Source: an uncultured Gemmatimonadales bacterium (GTDB lineage: Bacteria > Gemmatimonadota > Gemmatimonadetes > Gemmatimonadales > GWC2-71-9). From it: a DNA stretch of 64,000 nucleotides. The stretch spans positions 32,001 through 96,000 of the forward strand of contig CAWJMT010000031.1 of assembly GCA_963844035.1 (NCBI GenBank), read 5' to 3'. Positions 1-64,000 of the stretch are shown piece by piece. Every line of letters begins with the position of its first letter. Positions within the stretch are counted from its first letter, which is position 1. The translations under genes were made by a program, and so were the position numbers. The notes under the pieces are model-generated. The model was given only the letters and a program-made list of their open reading frames with translations, searched no databases and was not told where the DNA came from.

Positions 1-670
1 CGCGCAGACGCCGAACATCCCGCTCGAGTTGCGGATCTCCGGCAAGGATTCGCGGCGCACGCCGAACAGCTTGAGCAGCTCGTCGTCCCAGGCGCGCTTG
101 CCGATGTCGTACAGCATCGTGCGCGACGCGTTGGTGTGATCGGTCGCGAAGCTCGCCCCGTTGGTGAGGCGGAACAGCAGCCAGCGTGTCGATCGTGCCG
201 AACACCGCCTCGCCCGCCGCGACGCGCCGCTTCAAGCCCGGCACGTTCTTCAGCAGCCACTCGATCTTCGTCGCGGAGAAGTAGGGGTCGAGGACCAGCC
301 CGGTGCGCTTGCGGACCATCGCCGCCTTGCCCTGGCGGGTGAGCTGGCGGGTGCGCGGCTCGGTGCGCCGGTCCTGCCACACGATCGCCCGGTGCAGCGG
401 CCGGCCGGTCTTCCGCTCCCAGACGCACACCGTTTCGCGCTGGTTGGTGATCCCGAGCGCCACGGGCGTCACCTTCGCCTGCGCCATCGCTTCACGCGCG
501 GCCTCGAGCACCACGCGGAACGTTTCCTCGGGATCGTGCTCCACCTCCCCGGGCTTCGGGAAGTACTGCGTGATCTCGCGGTAGCCGCGCCCGAGTACGC
601 GACCGTCGGCGGCGAAGACCAGCGCCCGCGCGCCGGTCGTGCCGGAATCGATGGCCAGGACGGCGCTCAT
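1..670 (-). CDS. glpK: Glycerol kinase, 5' part (runs off the window; apparent 1-nt frameshift near 185)
   Basis: Manual translation from ATG 670: [19 protein letters not shown]...[14 protein letters not shown]...AIVWQDRRT...[14 protein letters not shown]...GTID...[13 protein letters not shown], which are FGGY glycerol kinase motifs. ATGA overlap with the mtnA stop. Confidence 0.92.
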
Positions 671-1691
671 GAGTTCGCTCCGAAGGGCGGCTGGACCACA
701 CCGCGGTCGGTAATGAAGGCGCGCACGTAGCGCGCCGGCGTGACGTCGAACGCCGGATTCAGCACCCCGGCTGCGGGGGGAGCGATGCGACGGCCGGCGA
801 ACGCGGTCACTTCTTCCGGGGCACGTTGCTCGATCGGGATACCCTCACCGGTGGCAACAGCGGGATCGATCGTGGATGAAGGCGCGGCACAATAGAACGG
901 CACCTCATGATGAAGGGCGAGGACGGCGAGCGCGTACGTGCCGATCTTGTTGGCGAAATCGCCGTTGGCGGCGATCCGGTCGGCGCCCACAAGGATGACG
1001 TCCACTTCCTTTGCCCGCAACAGCGCGCCGGCCGCTGCGTCGGCGAGCACGGTACAGGGCACCCCGGCCTCCGTCAGCTCCCACGCGGTGAGGCGCGCCC
1101 CCTGAAGCAGCGGCCGGGTCTCGTCGACGTACACGTGCACTCGGCGGCCGGCTTCGTGCGCGAGGTAGACGGGCGCGAGCGCCGTGCCGATCCCCCCGGT
1201 GGCCAGCGCCCCCGCATTGCAGTGCGTCAGCACGCTGGTGTTATCGGGAATGAATGGCAGGCCCGCTTCGCCGATCCGCCGGCACATGGCGCGGTCTTCG
1301 TCCAGTATCGCCGCCGCCTCCGAGGCGAGGCGGTCCCAGATGGCGCCGCCGTCACCGGGAGCCTCACGGGCCGCCCGGCTCATGCGCTCGAGCGCCCAGC
1401 CGAGGTTCACCGCCGTGGGTCGAGTCGCCCCGAGCAGGCCGGCCACCTCAGCCAGCCGCGCCAGGAAGACCTCGCGGCGCTCCTGCCGGTGCGGACGCAG
1501 CGCGGCCACGAGCCCCATCGCCGCCGCGATCCCGATGAGCGGTGCCCCACGCACCTGCAGCGTCCGGATGGCCATCGGCCACGTCGTCCACGGTCTCCAA
1601 GTCTCGCTCGACGCGGGCTTCGGGGAGGGCACGCTGGTCGAGGATGCGGACGGCGCCGGAGGGGCGTCCAGGAGATCGCTTGGACGGGCAT
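667..1691 (-). CDS. mtnA: S-methyl-5-thioribose-1-phosphate isomerase (N-terminus broken by frameshifts near 1570 and 1662)
   Basis: VRGAPLIG, TRPTAVNL, THCNAGALAT, DETRPLLQGARLTAWEL, GADRIAANGDFANKIGTY and NPAFDVTP motifs. Reconstructed start MPVQAISWT...ILDQRALP at ATG 1691. Confidence 0.93.
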
Positions 1692-1707
1692 GGGCGAAAA
1701 ACTAATG

Positions 1708-1803
1708 CGGTGTCAGGTGTCAGGTGTCAGGTGTCAGAGGCACGATGTCAGGTGTCACCTGACACTCGCACCTCTGACACCCGACACCTGACACCTGACA
1801 CCC
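1708..1803. repeat. Inverted pair of heptamer tandem arrays (GGTGTCA)n...(TGACACC)n, copy 1
   Basis: ggtgtcaggtgtcaggtgtcaggtgtcag...ctgacacccgacacctgacacctgacacc read directly, between divergent mtnA and the hydratase gene. Confidence 0.9.
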
Positions 1804-1823
1804 CGTCGGTTACCATTCTGTAG

Positions 1824-2606
1824 ATGACCTACCAGACGCTCCTCTTCGACCTCCGCGACGGGATCGCGTTCGTCACGATCAACCGCCCCGAGAAGCTGAA
1901 CGCGCTCAACGACCTGGTGATCAGCGAGCTGTCCCTCGCCGCGGAGCGCATCGCCAACGAGCAGGCGATCCGCGGAGCGATCGTCACGGGGGCCGGCTCG
2001 AAGGCGTTCGCGGCCGGCGCCGATATCGCGGAGCTCGCCCAACAAAGTCCGTTTGAAGGAAAGGCCCGGGCGCTGCGGGGACAGGCCGTGCTGCGGCAGC
2101 TCGAAACGTGCGGGAAGCCGGTCGTCGCCGCCGTGAACGGGTTCGCGCTGGGGGGCGGCTGCGAGCTGGCGCTCGCCTGCCACCTGCGGGTGGCCAGTGA
2201 GACCGCCAAGTTCGGGCAGCCCGAGGTGAAGCTCGGCATCGCGCCGGGGTACGGCGGTACCCAACGGCTCCCGCGCCTGGTTGGGAAAGGCGTTGCCCTC
2301 CACCTGATTCTCAGCGCCGAGATCATCGACGCGGCCGAGGCCTACCGGATTGGCCTCGTGAACAAGGTCGTCCCGGCCGGCGCGTTACAGGCCGAAGCGG
2401 AGCGGATGCTGCGAGGCATCCTGCAGATGGGACCGCTCGCCGTGCAGCTGGCGCTGGAGGCGGTCGAGCGGGGCCTCGACATGACGCTCGACGAAGGCCT
2501 GCTGCTCGAAGCCAACCACTTTGGCCTGCTGGCGGCGACCCGGGATATGAAAGAGGGGCTCACCGCTTTTCTCGAAAAACGGGCGCCAAAGTTCGAGGGA
2601 CGCTAG
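1824..2606 (+). CDS. Enoyl-CoA hydratase/crotonase family protein
   Basis: NRPEKLNALN, AFAAGADI, AVNGFALGGGCELALAC, FGQPEVKLGIAPGYGGTQRLPRLVG. Confidence 0.93.
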   Translation: MTYQTLLFDLRDGIAFVTINRPEKLNALNDLVISELSLAAERIANEQAIRGAIVTGAGSKAFAAGADIAELAQQSPFEGKARALRGQAVLRQLETCGKPVVAAVNGFALGGGCELALACHLRVASETAKFGQPEVKLGIAPGYGGTQRLPRLVGKGVALHLILSAEIIDAAEAYRIGLVNKVVPAGALQAEAERMLRGILQMGPLAVQLALEAVERGLDMTLDEGLLLEANHFGLLAATRDMKEGLTAFLEKRAPKFEGR

Positions 2607-2647
2607 ACTTAGTAAGTCTTGACCTGACAATGACTTCAGTGTATCTT
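2605..2647 (+). promoter_or_regulatory. Putative sigma70 promoter of dciA-gyrB (TTGACC-N17-TATCTT) with an adjoining palindrome AGACTTA-G-TAAGTCT
   Basis: TTGACC at 2619-2624, 17-nt spacer, TATCTT at 2642-2647. Perfect 7-bp inverted repeat at 2605-2619. Confidence 0.55.
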
Positions 2648-2710
2648 ATGGGGGGTTGTCGCGCGCTACGGGACACCCCGTGGCGCTTCTTTTGTCGGGG
2701 GATCTCCGGG

Positions 2711-4982
<2,272 letters not shown>

Positions 4983-5021
4983 CGGTCGAGGGCGGTCGAG
5001 TGTTGCACTTCAAGGTTGATA

Positions 5022-5348
5022 TCAGGCAGCACCGTCATCCTCCGCCAAATCGTCAATGCCTGCAGCACCCGCAGGCCATGCGTGGTAAGTGACGGCAATC
5101 CCATCCTTCAATGCCTGCTCGAATCGCGCCCGACTGCGATGACCCTGAGGAAATGCGTCGAGTTCGACGGCGTACGCTTTGTCGAGTTCCCCGACATCCC
5201 ACCCAGCCTCGTCCATGAATTCACGTGCAGCGGCTTCAGCCGCGCCCTGAACCACTTCGTTCACAAAGACGGCGGCGAGTGCTCCACCCACCTCATCGTA
5301 TGCTGGGTGCGAAGGCTTCGGACGCGTTTCGAATGTGAGAAAGAACAT
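5022..5348 (-). CDS. Hypothetical protein, 108 aa, acidic
   Basis: Plausible protein composition and co-oriented with neighbours; no family recognised. Confidence 0.6.
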   Translation of the reverse strand: MFFLTFETRPKPSHPAYDEVGGALAAVFVNEVVQGAAEAAAREFMDEAGWDVGELDKAYAVELDAFPQGHRSRARFEQALKDGIAVTYHAWPAGAAGIDDLAEDDGAA

Positions 5349-5357
5349 GGGGATTCG

Positions 5358-5825
5358 CTATTGAACGGATTCGTTGGTGCTGTCTAACGAACGGGCCGCA
5401 ACATGTGACTTCGGTTCACGCGCTCGACTGACAAAGGGAGCCAAGAGTGCGTTGATCACAAAGCACGATACCAGCAGCACTGAGTACTCCATGCCGTTGC
5501 GCCCGCCACCCACCACAAACCAGCCTTCCGGCGCATGCACCAGGATGATGCCGGTAAGGAGTTCGACCGCGAACCAGACACAGAGCGGGATGACCAAGAA
5601 CCCCGCCGCCAAGCTCAGGCCGCCCAGCACCTCGACCACAGAGAGGGTCCAGGCGACGGCGCCGCCGAAGGGGATGTGTTGTGAGCTGAGGTACGTGCCG
5701 AATCCAGGGACACCGCCGCTCGCGATGCGCGCTGTACCGTGCACCACAATGAGGAGCGCCGGAATGGCGCGCAACGCATTCAGCGCGATGAAGGTCTGCC
5801 GGGTAACCTGAGAGATAGGCTCCAA
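5358..5825 (-). CDS. DoxX family membrane protein
   Basis: Four hydrophobic segments; HG...EVLGGL...ILVHAPEGWFVVGGGRNGMEYSVLL. Confidence 0.85.
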   Translation of the reverse strand: MEPISQVTRQTFIALNALRAIPALLIVVHGTARIASGGVPGFGTYLSSQHIPFGGAVAWTLSVVEVLGGLSLAAGFLVIPLCVWFAVELLTGIILVHAPEGWFVVGGGRNGMEYSVLLVSCFVINALLAPFVSRAREPKSHVAARSLDSTNESVQ

Positions 5826-5861
5826 TGTGCCTCCTGGCTAACGGATCGCGAGGTTCTTCCT

Positions 5862-7062
5862 CTAGGACGACAAAAGCCCGACCGACTCATGACGACCCTT
5901 GATCGACCGCAGCAGGACGTCGCGCAATTCGTCCGGCGTGAGCACCAAAGGGTTGCCCTTCATGCTGCTGGTCCTCGCACTCTCCTCGACCAACACGGCA
6001 ACGTCCTGCTCACTGACCCCATAGACGGCAAGAGGCGGGATTTCAAATTCCGCGCAAATGTCCCGCGCCCAGGAAATCCCGTCTTCGGCAGTCGCACCGG
6101 GCCGCCCCGTGAGCATGCGTCCGACCTCCTCGTACCGGCGCAGCGCCACGCTTTGCGGGTCGCGGTCACGCAGGGCGCGGAGGTTCACTTCCATCCCGTA
6201 GGGCAGAATGGCTGCGCAAATCGCGCCATGCGGCGCGCGGAACCGACCGCCCACGGGAGCAGCGAACCCGTGTACGACGCCGAGACCGGCGTTGGCGAGG
6301 GCCATCCCACTCAAGAGTGCCGCGAGCGCCATGTCGTGCCGCGGTTCAGGCTGCTGGCCATGGTGAAACGCCCGACGCAGCGAACGCGCGACCAGCTGGA
6401 TGCCCTGGACGCAGAATCCATCGGTCACAGGATTCGCGCGAATCGACACGTAGGCCTCGATCAACTGCGTCAGCGCGTCGAGGCCGGTGCGCGCGGTTAC
6501 GGTCGAGGGCAGGCCGAGAGTCAGTTGCGGGTCCACGACCGCGAGGCGCGGAAGAAGGAAGGGGCTGCGCAGACTGACCTTGACTCCGTTCGGCCCTACC
6601 GGCACACCCAACACCGCGTTGCGGGTTACCTCTGACCCAGTCCCCGCGGTCGTGGGAACGGCGATGAACGGCGCGGCAGGATTGAGCAGGGGTTTGCCCT
6701 GGCCCACCACCTCCAGATATGCCATGACCTCGCCGGCATTCGTCAGGAGCCCGGCAATGGCTTTCCCCGTGTCGATGACGCTGCCGCCTCCCACGGCGAT
6801 GACCACGTCACACCGTTCCTGGCGCGCCTCCTGTAACCCCCTGCGCGATCAGCTCGACGGTGGGTTCACCGGAGACGGCGAACGCGAACGTCAGAGCGCC
6901 TGCAGCCTCCAGGTCCGCCCGGAGCCGGTTCCCGAACGCGGGAGCGGATCCGGTGACCACCAGCACCCTGCGTCCCCACTGGGTGGCCGCAGGTGCCACC
7001 TGCTGCACGGTGCCTTCGCCGAAAATGATGCGCGCCGCGGTGGAAAATTCAAACAGAGACAT
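5862..7062 (-). CDS. Iron-containing alcohol dehydrogenase (frameshift near 6810-6840)
   Basis: N-part (FEFSTAARIIFGEG...GEPTV) joins the C-part with GGGSVIDTGKA, PTTAGTGSEVT, DALTQLIE, GLGVVHGFA and APHG. Confidence 0.9.
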
Positions 7063-7339
7063 CGGTGTACTGCACGCGCGTCCGTGGCGCGGCCATCAGC
7101 GGTTCCGCGCGCTCGCGCCACGCGGCGTAATGGGCGGTCTCCTTGTGGGCCACGGTGGCTTCCACGCTCCGATACACCTCGACGAGCACAAACCGCGTGG
7201 GGTCATCGTGCTGCTGAATGACATCGAAGCGCGCGATGCCCGGCTCCTTACGACTATTCCGCGCATTCTCGATCGTCGCTTGCTTGAACGCCTCAATGCC
7301 ATCGGGCTTCACGACAATGTGTACGTGAATAATCAGCAT
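7049..7339 (-). CDS. ABM-family putative quinol monooxygenase (LsrG/YgiN-like)
   Basis: NSRKEPGIARFDV...FVLVEVY...AHKETAHYAAWR. Confidence 0.85.
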   Translation of the reverse strand: MLIIHVHIVVKPDGIEAFKQATIENARNSRKEPGIARFDVIQQHDDPTRFVLVEVYRSVEATVAHKETAHYAAWRERAEPLMAAPRTRVQYTDVSV

Positions 7340-7407
7340 GACCTGTTCCCTTCCTTGTGGTGCCTCGCTGTCGTGTAGTCGTGGCGTTCGTGGCGCTCAA
7401 CTATTAA

Positions 7408-8869
7408 CTAGACCGCAATGTGATTCCCTCGTCCAGGACAGGCTGGTCCCCGCATGCTCCATCGAAGCAGGCGAACCATCCGCACCACGTTCAGTCCCGG
7501 GACCCCGCCTTGCGGACCACGCGCGGCGGCCGCGTAAGCGGTCAGCTCCTCGACCCCCGCCTTGGTCACCCGATGGGAAATGAGCGGCAGCGGCGGATCG
7601 ACGAGACGGTCCGCGACGACGATCGCCTCCGCCAGCGCGTTGCTCCCGAGCTGCGCGCCGCCCGCGTCCCGGGCGTAGATCGACGCGATCGGCTCTCCCG
7701 CCAGCACCTTGTCCCCCGGCTTCACCGAGATGACGAACCCGACGGTGGGGTCGATCGTGTCGTCAACCTTGGACCTCCCCCCGCCCATCGCCACGATGGC
7801 GCGGCCGATGGTACGCGGCTCCACCTGGGCGACGACGCCGGTGCGCGGCGCGGTGTAGACCTCCACCACCAGCGCCTGGGGCAACACACCCGGATCGTCG
7901 AGCACGCGGGGGTTCCCGCCCTGGGCTTCGATGATCTGCTCGAATTTTTCGGCGGCGAGACCAGACCCAAGCGTGTTCTCGAGGCGCTTGCGCGCCTTGG
8001 TGGTGGCTCGCTCGACGCCGGCGGCGAGCAGCATCTCGACGCCCAGCGCGTAGACGACCTCCATCAGGTCGGGGGGGCCCTCGCCGTGCAGCGCCAGGAT
8101 CGCTTCCTCGGTTTCGAGCGCGTTGCCGCAGGCGCGGCCGAGGGGCCGATCCATCGCCGTGAGCAGCGCCGTGGTAGGGCAGCCCCGGTCTTCGCCCAGG
8201 GCGATCATGGTGCGGGCCAGATCGAGGCCCTGCTCGAGCGACGGAAGGAACGCTCCCGTCCCATGTTTGACGTCGAGCACCAGCGCGTTCAGCCCCTCGG
8301 CCAGCTTCTTCGACATGATGCTCGCGGCGATGAGGGGAATCGCCTCCACCGTGCCGGTCACGTCCCGCAGGGCGTACAGCCGCCGGTCCGCCGGCGCGAG
8401 CTCCGGGGTCTGGCCGATCAGCGCGCATCCGATGCGGAGCACCTGGGCCTTCGCTTCCGCCAGCGACAGGCCGGTTCGAAACCCGGGAATCGCTTCGAGC
8501 TTATCGAGCGTGCCGCCGGTATGACCCAGGCCACGACCCGCCGTCATCGGGATGGCGACGCCGCACGCCGCCACGAGCGGCGCGAGCACGAGCGACACCT
8601 TGTCCCCCACCCCGCCGGTCGAGTGCTTGTCCACGCGCGGCGTGGCCCACCGGTCGAACGAAAGCCGCTGCCCGGAGGCGATCATCGCGTCGGTGAGGGC
8701 CGCGAGCTCCTGGCGCTCGAGGCCGCGGAACACGATCGCCATCAGCAGCGCGGCCATCTGGTAGTCCGGAACCCGGTCCGCGGTGTATTCAGCGATCAGG
8801 GCCGACCACTCTTCGGGCGGTGAGCGCGGCGCCATCGCGCTTGCGCTCGATGAGCGGCGAGACGAACAT
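7408..8869 (-). CDS. pdp: Pyrimidine-nucleoside/thymidine phosphorylase (frameshift near 8822)
   Basis: Reconstructed start MFVSPLIERKRDG; VPDYQMAALLMA, DKHSTGGVGDK, GRGLGHTGGTLDKLE, ASIMSKK. The exact C-terminal end is uncertain. Confidence 0.9.
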
Positions 8870-8898
8870 TAGCGATCAGCCCCCACACGGAGTCCCGC

Positions 8899-9748
8899 AT
8901 GCGCTGTCTGATCACCGTCCTGGCGTTGTCGCTCGCGTCGCATCCGCTCACGGCGCAGGATTCGTCGGTCGCCGAGCCGGCACGCGCCGGTCGAGGTCGC
9001 CAAGCCGGCATCGCCGGCGGTCCTGGCCGAAATCCACGCCGGGGACAGCCTCGAGACCGCGCTCCAGCCCGATTCGGCGCTGACGCGCTTCCGCGCGGCG
9101 CTGGCGCTCGACCCGACGAACTACGATGCCAATTGGAAGGCGGCGCGCTCGATCATGAACGTCGCGAAACAGATCGACAGCGACGAAGACGCGCTCAAGA
9201 AACGCCGCGACAGCATGTACGTGCAGGCCCGCGTATGGGCGGAGGAGGCGGTCAGCACCAACCCGAAGGGCGCATGGGGACATTCCACCCTGGCGCAGGC
9301 GATCGGGCGCCTGTCCCGTACCAAGGGGGGCAAGGAGCGCGTCCGCTTCGCCAAGACCATCTACGACGAAGCGCTCATGGCCACCGAGCTCGATTCGACC
9401 AACGACCCCGCCTTCCACGTCCTCGGCGCCTGGCACGCGGAGATCAAGCGCCTGTCGGGGATGACGCGCTTTTTCGCCAAGACGCTGTTCGGGGCCGATT
9501 TCATGAGCAAGGCCAACTGGACCGACGCCGAGAGGTACATGAAGCGGGCCGTCGCCCTCAAGCCCGAGAACATCTACCATCACCTCGAGCTGGCGGAGGT
9601 GTACGTGGACGTCAAGAAGTACGACAAGGCGCGGGAGCAGCTCAAGTTGGTCCAAGAACTCCCCATCTCTGATGTGCTCGATCACAAGCACAAGAGCGAA
9701 GCCGCGGATCTGCTCGAAGAGATCAAGAACAAGAAAGACTACACCTAG
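8899..9748 (+). CDS. Secreted TPR-like helical repeat protein (frameshift near 8985)
   Basis: Signal peptide MRCLITVLALSLASHPLTAQ; ALALDPTNYDANWKAAR, AVALKPENIYHHLELAEVY TPR-like repeats. Confidence 0.7.
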
Positions 9749-11115
9749 GGCGCCATAAGGCGCTCGATCGCGTCCGTGGTGCGCGGCAGCTGCGCCGACA
9801 GCCATTCCGCGCCGGTCGCCGTCACGAGCACGTCGTCTTCGATCCGGATCCCCAGGCTCTCCTCCGGCAGGTAGATCCCGGGTTCGATCGTCACCACCAT
9901 CCCCGGCGCGAACGGCGCATCGTCGTCTCCGGGATCGTGCACGTTCATCCCCAGCCAGTGCCCCAGGCCGTGCACGAAGTACTCGTCGCAGGTGCGCTCC
10001 CCGCACAGCTTTCCCGAATGGGCCTCCATGTAGTTGCGGGCGATCCGGTTCAGATCGCGCCACCGGACGCCGGGCCGCACCGAATCGAAGGCGGCCCGCT
10101 GGGTGGCAAGCACGAGATCGTAGAGCGCTTTTTGTCGCGCTGTGAAGCGCCCGCTCACGGGAAAGGTGCGGGTCACGTCCGCCGTGTACTGCCCCCATTC
10201 CGCTCCGGCGTCCACGGCCACGAGCTCCCCAGCCCGCATCTGGCGGCGATTGGTGTCGTAATGGAGTGTGGGGCCATTCGGCCCGCTGCCCACGAATGAC
10301 GGGTACCCGACCCGGTCGGCGCCGTTGCCGCGGAAGGTGGCTTCGATGACGGCCTCGAGCTGGTACTCATACATCCCGGGCCGGACCGCCCGCATTCCGG
10401 CCCGGTGACCCAGGAGGGTGATGTCGATCGCCATGCGGAGGCGGCGGAGCTCGTCGGCATCTTTCACCATGCGCAGCGAGTCGGCCAGGGGATACAAATC
10501 CCGGAGGTCGCGCCCGGCGAGGGCGGCGCTCATCGCGCGTTGCTCGTCGGGTGACAGCGCGTCGAGCGGGAGATAGATGGGTCCGGTATCCCGTGCGGCG
10601 CGGGTGAGGCGTCCGGCCAGCGAGTCGAGAGCGATCACGTCGCGGATGCCCGTCAGGCGGGCAGCGACCGAATCGGGTCCGAGCTGGATGCCGGTCCAGC
10701 GCTCTTCGGAGGTGTCGCGCGCGGGAAGCAACAGCGTGACATGCGCCGAATCGGGCGCGGCCGCCAGGAGCAGCCAGGCGTCGTGGGTTTCGAGTCCGGT
10801 GAAGTAAAAGAACGTGTCGTCCTGGCGGAAATCGTTGTCCTGCATGTGATCGCGCTCGATCTCGCGGGTGTGGGCCGCGGGAATCAGCGCGATGCCCCGC
10901 CCGATGCGCCGCAGCAGCGCGCGGCGCCGCGCCGCGACCGCCGCCGTGTCCACGGGCCGGCCCATACCCGGCAGCTCCGGAAGCGGCGTCCAGCGGCCCA
11001 CAGGCACCGCGGGGATTGCGACCATCGTCGGACCGGTGGGCGCGCGACGCGGAGGCGCCGCCTGCGCGGAGAGCGTCGCGGCGCAGGCGAGCGACAGAAA
11101 GATGAAGGCGCGCAT
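9745..11115 (-). CDS. pepP: Xaa-Pro aminopeptidase P (M24B), with signal peptide
   Basis: FRQDDTFFYFTG AMP_N motif, DAGAEWGQYTADVTRTFP, HGLGHWLGMNVHD, TIEPGIY, GIRIEDDV. Start MRAFIFLSLACAA. Confidence 0.88.
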   Translation of the reverse strand: MRAFIFLSLACAATLSAQAAPPRRAPTGPTMVAIPAVPVGRWTPLPELPGMGRPVDTAAVAARRRALLRRIGRGIALIPAAHTREIERDHMQDNDFRQDDTFFYFTGLETHDAWLLLAAAPDSAHVTLLLPARDTSEERWTGIQLGPDSVAARLTGIRDVIALDSLAGRLTRAARDTGPIYLPLDALSPDEQRAMSAALAGRDLRDLYPLADSLRMVKDADELRRLRMAIDITLLGHRAGMRAVRPGMYEYQLEAVIEATFRGNGADRVGYPSFVGSGPNGPTLHYDTNRRQMRAGELVAVDAGAEWGQYTADVTRTFPVSGRFTARQKALYDLVLATQRAAFDSVRPGVRWRDLNRIARNYMEAHSGKLCGERTCDEYFVHGLGHWLGMNVHDPGDDDAPFAPGMVVTIEPGIYLPEESLGIRIEDDVLVTATGAEWLSAQLPRTTDAIERLMAP

Positions 11116-11193
11116 CGGGTCCGAAGCTACTTCGGAACCAGAGAGGCGGCAAACCGCTTGACGGCTTGTCCGCCGGTGACGCAAACTACGTTC

Positions 11194-13986
<2,793 letters not shown>

Positions 13987-13999
13987 GTTGCGGTCCCCT

Positions 14000-14551
14000 A
14001 TGAGCACTCCGCCGAGCACCGACATCGAAGGTCTGACCATCGGCCGCGCCGCGCTGCGCCAGCTGCACACCAGCCTGCTGCGCGACGCCACCGATCACGC
14101 CATCAACATCCTGCAGGACGCGGGGTTCGCCGCCGGAGCGGGAGTGTTTCAGGCGTTCTGCGCCTGGCTCCCCGATCACGCCGGCGTGGCGCGGCCCGAA
14201 GACCTCGACGCCACCCAGCTCGGCGGCGTGCTCACGGAGTTCTTCCAGTCGAGCGGCTGGGGCGCCCTCACCGTTAGCCCCGTGGGCGGCGCGGCCCTGG
14301 CGCTCGACAGCACCGCATGGGCCGAAGCCGAGCCCGGGACGGCACAGACCCCGATGTGCTTCTTTTCGGCAGGGATGCTGGCCGACTTCCTCGGCCGCCT
14401 CTCGGGTGAGCCCGTGGCGGTCATGGAGGTGGAATGCCGCAGCAAGAACGACGAGCGGTGCCGCTTTCTCTCGGCGTCGCCGGCTACGCTGAATGCGGTG
14501 TATGAGGAGATGAGCCAGGGACGGAGCTATGAAGAGGCGCTGGGAGGGTGA
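14000..14551 (+). CDS. Stand-alone V4R (4-vinyl reductase-like) domain protein
   Basis: GWG...PMCFFSAGMLADFL...VMEVECRSKNDERCRF. Confidence 0.8.
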   Translation: MSTPPSTDIEGLTIGRAALRQLHTSLLRDATDHAINILQDAGFAAGAGVFQAFCAWLPDHAGVARPEDLDATQLGGVLTEFFQSSGWGALTVSPVGGAALALDSTAWAEAEPGTAQTPMCFFSAGMLADFLGRLSGEPVAVMEVECRSKNDERCRFLSASPATLNAVYEEMSQGRSYEEALGG

Positions 14552-14556
14552 GAAGC

Positions 14557-14599
14557 GGCGGTCAGGCGGTCGGGCGGTCAAACTAAAAAGCGGCGGTCA
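14557..14599. repeat. Octamer tandem repeat GGCGGTCR (3 units plus 1)
   Basis: ggcggtca ggcggtcg ggcggtca ... ggcggtca between converging genes. Confidence 0.7.
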
Positions 14600-15923
14600 A
14601 CGTCCGGCGACCGAGACGCCTTCCAGAAGCAACGACGGTGTCGACCTCCCCCCATACCAGCGTCTGTCGTTCCCAAAGCCGCCAATCCGCTTCAATAATT
14701 CGTAGCTGTTTCCCGCGACCGCAGCGTCCTTCACGCGGCCAGTGATCTCCCCGCGCTCGACCCGGTAGGCGAGCGCCACGGGATGGCTGAACGCGCCGCC
14801 AATGATGTTCCCCTGCCCCACACCGATCAGGTCGTCCACGAGGAGGCCGTCCTTGATGCCGGCGAGTAGGCCGCCGCCCAACGCCCCGTCCCCCGTCCCC
14901 CGTCCCCCGTTCCCGAAAATGATGTTCGTGTATCCCGGCACCGGCTTGGAGAAAATGCCGCGCTGACCGTGGCCAGTGCTCGCGGCCCCCGGCACGCGCC
15001 GCCGTCTCCAGGTCGTACATGAACGCCTTCACGACGCCCCGCTCCACAAACGCGGTCGTGCGAGAGGGCACGCATTCGTCGTCGATCGGGCGCGAGGCGG
15101 AGCGGCCCGGGGTCAACGGATCGTCGGTCAGGGTGAAGGCGGGATCGAACACCTGCTCGCCGATTTTCCCGGCGAGGGGCGAGATCCCCTGGAGCACAGC
15201 CTTGCCGGAGAGGGCCTGCGTGACTGGAAGGAACAGGGCCGAAACGCCCGCCGGCGTGAACACGACCGGAAGCGACCCGTCGGGCGAATTCACGATCTTG
15301 AGCGCCGGCTCGAGTCGCGATTGGATCGATCGGACCAGCGCCGTGACGTCCTCGGCGGTCGGCAGGTCGGCCCCCTCGTAGCCGTCCCCGATCGCCAGCA
15401 CGTCGTTCCCCGCAATCCGCCACACCTCGGCGCTGACGGCGACCCCGGTCGACTGATACTCCCCCTCGGCGCCCGCCAGGTTCGCCACGCGCGTGGAGGC
15501 GATCTCCCGCTCCACCGTCACGTTGACCTGGCAACCCTCGCGCGCCAGGCGCTCCACCAGCTCACGTCCGATCGCGATCAATGCATCGAGGGGCGCATTG
15601 GCGGCGCGCTCGCGTGAGGTAGCGATGCTCGGTAACGGTGCGCGGGTGGGAAACGCCAATGCAATCGGCTCGCCCAGGCCCGCGGCAGCCACCGCACGCT
15701 CGACCAGCGCCGCGGGCGTCGCGTCCATGGCGGTGGAGCCGGCGACGCCGACCCGCCCGCCACTCACCACCCGGAGATTGATGCCCGCTTCTTCGGTGAC
15801 GCCCGCCGCCTTGAGCCGCCCCGATTCGAGCGAGACCGTGGTGCGCTCGGAGCGGCGCCAGAGGCAATCCGCCCCCTCGGCGCCCGCGCTCCGGCGTACG
15901 AGATCGAATAGTTGTGGGATCAC
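14597..15923 (-). CDS. pmbA: TldE/PmbA metalloprotease partner subunit (frameshift near 14990)
   Basis: FDPAFTLTDDP...RPIDDE...STGHG...TN...GEITGRVKDAAVAGN...PSLLLE; coupled to tldD. Confidence 0.85.
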
Positions 15924-17304
15924 TACGCGGGGACGTCGCCGCCGACGAGCGCCTCTTCGATGCGCACGTGCGGCGCGCCTTCGGTGACGGCGAGCGGGAA
16001 CTGCCCGCCCTTGCCGCATCCACCGCCCATCTGATTCCAGCGGAAGTCGCCGGCGATGCGGTCGATCCGGTCCAACGTCTGGAACAGGTTGCCCGCAATG
16101 ACCACGTCCTTGACCAGCTCGGCCACCTTGCCGTCGCGGATCATGTAGCCGTGGGCAGCGGTGAACGAAAAGTTCTCGAGCATCGTCTGGCCGCCGAACG
16201 CACTACAGGCGTACACGCCCAGCTTGATGTCCCCGATCAGGTCCTCGAACGTGCCCTTCCCGTTCCCGATGTAGGTGTTCGTCATCCGTACGATCGGCGG
16301 GTGGCGGAACGACATCGCGCGGGCGTTACCGGTAGGCTGCTCGTTCATCGCGGCGGCGGTCTCGCGGGAATGCAGCCGGCCCACCAGGATGCCCCTCGCG
16401 GATCAGCGGCGTGTCGCGCGTCGGGGTGCCTTCGTCGTCGTACGGAAGCGTGCCGCGCAGGCCCGGCGCGGCGCCGTTGTCGCCCACGTTCAACGACCGG
16501 CTTCCCGAAGCGGCGGCCCAGCGTCATCATCTCGCGCGCCTGCGGGTTCTCGTACACGAAGTCTGCTTCCGAGAGATGCCCGAACGCTTCGTGGATGAAT
16601 ACGCCGGCGAGCTCCGGATCGAGCACGACAGGATAGGTGCCGCCCGCGACGCCGGGCGCATCGAGCAGGGCCACGGCGCGGCGCGCCGCGTCCTCAAACC
16701 CCGGCGCGGCATCCTGCACGCTGCGCCAGCCGCGCCGCAGGCCGATCGACTCGAGTCCCTTTTCGATCACGCCGTCACGCCGCGCCACCGCGGTGCCCGA
16801 CAGCGTCACCTCGGGCCGGACTTCGTGGAGCAGCGCGCCCTCGGAGTTGACGTACCAGTACTCCGACACTTCGTCGTGGTAGCTCGCGTTGGTGTCCACC
16901 ACCCGGCCATCCACGGCGAGCATCGCGCCGTTGTATGCCTCGATCAACCGTTTCTTTTCGGAGAGCGGGATCGCGCGGACGTCGCCGTCCAGATCGAGGG
17001 CCACATCGGCCACCTGAGGAGGGACCGCGCCGAGGCGGATCGGCCGGTCGAGCTGCACGGCGCGGGACAGCTCGCCCGCGCGGGCGACCATCCCTGAGAG
17101 CTGGTCGAGCGAGGTGAACGCGGCGATTCCCCAGCCGCACCCGTGGTGCAGGGCGCGCACGAACCCGCCCTGGTCTTCGCTTGCGGTGGCGGTCTCGAGC
17201 CGGCGCCCGCGGAAGGCGACGTGCGAGGTCCAGGTGCGTTCGAGGCGGATTTCGGTGTAGTCGGCGTGCGACGCGCGCAGCGCGTCGGTCAGACGGTCCT
17301 TCAC
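15923..17304 (-). CDS. tldD: TldD metalloprotease (frameshifts near 16390-16500)
   Basis: HEAFGHLSEAD zinc motif, YDDEG, TGNARA...PIVRMTNTY, GGCGKGGQ. Confidence 0.9.
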
Positions 17305-17870
17305 TCCCCGAATTCCCTCAGCTTCTCCGCGTAGTCGGGGCGTATCACGATCTCGCCGTCGACGATGACCTCGCGGTCCCAGGGGAGAATGATGAAGTTG
17401 GTGCTCTCGAGCGCGTAGTAGTCGGGCTTGTAGTCGCCGGTGCGGAACGAGACGGCGGTCTTGACGGCCGCGGGGTTCAGCTCGCGCACGGCCGACAGCG
17501 CCAGCTTCATGGTGTCGCCCGAGTCGCACGTCTCATCCACGATCAGCACGCGCTGCCCGGTGACGATGCGGGAGGGTCCCGCGATCACCGTGGGACGCGC
17601 CCCATCCGCCTCGCGGGTGATGGCGATGGACGCGAAATTTCGCTGCAGGATGCTCGCGACCACGGCGCCGGGGATGACGCCCGCGCGGGCGATTCCGATC
17701 ACAAGCTGCGGATCGTAGTCGCGGAAAATCTTCAGGGCGAGCGCCCGGCACAGCTCACCGAAAAACGGCCAGTCCACCTGGAGCACACCGTGCGGGGCCT
17801 TGTGCACCGGCCGACCGGCCCGGCGCTGGGGCGGCGGTGGGGGGAACGGGGGCATCGAGCGGGAAGGCAT
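17301..17870 (-). CDS. Type I phosphoribosyltransferase (purine PRT-like)
   Basis: VIGIARAGVIPG, VLIVDETCDSGDT PRPP-binding loop, PDYY...ILPWD. Confidence 0.85.
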   Translation of the reverse strand: MPSRSMPPFPPPPPQRRAGRPVHKAPHGVLQVDWPFFGELCRALALKIFRDYDPQLVIGIARAGVIPGAVVASILQRNFASIAITREADGARPTVIAGPSRIVTGQRVLIVDETCDSGDTMKLALSAVRELNPAAVKTAVSFRTGDYKPDYYALESTNFIILPWDREVIVDGEIVIRPDYAEKLREFGE

Positions 17871-17922
17871 CGTATCGGAACCTACATTGCTAAACGATGA
17901 CGCCGCAAGCTATTTTCGGCAC

Positions 17923-18378
17923 ATGGGTTTTTGGCGCCGACTGTTCCGCCGCTCAGTAGGCGACGATCTCCAACCCAAGCGTCTCGACTATCTCAACGAG
18001 GCGCTGGCCCTCGAGCGTCAGGGCGATTACGAAGCCGCCCTCACCTCGTACCGGTTGGCGTTGCGCGACTACCCGAACGACGCCCGTATCCTCCAGAACA
18101 TGGCGATCGCGTTCACCAAAACGCGGCGCATCGACGAAGCCATCCGGCACTATCGGCGGGCACTCGAGCTCGATACCAGCCTCGCCGGGGCGCACTACGG
18201 GCTCGCTTTCCTGCTGCTCAAGCGCGGCGACCCCGACGGCGCCGAGCAGCATCTCAAGGCGTTCCTGCTGCACCCGCCCAAGGGACCGGACGCGCAGAAG
18301 TGGGTGGAGCACGCCATGCAGGCGCTACGGGACCTCGGAGCCGGGCCGCCGCAGGCGCTCTCGGCGGAGGCGCCCTGA
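17923..18378 (+). CDS. TPR protein
   Basis: Three TPR repeats, e.g. EAIRHYRRALELDTSLAGAHYGLAFLL. Confidence 0.85.
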   Translation: MGFWRRLFRRSVGDDLQPKRLDYLNEALALERQGDYEAALTSYRLALRDYPNDARILQNMAIAFTKTRRIDEAIRHYRRALELDTSLAGAHYGLAFLLLKRGDPDGAEQHLKAFLLHPPKGPDAQKWVEHAMQALRDLGAGPPQALSAEAP

Positions 18379-18734
18379 GCCGCTGGCGCCGGGCCGGCAC
18401 CGGCCTGCTCATCTTATCGGCCGTGGGGGTATGGATGGGAGCATGCAGGATCAATCCCGATCTCGATGCGGTCATCCAGATCACCGTCGCCGTCGCCGAT
18501 TCGGTCGAAATGACCGATACTCTGCGCGCCCACGCCAGCGCGGGCACGGCGCGAGGCGACACTGTGCCAATGACGTTCACCTGGACGAGCTTTGACACGT
18601 TGGTCCTCGCGGTGGCCGATAGCGTGGCGGGCGTGTTCGTCGGCCGGCAGGTCGGCGCGACCCGTATCCAGGTCCACTCAGACAACCTGTACAGCAACCC
18701 GATCACGATTACCGTGACGCCAGCGACACCGTGA
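18375..18734 (+). CDS. Small lipoprotein with an Ig-like beta domain
   Basis: Hydrophobic stretch ending MGAC (lipobox-like), beta-rich FTWTSFD...GVFVGRQVGATRI. Start (CTG overlapping the TPR stop) is uncertain. Confidence 0.55.
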   Translation: MSRWRRAGTGLLILSAVGVWMGACRINPDLDAVIQITVAVADSVEMTDTLRAHASAGTARGDTVPMTFTWTSFDTLVLAVADSVAGVFVGRQVGATRIQVHSDNLYSNPITITVTPATP

Positions 18735-20555
18735 GCCCCGCGACCAAGGGCACCCTCACCCGCCTGTTCTTCGACGCGCTCGAGCGGCATCGGGGGCTGC
18801 CCGCTGCGCTCCGGCACAAGGTCGGCGACCGCTGGGTCGCCCTGACGCACAGCGAGGTGGAAGAGAGGGTCCGCGCCGTGTCGCTCGGCCTGCGCGAGCT
18901 CGGCGTGAGCCCAGGGGACCGGGTGTCGATCCTGTCGGAGAACCGCCCCGAGTGGGCGATCGCCGACTACGCCTGCCTGTGCGCGCGGGCAGCGGATGTA
19001 CCGATCTACCCGACCCTGCCGGCGAAGCAGGCGGAGTACATCCTGCGCGACGCGGGCGCGGTGGCCGTGTTCTGCTCGACCGCCGCGCAGCTCGCGAAGG
19101 TGCTCGAGGTGCGGGCCAACCTGCCGGCGCTGCGGCACATCATCGCGTTCGATCCCGCCACCCAGGACGGGGTGATGAGCTTCGCCGACCTCGAGGCGCG
19201 CGGCCGCGCCGCGGTCGGGAAGTATCCGCAGTACCGCGCTGAGGCGCTCGCGGTCGAGCCCGACCAGCTGGCGACGTTGATCTATACGTCGGGCACCACC
19301 GGCGACCCGAAGGGCGTGATGCTGTCGCACAACAATCTCTGGTCGAACGTGCTGTGACTCGCTCCAGACCATGACGGTCGTCCCGGGAGACGAGTGCCTC
19401 TCCATGCTGCCGCTGTCGCACGTGTTCGAGCGGATGGTGGGGTATACGATGTTCCACGGCGGCGTGATCATCAACTATGCCGAGTCGTTCGACAAGGTCG
19501 CCGACAACATGCGGGAGGTGCGCCCCACCGTCGTGCTGTCGGTGCCCCGCTTCTACGAGAAAGTGTACGCGCGGGTGCTCGAGAACGCGCTCGCGGGGAG
19601 TGCGGTGAAGCGCAACATCTTTTTCTGGGGCAAACGCACCGGCGACGCATGGGCCACCTATCGCCTCGCCGGGCTGGCCGTCCCGGCGGGGCTCAAGTTC
19701 AAGCACGCGATCGCCGACCGGCTGGTGTTTTCCAAGCTGCGCGCCCGCACCGGCGGCCGCGTCAAGTTCTTCGTGTCCGGGGGCGCGCCCTTGTCGGCGG
19801 AGATCGCGAAGTTCCTGTTCAGTGCGGGTCTTCCCGTGTGCGAAGGGTACGGCCTGACCGAGACGTCCCCCGTGCTGACGATCAACCCGGTCGAGCGCAT
19901 CAAGGTCGGCACGGTGGGCGCGGCGATTCCGGGCGTGCAGCTCCGCATCGCGCCGGACGGTGAGATCCTCGCCAAGGGACCGGGGATCATGCAGGGCTAC
20001 TACAACAAGCCCGAGGCCACGCGCGAGGCGATCGATGCCGAGGGGTGGTTTCACACCGGCGACATCGGCGAGCTCGACGCCGACGGCTATCTGAAAATCA
20101 CCGACCGCAAGAAGGATCTGATCGTCACCGCCGGGGGCAAGAACATCGCGCCGCAGCCGATCGAGAACCTCGTCAAGCACAACAAGTTCGTCGCCAACGC
20201 GGTGATGCTGGGCGACAGGCGCAAGTTCACGATCATGCTGGTGGTGCCGAATTTCGACAACCTGGAGCGGTGGACGGCGGAGCGGCGGTTGTCCGCGAGC
20301 ACGCGCGCGGCGCTGATCGCGCTGCCCGACGTGCAGGCCAAGGTGGAGCGCGAGGTGATGGGCGAGCTGCGCGAGCTGGCCAAGTACGAGATGCCGAAGC
20401 GGGTGCTGCTGCTCGAGCACGACTTCACGATCGACTCGGGCGAGCTGACGCCGACGCTCAAGGTCAAGCGGCGCGTGGTGGAGAAGCGCTACAAGGAGCT
20501 GGTGGATCGCGCGTACGCCGAGGGGGATCCGCTCACGGCGTCGTTGGAGGGTTAG
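18731..20555 (+). CDS. Long-chain fatty acid-CoA ligase (frameshift near 19355)
   Basis: YTSGTTGDPKGVML, LPLSHVFER, GYGLTETSP, GWFHTGDIG, ITDRKKDLIVTAGGKNIAPQPIE, ELTPTLKVKR. Confidence 0.92.
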
Positions 20556-20571
20556 AGCGGCGGTTCGCCGC

Positions 20572-21195
20572 TCATAGAGGGACCGCGTATCCCTGGATAT
20601 TGCTCGCCACGAGCCAGCACGGCACGCCAAGCTGGGAGAAGCGCTGCAGCAGGACGGCACGATCGGCGGCGGTCGGCGCGCCAAACTGCAGCCGGTTGTT
20701 GGACTCGTGAATGTCCGTGTAACTCACTCCGACAGGCAGTCCCGCCACCAACAGGATGTAGCGGTACCAGTCGTGGAGCTGGACCCAATTCCAACGCACC
20801 GGGCGCACCACCACCGAATCACGAGCGAATGAGGGATGCGACCAAGGATAGTGAGCGTCCAGTGAGTCGAGCGCGTCCGCGATATGGGTGGTGTCGACGA
20901 ACATGAGTACGGGGGTGCTTCGCCCATTGACCGGGGTGAGGTACATGCCGGCCCATCCGCCCGGCACAAAGGCCGAGAGGTTGTACCACGCATCGTCAAT
21001 GGTGAGGGAACCCGTCTGAGGCACAGGAGGGAGGGAGCTACGGCGCGCCGCGGAGAGGCTTACGGCGGGCGCCGCGGAGTCACATCCAGGAGGATTGGCC
21101 CACACGAATGACGGATCCGCGTTGGCATCCGACACCGGGTCGGAACAAGCAACCCAGATCAGAGCGAGAGGCACGGCACTCAGGAAGCGACGCAT
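20572..21195 (-). CDS. Hypothetical lipoprotein
   Basis: MRRFLSAVPLALIWVAC signal/lipobox; GGAGGG RBS upstream; no family recognised. Confidence 0.65.
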   Translation of the reverse strand: MRRFLSAVPLALIWVACSDPVSDANADPSFVWANPPGCDSAAPAVSLSAARRSSLPPVPQTGSLTIDDAWYNLSAFVPGGWAGMYLTPVNGRSTPVLMFVDTTHIADALDSLDAHYPWSHPSFARDSVVVRPVRWNWVQLHDWYRYILLVAGLPVGVSYTDIHESNNRLQFGAPTAADRAVLLQRFSQLGVPCWLVASNIQGYAVPL

Positions 21196-21326
21196 CAGCC
21201 AGCCCTCCCTTCGGATCCCTCTTTCATAGGCGCTTGAACGAGTAAAGCGATGTCACTCGGACCGATCCGTGGGGCGAACGCCTTCCTTCCTTGGTCAACC
21301 TATGGTGCGCGTCCTATTGGACGTAT

Positions 21327-21464
21327 CCCGGGCTAAAGCCCGGGCTCGGCGCTTGTGCGCCCTGTAAGGGCGCACCCTTGGGCCGAGCGCGCCCTCTCAG
21401 GGCGCGTCCCCACCCTGGCATACCGGCTAAACCTTGCCCCCCGGGGCCGTAACCCCAGGGGGCA
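21327..21464. repeat. Cluster of REP-like short palindromes
   Basis: CCCGGGCT-AA-AGCCCGGG (21327-21344), GTGCGCCCT-GTA-AGGGCGCAC (21355-21375), CGCGCCCT-CTC-AGGGCGCG (21388-21406) and a further GC hairpin at 21435-21464. Confidence 0.65.
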
Positions 21465-21502
21465 GGTGTACACCATGCGGGCAGGGATGTCTTAGTGGAC
21501 CG

Positions 21503-22600
21503 TTAGCAGTCCTCAGGCACCCACACGTTCTCATAATATCCGGTTTCTTGCCAGTCGCCATCATAGATGGGCACAACCTCCCAATGTCCGCACTCAGGAG
21601 GAGGAGGAGGAGGAGAAGGAGGTACGAAACCAAAGTCGTTCAGCCTCCAGCTTTGCGGGGATGAAGTTCCCTCACCAAACGATGAATCGTACCAGCCCCG
21701 GAATCCCAGATCGGTCCAGAAGCATTCAAATCGTCCACCGGCGACGCCCGGCCACCACACCCCGGCCGCGTCCAGGAACTGTTTCTGCACGCAGTCGGCG
21801 TAGCGCACGGCGTAGCTGCCGATGTTCCCCGATGCTCCATTGGGCAGGTACGTTTGTACCCGCAAGGACTGGTCCGCACCCTCGCACGTGTCAAATCCCA
21901 ACGTGCCGCCCTCATTGCATAAAGCTTGGCTTGAGTAGTTCGCATGTTTGCTCGTTGCGACCCAGGCTCGGGGATAGGTGCCTGGATGCCCGGGATAAGT
22001 AAGGTTCTCTGGGTATTGCGGGGAGCCGGGGCCCGTCCAGAATTCCTTGGAGAAGAAGCCGTAGTCGTAGTGTGCAGAGTAGTGGGCTTCATCCAGGACC
22101 CAATGCTCGGTATTGCTCTTGTAGTAGACCACTAGGGCGATCACTTCAGAGTCGCCGTAGTGGGGCTCGATGTGATAGGTGACGTCGCCGTTGTCTATGC
22201 GGTACGACAACAGGTACAAGATGATGACCTTGCCGGGACCGTATGCTTGAAGCCCCGCCGGCCGAATCGGCTTCTGGTCGCTGGCGGCAGTCGGCCTCGC
22301 TGCCCAGCGTGGCTCACGTTCCATGTAGAAACTGGATTTGTACCGCAGCTCCGGCGCAAATGCGTCGGCGAGTGTTTGTTCGCAGAGGTCCGTCAGGCCG
22401 TCCTGGTCCGTGTCCGGCCCGGTGGCGCCCATTGAAGCGAGGCACGAGTTCACACTGAACCCGAGGTACACACCGTACGCCCCCGGATACGGGTCCACGG
22501 CTTGTGGTCGGTCTATCCGGGCAAGCGGGCCGGTGGATTCCTGGGTGCAGCTCGCGAAGAGGAAGAGGACCGCGGCGGGGAACATCAACAATCGCTTCAT
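21503..22600 (-). CDS. Secreted/lipoprotein, possibly Vps62/NPP1-like fold
   Basis: Lipobox FASC; DTDQDGLTD Ca-type motif; FAPELRY, HYGDSE, YSAH, PRAWVATSKHANY; poly-Pro C-terminal linker; codon usage unlike the core genes. Confidence 0.6.
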   Translation of the reverse strand: MKRLLMFPAAVLFLFASCTQESTGPLARIDRPQAVDPYPGAYGVYLGFSVNSCLASMGATGPDTDQDGLTDLCEQTLADAFAPELRYKSSFYMEREPRWAARPTAASDQKPIRPAGLQAYGPGKVIILYLLSYRIDNGDVTYHIEPHYGDSEVIALVVYYKSNTEHWVLDEAHYSAHYDYGFFSKEFWTGPGSPQYPENLTYPGHPGTYPRAWVATSKHANYSSQALCNEGGTLGFDTCEGADQSLRVQTYLPNGASGNIGSYAVRYADCVQKQFLDAAGVWWPGVAGGRFECFWTDLGFRGWYDSSFGEGTSSPQSWRLNDFGFVPPSPPPPPPECGHWEVVPIYDGDWQETGYYENVWVPEDC

Positions 22601-22619
22601 GGGGCACGTCCGTTAGGAA

Positions 22620-22673
22620 GTGAGAGGTGAGATGTGAGAGGAGGGGGGTGAGAGGAGGGGGGTGAGAGGAGAG
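22620..22673. repeat. Heptamer tandem repeat (GTGAGAG/GAGGGGG units)
   Basis: gtgagag gtgagat gtgagag gaggggg gtgagag gaggggg gtgagag read directly. Confidence 0.75.
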
Positions 22674-22728
22674 CGGTCTACCATTTCACAGTACGGCGTG
22701 GCACCTGTTGGCGCCATCAGGTGCACCC

Positions 22729-23344
22729 CTAGCCCTTCTCCCCCGCCCACAACCCCTGCCCCACCGCCAGCCGGTTGATCCCCGCCGGCGGCACCAGGTC
22801 TTCCCGCTCGACCACGAACCGCCGCCCGCGTAGCAGCACCCGGTGCGCCTCCTCGAGCCACACGGCATCCGATCGATCCGCGCCGAGCACCACGCCGCGC
22901 GCCATCGACGGACGCAGCGGAATCGTATTGCGCGAACGCAACAGGCTCAGCACCGGCGATTCCTCGACGCCCGCCGGCGCATCCACGCCGACGAAATGGA
23001 TCCCACCCATCAGTGCGGCGAGCCCGGCCGCGTGGCGCGTCGCCGCGCCCAGCAGGACGACGAAGCCGCCGGGACCGCTTAGATCCAGGAGGGCTTGGAG
23101 GGTTTGAGCATCATGGGGAAGGGGGACAGGGGACGGGGGATGGGTCTCAGCATCAGCCACCCTCCCCCCGTCCTCCCCTGAAGTCGACAATTCCCTTCGC
23201 TATCGGATACTCGCGTTTGCATATCGGACATCCGACAATTCCCGACCGCACCATCCGGCCTAACATCTCGCCGGTCGAGAGCACCAAGACATCGAGCGGA
23301 TGCTCCTCGGGACAGCGCAGCATCTCCGTCAGCTCAATGTGCAT
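22729..23344 (-). CDS. Trm112-like Zn-ribbon domain joined to a degenerate methyltransferase-like domain (frameshift near 23165)
   Basis: LRCPEEH...GIVGCPICKREYPIAKGIVDF N-part; C-part with FVVLLG...EAHRVLLRGRRFVV. The parts join across a G/C homopolymer repeat. Confidence 0.55.
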
Positions 23345-25128
23345 CGAGCCGAAAGACCACCCACGTCAACGCATCCTCCTGGACCCGCACCCGGCGCGTG
23401 AGCTGCCGCCCACTCACGTCCACGGTGAGCGTGTAGTCACCGGGCGGCACGTCGCTCACGGCAAAGTGCTCGTGATAGGCGGGGTCGGGGTGATTGTGCT
23501 CGCCGTAGGTCTCAGCGTACGCGTAGGGCGTCTCCTGCGGTTCGGCCTTGCGCAGTCCATACACACGCGCCTGTGGCACCGGCCGCCCCTCGGCATCCCA
23601 CACCTGTCCCGCGACAACACCCGTCCCCGGCAGCGGGGCGATCCACAACTCCGGATTGACGGTGTAGCGCGGGTATCGCTGGTTCGGATCGACGATCAGC
23701 GAAACGGAGTCGGAGGGCGACGCGTGCACCTCAAGGTGCAGGTGGTCGTTGGTGGCGCGCCGGTGTTGCCGACCTGCGCGATCACATCGCCCTGCTTCAC
23801 CCGCTGTCCCGCCGACACCAGCAGCGCGCGATTGTGATAGTAGGTTGAGAAGAGAAACAACGGCTCCCCCTTCGGCCCCTTGGCGCGGCGGTCATGGCGG
23901 ATCGCCACGGTATTCGAGCCCTGCTCGGCGAGGCCGGCGAACACGACCACTCCGTCGCCGATCGCGTGGACCGCCGTGCCGTCGGGGTTGTTGAACTCCA
24001 CTCCCTGATGCTGCTGGAAGTTGCCGCCCATCGTGGAGCCGTAGCGGTAGGTCTGGTCGATGTACGGCTGGTCGTCGAGGGCGATCGGGCGCGCGAACCA
24101 GCTGTGCCGCAACCCGGACGTCGCGGTATCGGGGCGCTGTGGGACGTTGACGCTGAGCGAGCGTTCGCTCCCTGATCGAACCGGCAGGACGCGAGCCCGC
24201 TGGTGCGTCCGATCGCGTACGCACCCGTTGGGCGAGCGGCAGGAGCGCGGTGGCGAATGGCGCGGCGTCGCAGCTGTTCAGCGCAGGGCCGTCGGATCGG
24301 CCGATGCCTTGAGGCGTCGCCGCGTATAGCTCGCCCGACGGCGCGCGCGCCAGCGCCTGGACCGGGGGGAGATCACGCCGGTCGATCCACGCGCCCCGCG
24401 CCGGATCGAAGCGATACAACCCCCGCTCGGTGCCGACCCATGCCGTACCGTCGGCGTTGACGGCGAGCGCCCGCACCCGCGCGGGCGACGGATATTCGCG
24501 CCAGCTGCGCCCTCCGTCCTGCGAGCGGGCGATACCGCGGAGGTGGCCGGCCCACAGGCTGCCATCGGGCCCGGCCCCCAGTGCGTTGACATACTGGCTC
24601 GCGATTTTCCCCCACACGTGCGTCGCCGAGCCCGTGCCGATAGAATCGGTGATCTCGGCCCAGGTCGCTCCACGATCGTAGGACAGCTTGATCCCGTCTG
24701 CCGTCGCGATGTACACCGTGTCGCCGCGCGTCGCGATCCCATTGGGCGCGACGTATTGCCACTCGGGACCGAGCTGCTTGAATTCCCAGTTCGTCCACGT
24801 CTTCCCGCTGTCGGTCGAGACTCCCCAGCCGTTCCCCACGGTGCCGTACCAGATCTCCCCATGCGCGCCGAATGCGAAGGCGTGCACGAAGTCCCAGGAG
24901 ATGGAGTGGGCTGCGCTGTCTTTCGAAAACGCGACGTGCTCCCACGCTGCGTCCCCGGACCGTAGGACATAGATGCCCTCCCCGTACGTTCCCACCCACA
25001 CGGTCCCTCCCGGCTCCGCCGCAAGCGCAAGCACGTGCACGCCCGCGCCCATCGGGATTGGGGAGCGGCGGCAGTTGCTGAGCGACAGCGGGCGACGCGG
25101 CGAGGAGCACGGCGATGAGTGGTCGCAT
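23334..25128 (-). CDS. Secreted beta-propeller + M23 peptidase + carboxypeptidase-regulatory-like domain protein (several frameshifts)
   Basis: Signal MRPLIAVLLAASPAVA; repeated VWVGT/SxDxGxTW propeller motifs; HQGVEF...VHAIGDGVVVFAG, YYH, GQRVKQGDVIAQVGNTG, HLHLEVH; GVVAGQVWDAEGRPV...DVPPGDYTL. Confidence 0.75.
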
Positions 25129-25130
25129 TC

Positions 25131-25851
25131 TCAGCCTCTCGGCGTGTAGCTGCCGGGCATCAACCGCATTTCCGTGACGTCGACGCGCGGCGGGCGTGTG
25201 ACGGCGAACAGCACGGCGGCGGCGACGTCGGACGGGTGCAACATGTCCTTGCGCTTGGTGAACCCGGGCTTCGAGTCGGGGTCCACCGTGTCCCAGGCCG
25301 CGGTGTCCACGGCGCCCGGCGAGATCAACGTGGTGCGCACGCCGCTCCCCGCCAGCTCCGCGGCGATGACGCCGTGCATGCCGCGCAGCCCGAACTTGCT
25401 GGCGACGTACGCCGCATCGCCCGCGAAGGCGACGTGATCGGCGATGCTGCCGATGGTGACGAGGTGACCGCTGCCGCGCCGCCGGAGCAGGGGCACGAGC
25501 AGGCGCGCGAGCAGGAAGGGGCCGGTGAGATTGGTGGCGATCGCCTGCGCGAACTCGGACGCGGTCGTTTCCTCGATCGGCTTCACAAAGAAGACGCCGG
25601 CGTTGCTGACGACGACGTCGGGGACGCCGCGCTCGGCGGTCACCCGCGCCACGACCCGCTCCACCGCGGCCGGATCGGTGACGTCGCACTGCAGGTCGGT
25701 CTGGCGCTCGGTGGCGCCGTCCTTCAGGCTGCGCGCCAGGCGCACGACGTGCGCGCCGGCCGCGCGCAGCTCGTCGGCGACCGCGAGGCCGATGCCGCGC
25801 GAGGCGCCGGTGACGAGCGCGAGTTTTCCAGCGAGCGGCGGCGGCGGTCAC
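25131..25851 (-). CDS. SDR family oxidoreductase, candidate pterin reductase (frameshift near the start)
   Basis: LALVTGASRGIG, SNAG, YVASK catalytic motif, ISPGAVDT; directly downstream of folE. Confidence 0.85.
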
Positions 25852-25852
25852 C

Positions 25853-26503
25853 TCAGCCGCGGCCGCCGTGCACCAGGCGGAGGAACTCGTCGCGCGTCTT
25901 GCCGTCCTCCAGCAGGGCGCCGCGCAACGCGCTCGTGACCGTCTTGGAGTTCTGCTTCTCGACGCCGCGCATCATCATGCAGAGGTGGTACGCCTCGATG
26001 ACGACCCCCACCCCGCGCGGCTCGAGCACGCGCATCAGGGCGTCGGCCATCTGATCGGTGAGCCGCTCCTGCACCTGCAGCCGGCGCGCGAACACCTCGA
26101 TCACCCGCGGGATCTTGGAGAGGCCCACCAGCCGGCCGTTCGGGAGATAGGCGACGTGCGCCTTCCCGAAGAACGGCAGCATGTGGTGCTCGCACAGGGA
26201 GTAGATCTCGATGTCGCGCACGCACACCAGGTTGTCGTGCGGCTCATCGTAGAGCGCGTCGCCGATCACGTCTTCGACGGAGATCCCGTAGCCGCGCGTC
26301 AGCCACTTGAGCGAGGTCTCGACGCGCGTCGGCGTACGGCGCAGACCTTCCCGTGTCGGGTCCTCGCCGAGCTGGACGAGCATCTCCCGCATCAGCCCGT
26401 CGAAGGGCAGCGCCGCGCCCGACGGCCGGGGCGGGGCCGCCTGCGAGCCGTGATCGTCGTGGAAGCTGTGCCGGCTGGCGGACTTCATCTTGTCACGAGC
26501 CAT
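25853..26503 (-). CDS. folE: GTP cyclohydrolase I
   Basis: [50 protein letters not shown]. Confidence 0.96.
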
Positions 26504-26906
26504 CGTAGTCCACGTAGTTGCGCTCCGTCTCCCACAGACGGATCCGCTTGAGGGTCGCCGGCTTCAGCGCGGGCGCCAGGACGCGCCACGATACGACGGC
26601 GATGTTCTCCGCCGTGGGATTCAGCTCGGCAAACCAAGGAACGTCCAGGTTGAGATTCTTGTGGTCCAGGTGCCGCAGCAGGCACTCGGTGGCGATCTGC
26701 TTGATGCGCTGCACGTCCATCACGTACCCCGTCTCGGGATCGATGTCGCCTTCCACCGAGATCTCGAGGTTGTAGTTGTGGCCGTGGTAGTTGGGGTTGG
26801 CGCACACGCCGAACGTCGCCTCGTTCTCCGCGTCGGAGAGGCGCCGGTCGTACAACCGGTGCGCCGCGTTGAAGTGCACGCAGCGGGTGACTACGCAACG
26901 AGGCAT
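26493..26906 (-). CDS. 6-pyruvoyl-tetrahydropterin synthase, PTPS-II type (CX5HGH)
   Basis: [39 protein letters not shown]. Start MPRCVV with GGAGG RBS. Confidence 0.88.
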
Positions 26907-26946
26907 CGCTTGTTGGGCCTCCGGGGCAGGACTATATTCGGCTCGC

Positions 26947-28135
26947 GTGAGACTAAAGGTACTCGCATCGATCACCGCAGCGGGAGGCTCCGCCCTCTCG
27001 GCCCTGTGGACCTTCCCGAGTCTGCTCGCGTCCGCGTTCCTGGTCGCATGGGGCGCGGAGGCGGCCCAGTTCATCATTTCGCAGGGCCTCGCGCTCGCGC
27101 TGCTCGCGTGGCTCCAGACGCTGCCGGAGTTCGCGGTCGAGGCGGTGATCGCCTGGGACGCCGGCGCCGATCCCGAAATCGCCCACCTCGCGATCGCGAA
27201 CCTCACCGGCGCGATCCGCCTGCTGCTCGGGCTCGGCTGGCCGATGATCTACTTCGTGTTCGCGGCCTTCAGCCGGACGCGCGGGACGGAGCGCCTGCCC
27301 GTCATCCAGCTGCACCCCGAGCACGCCGTGGAGATCGTCGGCCTGGTGCCGCCGCTGCTCTACTTCGGCGTGATCCTCGCCAAGAGCCGCTTCAGCTGGG
27401 TGGACGCGATCGTGCTCGTGGCGCTGTACGTCGCCTACCTGTGGGTGCTGTTCCGCAGCCCGCCGCACGAAAAGGAAAAGGTCGCCGAGGCCCCGATTGT
27501 GTCCCAATGGGCGTACAACCAGCCGGGATGGCGCCGCTACGCGGCGATCGGCGGGCTGTTCGTGGGCGGCGGCGTGCTGCTCATGATCACGGTGCATCCG
27601 TTTCTCGAGTCGATGCTCGCCGTGGCCACGACCCTGGGCGTCAGCCACTTCGTGTTCGTGCAGTGGGTGGCGCCGTTCCTGTCGGAGTTCCCGGAAAAGG
27701 TTTCCGCGTTCTACTGGGCCCGGCGCGTGACGCACGCCCCGATGGCGCTCATGAACATGGTGTCGAGCAACATCAATCAGTGGACCGTCCTGGCCGCGAT
27801 GATCCCGCTGGTGTACGGGTACTCGACGTGGCACCACCATGGCACATGGATGGACTTCCACTTCGACGACGCGCAACGAGCTCGAGATCCTGCTGACGCT
27901 GCTTCAGACGGGCGTCGGCGTGATGCTGCTCGCGAACATGAAGTTCGACTGGATGGACGCCACCATCATCTTCGTGTTGTGGCTCGCGCAGTTCCTGCGG
28001 CCGAGCCTGCGGGAAGAGATCGCCGTCGCATACGGGCTCTGGATGGCGATTCTGGCCGTGGGCTTCGTGGTGCGTGGACAGGCGCTGCTCGCTCCGAGGT
28101 ACTTCTGGGACGTGGTTCGCCGCCGCATGTCCTGA
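26947..28135 (+). CDS. CaCA (Na+/Ca2+ exchanger-like) membrane transporter (frameshift near 27875)
   Basis: About 11 TM segments; alpha-repeat-like QTLPE...ANLTGA and SEFPE...NMVSSNINQ. Confidence 0.75.
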
Positions 28136-28377
28136 AACGCGATCGGCCGGACCCGCGTAATGGAGCCCGGCCGACCGGTTACAAGGACGAAGAGGGATAT
28201 TGAAGCCCGAAAGGAATCATTGGCCCTCACCGTAGCGTCTGTCTTCCCCGCGAAGGGGCATGACATAGGTTACAGTATGCGGGACCTCGGTCGAGCTGTT
28301 GGCTCAATAGTGAAACTCTCCGCCCCGCCAAAGCATTACACGGTGGCGCGACGACGTCAAGGAGATCGGTCACATCC

Positions 28378-28539
28378 ATGAATCTCACGCTGCTGGCGGC
28401 GCTCGCTTGCCTCATCGCCTGGCTCGTCCTGGTGTTCGTCGCGCACATCGGCAGCGGTCCGGTGCAGCTGCTCTGGGCAGCCGCGGTACTGCTGTTCGCG
28501 CGACGCGTGCTCACCGGCGCTCCCCGGTTCCGCTCCTGA
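28378..28539 (+). CDS. Small two-TM membrane protein, 53 aa (lmo0937/DUF5670-like)
   Basis: Not in the ORF track. MNLTLLAALACLIAWLVLVFVAHIGSGPVQLLWAAAVLLFARRVLTGAPRFRS*; AAGGAGA RBS upstream. Confidence 0.7.
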   Translation: MNLTLLAALACLIAWLVLVFVAHIGSGPVQLLWAAAVLLFARRVLTGAPRFRS

Positions 28540-28553
28540 AAGGGATCTCCACG

Positions 28554-30614
28554 ATGATCCGGCGTTCCACGCTCGTCGCGGCGCTCGCGGTCCACGGCGC
28601 CGCGCTCACGCTCGCCGCCCAAGCCCCCGCCCCCGCCAGCGCGCAGCACGGCATCAACCGGGCGTACATGGATACGACCTGCCTGCCGTGCCGCGACTTT
28701 TTCGGCTACGCCAACGGCGCCTGGCTCAACTCGGCGACGATCCCGGCCTCGTACTCGAATACCGGCACCGCCCGCGAGCTGTACGACCGCAATCAAGCGA
28801 CGCTCCGCCGGGTGCTCGATCGTGCCGCGGCGGCAGCCGACACCACGCACGATCCGGCGCTACGCAAAGTCGGCGCGTTCTACGCGAGCTGCATGGATTC
28901 GGTGCGAGCCAACCGCGCGGGGGCGGCGCCGATCGCCAACGAGCTGCGTCTGATCGCCGCGATCAAGACCACCAGCGACCTCCAGCGCGAGATCGCCCGG
29001 CTCATGCAGGTGCAGGTGTACGCCCCGTTCTACTTCTCGGCGGAAGTCGACCCGAAGGAGAGCAGCCGCTACGTGGGACAGCTGTACCAGGACGGGCTCG
29101 GCCTGCCGGATCGGGAGTACTACTTCAAGACCGACCCCGCGTCGGACTCGTTGCGCCGGGACTACGTGGCGCACGTCGCCCGGACGCTGACCTTGCTCGG
29201 CACGCCGGCCGCAACGGCCGGGCAGGACGCCGCCCGGGTGCTGCGGCTCGAAACGGCGCTCGCCGAGTCCTCGATGACGCTCGTCGCGCAGCGCGACCCG
29301 ACCGCCGTGTACCACAGGATGACGGTGCGGGAGCTCCAGGCGCTGGCACCGGCGTTCGAGTGGCCGGCGTTCTTCGGGATGGTCGGCGTGCCGGCGTTGG
29401 GATCGCTCGACGCCACGCTCGACGTCTCGCAGCCCGCGTTCCTGCGACTGGTGAGCGATCGAGCCGCCTACGGGCCGCTCGAGGACTGGCGCGTGTACCT
29501 GCGCTGGCAGGTGGGGCAGACCATGGCGCCGGCACTCGGCGCCGCGTTTTTCGCGGAGCATTTCCGGTTTGAGTCACGGCTGCGCGGCACCAAGGAGCCG
29601 CTGCCGCGCTGGAAACGCTGTGCCGCCGCGACCGATAACGCGCTCGGGGAAGCGCTCGGCAAGGCGTACGTCGAAACCGAGTTCCCTCCCGCCGCCAAGG
29701 CGCGGGTGGTCGGCATCGTGGACAATCTGCAGGCCGCGTTCGCGGAGCGGTTGCGGCACCTGACCTGGATGAGCGACTCGACCAGGGCCCAGGCTCAGGA
29801 CAAGCTCAGCAAGGTGCTGCGCAAGATCGGGTACCCGGACACGTGGCGCGACTACTCCCTGCTGACGGTCAAGGACACGGCGGCGTTCGCATCCAACGTG
29901 ATCAACGCGCGCGGGTTCGAAGGGCGGCGCCAGCTCGCCAAGATCGGCACGCCGGTGAACCGCCTGGAATGGGCCTTTAGCCCGCCGACGGTGAACGCGT
30001 TCTACAATCCCAATACCAACGAGATCACCTTCCCCGCCGGGATCCTGCAGCCGCCGTTCTTCGATGCGGCGGCGGACGACGCGGTGAACTACGGCGGCAT
30101 CGGAGGGGTGATCGGCCACGAGCTGACCCACGGCTTCGACGACGAGGGGCGGCAGTTCGACGCCGCCGGCAATCTGCGGGACTGGTGGACGGCGGAGGAC
30201 GCAGCGCGCTTCTCCGACCGGGCGCGCCGGGTGGTCACGCAATTCAACGGCTACGTCGCGGTCGACACCCTGCATGTGAACGGCGAGCTGACGCTGGGTG
30301 AGAACATCGCGGACCTGGGCGGCCTCGCGATCGCGTTCGACGCGTTCCAGCGCTCCCTCGCAGGGAAGCCGGCTCCGCCGGCGATCGACGGCTTTACCGC
30401 CGAACAGCGGTTTTTCCTGGCGGCCGGCCAAGTGTGGCGCAGTCTCACGCGGCAGGAAACGGCGCGCCTGCGCGCCCTGACCGATCCCCATTCACCGCCC
30501 CGCTGGCGGGTGAACGGGCCGATGTCGAATATCCCGGCGTTCGCGAAGGCGTTCGGTTGCAAGCCGGGAGATCCGATGGTGCGACCGGACAGTGTGAGGG
30601 CGGAGATCTGGTAG
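28554..30614 (+). CDS. M13 (neprilysin/PepO-like) zinc metallopeptidase, secreted
   Basis: PCRDFFGYANGAW, VNAFY, PAGILQPPFF, GHELTHGFDD, GENIADLGG, DPHSP. Confidence 0.94.
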   Translation: MIRRSTLVAALAVHGAALTLAAQAPAPASAQHGINRAYMDTTCLPCRDFFGYANGAWLNSATIPASYSNTGTARELYDRNQATLRRVLDRAAAAADTTHDPALRKVGAFYASCMDSVRANRAGAAPIANELRLIAAIKTTSDLQREIARLMQVQVYAPFYFSAEVDPKESSRYVGQLYQDGLGLPDREYYFKTDPASDSLRRDYVAHVARTLTLLGTPAATAGQDAARVLRLETALAESSMTLVAQRDPTAVYHRMTVRELQALAPAFEWPAFFGMVGVPALGSLDATLDVSQPAFLRLVSDRAAYGPLEDWRVYLRWQVGQTMAPALGAAFFAEHFRFESRLRGTKEPLPRWKRCAAATDNALGEALGKAYVETEFPPAAKARVVGIVDNLQAAFAERLRHLTWMSDSTRAQAQDKLSKVLRKIGYPDTWRDYSLLTVKDTAAFASNVINARGFEGRRQLAKIGTPVNRLEWAFSPPTVNAFYNPNTNEITFPAGILQPPFFDAAADDAVNYGGIGGVIGHELTHGFDDEGRQFDAAGNLRDWWTAEDAARFSDRARRVVTQFNGYVAVDTLHVNGELTLGENIADLGGLAIAFDAFQRSLAGKPAPPAIDGFTAEQRFFLAAGQVWRSLTRQETARLRALTDPHSPPRWRVNGPMSNIPAFAKAFGCKPGDPMVRPDSVRAEIW

Positions 30615-30632
30615 CGGCTACCGCAAACGACG

Positions 30633-30666
30633 AGCGGGGCAACCGGGTGTTACCCGGTGCCCCGCT
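30633..30666. terminator. Hairpin between converging genes (probable terminator)
   Basis: AGCGGGGC-A-ACCGGGT-GTT-ACCCGGT-GCCCCGCT. Confidence 0.6.
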
Positions 30667-30690
30667 TGCAAACAACCGAAACCGTTTTCC

Positions 30691-31215
30691 TTAGAAGCCG
30701 AACGCCAGGCCGAGCGTGACGGGAAAGAACGTCATGTCGCTGCCGCCGTCGTTCATCACGCCGATGTAGCGCGCTTCGGCGAACAGATTCATCCCGCCGA
30801 GGCCGAAGGTCAAGCCACCGCCGGCGTTATAGCCCATCTCCGAGCTAGAGCCAGCGCCCACGTCCACGTTGTAGATGCCCACGCCACCGAGCACGTAGAA
30901 CTTGACCGGCACCGCCGGGGCGCCAATGCGATAGACCAGGTCGGCGGAGCCACCGCTCAGGGTGGTGCTGCCGCTCAGGATGGTCTCGTCATGCGTGGTC
31001 TGGGAATACATGCCGTCCACGCGCACACCGAGACCCGTCAGGGGGAGGCCGACTTCGACGGCGCCCAGCACGTGCCAGCCCGCGTTGTCCAAGGTGGAGT
31101 AGTCACCGGACGGCAGGATGCCGCCCGCACCGACACTGACCTTGACATGCTGCGCGCTCGCCGTCGAGGCGACGATAAAGCCAAGGGCCAAAACGCTCAA
31201 GAAAACCCGCTTCAT
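30691..31215 (-). CDS. Outer-membrane beta-barrel protein (OmpA-membrane-like)
   Basis: Signal peptide ASA, alternating beta strands, FAEARY, C-terminal Phe (LGLAFGF). Confidence 0.85.
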   Translation of the reverse strand: MKRVFLSVLALGFIVASTASAQHVKVSVGAGGILPSGDYSTLDNAGWHVLGAVEVGLPLTGLGVRVDGMYSQTTHDETILSGSTTLSGGSADLVYRIGAPAVPVKFYVLGGVGIYNVDVGAGSSSEMGYNAGGGLTFGLGGMNLFAEARYIGVMNDGGSDMTFFPVTLGLAFGF

Positions 31216-31366
31216 GTGATCCTCCCTAAGTCGTTGATCTCGTTAATGTGCCGTGAACGGGAGGGAGGATATCAGCACTGTCAAAATAACGACGTGATGC
31301 AGATCACACACGATACTTAATAGCTTGTATTACAGCGATTTACAATCTAGTGCGTAGCGACCAAAA

Positions 31367-31473
31367 CTACGACACCACAGCTATGGTGAGGATCGTGACG
31401 GGCACTCCGATAACGGCAGCCGCTGGACGGCGATGAGCAGGTAGGTGACGGCGAAGATGAGGAGGCCGAGCAT
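31367..31473 (-). pseudogene. Remnant of an ArsB/NhaD/CitMHS-type anion permease, with N- and C-terminal fragments juxtaposed
   Basis: MLGLLIFAVTYLLIAVQRLP is followed in another frame by IGVPVTILTIAV; these resemble the first and last helices of such permeases. Confidence 0.4.
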
Positions 31474-31485
31474 GAAGACGAAGGC

Positions 31486-31560
31486 GGTGTCGGGTGTCAG
31501 GTGTCAGGTGTCAGGGATTCGCCGCAGTGCCTGACACCTGGCACCTGACACCTGACACCT
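31486..31560. repeat. Inverted (GGTGTCA)n...(TGACACC)n heptamer element, copy 2
   Basis: ggtgtcgggtgtcaggtgtcaggtgtcag-N-ctgacacctggcacctgacacctgacacc. Confidence 0.9.
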
Positions 31561-31563
31561 CTT

Positions 31564-32532
31564 TCATATCTCCCAGTTCGAGAACAACACGCCCCCGGAC
31601 ACCTCCGGCTCCGGGTACCCCTCGTAGGTCATGCGCAGGTCGGTCCACCGCACCCGGTATCCGCGCTCGACGAGATGCCGAAACGCCTGCGTGTGGCGCG
31701 TCTCGCACCGCACCGCGACGCGGCGGATGCCGGCCCGCGCCGCCGCGGCTTCGGTCGCCGCCATCACGGCACGGAAGGCGCGCTCGTCGCGGGCGGCCAG
31801 CTTGAGGATGCGCACCTCTTCCTTGGGCCGGCCCTCGGCGAGGGGCGCCGCGTGCCACACCACGAGCCCGTCGAGCCCGGTGGAGCCTTCGAGCAGCGTG
31901 GTGTCGCCGAGCCCGAGCTGCGCGGTGAGCAGGATCTCCCGCGTGAAGTCGGGGCCGCGCGCGAGCTGCGCAACGAGGCGGCTCGCCGCCTCCGTGGCCG
32001 CTAGCCGGTCGGCAGGCTGGCGCTGCGACATGAGCGCCGGCGCGGTATGACCCCGCGTCCCGATGTCGAGCGTCATGGTGAGGGTGAGGTGGCCGGGAGT
32101 GAACCCCAGACGGGCGTAGAACCCGATGTTCTCGACCGTGCGCGGCATGGTCTCGAGTCCCAGCGTCGTCACACCTTGATCCATCAGCCAGTCCGCGGCG
32201 GCGCGCACGATCCGCTTGCCGATCCCGACGCCCTGCTGGTCGGGGCGCACCGCGAGCGGGCCCATCCACCCCTCGGCGCCCGAGCGGTGCGCGATGTTGA
32301 ACGCGGCGATCTGGCCGGCGTCGTCACGCCACACCATGGCCCCGTCCCCCGCATCCTGCAGCGCATAGCGCCAGATCTGGGGATTGAGGTACGGGACGCG
32401 CACGCCGACCAGCCCGTCGCGCCGGTAGCGGTCCGTGAACGCGTCCGCGAACACGCGGTTCAGGCCTTCGATATCGCGTTCCTGGGCGCGCTCCGGCCCG
32501 GAGACGTGCCGCTCAGGCAGCCACGCCCGCAT
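31564..32532 (-). CDS. GNAT N-acetyltransferase (two-domain)
   Basis: MGPLAVRPDQQGVGIGK acetyl-CoA motif A, NIGFYARLGF; start overlaps the reconstructed Rad50 C-terminus. Confidence 0.85.
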   Translation of the reverse strand: MRAWLPERHVSGPERAQERDIEGLNRVFADAFTDRYRRDGLVGVRVPYLNPQIWRYALQDAGDGAMVWRDDAGQIAAFNIAHRSGAEGWMGPLAVRPDQQGVGIGKRIVRAAADWLMDQGVTTLGLETMPRTVENIGFYARLGFTPGHLTLTMTLDIGTRGHTAPALMSQRQPADRLAATEAASRLVAQLARGPDFTREILLTAQLGLGDTTLLEGSTGLDGLVVWHAAPLAEGRPKEEVRILKLAARDERAFRAVMAATEAAAARAGIRRVAVRCETRHTQAFRHLVERGYRVRWTDLRMTYEGYPEPEVSGGVLFSNWEI

Positions 32533-34941
32533 CGGCAGCCCCCAGGGTAGCGGTATCGTCCCGGACCACGCTCGTGCCTCGGGCGGGGTCGAAGTCCACG
32601 CGGATCACGCGATCGAGTCCCTCCCGTACCTGCTCGATGTGCGTGATGAGAATGACCTGCGGAAAGCGGTCGGCCAGGCGCCGCAGCAGCCGACGACGTG
32701 CTGGCGGCGGCTCTCGTCGAGCGAGCCGAAGATCTCGTCCAGCACCAGCAGCGAGAGCGGCTGGCCGGCCCGCTCGGCGATCATCTGCGAGATCGCCAGG
32801 CGCAGCACCAGGCTGGCCAGGTCCTCCTCGCCGCCCGAGATCACCGGCTTGGGAACGCCGTCGTCGAGAATGGTGACGTCGTAGTCCTCGTTCAGCTCCA
32901 GCTCGTGGTAGCGGTCGTCGGTGAGATCGGCGAGAAAGCGCGACGCGATCTCGCTGATCTCGGGCCGCATCGCGGCGTTCAGGTCGGCGCGCAGGTCGGA
33001 GAGTCCGCGATCGAGCTCGTTGTGCAGCCGCTGCCGGGTCTTGAGGACGGCGATGTGGCGCTCCTGCGCGGCCCGCTCTTCCTCCCGGCGCCCGGCCTCG
33101 CGCACGTCGCTTTCCGCCCGCACCAGCTCGCCCCGCGCCTCCACCAGCGCCAGATCGGCCTCGCGCAGCGCGCCCAATGCCCGATCGTACGCGTCCTTGG
33201 CGAGGCGGTACTCCTTCTCGGAGTATCCCTCGGCCGCGAGCGCGTCCGCCAGCTGCTTCACGCGTCCCTCCGCCTCGGACAGGTCGCGCTCGGCCGCCTC
33301 CGCCTCGCTCACCAGGCTGCTGGCACGCGCCGCCCGCTCCTCCAACGACGCCGCTTCGAGCGCCACCGGCTCGAGCTTGAGGAGGCTGGCGCGCACCGCG
33401 TCGTGGTGGGCGACGTCGTACCCCGTGCGACGCGTCGCCTGCTGCCGCTCCACGGCGGCGGCGCGCTCGCGCGCCGTTTCCAGCTCGCGCCCGGCCCGCA
33501 CCCGCTCCTCGGCCCGCGCCCGCAGCTCGCCCGCGCGCTCACTCGCGCGCCGGCTCTCGTCGCGCAGGGCATCGCGCGCCGCCTCAGCCGCCACCACCGC
33601 GGGTGGCGCGCTCGCGAGCTGATCCAGGCGCTGACGGAAATACTTCCCGTCTTCCACGATCGCCTGCAGCTGGCGGTCGAGCACGCCGAGCACCGCGGCG
33701 TGCTCGTCGCCGAGCGGGCGGCGGCAGGTGGGACACTCACCCTGTGACCCGAGCTGTGCGATCTTGTCGCGCTGCTCCTTCACGTCGTCGTATTGCGTGA
33801 GCAGCTCGGTCCGCTTGGTCTGGGCGTACTCCTTCTCCCGAACCCACGCGGCGCGCTGCTCCTCCACGGCCCGCGCGGCGGCCTGCCGGCCCGCTTCCAG
33901 CTCGCGCGCCTCCTGCTCCGCCTGTGCCAGCGCCGCCTCCGCGTCGGCCAGCTCGCCGATGCGCTGTTCCAGGCGCTGCATGGTGCGCGCCAGCTCATCG
34001 AGCTGGGCCTGGTCCGCACGCCGCGCGGCATCGGCCTGTAACAGCAATTCGAGTTCGGCGAGCTCCGCCTTGAGGCGCGCGACGGGAGCCAGCTCCGCCT
34101 CGAGCTCTTTCAGCTGGTCGCGGGCGCGCATCGCATCGGCCATCTCTTTGTCGAGCCGTTGAAATTCGTGGCGGCGGGCCAACACCCCGTGTTCCGCCAT
34201 GCGGCGCTCGCCGTCCAGGGACAGCGTCCGCTCGCGCCGCGCCACCCAGGCGTTCCAGAGCGGCTCCTCGCGCGCGCACGATTGCTGGGCGGCGTCCCGG
34301 ACCGCGCCCGCCTGCTTGGCCGCGCGGCGCGTGGCCGCCAGGCGTTCTTCCGCGCCGCGGCGCTGCTGGGCGAGCGCCTGCGGGTCGGGCAGCGCGGTCT
34401 CGAGCCCCCGCAGCTCGGCGGTGAGCGCGTTGCGTACCTCGCGCACCCGCTCCTGCGCGATCCGCAGGCGTTCGTACCCGAGCACCTGCGAGAGGAATGC
34501 GGCACGCTCGGTCTTGCCGAGCGACGCCATCACCGCCAGCTCCTTCTGTCCGGTGAAGTACGTGTTGAAGAACTCCGCGTGCGTCATGCCCAGCGTGCGC
34601 TCGAGCTTCTCCGTTACCGCCTTGAGCGAGTTCGCGACGGGCTGGCCGTCCTGGTACAGGACGGCGTTCGAGAGCCCGCGCGTCACGCGGTACTCGTGCG
34701 CGCCGAGGCGGAACTCGAGCTCCACCTCCACGCTCGCGCGGCCTTTCGCTCCGAGCCGGCGCACCGAGTCTTTGTCGCCCCGCACGGCCTGGAGCCCGTA
34801 GATGGCCCAGGCGATCGCTTCCAGGATGGTCGTCTTGCCCGAGCCGTTGGGTCCGAAAATCCCGGTGATCCCCGGCCCGAACTCGATCTCGGTATCGGCG
34901 TGCTGCCGGAAGTTGGTCAGATGGAGGCGGCGCAGCTCCAT
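32513..34941 (-). CDS. sbcC: Rad50/SbcC SMC-like ATPase (frameshift near 32690)
   Basis: Walker A GPNGSGKT, long coiled coil, central CPTC zinc hook, ISGGE signature, LLVLDEIFGSLD, then FPQVILITH in the shifted frame. Confidence 0.92.
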
Positions 34942-36113
34942 CAGCTCGGCTCCTCCCGCCCCGCCTGCTCTACGTACTCGACCCCCAGCCGCACGAATTC
35001 CGCGCGATCGAGATCGGCGTCGAGGGGGCGACGCTCCAGGAAGTCGTGCACCGTCTCGGGGAGGGTCTGGCGCTGGCCGGAACCGCCCGTGGCCGCGACG
35101 CGATGCACCGCAGGGCGGCGGAGATCGAGATGGAAGTGCAGCGCGCGGGACTTGAACCCGCGGATGGCGGCGTGGTCCAGCTCGCGCGCCGTCGACCGCG
35201 AGACGTCGAACACGAGGAGCCGGACAACTTGATCGTCGATCGCGGGCTTCGCGGCGGCGACGGCGGCGGCGATGCGCTGGTCCAGCTCCTTGGGAGTGAG
35301 TCCCTTCCCCTGGATCGGGGGGAGGTCTACATGACGGCGCACCGGCGCAATCGGCCGGACGGTCACTCTGGCTCCCGGTAGCTCCACCAGCAGATAGCCT
35401 TTGCCGATGCGCCCCTTCTCTTCCTCATCCTGCAGCTGGCCCCAGGGGTTGGGCGGAAGGTACTCGAGGGTTCCCGAATACCAGGCGTTCGCTGCCACCT
35501 GCTGGACCTCGTGGTAATGACCGAGCGCCACATAGTCCCACTGCGCCGGAGCGAGATCCTGCAGATCGATCGGTGCGCCCCCGTATTCGGCTGTGCCGCG
35601 AGTCTCTCCAACCCCGGGGAGCTGCGCGTGAACGACGAGGACGTTGCGCGTCGTTCCCCGCTGGGGGCGCAGGGACGGACGCTCCGCCTGCATCAACGCC
35701 TGATGCGGCACTGCGAGCACCGCACAATCGAGCTTGGGGTAGGTCAGCCGTCGCGCCTGGTCCACGACGACTTCCACGCCGAGCGCTTCGTACAAGCGCA
35801 GGATCGTGCCTGTCTCGACCGAGCGCGGCGTGTCGTGGTTGCCCGCGATCATGACGACGGGCGCATCCGGCAAATCCGCGCGCAGGCGCTGCAGCTGTTG
35901 AAACAGAAACAGGATCGCGGAATTGGTGGGCCGGACGGAGTGAAAGATGTCGCCCGCCAGGACGATCAAGTCGGGACGCTGGGCGATGAGGTCGTCCACC
36001 GCGCGCCGGAATGCCTCCGCGATGTCGGCCTCGCGCTGGTTACTCCCCCGTGGCGTCTGCCGCTCGTACTGGCGGAACCCGAGGTGCAGATCGGCGAGGT
36101 GGGCGAGCTTCAC
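34941..36113 (-). CDS. sbcD: Mre11/SbcD metallophosphoesterase nuclease
   Basis: DLHLG, AGDIFH, GNHD, VHA, LGHYH, YSG motifs; stop/start coupled to Rad50. Confidence 0.92.
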   Translation of the reverse strand: MKLAHLADLHLGFRQYERQTPRGSNQREADIAEAFRRAVDDLIAQRPDLIVLAGDIFHSVRPTNSAILFLFQQLQRLRADLPDAPVVMIAGNHDTPRSVETGTILRLYEALGVEVVVDQARRLTYPKLDCAVLAVPHQALMQAERPSLRPQRGTTRNVLVVHAQLPGVGETRGTAEYGGAPIDLQDLAPAQWDYVALGHYHEVQQVAANAWYSGTLEYLPPNPWGQLQDEEEKGRIGKGYLLVELPGARVTVRPIAPVRRHVDLPPIQGKGLTPKELDQRIAAAVAAAKPAIDDQVVRLLVFDVSRSTARELDHAAIRGFKSRALHFHLDLRRPAVHRVAATGGSGQRQTLPETVHDFLERRPLDADLDRAEFVRLGVEYVEQAGREEPS

Positions 36114-36117
36114 CCGC

Positions 36118-37009
36118 TCACTTCGCCTCGCGCAGCTCGAGCGTGGTCGACTGCTTCGCGGTCACGGTCGTTCCGTCCGCCATGCCCCCCCGGATGTGGA
36201 TGCGCACGGTCCCGCTCCTCGACGAGCGCAGCACGGCACCCCGGCGCACGGAGAACCGCTGTTCCCCGGTCAGGCGTCCTGACAACTTGAGGGTGAGGAC
36301 ATGACCCTCCTGCATGACCTTGATCGGGTCGCTGGGGAACGTGGTCTCGAGTGCGACCCGCAGCGTGGTGTCGAGCTCGCTGGCTTCGATGTCCTTCACT
36401 GTGAGTTTCGTCTTCGCCTTCAAGGGGCTGCCGCCGGTCATCTCCCCGAGTGGCGCCTCGACCTCCACGGTCCACGAGTCCCCAACGCCGACGGCTCGGG
36501 TGGGCAGGGGGAACGCCGCCTCCTTCAGACTCTTGCCGAACTGCTGGGCGAGGGGCGAGGGCTGCGCGCCGGCGTTGAGCAACTCCGCCCGCACGACAGT
36601 CATGCTGGAATCGTACACCACGGCGCTCGTGAGCCCCACGATGTTGTTGAGGGCTCGCCGAGCCGGATTCGCCGCCATCAGGGGCGAGTCCAGACGGGTG
36701 GAATCCACCCTGGCGGTGACTGCGATGCCCCCTGTGGTCGGGCCATTCACCGTCTGGGTGAATTGCATGTGCATCGCCATCTGCTGCTCGGGTATCTTCG
36801 CGGTCGAGTCCCCTTCGAACGTGATGTCGAAATACTGATCCAGGTTGTAATGATAGACTGCCCCCGCCGGCGGGTGGTACGTCAGGGTCACCTTGGTCGC
36901 GTCGCCGCCGCCGCACCCCACTGGCAGCCGCGAGGGCCGGAAGGATGGCGGCGAAGAGCAGCCAGCGCGACGCGAGCGTGGAGCGGTCCCTCAGATCAGT
37001 ACGGGTCAT
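36118..37009 (-). CDS. Beta-rich lipoprotein of unknown function (frameshift near 36918)
   Basis: Reconstructed MTRTDLRDRSTLASRWLLFAAILPALAAASG-C lipobox; FPLPTRAVGVGDSWT motif (DUF6263-like, uncertain). Start overlaps the herA end. Confidence 0.65.
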
Positions 37010-38957
37010 CGCCGATCGGATTGAGCGGCGGCACGGCCTCGCGCGGCCGGTCGGGCGCCGCGGCGGCCACCCGCTGTCCCAGGGCGCGCCGGAACACACC
37101 GAGCGGATCGTCGGAGCGCGCCCGCCGGGTCGAGGCGAGCGCGCGGCGGACGTCGTCGGGCGTACGGTCCGCGATCAGGTCCTTGATCTGGTTCGGCCGC
37201 GCCCGGGAATCGAGCCGCACGAGCTGGCGCACCACGGCGTCCTCGAACGGCAGGTCGGTGGCCGGCGGAAACCGCTCCACGCCGTCCCGGCCGCGCAGCA
37301 CCGCGGGCCGCGGAAACCGCACGAAGATCGGCTGCGTGAAATGGGGATGGCGCACCATCAGCTCACCCACGGGGAGCGTGGCCAGCTTGATCTTGATCGC
37401 GGGTGACAGCACCTGGTATCCCGGCGTGGCCAGCTCGTCGTAGTCCATCCGGCCGTACACGGTCGTCGCGGCGTTGCCGACCACGCGGCGGTGGATTTGC
37501 GAGCGGAATTGCTCGGCGCCGAAGAGCACGAGGCCAAGGTAACGTCCGCGCTCAGAGATATCGAGCAACATCTTTTTCACGTACGTCTCCGGTCCGTCCG
37601 CCGATGCGTACTTGTTGAGCTCGTCCACAAACACCACCACCGCATCGACTCCCAGGTCGCGCCGCTCGAGGTGCTCGCGCAGTTTGGAGACGACGCGCGC
37701 AAACACGAGGTCCTGGCCGAGCAGATCCACGTTCGCCACGTCCACCACGTACACGGTGCGGTCCTCGAGCGAGCCCCAAGGCAGATCGTTCGACGGCCCG
37801 TCGTCGGCAACGAGACCCTTGCAACGCGTCGAGATGTTCGAGAGGCGGTTCCGCACCTTGCGGATCGTCGCGATATGGTGGGTGCGCCACATGTCGCCGC
37901 GCCCCGCCGACTCGAGCCCGTCGAAGATGGCGCGAAACAGCGCGTCGAGATCGGCGAACGTCTGCACCCGGTGGGTGCCGCCGAAGCCGTCGGCGAAGTC
38001 CTTGTTGAGCACGCGGTCGGAGAGAAAGTCGATGAACGCGTCGGCCTTCGCGTCGATGTCGTCTCGATTCAACAGCACTTCGGCAAAATCGAGCACTTCC
38101 TGGAGGCCCCACACCAGCGGCTCGACATCACCCACCAGCTCGGGGTGGGTGCGCAGCGTATTGAGGTTCACGCCGTCGGCCTTGAAGGGCGCGTAGTAGC
38201 GCACGCCGGCAAACGGCTGTGGCGCGATGCCGAGCCGTTCGTAGCGGCGCCGATCGGCATCGTCGAGGCTGCCCGGCTGGTCGAGAAAACAGAGGTCGGG
38301 CCCTTTGACGTTGAAACAGACCGCGGCGACCTTGCCCTTGTGCGCCGGGAAGTGCTGAAAGATGGAAGAGAGCAGGAACTCGACCGCACTCGTCTTGGTC
38401 GCGAGCCCCGACACACCGGAGATGTTCAGGTGCGCCGCTTCGGGACCGAGCAGGAAGTCCGCATCGAGATAAACGGGAGCCTCGAGCCCCCCGGATGTGT
38501 AGAGGCCGAGCGGAATCCCGGTGGGCGTGGCGGAGGTGAGATACGCGTCCATGCGGAGCGCTTGCGCGACGTCTGCGTCCGTCGCCACGAACACCTGCCC
38601 CAGCGGCACGGGTTGCAGCGGCTCTTCCGGCTGCTGGCGCAGCACCGCGGCGGTCCACAGGCGGATTTCCTGGCGCATCGTGGGATTCTCGGCAGCGCGG
38701 GCGGGGTCCCCCTCCGCGCCGATCACGTCGTGCAGCGGGGTCGCCAGATCCGAATACGCGAACCCGTCAGTCACCACACCGTGCACCACACGTTCCCCGT
38801 TGCCCGTTCCCCGTTCCCCGTCTTCGACGCGGACGATGGCCCCGATGCCGATCGTGGTCTCGGTCGCGGTCCAGAAATGGAATTGATGCGGCGTGGCGGG
38901 CTTGAGCTCGGTTGCCACGACGCGGCCGATCGGGACGGCACTGCTGCGCTGGATCAC
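36996..38957 (-). CDS. herA: HerA-family ATPase/translocase
   Basis: N-terminal HAS-like barrel, variant Walker A ISGVSGLATKTS, VCFNVKG, Walker B VVFVDELNKY, RGRYLG, GAEQ. Confidence 0.82.
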   Translation of the reverse strand: MIQRSSAVPIGRVVATELKPATPHQFHFWTATETTIGIGAIVRVEDGERGTGNGERVVHGVVTDGFAYSDLATPLHDVIGAEGDPARAAENPTMRQEIRLWTAAVLRQQPEEPLQPVPLGQVFVATDADVAQALRMDAYLTSATPTGIPLGLYTSGGLEAPVYLDADFLLGPEAAHLNISGVSGLATKTSAVEFLLSSIFQHFPAHKGKVAAVCFNVKGPDLCFLDQPGSLDDADRRRYERLGIAPQPFAGVRYYAPFKADGVNLNTLRTHPELVGDVEPLVWGLQEVLDFAEVLLNRDDIDAKADAFIDFLSDRVLNKDFADGFGGTHRVQTFADLDALFRAIFDGLESAGRGDMWRTHHIATIRKVRNRLSNISTRCKGLVADDGPSNDLPWGSLEDRTVYVVDVANVDLLGQDLVFARVVSKLREHLERRDLGVDAVVVFVDELNKYASADGPETYVKKMLLDISERGRYLGLVLFGAEQFRSQIHRRVVGNAATTVYGRMDYDELATPGYQVLSPAIKIKLATLPVGELMVRHPHFTQPIFVRFPRPAVLRGRDGVERFPPATDLPFEDAVVRQLVRLDSRARPNQIKDLIADRTPDDVRRALASTRRARSDDPLGVFRRALGQRVAAAAPDRPREAVPPLNPIGDDPY

Positions 38958-39958
38958 GTGCCCGTCTTCGGAAGGCGGGAGGTGGACCGCGGGAGCAGAT
39001 CCCGGGGGGCGCGGGTCTTCAGATACGTCTCCACATCATGAATGGGGTAAAGTAGCCGGTCCCAGCGCGGGTCGGGGGTGGAGATCGGCGCGCGCTCGCG
39101 CACCAGCCAGCCGCTCGCCCGGGACGCGGCGGCCACGCCCTCGTCGCGCGCGCACGCTTCGATCCGCAGCAGGCCGAAGAGCAGGTCATTCCCTTCCCAC
39201 GGCCACAGCCGCAGGTACCAGGAGAAGACCTGGTGCCGCGCCCGGCCGCGCGGCCGAAACACGCTCGTGCGGTGCAGCGCCGGAAGGGTGAGCGCGCGGG
39301 TCAGATCGTCGCCCTCGAAGTACTGCGCTCCGTGGCTCTTGATCACACCGAGCGCGCGGGGGTGATCGGCCAGGACGGCGGACTCGGAGAGCACGCCATC
39401 CACCACCAGCCACTCTTCCGGCGCGAGCGAGCGCACGTGCCGCTCGCCCACGCTCTTCTCGACGGCGACGCGGATGTTCTCGACCGCGCGCCGCGCCGCT
39501 TCGAGGGCGCGTCCCGGTTGCGCCGCCTCCTCCGCAACATCCACCAGCTCGATCCCGCTGGCGTCGAGCGCGGCCCGCACGCCGGGGCGCAGCGCCTGGA
39601 GTGAGGCGACGTGGAATTCGCGCGTCGCTTCCACCACGGTGCGGAGCCGCCGTCCGGCGGCGCGGCGCCGCACCGCTGCGGCCACGTGGGCCCGCACGAT
39701 CGGCACGACGCCGTCGTAGTAGGTCACCTTCCAGCGCTGGATACCGTCGAGGAACGACACGACCGGAGGAGGCGATGCCGCCGTGTCGACGGCGTGCACC
39801 CGGAGCTCGGCGTCCTCCACCAGCTCGGCCCCCGCGACCTCTGTCAGATCGGTCCGCCCCAGGCTCTCGTCCGGGACGTGCGACGCCGGCACCGCACCCG
39901 CCGCCACTAACGCGTCGGTCCAGCGCGCGGCCAGGGTCAGCGGGTCCTCAGGGCCCAA
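38954..39958 (-). CDS. nurA: NurA-like RNase H-fold nuclease
   Basis: FLDGIQR, WLVVDGVL, GVIKSH, DPRWDRLLYPIHDVETYLK; GTGA overlap with herA. Start uncertain (39940 or 39958). Confidence 0.72.
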   Translation of the reverse strand: MGPEDPLTLAARWTDALVAAGAVPASHVPDESLGRTDLTEVAGAELVEDAELRVHAVDTAASPPPVVSFLDGIQRWKVTYYDGVVPIVRAHVAAAVRRRAAGRRLRTVVEATREFHVASLQALRPGVRAALDASGIELVDVAEEAAQPGRALEAARRAVENIRVAVEKSVGERHVRSLAPEEWLVVDGVLSESAVLADHPRALGVIKSHGAQYFEGDDLTRALTLPALHRTSVFRPRGRARHQVFSWYLRLWPWEGNDLLFGLLRIEACARDEGVAAASRASGWLVRERAPISTPDPRWDRLLYPIHDVETYLKTRAPRDLLPRSTSRLPKTGT

Positions 39959-40665
39959 CCGATGTAGGTGACCGTCGTGTCGTCGATGAGGGATCGACTG
40001 CCGTCGCCCGCGCGCCCCACCCCGCTCATCTCCTGCACCACCATGCCGTGACGCGCGAGCTGTTCGGTCAGATCGGCGGGCGGGATGAAGCGGGCGAAAT
40101 CATGGAAACCCTCGGGCATGGTGTGCTCCACGTATTCCTCTTCCCAGATCAGCCGCAGGAACGCGGCGATCGTGCGGTTGTGCGTCAGGAAGCCGAGTCC
40201 GCCCCCGGGGGCCAGCACCGTGGCGATGGCGGCCAGGGTGCGGTCCAGGTTGTCCACGTGCTCCAGCACGTCCACGGCGAAGACGAGGTCGAAGGTGCCT
40301 TCGATCCCCGTGCCCGTCAGGTCCTCGCCGGTACCCCGGTAGTATTCGATCGACAGTCCGGTCTGTGCGGCGTGGTCCCGCGCGGCCGCCAGCGATTTCT
40401 CCGACGGGTCGACCCCGGTCACCACCGCGCCTTCGCGGGCGAGGGCCTCCGACAAGATCCCGCCGCCGCAGCCGACATCCAAGACCCGTTTACCGCCGAA
40501 CCCGCCGAAGGCGTGGCGAAAGTACTCCACGCGGATGGCATTGAGCTGATGCAGTCCCGCGAACGGGCCCTCGCTGCTCCACCATACGCCGGGCGTGCGC
40601 TCCACCAGCCGCTCGTACTTGGCCGCCTCCGGGAGCCCGCCCAACCGCGGTAGGGGATCGCTCAT
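39937..40665 (-). CDS. UbiG-like class I SAM O-methyltransferase
   Basis: WW..EGPF..LHQLN..R, VLDVGCGGGILSEALA, VLEHV, HDFARFI. Confidence 0.8.
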   Translation of the reverse strand: MSDPLPRLGGLPEAAKYERLVERTPGVWWSSEGPFAGLHQLNAIRVEYFRHAFGGFGGKRVLDVGCGGGILSEALAREGAVVTGVDPSEKSLAAARDHAAQTGLSIEYYRGTGEDLTGTGIEGTFDLVFAVDVLEHVDNLDRTLAAIATVLAPGGGLGFLTHNRTIAAFLRLIWEEEYVEHTMPEGFHDFARFIPPADLTEQLARHGMVVQEMSGVGRAGDGSRSLIDDTTVTYIGWALRTR

Positions 40666-41294
40666 GAGCCCACCTTCACCGCGACCACCACGCCGTCACG
40701 GATCGGCACGACGGACGAAACGAGCCGCGGGTCGGAGGCGGCGAGCAGGTTGAACGCGCGGACACCCGCCGTGTCGGGAGACTGGTCCGCGGGATCCACC
40801 ACGGCGCCGTGGAAAAACGCGTTGTCGCACAACAGCAGTCCGCCGGCGCGCAGCAGCTTGAGGCTCCACTCGAAATACTGAGGAAGGTTCGCCTTGTCGG
40901 CATCCAGGAAAATGGCGTCGAATCCGGGCTTTAGCGTGGGCAGCACGTCGAGCGCCGCCCCTTCGAGCACCTGGACCTGCGCGCTCAACCCGGCCTCAGC
41001 GAACGCCTGGCGGGCGAGCGATGCGTGGCGCGGGTCTTTCTCGATGGTGGTCAGGCGGCCGCCCGCCGGTAGCGCGCGTGCCAGCCAGACGCCGCTGTAC
41101 CCGGCAAGCGATCCGACTTCGAGCACCGTGGTCGCCCGCACGGCGCGCAGCAGCACGTGCAGCAGTTTGCCTTCGTCCGCGGAGATGTGAATCGGGGGGA
41201 GCTTGAGCCCGGCCTGGCGCGCGCGGATGGTGGTGAGAATCGCGTCTTCGACGGCAAACAGCTCGGTGGCGTAGCGCTCGAGCCGTTCGTCCAC
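40662..41294 (-). CDS. Caffeoyl-CoA-type (cation-dependent) O-methyltransferase
   Basis: VLEVGSLAGYSGVWLA, FDAIFLDADK, GGLLLCDN, IRDG. Confidence 0.88.
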   Translation of the reverse strand: MDERLERYATELFAVEDAILTTIRARQAGLKLPPIHISADEGKLLHVLLRAVRATTVLEVGSLAGYSGVWLARALPAGGRLTTIEKDPRHASLARQAFAEAGLSAQVQVLEGAALDVLPTLKPGFDAIFLDADKANLPQYFEWSLKLLRAGGLLLCDNAFFHGAVVDPADQSPDTAGVRAFNLLAASDPRLVSSVVPIRDGVVVAVKVGS

Positions 41295-41296
41295 GT

Positions 41297-41812
41297 TCAG
41301 GCGGTGGCCTCAAGGTTGGGGAATGGCGGCACCTCCGCGAGCCACAGCCCGGCGATGCGGGCCTGTTTGTCGACTTCGACCAGGAGGTGGTCGGCCACCC
41401 GTACGACGCTGACCGGACGCGGGCGCCCGAACCGCAGGTGGAAGACGGTTTCGCCGGCGTTCTTCTCGACCGTGAGCGCCGTGTCCACCTCGACGGCCGC
41501 CACGCCGGGCTGCGATTTGCGGCTGGGGAACACCACGCGGCCGTCCTTCGCGGCGGCGGGCGTCGCCAGGTCGGGCATGGTCCGCACCTCGTCGGGCCAG
41601 GCCACCACATCCACGCCGCGCAAGCTGCCGCCCGCGACGTCGATGACCACGAACGAGCCGTCGGCGCCCGACAGGTCCACGGTGCCGTTGAGCCCCTTGG
41701 TGGTCGCGCCACCCTTGCAGGCGACCGAGAGGATGTCGGTTTCCGGGTCCCAGCGGTAGGTCACCTTGGGAAGGGCTCCGGACAGTGGCTCAATGCGCGC
41801 TTCGAGGTTCAT
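41297..41812 (-). CDS. Hypothetical protein, possibly tandem DUF2283-like domains
   Basis: YRWDPETDILSV and LLVEVDKQARIAGLWL resemble DUF2283 ends; first gene of the long minus-strand operon. Confidence 0.6.
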   Translation of the reverse strand: MNLEARIEPLSGALPKVTYRWDPETDILSVACKGGATTKGLNGTVDLSGADGSFVVIDVAGGSLRGVDVVAWPDEVRTMPDLATPAAAKDGRVVFPSRKSQPGVAAVEVDTALTVEKNAGETVFHLRFGRPRPVSVVRVADHLLVEVDKQARIAGLWLAEVPPFPNLEATA

Positions 41813-41854
41813 ATAAGGGGCGGGTAATATAGCGCCAGACTCGGGAGGAGCGCG

Positions 41855-43090
41855 ATGCAACGGCGGGAGTTTGTGACGGCGGCAGGAGCGGCGCTGGTGT
41901 CTGGGCGGGAAGGCGGGAAGGCGGGAAGGCGGGTGAATGATCCCGGCCTCCCGCCTTCCCGCCTTCCCGCCGTTCTTCCTCAAGAGCCCACGCTCGGCCC
42001 GGCGATATTCGCTCAACGCATCGCGCGCGCGCAGGCCGAGCTCACGACGCGCAAGTGGGACATGCTCATCGTCGTGCCCAGTGCCAACTATCGCTACTTC
42101 ACCGGTGACCACCCGGGTACGAGCGAGCGCCTGATCGCGCTGATCGTGCCGGCGGCGGGCGATCCCGCCATCGTGTGCCCGGCATTCGAAGTGGACCGCA
42201 TCAAGGCGCATGCGGGCATTCGCGACATCCGCGGCTGGGAGGAGCACGACAACCCGTACGACCTGGTGAAAAAAGTCCTCCGGGCCCGGAAGCCGCGCGG
42301 CACCGGGACGATCGCCCTCGAGGCATCCACCGCGTTCAGCACATTCGTCGGATTGAAGGATGCGCTCGACGGCTGGAAGTTCGAGGACGCGACGGGCGTG
42401 ACGACGCGGCTGCGGCTGATCAAGACTCCGGAGGAAATCGCCTTGATCCGGCGCGCCATCGCCATCACCGAAGAGGCGCTGGCGGCCACGTTCGCACAGC
42501 TCGCGGTCGGGATGAGCGAGCAAGACACGGCGCGGTTGCTTGCGAATGAGATGGAAAAGCGCGGCGCCGAGGGCGACGGCCTGGTGCAGTTCGGCGCGTC
42601 GAGCGCCTTGCCCCATGGCGGACCGGCCGGCGCCACCCTCGAGCGGGAGTCGCCCGTCCTCATCGACTGCGGCTGCCGGGTGGCGGGCTACACCTCCGAC
42701 ATCACCCGCACGATCTGGTTCGGGGAGCACCCCACCCTCGAGTTCACGAAGGTCTACAACCTGGTCCACGACGCCCAGACCGCCGCGATCCAGCTTGGGA
42801 AGCCGCTGTTTACACCCTGCCAGGAGATGGACCGGGCCGCACGCCGGGTGATCACGGAAGGCGGGTTCGGGCCCCAGTTCACCCACCGTCTGGGCCACGG
42901 CATCGGCCTCGACATCCACGAGCCGCCGTATCTGGTCGAAGGAAACGAAACCCGCCTCGAGCCCGGGATGGTGTTCACCGTGGAACCCGGGATCTATCAG
43001 GCGGGGAAGTTCGGTGTGAGGATCGAGGACGACTGCGTGATGACCGAGAGCGGCGTGGTGGTGCTCAGTCAGCGACCGGCGAAGCTCTAA
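41855..43090 (+). CDS. Xaa-Pro dipeptidase/aminopeptidase (M24) with Tat-like signal
   Basis: MQRREFV; creatinase-like N-domain; DCGC...YTSDITRT, HRLGHGIGLDIHE, TVEPGIY, GVRIED. Confidence 0.9.
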   Translation: MQRREFVTAAGAALVSGREGGKAGRRVNDPGLPPSRLPAVLPQEPTLGPAIFAQRIARAQAELTTRKWDMLIVVPSANYRYFTGDHPGTSERLIALIVPAAGDPAIVCPAFEVDRIKAHAGIRDIRGWEEHDNPYDLVKKVLRARKPRGTGTIALEASTAFSTFVGLKDALDGWKFEDATGVTTRLRLIKTPEEIALIRRAIAITEEALAATFAQLAVGMSEQDTARLLANEMEKRGAEGDGLVQFGASSALPHGGPAGATLERESPVLIDCGCRVAGYTSDITRTIWFGEHPTLEFTKVYNLVHDAQTAAIQLGKPLFTPCQEMDRAARRVITEGGFGPQFTHRLGHGIGLDIHEPPYLVEGNETRLEPGMVFTVEPGIYQAGKFGVRIEDDCVMTESGVVVLSQRPAKL

Positions 43091-43099
43091 CCTGGAAGA

Positions 43100-44287
43100 T
43101 CAGTCCCTGAGTTTCTTCGCAAACTCCACGATCTTGCCAAGCGCCCGTTCAACGTCGTTTGTCGCTGCGGCATAGGACATCCGCACGTAGCGATCGTCTC
43201 CAAAAGCGGCGCCCGGAACCATCGCTACACCGGTGGTGGTAATGAGCCGCGTACAGAACTCCGTCCCGCTGATGCCCCCGAACGAGTCCACTCGAAAGAA
43301 GAAGTAGAAGGCGCCCAACGGATCGACGAACTCCACGCCGGGGAGGTCACGTCGGAAGCGCCCGACGACGATATCGCGGCGCTTGCGGAATTCGGCGACC
43401 ATCCGTAACACGTCTTGCTCCACCCGCTCGTCGGCGAGCGCGGCCGCGGCGGCGTATTGCGCCGGATGATTGGCACCGGTCGTCGTGTGCGACTGCAGCG
43501 CCGCCATCGTCTTGGCCACCTTCGACGGGGCGAGCGCCAGCCCGATGCGCCATCCCGTCATCGCGTACGCCTTGCTCACGCCGTAAATCACGATCACGCG
43601 CTCGAGCATCTCGTCGGGCAGATCCAGGAACGACGGCGCCGGGCCGGGGCCGTAATGGATCCGCCGATAGATCTCGTCGGCGATCACCCAGACCTTCTTC
43701 TCCATGGCCCACTGCGCGATCGCCTTGATCTCGCCGTGCGTGTAGACGCCGCCGGTCGGGTTGCAGGGAGAGCACAGGATCAGTCCCTGCGTGCCGGGCA
43801 CCACCCGATCGAGGTCGCGCACGCCGACCTTGAGACTCCACTCCGGGTCCCCCGGCACGAGCACGGGACGGGCGCGCGCGAGGTGGACGATCTGCGGATA
43901 CGACACCCAGGCCGGCGCCGGAATCGCCACGACGTCGCTCGGGCCGAACAGGGTGAAGCAGACGTTGAAGAGCGACTGCTTGGAGCCGTTCGAGACGACG
44001 ATGTTGTCGGCGTTGACGGGGCGGCCGCCCGAGAGCACGGAGAGATGCTTGGCGGCTGCGGCACGCAGCTCGAGGATCCCCTCGTTCGCGGGATAGTGCG
44101 TCTTGCCGTCGCGGATCGCCCGCATCCCCGCCTCGGTGGGAATCGACGGCGTGGGAAAGTCGGGCTCGCCCGCGCCCAGGTCGATCACGTCCTCCCCGGC
44201 GGCGCGCCGCCGCTTGGCTTCCTGGGAGATCGCGATCGTTGCCGAGGTTTCGAGGTGCTGCAGGTTGGGTGAGAACCCTTGGCTCAT
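43100..44287 (-). CDS. PLP-dependent class I aminotransferase (aspartate aminotransferase-like)
   Basis: GEPDFPTP, GSKQ, SPCNPTG, DEIY, SKAYAMTGWRIG. Confidence 0.92.
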   Translation of the reverse strand: MSQGFSPNLQHLETSATIAISQEAKRRRAAGEDVIDLGAGEPDFPTPSIPTEAGMRAIRDGKTHYPANEGILELRAAAAKHLSVLSGGRPVNADNIVVSNGSKQSLFNVCFTLFGPSDVVAIPAPAWVSYPQIVHLARARPVLVPGDPEWSLKVGVRDLDRVVPGTQGLILCSPCNPTGGVYTHGEIKAIAQWAMEKKVWVIADEIYRRIHYGPGPAPSFLDLPDEMLERVIVIYGVSKAYAMTGWRIGLALAPSKVAKTMAALQSHTTTGANHPAQYAAAAALADERVEQDVLRMVAEFRKRRDIVVGRFRRDLPGVEFVDPLGAFYFFFRVDSFGGISGTEFCTRLITTTGVAMVPGAAFGDDRYVRMSYAAATNDVERALGKIVEFAKKLRD

Positions 44288-44312
44288 GCGTCAATATCCC
44301 CACGCGCAATGT

Positions 44313-44340
44313 GTGCGGGCAAGGCATGCCTTGCCCCTAC
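44313..44340 (-). repeat. GTAG-type REP element
   Basis: Minus strand reads GTAG-GGGCAAGGCATGCCTTGCCC: a GTAG foot followed by a perfect 20-bp palindrome (44317-44336). Confidence 0.65.
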
Positions 44341-44400
44341 CCCGCCCGGACGCTAGCATCCCGCCAGCACAAGAACCGCCCTTTGACAATCGAGGATCGT

Positions 44401-45691
44401 GTGACGACGGTAGATGAGGCCCGGGCCGCGCTCGAGCGCGGCCGCCCGGTGGTATTGGTGACGCCCCCCGCGCCGGATCAGGCGGGAGCACTCTGGGACC
44501 TGGTGGGCGCGCCGGGGGAAACCCCCAAGGGAAGTCCCGCGCTGGTCATCGTGTGCGCTGGCGAGGGTTTGCCCGCCGAGTGGGCCGCCGCGGCACCCAG
44601 CGACCGTCGGCTCCACGCCGTCACCGGCCTGCGCCGCAGTGAGCGCTGTCTCCGCGACCTCCCCATCGGCGCGCTCGCCGGCACCGTCGCCGATCTCTCG
44701 GCGCTGCTCTCCCGTTCCGCGCTCAAACTCGACACCGTTTCGACCATCGTGGTCGCCTGGCCCGAGCTGCTCATCACCACCGAGCAGGCGGGCGCGCTCG
44801 ACACGCTCCTGAGCGCCGCCACGAACGCCCGGCGTGTGGTGCTGAGCTGGAATCCCGGCATGCTCAGCGACTTCCTGGAGCGGCACGCCCGCCGCGCCGA
44901 GGTGGTGGGAGGGGCGCCGACGTACGACGGCGCGCCCCTGTCGCCCATCGGACCGGCGCGCTACGTGGTCGCGTCCCGTTCCCGCCACGCCGCGTTGCTC
45001 CAGGACGCACTCGATCTGCTCGATCCGAAGCACCCCTTTCGTCTGGGACGGAGGTCCCTGCGATGCGGGCGATGCTCCCGACGCCGTGTTCTGCCTCCGG
45101 CTGCCCACCCGCGAGCAATTCGCGCTCTTGTCGCAGCGGGGCGAGCCGATCGTGTTCCTGGACGCCTCCCAGCTCCCATACCTCCGTTCGATTGCGGCGC
45201 CGCTCACGCCGGCGCGGCTGCCGTCCGCGGCCGATCGGGCCCAGGACCGCGCGCAGGCTATGCGCACGCGGATCGCACAGCTGCTCGAGACGCGGCAGCC
45301 CGACGGCGAGCTCGCGGTGCTGGCGCCGCTGTTCGAGCGTTTCGATCCCGCCGAGGTCGCGGCGGCTCTCCTCGCGATACTGGGGGACGAGGGACGGGGG
45401 AAGGGGGAAGAGGGCGTTCCCGCCGCCGCACCAGCCACCGGTGGCTCAGTGCGGGTGTTCGTCAACGTCGGCACGAAGGACCGCGCCAGCGCCAAGGACC
45501 TGGTCGGCGCGCTCATCAAGGAAGTAAAGATCGGCAAAGGAGAGATCGGCCACATCGACGTGCGGGAGACGTTCAGCGTCGTCGAGGTCGCCGCGGGGGT
45601 GGCGGAGCGCGTGGTGCGGGACCTGTCGGGCGTGACCATCCGCGGGCGCCGCGCGATGGCGCGTCTGGATCGCTACAACTCGCCCGCGTGA
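44401..45691 (+). CDS. Degenerate DEAD-box-like protein with C-terminal DbpA RNA-binding domain (frameshift near 45040)
   Basis: C-terminal VFVNVGTKD...DLVGAL...IGHIDVRETFSVVEV...TIRGRR is DbpA-like; N-part GTVADLSALLSRSALKLDTVSTIVVAWPE aligns by eye with helicase motifs Ib-II. Confidence 0.7.
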
Positions 45692-45710
45692 TTCGAGTCC
45701 CCAAACACTG

Positions 45711-45736
45711 ACGGGCCGCCCAGCGGGGCGGCCCGT
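45711..45736. terminator. 11-bp stem hairpin between converging genes
   Basis: ACGGGCCGCCC-AGCG-GGGCGGCCCGT. Confidence 0.65.
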
Positions 45737-45770
45737 AATCAGCGCAACCGACGTCTGATGTCTGACGTCT

Positions 45771-46061
45771 CTACTTCTTGTTGTTCACCGCCATCTTGAG
45801 CTGCTTGCCCGCACGAAATGCCGGAGCGATGGACGCCTTGATCTGAATCGCGCCACCGGTCTTGGGATTCCGTCCCATGCGAGCGGCGCGCTTGCGGGCC
45901 TCAAAGTTTCCGAATCCGGTGATCTGCACCTTCGCACCCTTCTTCAACTCGACAGCAATGATGCCCTTGTCATCGAATAGGGCTTCGATTGTCCGACTCG
46001 CGTCGGCCTTGGACATCTTGGTCCGCATCGCCAGCGCCGAGGTCAGCTCAGCTTTGTTCAC
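45771..46061 (-). CDS. hup: HU DNA-binding protein
   Basis: MNKAEL, VQITGFGNF, RAARMGRNPKTG, PAFRAGK. Confidence 0.95.
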   Translation of the reverse strand: MNKAELTSALAMRTKMSKADASRTIEALFDDKGIIAVELKKGAKVQITGFGNFEARKRAARMGRNPKTGGAIQIKASIAPAFRAGKQLKMAVNNKK

Positions 46062-46201
46062 AGAAGGTCTCCTTGATGAGAGTGGGGCGAGAAACCGCAG
46101 GCCCCACGGCCACTATCTGATGGGTACAGCGGAAAAGCCTCATAACTTGGGCACAATATGGGGATATCCCCCGAGAATCCGCAAGATACGGGCACTCTTG
46201 G

Positions 46202-46276
46202 GGGTCAGGTGTCGGGTGTCAGGTGTCAGGTGTCAGGAAGGCAACCCTAGCACCTGACACCTGACACCTGAGCACC
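46202..46276. repeat. Inverted (GGTGTCA)n...(TGACACC)n heptamer element, copy 3
   Basis: ggtcaggtgtcgggtgtcaggtgtcaggtgtcag-N-cacctgacacctgacacctg, between divergent hup and coaE. Confidence 0.9.
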
Positions 46277-46286
46277 TTGTCCCCCC

Positions 46287-47279
46287 ATGCTCAACGTCGC
46301 CCTGACCGGAAACATCGCCGCCGGCAAGTCCACCGTGGTCGGGTTCTTTCGCCGCTGGGGCGCAACGATCATCGACGCCGACCAGCTGGCGCGGGAGGCG
46401 CAGGCGCCGGGCACCGAGGTCCTGGCGGCGATCGTTCGGCGCTTCAGCCAGGGTGTGCTGGCGAGCGACGGCTCGCTCGACCGCGCCGCCCTGCGTTCCA
46501 AGGTGATGGGGGATGAGGCGGCCCTGAGCGACCTGAACGCGATCGTCCATCCGGCGGTGCAGCGGCGGCGCGAGGAGCTGCAGCAGGACGCCGCACGGCG
46601 CGGCGACTTGCTGGTCGTGAACGACATTCCACTCTTGTTCGAAGTCCTCGACCCCACCGAGTTCGACGTGGTCATTCTGGTGGATGCGCCCGTCGCGGTG
46701 CGCCGCACCCGCCTGCGCAACATGCGGGGGCTCTCCCATGAGGATGCCGACCGGATGATCGCCGCCCAGATGCCCGCGGCCCGCAAGCGGCCGCTCAGCC
46801 AGTTCGTGATCGAAGACGCGGGCACGCTTCCGGAGCTCGAGGCGCAGGCCCGCACCGTCCTGCGGGAGCTGCGGCGCCGCGCCGCTACGGAGGCTCTGGG
46901 ACGGCCCGCGCAGACCCTGCTCCTGGTCGCGGCCGACGGCAAGGAGAAACCCCCGGCGTTCGCGGAAATCGGGGCACGCTACGTGGAAGCGGGACTCACG
47001 GTGGAACGGGCCGCCGCCAAGGACGCAGCCGCGCTGACGGCCCGCCTGCGTCCCGACGCCATCGTCGCGACGTCAGGGGCAGCGGCGGCAGCGCGCGCGG
47101 CGTGGGAAGGGATCGGGCGGCCGGGAGCGCTGCTCTACCTGAGCGAGGACCCCGACCCGGTGGCCGTGCGGTTGGATCTGCGCCTGTGGGGCGGCGAGCG
47201 CGTCACGCTCGTCGAAGAGGGTGCCGCCGGTCTGGCGCCGCGGTCCGACCTGTTCCCGGCACCCGACGGATCGGCTTGA
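46287..47279 (+). CDS. coaE: Dephospho-CoA kinase with about 130-aa C-terminal extension
   Basis: LTGNIAAGKST, IIDAD, LDRAAL, LNAIVHP, DIPLLFE, AQM. Confidence 0.9.
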   Translation: MLNVALTGNIAAGKSTVVGFFRRWGATIIDADQLAREAQAPGTEVLAAIVRRFSQGVLASDGSLDRAALRSKVMGDEAALSDLNAIVHPAVQRRREELQQDAARRGDLLVVNDIPLLFEVLDPTEFDVVILVDAPVAVRRTRLRNMRGLSHEDADRMIAAQMPAARKRPLSQFVIEDAGTLPELEAQARTVLRELRRRAATEALGRPAQTLLLVAADGKEKPPAFAEIGARYVEAGLTVERAAAKDAAALTARLRPDAIVATSGAAAAARAAWEGIGRPGALLYLSEDPDPVAVRLDLRLWGGERVTLVEEGAAGLAPRSDLFPAPDGSA

Positions 47280-47304
47280 CACCCATTCTTGGCCCCGGTA
47301 ACCT
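47276..47304 (+). promoter_or_regulatory. Sigma70-type promoter for gcvH-gcvP
   Basis: TTGACA (47276-47281), 17 nt, TAACCT (47299-47304). Confidence 0.65.
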
Positions 47305-47350
47305 TCCGCGCTCACCGCACACCCCAGACGCGAGCCCTCGGCGACCCTGA

Positions 47351-47740
47351 ATGTCGAAGATTCCCGACGATCTCCGTTACACCGAGGACCACGAGTACGT
47401 CAAAACGTCCGCCGACGCGAACGTCGTGCACGTGGGGATCACCGACCACGCGCAGAGCGAGTTGGGCGACGTCGTGTACGTCGAGCTCCCCAAGGTCGGT
47501 GCCACCCTCGCCGGCGGCGAAGCGTTCGGAACCATCGAGGCGGTGAAGGCGGTTTCGGATTTGCTCACGCCGGTCGCCGGAACCGTCACGGCGGTCAACG
47601 ATGCGATCGCGGGCGACCCCGCGGTGGTGAATCGCGATCCGTACGGCGCTGGCTGGATGATCAAGCTCCGGGTCAAAGATCCGGCGGAGCTCAAAACCCT
47701 GCTCGGCAGCGCGGAGTACAAGAAGCACGTTGGAGAGTAG
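47351..47740 (+). CDS. gcvH: Glycine cleavage system H protein
   Basis: YTEDHEY, GITDHAQSELGDVVYVELP, IEAVKAVSD lipoyl-Lys motif, VNRDPYGAGW. Confidence 0.96.
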   Translation: MSKIPDDLRYTEDHEYVKTSADANVVHVGITDHAQSELGDVVYVELPKVGATLAGGEAFGTIEAVKAVSDLLTPVAGTVTAVNDAIAGDPAVVNRDPYGAGWMIKLRVKDPAELKTLLGSAEYKKHVGE

Positions 47741-47775
47741 GTCCCTCCTGATGCCTCGCCACGAGGTCTAGTCGT

Positions 47776-50676
47776 ATGCCCACAGCACACGCATCCCTGC
47801 TGGCTGCTGATTCGTTCGAGCTCCGTCACCTAGGGCCCCGTCCCAGCGACGTGGACGAGATGGTCCGCACGCTCGGCCATAACACGCTCGACGAGTTCAT
47901 CGCGGCGGTGGTGCCGGAGGACATCCGGCTGAAGCAGCCGCTTGCCCTGCCCCCGGGCCGGGGTGAGGGCGAGGTGCTCCAGGCGCTGCGCGGGATGGCG
48001 TCGCAGAACAAGGTGTTCCGGTCGTTCATCGGGATGGGCTATTACCCCTGCTTCACGCCGCAGGTGATCCAGCGCAACGTGATGGAAAACGCCGGCTGGT
48101 ACACGGCCTATACGCCGTACCAGGCAGAGATCGCGCAGGGGCGGCTCGAGGCGTTGCTCAACTACCAGACGATGGTGTCCGACCTGACGGGCCTGGAAAT
48201 CGCCAACGCCTCGCTGCTCGATGAGTCCACGGCGGCTGCCGAGGCGATGCATCTCACCGAAGCGGCGACCAAGCACGACGGGGATCTTGTGTACCTCGTG
48301 TCCGCAGGATGCCACCCCCAGACGATCGCTGTGGTGCGCACCCGCGCCGAGGTGCGCGGGATCAAGGTGGTGGTCGCCGACCCGGCGACGTTCACGTTCG
48401 GTCCCGGTGTGATGGGCGCGCTGTTGCAGTATCCCGCGACCGACGGCAAGGTCTCGGACTACCGCAAGTTGTGCGAGGCGGCGCACGCGGCAGGCGCGCT
48501 CGTGGCAGTCGCCACCGACCTGCTGGCGCTCACGCTGCTCATGCCTCCCGGAGAATGGGGAGCCGACATCGCGGTGGGGTCGAGCCAGCGGTTCGGCGTA
48601 CAGATGGAATACGGCGGCCCGCACGCGGCGTTCTTCGCCACGCGGGACGCGTACAAGCGCCACCTCCCCGGCCGCATCATCGGCGTGTCGAAAGATCCGG
48701 AAGGGCGGCCGGCGCTCCGCATGGCGCTGCAGACGCGGGAGCAGCACATCCGCCGCGAGAAGGCGACGAGCAATGTCTGCACGGCGCAGGTGCTGCTGGC
48801 GGTGATGGCGAGCATGTACGCGGTGTACCACGGCCCGGAGGGGTTGCTGCGCATCGCGCAGCGCGTTCACACGCTGACGGTCCTGCTCGCCACGGCGCTG
48901 AAGCGCCTGGGCTACCGGATCGTGCACACGGCGTACTTCGATACGCTGTGCGTTGAAGTCGAGCGGTGGGCCTTGCCCCGGTTGCTCGACGCGGCGCGCG
49001 CGCGCGGCATCAACCTGCGTACCATCGACGCCACGCACCTCGGCATCGCCCTGGACGAGCCCACCACCCTGGGCGATCTGGCGGACCTCGTCACCGTGTT
49101 CTCGCTGAACGAGGTGCTGCCGTTCATGGTGGAGGACCTGGGCGCCAAGGCGAGCACGGCGATCCCCGAGGTGTTGCGGCGGACGTCGCCCTACCTGACG
49201 CATCCGGTGTTCCACAAGCACCGCTCGGAAACGCAGATGCTGCGCTACATCGAGCAGCTGGAAGCCCGGGACCTCTCGCTCACGGTCGCGATGATCCCGC
49301 TCGGCTCCTGCACCATGAAGCTCAACGCCACGTTCGAGATGGCGCCGGTCTCGTGGCGCGAGTGGAACCAGCTGCATCCGTTCGCGCCCCGCGAGCAGGC
49401 GCAGGGCTACCAGATGCTGTTCCACCAGCTCGAGGACCAGCTCTCCGAGATCACCGGGTTCCCCAAGGTGTCGCTGCAGCCCAACTCGGGCGCCCAGGGA
49501 GAGTTCGCCGGGCTGCTGGTGCTGCGCGCCTACCACGCGTCGCGCGGCGAGGCGCATCGCAACACCTGCCTGATCCCCGTGTCGGCCCACGGCACCAACC
49601 CCGCGAGCGCCGTGATGGCGGGGCTCAAGGTGGTGCCGGTGCAATCGGACGAGCACGGCAACATCGACGTCGCCGATTTGCGCGCCAAGGCCGCGAAGCA
49701 CCGCGACACGCTGGCGGCGCTGATGGTGACCTATCCGTCCACCCACGGGGTGTTCGAGTCCACGATCCGGGACATTTGCGCCATCGTGCATTCACACGGC
49801 GGCCAGGTGTACATGGACGGCGCCAACATGAATGCGCAGGTGGGACTGTGCCGCCCCGCTGACTTCGGCGCCGACGTCTGCCATCTGAACCTGCACAAGA
49901 CGTTCTGTATCCCGCACGGCGGCGGGGGCCCGGGGATGGGGCCGATCTGCGTGGCCGAGCATCTCGGGCCGTTCCTGCCCGACCACCCGGTCGTGCCGCT
50001 GGGGCATGCGCAGTCGTGCGGCACGGTGTCCGCCGCCCCGTGGGGCAGCGCCGCGATCCTGCCGATCTCCTGGGCCTACATCGCCGCGATGGGACGCGGC
50101 GGGCTGGCGCAGGCGACCAAGGTCGCGATTCTCAACGCCAACTACATCGCGCGCCGGCTCGCCGGTCATTACAACCTGCTCTACTCCGGCCAGCACGGGT
50201 TCGTGGCGCACGAGTGCATCATCGACACGCGTCCGTTCAAGCAATCGGCCGGCGTGGAGGTAGAGGACATCGCGAAACGCATCATCGACTACGGCTTCCA
50301 CCCGCCGACCGTGTCGTTCCCGGAGGCCGGAACCCTGATGATCGAGCCGACCGAGAGCGAGTCGCGGGAAGAGCTCGACCGGTTCTGCGACGCCATGATC
50401 GCGATCCGCGAGGAGATCCGCGAAATCGAAGAAGGACGGATGCCGCGCGGCAACAACGTCCTCACTCACGCGCCGCACACCCTCGAAGACCTGGTCAGGG
50501 ACCAGTGGGACCGGCCCTACTCGCGGGAGCGAGCCGGCTTCCCGGCACCTCACAATCGCCGCCACAAGGTGTGGCCGGCGGTCGGCCGCGTGGACGCCGC
50601 GTCGGGCGACCGGAATCTCGTGTGTGTGTGTCCGCCGATGGAGACGTATACGGAAGAAGCGGCGGTAGGAGACTAG
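47776..50676 (+). CDS. gcvP: Glycine dehydrogenase (decarboxylating), single-chain P protein
   Basis: [64 protein letters not shown]. Confidence 0.97.
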
Positions 50677-50709
50677 GCGGGCAGGCGGGCGGGCGGGAAG
50701 GCGGGAAGC

Positions 50710-51486
50710 ATGGCGCAGCAGGTTCTCACCGCAGCACAATGGCAAGTCGTCATCGACCCTGCCGGCCGTTCGGGCGCCGAGAACATGGCGATCGATCAAT
50801 CTCTGCTCGACGAGGCCGAGAGATCCGGCTCCGCCACGCTGCGCCTGTACCGCTGGGACCCGCCCTGCCTTTCCTTCGGTCGCAACGACGCCGCGACCGC
50901 CCTCTACGACCGCACCAAAATAGAAGAGCTCGGGATCGACGTAGTGCGGCGGCCCACCGGCGGCAGCGCCGTGTGGCACGAGCACGAAGTCACCTATGCC
51001 GTAGCGGCCCCGATTGATGCGTTCGGCTCGCTACGCGACGCCTACCTCGCGATTCACCGGCGGCTCGCCGCCGCGCTGCAATCCCTGGGCGCCGACGTCA
51101 CGCTCGCACCGAAGGCACGACCCGCCCTCCCGCCTACCCGCCCTCCCGCCTGCTTCGCCTCACCCGTCGGCGGCGAAATCCTGGTCCGCGGCCGCAAGCT
51201 GGTCGGCTCCGCGCAGGTCCGGCAACGCGGCGCGTTCCTGCAGCATGGGTCGATTCTGCTGGATGGATCGCAGGAAATGCTTAAAGCCGTCAGCCTTCAG
51301 ACGTCAGACGTCAGCGGCGCCGTAACGCTGTCTGAGGCGCTTGGCCGAGAGATCACGTTTCAAGAGGTCGCGGAGGCGGTCGTCGCGGCATTTTCCGACC
51401 GCCTGACCGCCGCCTCATCCGACCGCCGCTCCACGCGACCGCCGCATGGCCCCTTTCTCGACCCCTCCTGGACCTGGCGCCGCTAG
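50710..51486 (+). CDS. Lipoate/octanoate-protein ligase (LplA/LipM-like)
   Basis: NMAIDQSL, LRLYRW, VRRPTGGSAVWH, CF, RKLVGSAQ, LQHGSI; follows gcvH/gcvP. Confidence 0.9.
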   Translation: MAQQVLTAAQWQVVIDPAGRSGAENMAIDQSLLDEAERSGSATLRLYRWDPPCLSFGRNDAATALYDRTKIEELGIDVVRRPTGGSAVWHEHEVTYAVAAPIDAFGSLRDAYLAIHRRLAAALQSLGADVTLAPKARPALPPTRPPACFASPVGGEILVRGRKLVGSAQVRQRGAFLQHGSILLDGSQEMLKAVSLQTSDVSGAVTLSEALGREITFQEVAEAVVAAFSDRLTAASSDRRSTRPPHGPFLDPSWTWRR

Positions 51487-51510
51487 AGCGGCGGCACAAT
51501 CTTAGGCGCC

Positions 51511-53169
51511 ATGCCACAACGTGGGGGCGCCGCACTGCTGGGCTTGCTCGCCCTGGTCCTCGCCGGATGCGAGCGCAAGGCCGGCTGCACCGGTGAATAC
51601 TGCGGCACGCTGGTGTTCGCCTCGATTGGCGAGCCCGAAGCACTGCTCCCGCCGGTGGTGCAAACGAGCTCGGGCCGCGACGTCAGCGACCAGCTGTTCC
51701 TGAAGCTGGCTGACTTGGGGCTACTCACCAACACGGTCGGCGACGAGGATTTCACGCCGCAGCTCTCCGATCGCTGGGAGTGGGAAGGCCCCCTGACGCT
51801 GGCGTTTCACATCGACCCGCGGGCGCGCTGGCACGACGGCCGGCGGGTGACCGCGGCGGACGTCGTCTTCACCTACGACGCCTACGTCGATCCGCGCGTC
51901 GGCTCCCCATTCCGCACATCGCTGCGCTGGATCAGCGCCGTGACGCTGCGCGACTCGCTCACCGCCGTGTTCCGCTTCCGGCGGCGCTACCCGGAAATGT
52001 TCTACGATGCCGTGTACCACATGCGCATCCTCCCCGGGCACCTGCTGCGCAACCTGCCACGGGACCAGTGGCAGACGGCGCCGTTCGGACGCGCCCCGGT
52101 CGGAGACGGCCCGTATCGCTTCGCGGCGTGGAAGGCGGGTGAAAGCCTGGAGCTCGTGGCCGACTCGACTTTCTATCTGGGGCGGCCGTACATCCCGCGC
52201 CTGATCTGGCGGTTCACGCCCGACCTCCAGGTGGCGGTCACCCAGCTCGTCGCCGGCGAGGCGGACGCGATCGAAGTGCTGGTGTCGCCCGACAACGTCG
52301 CCCGGGTGAAAGCGGCGCCGCATCTCGCCACCTATCCCTACAAAGGCGCGGCGTACGGCTACCTGGGATTCAACCTGGCGGCGAACGGCGACTCGACCAA
52401 GCCGCATCCGTTGTTCAGCGACCGGGATGTCCGGCGGGCGCTGACCATGGCGACCGATCGCGGGCGGCTGCTCAAGAGCGTGTTCGCGGACAACGCCAAG
52501 GTGCCCCCCGGCCCGATGTCGCAGCTGTGGTCGATCTGGGACCCCGAGATCCGCGAGCTCCCGTACGACACGTCGCAGGCAGGTCGCGTGCTCGCGACGA
52601 AGGGGTGGATCGACTCCGATGGCGACGGGATCCGGGATCGCAACGGTGCGAAGCTCACGTTCCGCCTGCTCGTACCCACGAGCAGCGCGGTACGGCGCGG
52701 GTACGCCCGGCTGGTTCAGGAAGAGTTCCGCCGCATCGGGGTCGAGGTACAGATCGACGAGGTGGAGTTCAGCGTGTTCGCGCAGCGCGCGCAGGCGGGC
52801 CAGTTCGACGCGCTGATCCAGACGTGGAACACCGACCCGACGCCGTCATCCGGCATTAACCAGACCTGGACCCAGGGCGGGATCGGGAAGTCCAACTACC
52901 TGCGATACGCCAGCGCCCAGTTCGACCGGCTGGTCGAGGAAGCGGGCACGACCTTCGACCGGGCCGCGGCGCAGCGCAGCTGGCGCGAGGCGATGGAGCT
53001 GATCAACCAGGATGCCCCGGCGATCTTCCTGTTTGCCGTACAGAATGTGGCCGCGGTTCACCAGCGGGTCAGCAACGTGACGATCCGTCCCGACTCGTGG
53101 TGGGCCCTGGTGCGCACCTGGCGGATCCCCCCCGACCGCCGGATCGACCGCGACCGCGTGGAGCGTTAG
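51511..53169 (+). CDS. Peptide ABC transporter substrate-binding lipoprotein (SBP family 5)
   Basis: LAGC lipobox, WHDG..VTAADVVFT, PVGDGPY, DVRRAL, GWIDSDGDGIRD. Confidence 0.9.
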   Translation: MPQRGGAALLGLLALVLAGCERKAGCTGEYCGTLVFASIGEPEALLPPVVQTSSGRDVSDQLFLKLADLGLLTNTVGDEDFTPQLSDRWEWEGPLTLAFHIDPRARWHDGRRVTAADVVFTYDAYVDPRVGSPFRTSLRWISAVTLRDSLTAVFRFRRRYPEMFYDAVYHMRILPGHLLRNLPRDQWQTAPFGRAPVGDGPYRFAAWKAGESLELVADSTFYLGRPYIPRLIWRFTPDLQVAVTQLVAGEADAIEVLVSPDNVARVKAAPHLATYPYKGAAYGYLGFNLAANGDSTKPHPLFSDRDVRRALTMATDRGRLLKSVFADNAKVPPGPMSQLWSIWDPEIRELPYDTSQAGRVLATKGWIDSDGDGIRDRNGAKLTFRLLVPTSSAVRRGYARLVQEEFRRIGVEVQIDEVEFSVFAQRAQAGQFDALIQTWNTDPTPSSGINQTWTQGGIGKSNYLRYASAQFDRLVEEAGTTFDRAAAQRSWREAMELINQDAPAIFLFAVQNVAAVHQRVSNVTIRPDSWWALVRTWRIPPDRRIDRDRVER

Positions 53170-54144
53170 GTGAGCACGTGGCTGCTGCGGCGCGTCGCCG
53201 CGTCGTTGGCCATCGTGTTCGCGGTCGTCACCCTCACCTTCGTCCTGGTTCATCTCGCACCGGGGAAGCCGTTCCTGCCCGGCGCCGAGACGCCGATCGA
53301 CCCCGAAGTGGTGGCGCACCTGGACACCCTGTACGGACTCCACCAACGGATCCCGGTGCAGTACGCCAAGTACCTCGCCGCGCTCGCGCGTGGCCAGATG
53401 GGCCAGTCGTTCGCGCTGCACCGCCCCGTCGCCGATGCGCTCGCCGACGCGATCCCGAATACGCTCGCGCTGACCGGCGTCGCGCTCGCCATCGATCTGC
53501 TGCTCGGTCTCGCGCTCGGTGTGTACCAGGCGGTGCGTGCCCGCCGCCTCCCCGATGCGGCGCTCGGATACGCCACGCTGTTTCTGAACTCGGTGCCGAC
53601 ATTCTGGCTCGGGCTGCTGGTCCTGCTGGTGTTCGGCGAGTGGCTGCACTGGTTTCCCGTGGGGGGCGTGGTCGACCCGGTGCTGCACAGCTCGCTCCCG
53701 TGGGGGGGCCGGGTGGCCGACCGGCTCTGGCACCTCGCGCTCCCCGCGCTCACGCTGGGGTGCGTCGGCGCCGCCGGCACCGCGCGCTATCAGCGCGCCG
53801 CGGTCCTCGAGGTCATCGCGCAGGACTACGTGCGCACCGCGCGCGCCAAGGGCCTGCGCGAGCGCCGGGTGGTGCTGGTCCACGCGCTCCGCAACGCACT
53901 GCTGCCGCTCGTCACGTTGTTCGGACTGTCGTTCCCGTTCCTGTTGACGGGTGCGGTGCTGGTGGAAACGGTGTTCGCGTGGCCGGGGATGGGGAAGCTG
54001 GCGGCGGACGCCATCTTCCGGCGCGATTATCCGGTGGTCATGGCGGCCGCGATCTGCGCCAGCTGCCTGGTCGTCCTGGGCAACCTCCTGGCTGATGTGC
54101 TGTACGCCGTCGCGGACCCCCGCATCCGGGTGCAAGACGGGTGA
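53170..54144 (+). CDS. Peptide ABC transporter permease (OppB/DppB-like)
   Basis: QDYVRTARAKGL, HALRNA, VETVFAWPGMG, RDYP, DPRI. Confidence 0.92.
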   Translation: MSTWLLRRVAASLAIVFAVVTLTFVLVHLAPGKPFLPGAETPIDPEVVAHLDTLYGLHQRIPVQYAKYLAALARGQMGQSFALHRPVADALADAIPNTLALTGVALAIDLLLGLALGVYQAVRARRLPDAALGYATLFLNSVPTFWLGLLVLLVFGEWLHWFPVGGVVDPVLHSSLPWGGRVADRLWHLALPALTLGCVGAAGTARYQRAAVLEVIAQDYVRTARAKGLRERRVVLVHALRNALLPLVTLFGLSFPFLLTGAVLVETVFAWPGMGKLAADAIFRRDYPVVMAAAICASCLVVLGNLLADVLYAVADPRIRVQDG

Positions 54145-55067
54145 GCACCCGCTCCATGATGGCACTGCTCGGTGCCATCGCGCTCGCATTCTTCGTGGTG
54201 GGGACGGTGCGGCGTCGCACCGCGGCCAGCTCCGCCGGGCGGCGCTTCTTCAATAACACGCCCGCCGCGTGGGGCCTGTTCGTCTTGACGTTCTTCACCG
54301 CCGTGGCACTCGCCGCCCCGTGGGTGGCGCCCTACAACCCCTCGGTCCAGCTCGAGATCGTGACGCTCAAGAACCAGGCCCCTTCCCTGCTCCACCCCCT
54401 CGGCACCGATCTCTACAGCCGCGACGTGTGGAGCCGGCTCGCCTACGGCGCGCGCGTCTCGCTCGGCATCGCGGCGCTCGCCATGCTCGTGGCCATCACG
54501 CTCGGCGCGCTCGTCGGCGCGGTCGCCGGGTACGTGCGCAGCTGGGTGGACACCGTATTGATGCGCGCGGTGGACGTGGGGCTCGCGATCCCCCGCATCT
54601 TCCTCTTGTTGATGGCGATCGCGTTGTGGGAGCGGCTGCCGCTCTGGTTGCTGGTGCTCGTCATCGGCGTAACCGGCTGGTTCGGCACCAGCCGGCTGGT
54701 GCGGGCCGAAGTGCTCACGCTGCGCGAGCGCGACTTCGTCGCCGCCGCGCGCGCGCTCGGCGCCGGGCCGATGCGCATCATCATGCGGCACGTGCTCCCC
54801 AACGTCGCGGCGCCGATCATCGTTTCGGCGGCGCTCGGGATCGGCAACGTGATGTTGCTCGAGGCCGGTCTCTCATTCCTCGGCATCGGCGTCCAGCCCC
54901 CGCTGCCGAGCTGGGGCAACATGATCGCCGACGGCGCGCCCCAGCTCTCCACCGCGTGGTGGACCACCCTGTTCCCCGGGGTCACGATCGCGTTGGTCGT
55001 GATGTCGCTCCACGCCGTGGGTGACGCGCTGCGCGACGCCTTGGACCCGCGCCGGGCTGCCGCGTGA
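54141..55067 (+). CDS. Peptide ABC transporter permease (OppC/DppC-like)
   Basis: [39 protein letters not shown]. Confidence 0.92.
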
Positions 55068-56086
55068 GCGAACCGCTGCTCCGCGTGCGCGACCTCAAGA
55101 CCTACTTCGTCACCGACCGCGGGGGCGGCACCGCGCGCGCCGTCGACGGAGTGTCGTTCGACCTGTATCCCGGCGAGACCCTCGGGATCGTGGGCGAATC
55201 GGGGTGCGGCAAGACGGTCACGTCGCTGTCGATCTTGCGGCTCATCCCTGAGCCCCCCGGACACATCCGCCCGGGCAGCTTGATCGAGCTGGAAGGCCGT
55301 CACCTGCTGACGCTCGCGCCCAAGGACCTGCGCGCCGTGCGCGGCAACGAGATCGCGATGGTGTTCCAGGAGCCGATGACCTCGCTGAACCCGGTGTTCA
55401 CGATCGGCGATCAGATCGCCGAGGTCGCGATTGTGCACCAGCATCTGTCCCGCAAGGCGGCCCGCGCGCGCGCGATCGAAATGCTCACCCTCGTCGGCAT
55501 GCCCGAGCCGGAGACGCGGGTGGACTACTACCCCCACCAGATGTCGGGCGGGATGCGGCAGCGCGCCATGATTGCGATGGCGCTGGTGTGCCACCCCAAG
55601 GTATTGATCGCCGACGAACCGACCACCGCGCTCGACGTGACGATCCAGGCGCAGATCCTCGAGCTGCTCGACCGGTTGCAGGCCGAGCTGGGCATGGGGG
55701 TGCTGCTGATCGCGCACGATCTCGGCGTGGTGGCGGGCACCGCCGACCGCGTGCTCGTGATGTACGCCGGGCAAGTCGTCGAGACGGCGTCTACCATCGA
55801 GCTGTTCGCGCGTCCCAAGCATCCCTACACCGAGGGGTTGCTGGCGTCGATTCCGCGGCTCGACACGCCGCGCGGCCGCCTCAAGAGCATTCCCGGGCAG
55901 GTGCCCGCCGCGACCGACTGGCCGGCCGGCTGCCGGTTCCATCCGCGCTGCCCGTATGCCTGGGATCGCTGCACCACCGAGCAACCGCCGCTGCTCGATG
56001 CCGGCACCGGCGAGCCCGCGAGCCACATGGTGCGCTGCTGGCTGCTGGCAGAGCCGCAACGGCGCGACGTGAGTGTCCGCCGGTGA
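55064..56086 (+). CDS. Peptide ABC transporter ATPase (OppD/DppD-like)
   Basis: [42 protein letters not shown]. Confidence 0.93.
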
Positions 56087-57078
56087 GCGAAGCGGCACCG
56101 CTCGTCGTCGTCGAGGATCTGGTGAAGGAGTTTCCCGCCACGCGTGGGCTGTGGGGCTTCGGCCGGCCCCGCGGGACGGTGCGCGCCGTGGACCACGTCT
56201 CGTTCCGGATCGCACCAGGCCAAACGCTCGGCCTGGTGGGCGAATCGGGGTGCGGCAAATCCACGGTGGCGCGCACCGTGCTGCGGTTGCTCGAGCCCGA
56301 CTCGGGCCGCGTGGTGGTGGACGGCGCCGACGTGCTCGCGCTGCGGCCCGCGGAGCTGCGGGCGCTGCGGCGGCGGATGCAGATCGTGTTCCAGGATCCC
56401 TACGGGTCGCTCAATCCACGCATGACCGTACGCCAGACCTTGGTCGAGCCGCTCGTGATCCACGGGCTGGCGAGCGGCCGCGGACGCCAGGCACGGGTGG
56501 CGGCGCTGCTCGAGGAGGTGGGTCTGGACCGCCAGCTCGCCGACAGCTACCCGCATGAGCTGTCGGGCGGGCAACGCCAGCGTGTCGGGATCGCGCGCGC
56601 CCTGTCGGTGCAGCCCAAGTTTCTCGTGCTGGACGAGCCGGTGAGCGCGCTCGACGTGTCGGTGCAAGCGCAGGTCTTGAACCTGCTCTCGGACCTGCAG
56701 CAACGCCACCATCTCACCTATCTCTTCATCGCGCACGACCTCGCGGTGGTGAAATACAGCGCCGACCACGTGGCCGTGATGTATCTCGGCAAGATCGTCG
56801 AGCAGGCGCCGGCGCCGGTGTTGTACAAGGCCCCGCGCCATCCGTACACGAAATCGCTGCTCTCGGCAGTCCCGATCCCCGACCCGCGCGTCGAGCGCCA
56901 GCGCATCGTGCTCACGGGCGACGTGCCGTCTCCGTCGAACCCGCCGCCGGGATGCGCATTTCATCCCCGCTGCCCCCATCCGAAAAAGGACGCGCGCTGC
57001 AGTACGGAGGTACCAGCGTTGCGGCAGGTCGCACCGGGGCAGGTGGCGGCGTGTCATTTTGCTGAGAGTCCGATGTAA
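56083..57078 (+). CDS. Peptide ABC transporter ATPase (OppF/DppF-like)
   Basis: [46 protein letters not shown] start overlaps the previous stop. Confidence 0.93.
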
Positions 57079-57126
57079 GCAGGCGGGTGGGCGGGCAGGC
57101 GGGCAGAGAATTCCGAGGATGGTGAT

Positions 57127-57234
57127 ATGGGACTACCTGCACAGCGATTCGCTGCGATGCTCCGGGACCCGCAATTCTGGGTTCCCGTCGTCGTACTCGT
57201 CGCCGGTCTTCTGGTGCTGCAGTGGATCCGGTAG
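57127..57234 (+). CDS. Small single-TM peptide, 35 aa
   Basis: Not in the ORF track. MGLPAQRFAAMLRDPQFWVPVVVLVAGLLVLQWIR*; GAGG/GGTG upstream; overlaps the transporter start. Confidence 0.55.
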   Translation: MGLPAQRFAAMLRDPQFWVPVVVLVAGLLVLQWIR

Positions 57235-58507
57235 CGGCCGTTCCGGTCGACGCAGCGCGGCTGCGACGGCTGCAGCTCGTCGGATTGGCGAGCGGGTTCA
57301 CCGCGGGCGCCTGGCTCGGCGCCGCCGAGGCGCCCACCAAGATGGTCACGCTCGGCATTTCGCCGGTCGTCATTTCGCTCATGATGGTGGTCGGCGTGTT
57401 TCTCGCCCGCTGGAGCGTGCCCGCACTGCTGCGCGGCACGGCCGCGATCGGCGCGACGTGCGCCAGGCGCCGCACCTCGTGGTGTGGGCGGTGTTGGCGG
57501 GCTGTCTCTGGGCGGTGGCCAACACGCTCACGATCTTCGCGATCAAGGACATCGGACTGTCGATCGCGTTTCCGCTGTGGAACGCCAACAGCCTGCTCGG
57601 CATCCTGTGGGGGTTCGTGTTTTTCAACGAGCTGCGGGGTGCGGGGCGGGCGCGCTGGGCGGGAGTGCTGGGTGGTGCGCTCGTGATGTTCGCGGGCGCG
57701 TGGCTGCTCGCGACCGCATCGTCGGCGCATGCGACCGGTGGTCATGCGGCGCGCGGGGTGGCGGCGGCGCTCGCGGCCGGCGTGATGTGGGGGACGATGT
57801 ACATCCCCTACCGCAAAGCCTACCTCACCGGCATGAACCCGCTTTCGTTCGTCACGTTTTTCACGTTCGGCGAGCTGGGGATGATGGGCGCCATCGCCGT
57901 GGCCGACCGCGGCGGCGTGGCGCCGCTCGTCGCCGAGCTGGTGCGGGCGCGCGACGTGCTGTTCTGGCTGTTGTGCGGCGGGTTCGTGTGGGTCGTGGGC
58001 GATCTGTTTCAACAATACGCCGCCAAGTATGTCGGGATCAGCCGCGGCATTCCCCTTTCCAACACCAACCAGCTCTGGGGCCTCGCCTGGGGCGTGCTGG
58101 TGTTCGGCGAGCTGCAGGGGACGGGCACGGCCCTGCCGCAGGTGATCGGCGGCTCGCTGCTCATGGCGGCGGGGGCGGCGGCGATCGCGTTCGCCACCGC
58201 GACGGCCGGCGAGCACCGCCGTTGGCAGGATGCCGCGAGCCGTGAGGGCGCGCGCTACGCGATCGATCCTGCGTTCACCCGCGCCGCGCTCTCCGGTGAG
58301 GCGAGCGGTGGACCCCGCCACAAGCGTAGCTGGCTCGATTGGAGCATCATGCTCGCTGCCACCGCGGTGTTTGTCGGATTCGCGCTGGTGGCTCGGGTGC
58401 CCGAGCTGGCGGTCCACGGTGGGCCGCTCATCGCGCTCGTGGTGGCGTCGGTCGCGTTGCTCGCAGGGGCGGGATACGGGTTGTGGAAGGTGACGGGATT
58501 CAACTGA
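57222..58507 (+). CDS. DMT superfamily GRP-type (GlcU/RbsU-like) sugar transporter (frameshift near 57460)
   Basis: Two DMT repeats: IGLSIAFPLWNANSLLGILWGFVFFNEL and VGISRGIPLSNTNQLWGLAWGVLVFGEL; about 12 TM. Confidence 0.8.
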
Positions 58508-59788
58508 TGAAATTCCTCTTCGTCTCGATCGACGGCTTGATTGCCGACATCGCCTGGCAGGTCGTCAAGGAAGACCATTCCGTCAAGCTCTTCATCGAAT
58601 CGGAGAGCCAGCGCGAGATCGCCGACGGCTTCGTCCCTAAGTCCCTCGACTGGGAGCGCGACGTGGCGTGGGCCGACGTGGTGGTGTTCGACGATGTGCT
58701 GGGCCATGGGACCAAAGCGGCCCGGGTGCGCGCGACCGGAAAGCTCGTGGTCGGCGGCACGCCCTATAGTGATAAACTCGAAGATGACCGGGCGTTCGGG
58801 CAGCAGGAGCTGAAAAACGCCGGTGTCAGCATCATTCCGCAAGACAACTTCACCTCGTTCGCCGACGCCATCGCCTTTGTGAAGGCCAACCCGCAGCGCT
58901 ACGTGATCAAGCCGAGCGGCGAGGCACAGAATCTCAAGCAGCTGCTGTTCGTGGGCGAGGACGAAGACGGCAAGGACGTGATTCAGGTACTGGAAGACTA
59001 CCAGCGCGCCTGGGCGGATCGCATCAAGGCGTTCCAGCTGCAGCGCCGCATTGTGGGCGTCGAGGTGGCGGCGGGCGCGTTCTTCAACGGCACGGAATTC
59101 GTGCTGCCGATCAGCATCAACTTCGAGCACAAGAAGCTGTTCCCGGGCGACATCGGACCGTCCACCGGGGAGATGGGCACGACGATGTTCTGGAGCGCAC
59201 CCACCCGCATCTTCAACGCGACGCTCAAGAAGATGGAAAGCCGGCTGCGGGAGGAGCACTACGTCGGCTACATCGATGTGAACTGCATCGTCAACTCGAA
59301 CGGGATCTATCCGCTCGAGTTCACCGCGCGGTTCGGCTATCCCACGATCAGCATCCAGCAGGAAGCGATGCTGACGCCGATGGGAGAATTCCTGCACGGG
59401 CTGGCCGAGGGCTCGCTCAAGACCTTCAAGCCCCGCAGCGGGTTCCAGGTCGGCGTGCGCATCGTGGTCCCGCCGTTCCCGTTCAACGACCGCGAGACGT
59501 TCGAGAAGAACTCGAAGGACGCGGTGATCATCTTCAAGAAGCCCGGCCGCGACGGCGTCCACATCGAAGATGTGAAAGCGGTGAACGACGAGTGGGTCGT
59601 GACCGGGAACGTCGGGGGTGGTGCTGGTCGTGGTGGGCCTGGGTTCAACGATGAAAGCCGCGCAGCGCCAGGCCTACAGCCGGATCGACAACATCATGAT
59701 CCCGAACATGTACTATCGCAAGGATATCGGGGACCGGTGGTTCGAGGACTTCGACCGCCTGCACACCTGGGGGTATCTGCGCGACTAG
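58507..59788 (+). CDS. PurD (GAR synthetase)-like ATP-grasp enzyme, atypical type (frameshift near 59610)
   Basis: LEDDR, YVIKP, EHKKLFPGDIGPSTGEMG, LEFTARFGYP, C-terminal YYRKDIG in the shifted frame; TGATG coupling to the transporter. Confidence 0.8.
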
Positions 59789-59832
59789 AGACAGCGGCAA
59801 TGAACTGGCGCACAACCTTCCGGAGGTGATAC

Positions 59833-60282
59833 GTGGGGGACGGCTTCCGCTCGACCGTGCTGCGTTGGATCCTGGTTGGAATTCCGGCCGTGCTCCTCGG
59901 CATCCAGTTTGTGCCCGTGAACCGAACCAATCCGCCGGTCGAGGCCGAGGTTCCCGCGCCGGAGAACGTGCGAACCATCTTACGGCGGGCCTGCTATGAT
60001 TGCCACTCCAATGAAACGACCTGGCCTTGGTACAGTCGGGTCGCCCCCTTCTCTTGGCTGGTCGCGCGGGACGTCATCGAGGGGCGTGAGGAGCTGAACT
60101 ACTCCACCTGGAATCGCGTCAGCACGCAGGAGCAGGTCAAGAAACTGAAAGAGAGCTGGGATGAAGTCGCGGAGGGGGAAATGCCCCCTTGGACCTACTT
60201 GATCATCCACCGCGACGCAACGCTGTCGGCCGAGGATCGCACAGCGCTGCGCCTGTGGGCGTCGGGGCCGATGGCCAAGTAG
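59833..60282 (+). CDS. Haem-binding (Haem_bd) c-type cytochrome domain protein
   Basis: N-terminal TM, RTNPP, CYDCHS, WPWYSRVAP, GREELN, GEMPP..Y..IH. Confidence 0.88.
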   Translation: MGDGFRSTVLRWILVGIPAVLLGIQFVPVNRTNPPVEAEVPAPENVRTILRRACYDCHSNETTWPWYSRVAPFSWLVARDVIEGREELNYSTWNRVSTQEQVKKLKESWDEVAEGEMPPWTYLIIHRDATLSAEDRTALRLWASGPMAK

Positions 60283-60425
60283 CGCGGATGGCGCCGATTC
60301 CATGCTTTCCCCTCCGGATGGACTGGCCGAACGCCCCCTTGAGATTGGCTTGAGAGCCAGGGGCGACCGTGGTCCTGAGCCCAAAGCAGGTACTGCCGGC
60401 CCATGGACCCCGGAGGAAAGAGCCA

Positions 60426-61071
60426 ATGAAGCGGACGATCACCTTCCTCGCCTCGACCCCCTTCCTGCTCGCCGCGTGCGGCTTGGCGACGAAGGGACCG
60501 CCGGCGGGACACGAGAAGATGATGACGGGGTTCTCGTGTACTGAGAGCATGGCGGCTCCAATACTCGATCTGCTGGGCGGCTTGGCCGGCATCTGGGTCG
60601 TGGGAGAGGCCGAAAAGCTCGACGAAGGCTATCCGAAGTCCGACGCGGGGACGTACTGGTCCATCGCCTTTGGCGGAATCTATGGAGTCTCTGCCGTCGT
60701 CGGTTTCGATCGGGTAACGAGATGCCGCGAGGCCAAGCGAGACCTCAGGGCACGGCAGGCCGAGGCAGCCGCCGCTGTGGCCGCCCGCAGGCGCAGCGCG
60801 GACCTCATCGCCGTTCAGAAGGTGCTGATCACGGGCGGCCGCGACACGATGACGGTGGGAGAGCGGACGCAGCTCGTCGCGACCGCGTACGACTCGACCG
60901 GCGCCGTGATCGTCGACAAGATGTTCGCGTGGTCGTCCTCGAACGACACGATCGCCTCCGTCACCACCGACGGGCGTCGTGCGGGCGCTGGAAGTCGGCA
61001 CCGCGGTGATCACGGCGAACGCGGGCAACGTGACCGGGACGGCGAAAGTCGTTGTGGTGCCGGACCGATGA
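60426..61071 (+). CDS. Lipoprotein with C-terminal Ig-like (Big_2) domain, paralog 1 (frameshift near 60975)
   Basis: GGAGG RBS; MKRTITFLASTPFLLAAC lipobox; VGERTQLVAT..WSSSNDTIASV..G; shifted frame ends VGTAVITANAGNVTGTAKVVVVPDR*. Confidence 0.75.
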
Positions 61072-61688
61072 AGCGCACGATCGTCTTCCTCGCCTCGACC
61101 CCCTTCCTGCTCGGCGCGTGCGGCCTGGCGATGACGCAGGGCCCGCCGGCAGGACACGAGAGCATGCCATCGTTCCAATGTACTGAGGACCGGAGGGGCC
61201 CCGCGCTCGACATCGTTCTCGTCGTGTGGAACACCCTTCTTCTTACCAGCAGCGCCGCAAGGAACCAGCTCGGTTCTGGTGAACAGGCCGCGTTGGCTAT
61301 CGGGACGGCCATTGCCGCAATCTCCGCCGGCGTAGGCTTCGACCGGACACGTCGATGCATCAAGGCTAAGGGACAGCTCGCGGTACGGCAGGCCGAGGTG
61401 GCCGCCGCCCGCAGGCGCGCCCTCGACCTTATAGCCGTTCAGAGAGTCCTGATCACGGGCGCCCGGGACACAATGACGGTGGGAGAGTGGACGCAGCTCG
61501 TCGCGACCGCGTACGACTCGAGCGGCGCCGCAATCGTCGACAAGACATTCACCTGGTCGTCCTCGAACGACACGGTTGCTTTCGTCCGCCCCGACGGCAT
61601 CCTGGAGGCGGAGGGACCTGGCACCGCGGTGATCACGGCGCAGGCGGCCAACGGCCTTGGCACGGCGAGTCTCGTGGTACTGCCATGA
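61068..61688 (+). CDS. Lipoprotein with C-terminal Ig-like (Big_2) domain, paralog 2
   Basis: MKRTIVFLASTPFLLGAC; near-identical ends to paralog 1; ATGA coupling. Confidence 0.78.
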   Translation: MKRTIVFLASTPFLLGACGLAMTQGPPAGHESMPSFQCTEDRRGPALDIVLVVWNTLLLTSSAARNQLGSGEQAALAIGTAIAAISAGVGFDRTRRCIKAKGQLAVRQAEVAAARRRALDLIAVQRVLITGARDTMTVGEWTQLVATAYDSSGAAIVDKTFTWSSSNDTVAFVRPDGILEAEGPGTAVITAQAANGLGTASLVVLP

Positions 61689-61729
61689 AGCGAACGCCAA
61701 CGGGTGAAACCACCAACAAGGAGCTCCAC

Positions 61730-62267
61730 GTGGCATCGATCACACGTTTCCTCTACGCAGCGTTGGTCGTCCCGACCCTAGCCTTCGCCCAGGGGAAGCC
61801 AGTTGTGGAGATTGGCACCGACCTTGGTCTCACGATCCTGAGCAGCGGCGGCGAGTCGTATACCCTCTTTAACATCCCGGGCCAAGGAATCCTCGGCCAG
61901 CCCACGATTCGTGCTACGTTTTTTGCCGGTCGGTCCCTCACCATAGAGCCGCAGCTCGCGCTCACATGGCTTTCGGGCGACGGCGGGACCCAGACACGAG
62001 TGGGCCTGGGCGGACAGATCGGCTATCTCTTCAACGGCTCTACCGCAAAGTCGTTTTATTTGGCTGGATCTCTGGCTTATTACTCAATCTCCGACGAGAT
62101 CACCGACGGCGACTTTGGGGTTGGGTGGCAAGCTAGGGGTTCGCGTACCGTGGGGCTCCAGTGTTGGCGTGCGGTTCGAGGGCGGCTACCGCCGATGGTT
62201 CGATCACGAAATCAATGAGATCACACTCGGCGTTGGAGTGGGGGGCATCGTCCATCGCACTAACTGA
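61730..62267 (+). CDS. Outer-membrane beta-barrel-like protein (frameshift near 62125)
   Basis: AAGGAG RBS, signal ending AFAQ, alternating strands, RFEGGYRRWF...TLGVGVG. Confidence 0.65.
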
Positions 62268-62333
62268 AGCGCCGCGCCCTCGACAGGCGCGGGAATCCTC
62301 GACATGATCACTGGGCGAGAAGGGAGGGTACCG

Positions 62334-62813
62334 ATGCAGATCGAGGCACGCCTGGCCGCCGCGGGACTCACGCTCCCGAGGCCAGTAGTGCAGCCGGGCC
62401 CCACGAAGGTGCCGGTGGCCTGGGTCCGCCTGGCGGGCCATCGGGCCCACGCATCCGGCCATGGTCCGCTCGCCCCCGACGGATCCCTTGCGCTACCGCT
62501 CGGGCGGGTCGGCGCGGAGGTCACGCTCGAACAGGCGCAGCACGCCGCCGAGCTCGCGCTCCTCGCGCTGCTCGGCAGCCTGCAGCGGTGCATCGGCGAC
62601 CTGGATCGGGTGACGGCCTGGTTGACTATCTCGGCCTTCGTCCGCGTCGCGCCGGGGTTTACTGAAACGCCGGCGGTGCTGAACGGTGCGTCGGCCCTGC
62701 TGCTGCAGCTCTTCGGGCCGAAGGCCGGCGGCCACACCCGCACTGCCATCGGCGTGGCCGACCTGCCGCTCGGTGTGCCGGTGGTGGTCGCTGCCGAGGT
62801 AGAGATCGCCTAA
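62334..62813 (+). CDS. RidA/YjgF family protein
   Basis: SGHGP, GRVGAEVT, GDLDRV, LNGAS, GGHTRTAIGVADLP. Confidence 0.88.
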   Translation: MQIEARLAAAGLTLPRPVVQPGPTKVPVAWVRLAGHRAHASGHGPLAPDGSLALPLGRVGAEVTLEQAQHAAELALLALLGSLQRCIGDLDRVTAWLTISAFVRVAPGFTETPAVLNGASALLLQLFGPKAGGHTRTAIGVADLPLGVPVVVAAEVEIA

Positions 62814-63270
62814 CGAGCAGGGGTCGGCGCCGTCCTTCAACACATCTCCCAGCACCCGCACCAACGCCGCCAGCGTAAACGGCTTGACCAGCACCGGAGT
62901 CGCCGGTGAGGCCGGCACCCGGGCCAGGACCACCGGATCCGTGTACCCCGACATGTAAATCACCTCTGGATGGAGCCCGCGGACGGCCAGGCGCTTGATC
63001 AACCCTGGGCCGTCCAGCTCCGGCATGACCACGTCGGTGAGAACCAGGTCGATTCGCTGCGGGCAGGTGTCGACCACCGCGAGCGCCTCCAGACCGTTTT
63101 CCGCGGTCAGCACGGAAAAGCCGATACTGAGAAGCAAGCGCGCGATTGCGGGCCGTAACGTATCGTCGTCCTCCACGACGAGGATCAATCTCGCCGTGTC
63201 CCGGAAGGACCGGGGACACGGGGGCGCCCCCCTCTGGCGGTGTCGTCGGTCGGGGCCTATGGTCTGTCAA
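62810..63270 (-). CDS. Stand-alone response regulator receiver (ends uncertain; frameshift near 63190)
   Basis: ILVVEDD, LVLTDVVMP, YMSGY, KPF; TTG 63270 with GGAGGT RBS. The long C-terminal run of the listed ORF over ridA is probably not real. Confidence 0.75.
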
Positions 63271-63387
63271 CAGGGGACCTCCCAGCGATGATGCTGCGTT
63301 GTTGTAAGGGCTTCTAGCTGGGACACTAGCGAGCACGCCGCAAGCGATGCCAATACCGATTAGCTGGGGTTCCCATGCGCGACGCGC

Positions 63388-64000
63388 ATGGCAGAAAATG
63401 GAGCGTCCGTCTCGGTGGACTTGCGGGATCTGCAGTATTTCGTCGCGGTTGCGATCACGGGGAACTTGAGTCGCGCGGCCCGCGAAGCGCGCGTCGCACA
63501 GCCGGCGCTCTCCCGTCACGTCCGACGGCTCGAGCGCGAGTTGGGCGTCACCCTGCTCACCCGCCATCCCAAAGGCGTCACGCTGACTCCCGCCGGCGCG
63601 TCGTTCGCGCAGGGAGCCCAGGAGTTGCTGCACGGCGCGGCGGCATCGCTCGACCGTGCCGCCGCGACGGCCGCAGGGCACCGCGGCAGGGTGGTCCTGA
63701 GCGCCACGCTGGCGGCGATCGCGCGCGGGTTCCCCACGGCGGTGCAGGACTCGCTGCGCCAGGATCATCCCGAAATCACCGTCGCCATCCAGGACTTCGA
63801 CCCGCCGGACTCGTGGGAAACGGTCGCGGATGGAAGAGCGGACATCGCGGTCTGCCTGGAGCATGGGCGCGCTACGCCGGGCTCATCGCCGAGCCGCTCT
63901 GGGTCGAGACGCTGGATCGCGCCATCGTGCCCCGTGACCATCCCCTGGCGACTCGCGGCACCGTGTCGCTCCCCGAATTCGGAACCCTGCCCTTCATTTT
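63388..64000 (+). CDS. LysR-family transcriptional regulator (partial; frameshift near 63870)
   Basis: Manual translation: DLRDLQYFVAVAITGNLSRAAREARVAQPALSRHVRRLERELGVTLLTRHPKGVTLTPAG. Confidence 0.9.
   Translation, partial: MAENGASVSVDLRDLQYFVAVAITGNLSRAAREARVAQPALSRHVRRLERELGVTLLTRHPKGVTLTPAGASFAQGAQELLHGAAASLDRAAATAAGHRGRVVLSATLAAIARGFPTAVQDSLRQDHPEITVAIQDFDPPDSWETVADGRADIAVCLEHGRATPGSSPSRSGSRRWIAPSCPVTIPWRLAAPCRSPNSEPCPSF

Follow-up and report, generated by a model that had tools for sequence, protein, structure and literature searches.

A bacterial NurA-HerA-Mre11-Rad50 gene block with type-B NurA and HerA in Gemmatimonadales

The archaeal herA-mre11-rad50-nurA operon of Sulfolobales and Thermococcales places four functions in one block (PMC13748450), and a block of the same four functions in a Gemmatimonadales bacterium raises the question of whether this organism carries the archaeal machine or a bacterial assembly that resembles it. 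The locus lies within a 64,000-nucleotide stretch of DNA, here called the window. The initial annotation had described six genes in series with overlapping or nearly abutting ends, and all six open reading frames are indeed present on the minus strand between positions 31564 and 39958:

38954..39958, minus strand: NurA nuclease, type B, from fold and profile searches; the predicted start codon is uncertain
36996..38957, minus strand: HerA ATPase/translocase, type B, from phmmer, motif counts and a tree
36118..37009, minus strand: DUF6263 lipoprotein (Pfam PF19777, E 1.5e-6); open reading frame 36118-36921, signal peptide from 37009 in another frame
34941..36113, minus strand: Mre11/SbcD-family phosphoesterase nuclease (Pfam Metallophos)
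32513..34941, minus strand: Rad50 ABC-ATPase with a CPTC zinc hook; assembled open reading frame 32605-34941, frameshift at 32688/32689
31564..32532, minus strand: GNAT acetyltransferase, 322 amino acids (Pfam PF00583, E 1e-13)

The junctions are -4 for nurA/herA, +4 for lipoprotein/mre11, and -1 for mre11/rad50. Since ubiG-like and O-methyltransferase genes upstream overlap too, reaching nurA with junctions of -22 and -4, the nurA block is part of a longer housekeeping string. The GC3 of the six genes is 0.83 to 0.91, compared with 0.79 in five housekeeping genes of the same window, and the GC profile is flat across the window; recent acquisition of the block is therefore not indicated, in agreement with the host-like codon style first proposed. 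A promoter and terminator scan at the locus gave a signal no better than chance, and the pattern GTTC-N7-GTTC, which we take to be the SOS box, has zero sites close to the locus.

A Pfam search of the window proteins matched neither NurA nor DUF87, so the identities of NurA and HerA come from fold and profile searches. NurA was not recognized by Pfam, NCBIfam, PADLOC, or single-sequence PDB searches; it was recovered solely by a fold search and a deeper profile. With its predicted model (pLDDT 82.5), the top Foldseek matches were 7f6d_G (E 1.7e-12), 1zup, and 2ygk, all NurA proteins. The three highest VIA structure scores were Z 18.8 (rmsd 4.0 over 275), which is the match to Deinococcus NurA, 17.9, and 13.3, and chain G of TdpAB (PDB 8WFD/8WET) is a further fold match at Z 13.0. 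The NurA profile A3 matched 7f6d_H at E 1.1e-32. With NurA proteins ranked first by the structure searches, the NurA/RNase H-like fold claimed for the product of 38954-39958 was borne out. PF09376 did not match the window NurA, and it matched 11 of 22 aligned homologs at E<=1, the best at 4.9e-6. The FLDG69 and VVDG185 motifs are in place, residues D71, G72, D187, G188, K207, and R298 are invariant in 22/22 rows, E310 is conserved, and the catalytic residues equivalent to D. radiodurans NurA D53/K201/R309 are kept in the register of the profile alignment.

HerA matched the HerA of 7f6d by phmmer at E 4.6e-42, with residues 10-288 and 318-561 aligned and the homology covering the HAS barrel and the RecA domain. 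Its GVSGLATKT181 and FVDELNK443 motifs are in place, and K188 and T189 (Walker A), D221, and D445 and E446 (Walker B) align to K175, T176, D220, D487, and E488 of the D. radiodurans protein. The nearest solved relatives of the pair are Deinococcus and Thermotoga proteins, and the best solved match for both is D. radiodurans NurA-HerA (PDB 7F6D, 7WRW, 7WRX; PMC9960219), with which the pair shares its catalytic residues and the overlap of the two genes. Bacterial structures top the rankings and the sole PDB sequence match of HerA is Deinococcus, so the description of this pair as archaeal-style did not survive.

The D. radiodurans pair is of type A. Judged from trees and motif counts, the NurA and HerA of this locus belong to a second bacterial subfamily, type B. 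In quick, unrooted trees with long branches and without archaeal sequences, NurA and HerA each grouped with type B and were separated from the type A of Deinococcus and actinobacteria (SH-aLRT 100 in each). The N-terminal W8/pin motif of Deinococcus-type NurA is absent from the window NurA; by a rough regular expression, the pattern occurs in 55/59 type-A, 1/23 Gemmatimonadales-type, and 0/85 type-B sequences. HerA has A453 and T511 at the positions of the pore arginines R495 and R552, which are essential for translocation by the D. radiodurans enzyme (PMC9960219). Both positions are non-basic in 28/28 HerA rows of this lineage, compared with arginine in 79/80 GTDB type-A rows and 10/12 rows from families f7 and f8; R485 is conserved. 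Because both essential arginines are replaced, the HerA motor may differ in its working, or may not translocate double-stranded DNA. Further differences from D. radiodurans are the linkage to mre11-rad50-GNAT and, in the predicted model, an additional C-terminal four-helix domain at approximately residues 570-626. No profile matched this domain and its best fold score was Z 5.8; the DnaD domain 2i5u (Z 5.0, rmsd 2.6 over 59 residues) is at most a lead.

Mre11, encoded in a single copy in this genome, has DLH8, AGD53, GNHD91, and GHYH198 in place, and it scored 83.7 bits with the NCBIfam model Mre11_Sulfo and 72.8 bits with sbcd, both below cut-off. Rad50 has GPNGSGKT30, CPTC403, and SGGE702. 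All catalytic motifs listed in the initial annotation were thus located, but not everything is intact in this assembly, as the rad50 reading frame switches at 32688/32689 and the assembled open reading frame stops short of the H-loop (ITH). The rest of the protein is encoded in another frame, ending at 32513 with a 20-nt overlap with the start of the GNAT gene. The break is probably an assembly indel error because Rad50 is intact in 27/27 proteins of Gemmatimonadales-type loci, related soil contigs (four runs, one study) have one additional base at the break, and the uvrD and recQ-like genes of the same genome match piecewise across several frames. The matching sequencing runs, with a word share of <=0.34 and none spanning the stretch, represent relatives and not this strain. 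The lipoprotein, whose signal peptide is out of frame with its body, has a probable assembly indel as well.

The window Rad50 scored 165 bits with the archaeal model PRK03918 versus 83 with TIGR00618 SbcC, and intact relatives scored 205 to 207 with archaeal models versus 98 to 106 with SbcC; SbcC from type-A clusters showed the reverse, 259 with the SbcC model versus 75 archaeal. In the HMM and PDB rankings, archaeal models and structures of Rad50 come first with scores under curated cut-offs, and the term archaeal-like relies on these rankings because the trees contained no archaeal sequences. Such look-alikes are also present in other bacteria. Besides the four functions in one block, the CXXC hook of this Rad50, its ranking nearest archaeal models and structures, and the pin-less NurA are what the locus shares with the archaeal operon. 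The GNAT protein, a predicted acetyltransferase with generic GNAT matches only, follows rad50 in 20/20 loci. A role for it as a DNA-marking enzyme has low odds, the gene being retained in genomes without nurA and herA. The lipoprotein, matched in 5/20 related loci, is one of the variable inserts that sit between herA and mre11.

Across 140 genomes of the order, GNAT was found in 140, Mre11 in 139, HerA in 127, and NurA in 112, and the GNAT protein had no match at E<=1e-20 in 60 genomes outside it. The nurA, herA, mre11, rad50, and GNAT genes occur together in 18/20 loci, confirming the proposed co-conservation, and the four-gene block was also present in 4/6 further complete loci of the order. 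The block follows an aspartate aminotransferase gene in most of the 20 loci, in housekeeping surroundings, and a quick HerA tree of 56 rows clusters those of the same genus, of family f1, and of family f2. Judged from these sequences, Gemmatimonadales have passed the block on by vertical inheritance. An obligate four-protein machine is not what was found, however: NurA is absent from 28/140 genomes, nearly all of which retain mre11 and GNAT. HerA is kept without NurA in 16 genomes, with clean deletions at three loci (L036, L041, and L085), and herA is absent from 13/140 genomes, mre11 and GNAT persisting in genomes without it; a type-B HerA profile, run without a positive control, had no match in five herA-negative genomes. 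In contrast to the archaeal operon, then, about one genome in five of the order does without NurA, the NurA and HerA subfamilies are bacterial, the gene order differs, and GNAT is appended.

The arrangement had also been thought rare in bacteria, which the comparison did not support. Genes in the order herA-sbcD-sbcC-nurA are present in 52/53 long GTDB loci from other bacteria, including actinobacteria, and the four-gene cluster also occurs on plasmids of a cyanobacterium and a Pontibacillus. Such clusters in bacteria may already have been described by Iyer 2004 and Constantinesco 2004. In Oceanithermus profundus, sbcD-sbcC lies downstream of herA (hepA), and Blesa et al. 2017 likewise interpreted that cluster as recruitment of the SbcCD genes (PMC5448004). 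A 2026 review holds that bacteria lack the four-gene arrangement (PMC13748450), which the present counts contradict. Bacterial four-gene clusters are thus already known; what is new is one with type-B NurA-HerA, and our search of the openly accessible literature on NurA and AddAB in Gemmatimonadota found no paper on this locus. The GTDB and actinobacterial clusters combine type-A NurA-HerA with bacterial-type SbcCD, unlike the type B and the Rad50 scoring best to archaeal models found here, a comparison made outside the Oceanithermus sequences. Type-B nurA-herA stands without mre11-rad50 in 34/35 long metagenome loci and 13/13 long viral-collection loci, and type B clustered with a Rad50-like gene was seen in the Gemmatimonadales-type loci and at locus L221.

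We consider it somewhat better than an even chance that the locus is a vertically inherited housekeeping block for DNA-end processing, assembled independently of the archaeal operon, with Mre11-Rad50 as its core and NurA-HerA as an accessory. Its archaeal look is likely convergent, since type-B NurA-HerA is bacterial and found elsewhere without mre11-rad50, while archaeal models give the Rad50 its highest scores; the cluster likely combines a nuclease-motor pair of mobile type with an archaeal-like Mre11-Rad50 pair, and its likely use is in break repair in a lineage mostly without AddAB. The order of assembly, every biochemical step, and any physical cooperation are what we infer. By analogy with characterized homologs, Mre11-Rad50 would bind broken, blocked, or hairpin ends and trim them, a HerA hexamer would pump the end, once opened, through a dimer of NurA, and that dimer would degrade mainly the 5' strand. 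Because the duplex-splitting pin is absent, as in archaeal NurA, this NurA may need Mre11-Rad50 for opening of the end. As in Deinococcus, the bulk of long resection and the loading of RecA would probably fall to RecJ, a RecQ-like helicase, and RecFOR. Several observations count against this explanation. Deletion of nurA-herA in D. radiodurans raised resistance to UV and mitomycin (PMC9960219), T. kodakarensis HerA-NurA cuts both strands (PMC12977600), and the pore arginines are replaced; moreover, adjacency alone is no proof of cooperation, and inserts split herA from mre11.

The type-B relatives bring in an alternative, which we regard as unlikely, in which NurA-HerA breaks down linear DNA entering from phages or plasmids, perhaps after priming by Mre11-Rad50, and so fills the immunity role that RecBCD and AddAB hold elsewhere. 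From their gene neighbors, sister type-B pairs often belong to defence-like cassettes. The gene after type-B herA encodes a GHKL ATPase in 30/74 metagenome and 17/18 viral-collection loci, and neighbors drawn from 53 and 29 selected open reading frames at 16 loci include OLD/Gabija-like, SIR2, WYL, HipA, GmrSD, DruA, Ppl, type IIG R-M, and integrase genes. NurA has been lost repeatedly, and an antiviral role of HerA-NurA has been suggested in print (PMC13748450), also by the authors of the T. kodakarensis study (PMC12977600). The Gemmatimonadales locus shares its NurA/HerA subfamily with these mobile cassettes, but unlike them it is fixed, with host-like composition and housekeeping surroundings, and defence systems are not usually present in 80 to 91% of an order. 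PADLOC 2.0 had no match for NurA and only mad8 (E 3e-5) for HerA, and a plasmid search for Gemmatimonadales-type HerA found none, the best matches having 26 to 35% identity. The suggested anti-phage or anti-plasmid adaptation draws indirect support from relatives in the subfamily and none from this locus.

Another alternative is that the four proteins replace AddAB as the chief double-strand-break resection machine of Gemmatimonadales, and we find such a replacement improbable. The scarcity of RecBCD/AddAB supposed for this lineage was confirmed: strong AddAB-type nuclease matches occur in 26/140 genomes of the order versus 55/60 outside, in this genome (83.7% complete) neither PF12705 nor a tblastn search with 12 AddA/AddB parts detected one, and RecC was found in 0/5 genomes. 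Any PF12705 match is rarer in genomes with NurA (31/112) than in those without (12/25), at a Fisher p of 0.058 with kin not independent, but the contrast is weak for strong matches (18/112 versus 7/25, p 0.16), and a strict replacement of AddAB by NurA within the order shows no clear anti-correlation. Family f7 has strong AddAB matches in 24/24 genomes, and 11 f7 loci have the type-A four-gene cluster. Neither NurA nor any PF12705 match is present in 13/137 genomes of families f1 and f2, and RecJ (44/46 genomes of the order), RecR and RecO (5/5 each), and a RecQ-like helicase remain, so NurA-HerA is likely accessory. The host lineage is, like D. radiodurans, poor in RecBC/AddAB and rich in RecJ-RecFOR. 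That nurA-herA, mre11-rad50, and GNAT are two or three separate modules that share a housekeeping transcription unit without cooperating is very improbable: the overlaps do run upstream into unrelated methyltransferase genes, variable inserts part herA from mre11, and mre11 and GNAT remain in herA-less genomes, but at least three times (in archaea, as type A with SbcCD, and as type B with Rad50-like) the four functions have come together in a cluster, each time with other subfamilies, which suggests selection for linkage.

Under the preferred reading of an independently assembled housekeeping block, the locus is a useful variant and not a new kind of machine. Even for archaea and Deinococcus there is no agreement on what HerA-NurA does, with resection, restraint of repair, and antiviral activity all proposed, and the suggested repeated clustering of different subfamilies speaks for real cooperation. 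The order is abundant in soil, mostly lacks AddAB, and has natural knock-outs for NurA, HerA, and AddAB, which makes it a testable mesophilic system. A bolder version, which we hold only tentatively and think doubtful, is that a defence-type NurA-HerA was domesticated and coupled to an archaeal-like Mre11-Rad50, so that the archaeal resection machine arose anew as AddAB was lost, with the motor rebuilt for ends opened by Mre11-Rad50 only and GNAT as a regulator. The features of such a rebuilt motor would be the missing pin, the missing canonical pore arginines, an FtsK-like arginine in the beta4-beta5 loop, and the new C-terminal domain. If it were true, Gemmatimonadales would provide a mesophilic bacterial model of cooperation between NurA-HerA and Mre11-Rad50, in which a defence nuclease became a repair enzyme.

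The six ORFs, all on the minus strand, lie in series, as the initial annotation described, with the motifs named there and with overlapping stop and start codons: nurA and herA share 4 nt, and mre11 and rad50 share 1 nt. Because overlaps run on upstream of nurA into both a ubiG-like gene and an O-methyltransferase gene, the block is a portion of a longer housekeeping string. The host-like composition of its genes was borne out by composition analysis in the window. The features are as follows.

39958 to 31564, minus strand: nurA, herA, a DUF6263 lipoprotein gene (the insert), mre11, rad50 and GNAT
31564 to 32532, minus strand: GNAT gene
36999 to 37295, minus strand: lineage-specific C-terminal four-helix domain of HerA, and a conserved DPY tail
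41297 to 41800, minus strand: 167-aa protein without a Pfam match; 12 of 20 related loci have it upstream of the block

The catalytic motifs are present, except that the rad50 ORF as assembled switches frame at 32688/32689 and lacks the H-loop. We infer that the break is probably an assembly error, since Rad50 is intact in 27 of 27 proteins from Gemmatimonadales-type loci, related contigs (four runs, one study) carry one extra base at the site, and further genes of the source assembly show the same kind of split. Apparent single-base indels at 26791-28203, 36920, 32688 and 44239-45711 of the window, and at 202958-203999 of another source contig (G000:C3), split genes for a membrane protein, the lipoprotein of the block, rad50, a helicase-like protein and uvrD. 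The assembly looks indel prone, hence caution with broken genes.

Gene order is conserved in relatives, with herA-(insert)-mre11-rad50-GNAT in 20 of 20 related loci, nurA in front in 18, and the lipoprotein matched in 5. The expected joint retention of all four genes did not hold across the order. Of 200 genomes sampled evenly from the phylum, each at least 90% complete and one of them (G172) unpublished, 140 belonged to the order; Mre11 was retained in 139 of these, HerA in 127 and NurA in 112. HerA occurred without NurA in 16 genomes, and at three loci (L036, L041, and L085) the upstream gene joins herA directly. The GNAT, which follows rad50 in all 20 loci (L031-L050), was found in 140/140 genomes of the order and 0/60 outside it (E ≤ 1e-20), an order-specific marker and the most constant partner. 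These counts make mre11-rad50-GNAT the core, with HerA usually kept and NurA less often.

Neither the NurA-like nor the HerA-like protein received a name from Pfam or NCBIfam, and named homologues of the former are from Gemmatimonadales or Gemmatimonadetes. Its 334-aa model (pLDDT 82.5) has the proposed NurA-like fold. Foldseek ranked Deinococcus radiodurans NurA first (E 1.7e-12), then Thermotoga maritima TM1739 and Sulfolobus solfataricus NurA, and VIA gave Z scores of 18.8 (rmsd 4.0, 275 aligned), 17.9, and 13.3 for the same three. A 22-row profile of homologues matched D. radiodurans NurA at E 1.1e-32; D71, D187, K207, R298, and E310 are invariant in all 22 rows, and D71, K207, and R298 align with D53, K201, and R309 of the Deinococcus protein. 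The sole PDB match of the 653-aa HerA was D. radiodurans HerA (E 4.6e-42); Walker A, Walker B and the catalytic acid line up between the two. The W8/pin pattern of NurA occurs in 55/59 rows of the Deinococcus/actinobacterial type (type A) versus 1/23 of the Gemmatimonadales clade. The pore arginines R495 and R552, reported as essential for translocation in D. radiodurans HerA (PMC9960219), are replaced by nonbasic residues in 28/28 HerA rows of this clade and are arginine in 79/80 best GTDB rows. At least 27 of the 28 rows have an arginine in the beta4-beta5 loop, a DNA contact in FtsK according to PMC9960219. In quick, unrooted trees with long branches and biased composition, HerA (43 rows) and NurA (27 rows) each grouped with a second bacterial subfamily, type B, apart from type A at SH-aLRT 100. 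The pore positions vary in type B: among 71 scored, neither was arginine in 24, one or the other was in 23 and 16, and both were in 8. By a search of representatives at 50% identity, the missing pin and pore residues are not local decay; the protein is a member of type B. Another quick HerA tree, built from 56 rows that included 16 of the 80 GTDB rows, tracked genus and family labels. The four-helix domain resembled a DnaD domain at Z 5.0, a lead only.

Intact Gemmatimonadales Rad50s scored 205 to 207 bits on the archaeal model PRK03918 versus 98 to 106 on bacterial SbcC, the opposite of what SbcC from two further clusters of this phylum gave (259 and 237 bits on SbcC versus 75 and 81). The top PDB matches of Rad50 were entries that we take, from their codes, to be archaeal Rad50. 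All Rad50 scores on these models fall below curated cutoffs and look-alikes occur in other bacteria, so the likeness is one of score ranking, and archaeal descent is no more than possible. Mre11 and Rad50 each occur once in the source genome.

Contrary to what had been supposed, the arrangement is not rare in bacteria. In the best 80 of at least 600 rows of a GTDB HerA-alignment scan, ranked by a Longimicrobiales-type query and so not a random sample, 60 loci held a full herA-sbcD-sbcC-nurA set, and where the flank was long enough the figure was 52 of 53, mostly from Actinomycetota. Four-gene clusters in two gene orders were found in 12 loci of other families of the phylum, and also on a cyanobacterial conjugative plasmid (nurA-herA-sbcD-sbcC). 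Loci L068-L079 (families f7 and f8) hold, in two gene orders, a second and unrelated four-gene cluster that is actinobacterial in type, with type A NurA/HerA and bacterial SbcCD, in genomes that also have AddAB. The Pontibacillus sp. ALD_SL1 megaplasmid (NZ_CP062975.1, L173:1940-8549) is annotated nurA-ATPase-phosphoesterase-SMC and has a Rad50 of Gemmatimonadales type; its ATPase was unmatched by the type B HerA profile, and the cluster is possibly another independent assembly. In Oceanithermus profundus, sbcD-sbcC is reported downstream of herA (Blesa et al. 2017, PMC5448004). These counts contradict the statement of a 2026 review (PMC13748450) that nurA of bacteria is not in stable synteny with these genes. 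A search of the accessible Gemmatimonadota literature found no paper on the locus.

Both the presence and the conservation of the feature hold up, and by analogy it would work like the archaeal and Deinococcus systems. The idea of an archaeal-style machine was not sustained, because NurA and HerA are of a bacterial subfamily and the order does not retain the four genes as a set; nor is the locus of the Deinococcus type, since it lacks the pin and pore residues. On balance, we think it probably a housekeeping DNA end-processing locus, in which Mre11-Rad50 would clean and open ends, HerA-NurA would serve as an accessory motor-nuclease, and RecJ-RecFOR would carry recombination, Deinococcus-like. 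RecJ was found in 44/46 genomes of the order; RecR and RecO were found in 5/5 genomes, a RecQ-like helicase below the family cutoff in 5/5, and Ku in 4/5.

A simple repair role is weakened by reports that D. radiodurans became more resistant to damage once nurA-herA was deleted (PMC9960219) and that Thermococcus kodakarensis HerA-NurA cuts both strands (PMC12977600). Both results, together with cassette relatives, keep alive the proposal that nurA-herA destroys foreign DNA, which we nevertheless consider unlikely. Among the best 80 of 572 metagenome loci and 20 viral-collection loci, type B pairs lacked mre11-rad50 in 34/35 and 13/13 long loci, and a GHKL ATPase directly followed herA in 30/74 and 17/18 with enough flank. 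Defence genes were frequent neighbors (selected ORFs, 53 and 29 of 95, from 16 loci). The GHKL/HATPase gene, of about 530 aa, directly follows nurA-herA in 47/92 loci (L216, L219, L224-L227, and L229-L275; examples are L243:6826-12933 and L259:6807-13143), and a conserved 540- to 630-aa gene comes next in five loci compared. The nurA-herA-GHKL set, often near defence genes or on viral-collection contigs, is a candidate defence cassette.

Full replacement of AddAB by the block is more doubtful still. AddA, AddB and a RecB-type nuclease were indeed not found in the source genome (83.7% complete), nor RecC in 5/5 genomes searched, and PF12705, the profile for such nucleases, matched at E ≤ 1e-20 in 26/140 genomes of the order (any match, 44) versus 55/60 outside. 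However, 13 of 137 genomes in two large families (f1 and f2) have neither NurA nor any PF12705 match, and family f7 has AddAB in 24/24 genomes beside type A clusters. The contrast within the order is also weak: strong matches occurred in 18/112 genomes with NurA versus 7/25 without (P = 0.16), and any match in 31/112 versus 12/25 (P = 0.058), among nonindependent kin. Those 13 genomes and two of family f3 (G028 and G030) are near-complete, and neither NurA nor an AddAB/RecB-type nuclease was found in them; such genomes would rely on RecJ-RecFOR and Mre11-Rad50. That the genes are merely co-located is very improbable.

For the housekeeping locus, the most parsimonious history has a type B nurA-herA pair settling upstream of a resident mre11-rad50-GNAT set in an ancestor of these bacteria, a direction of events that we infer. 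What is distinctive here is the linkage of a type B pair to mre11-rad50-GNAT, with the pin pattern absent and the pore arginines replaced.
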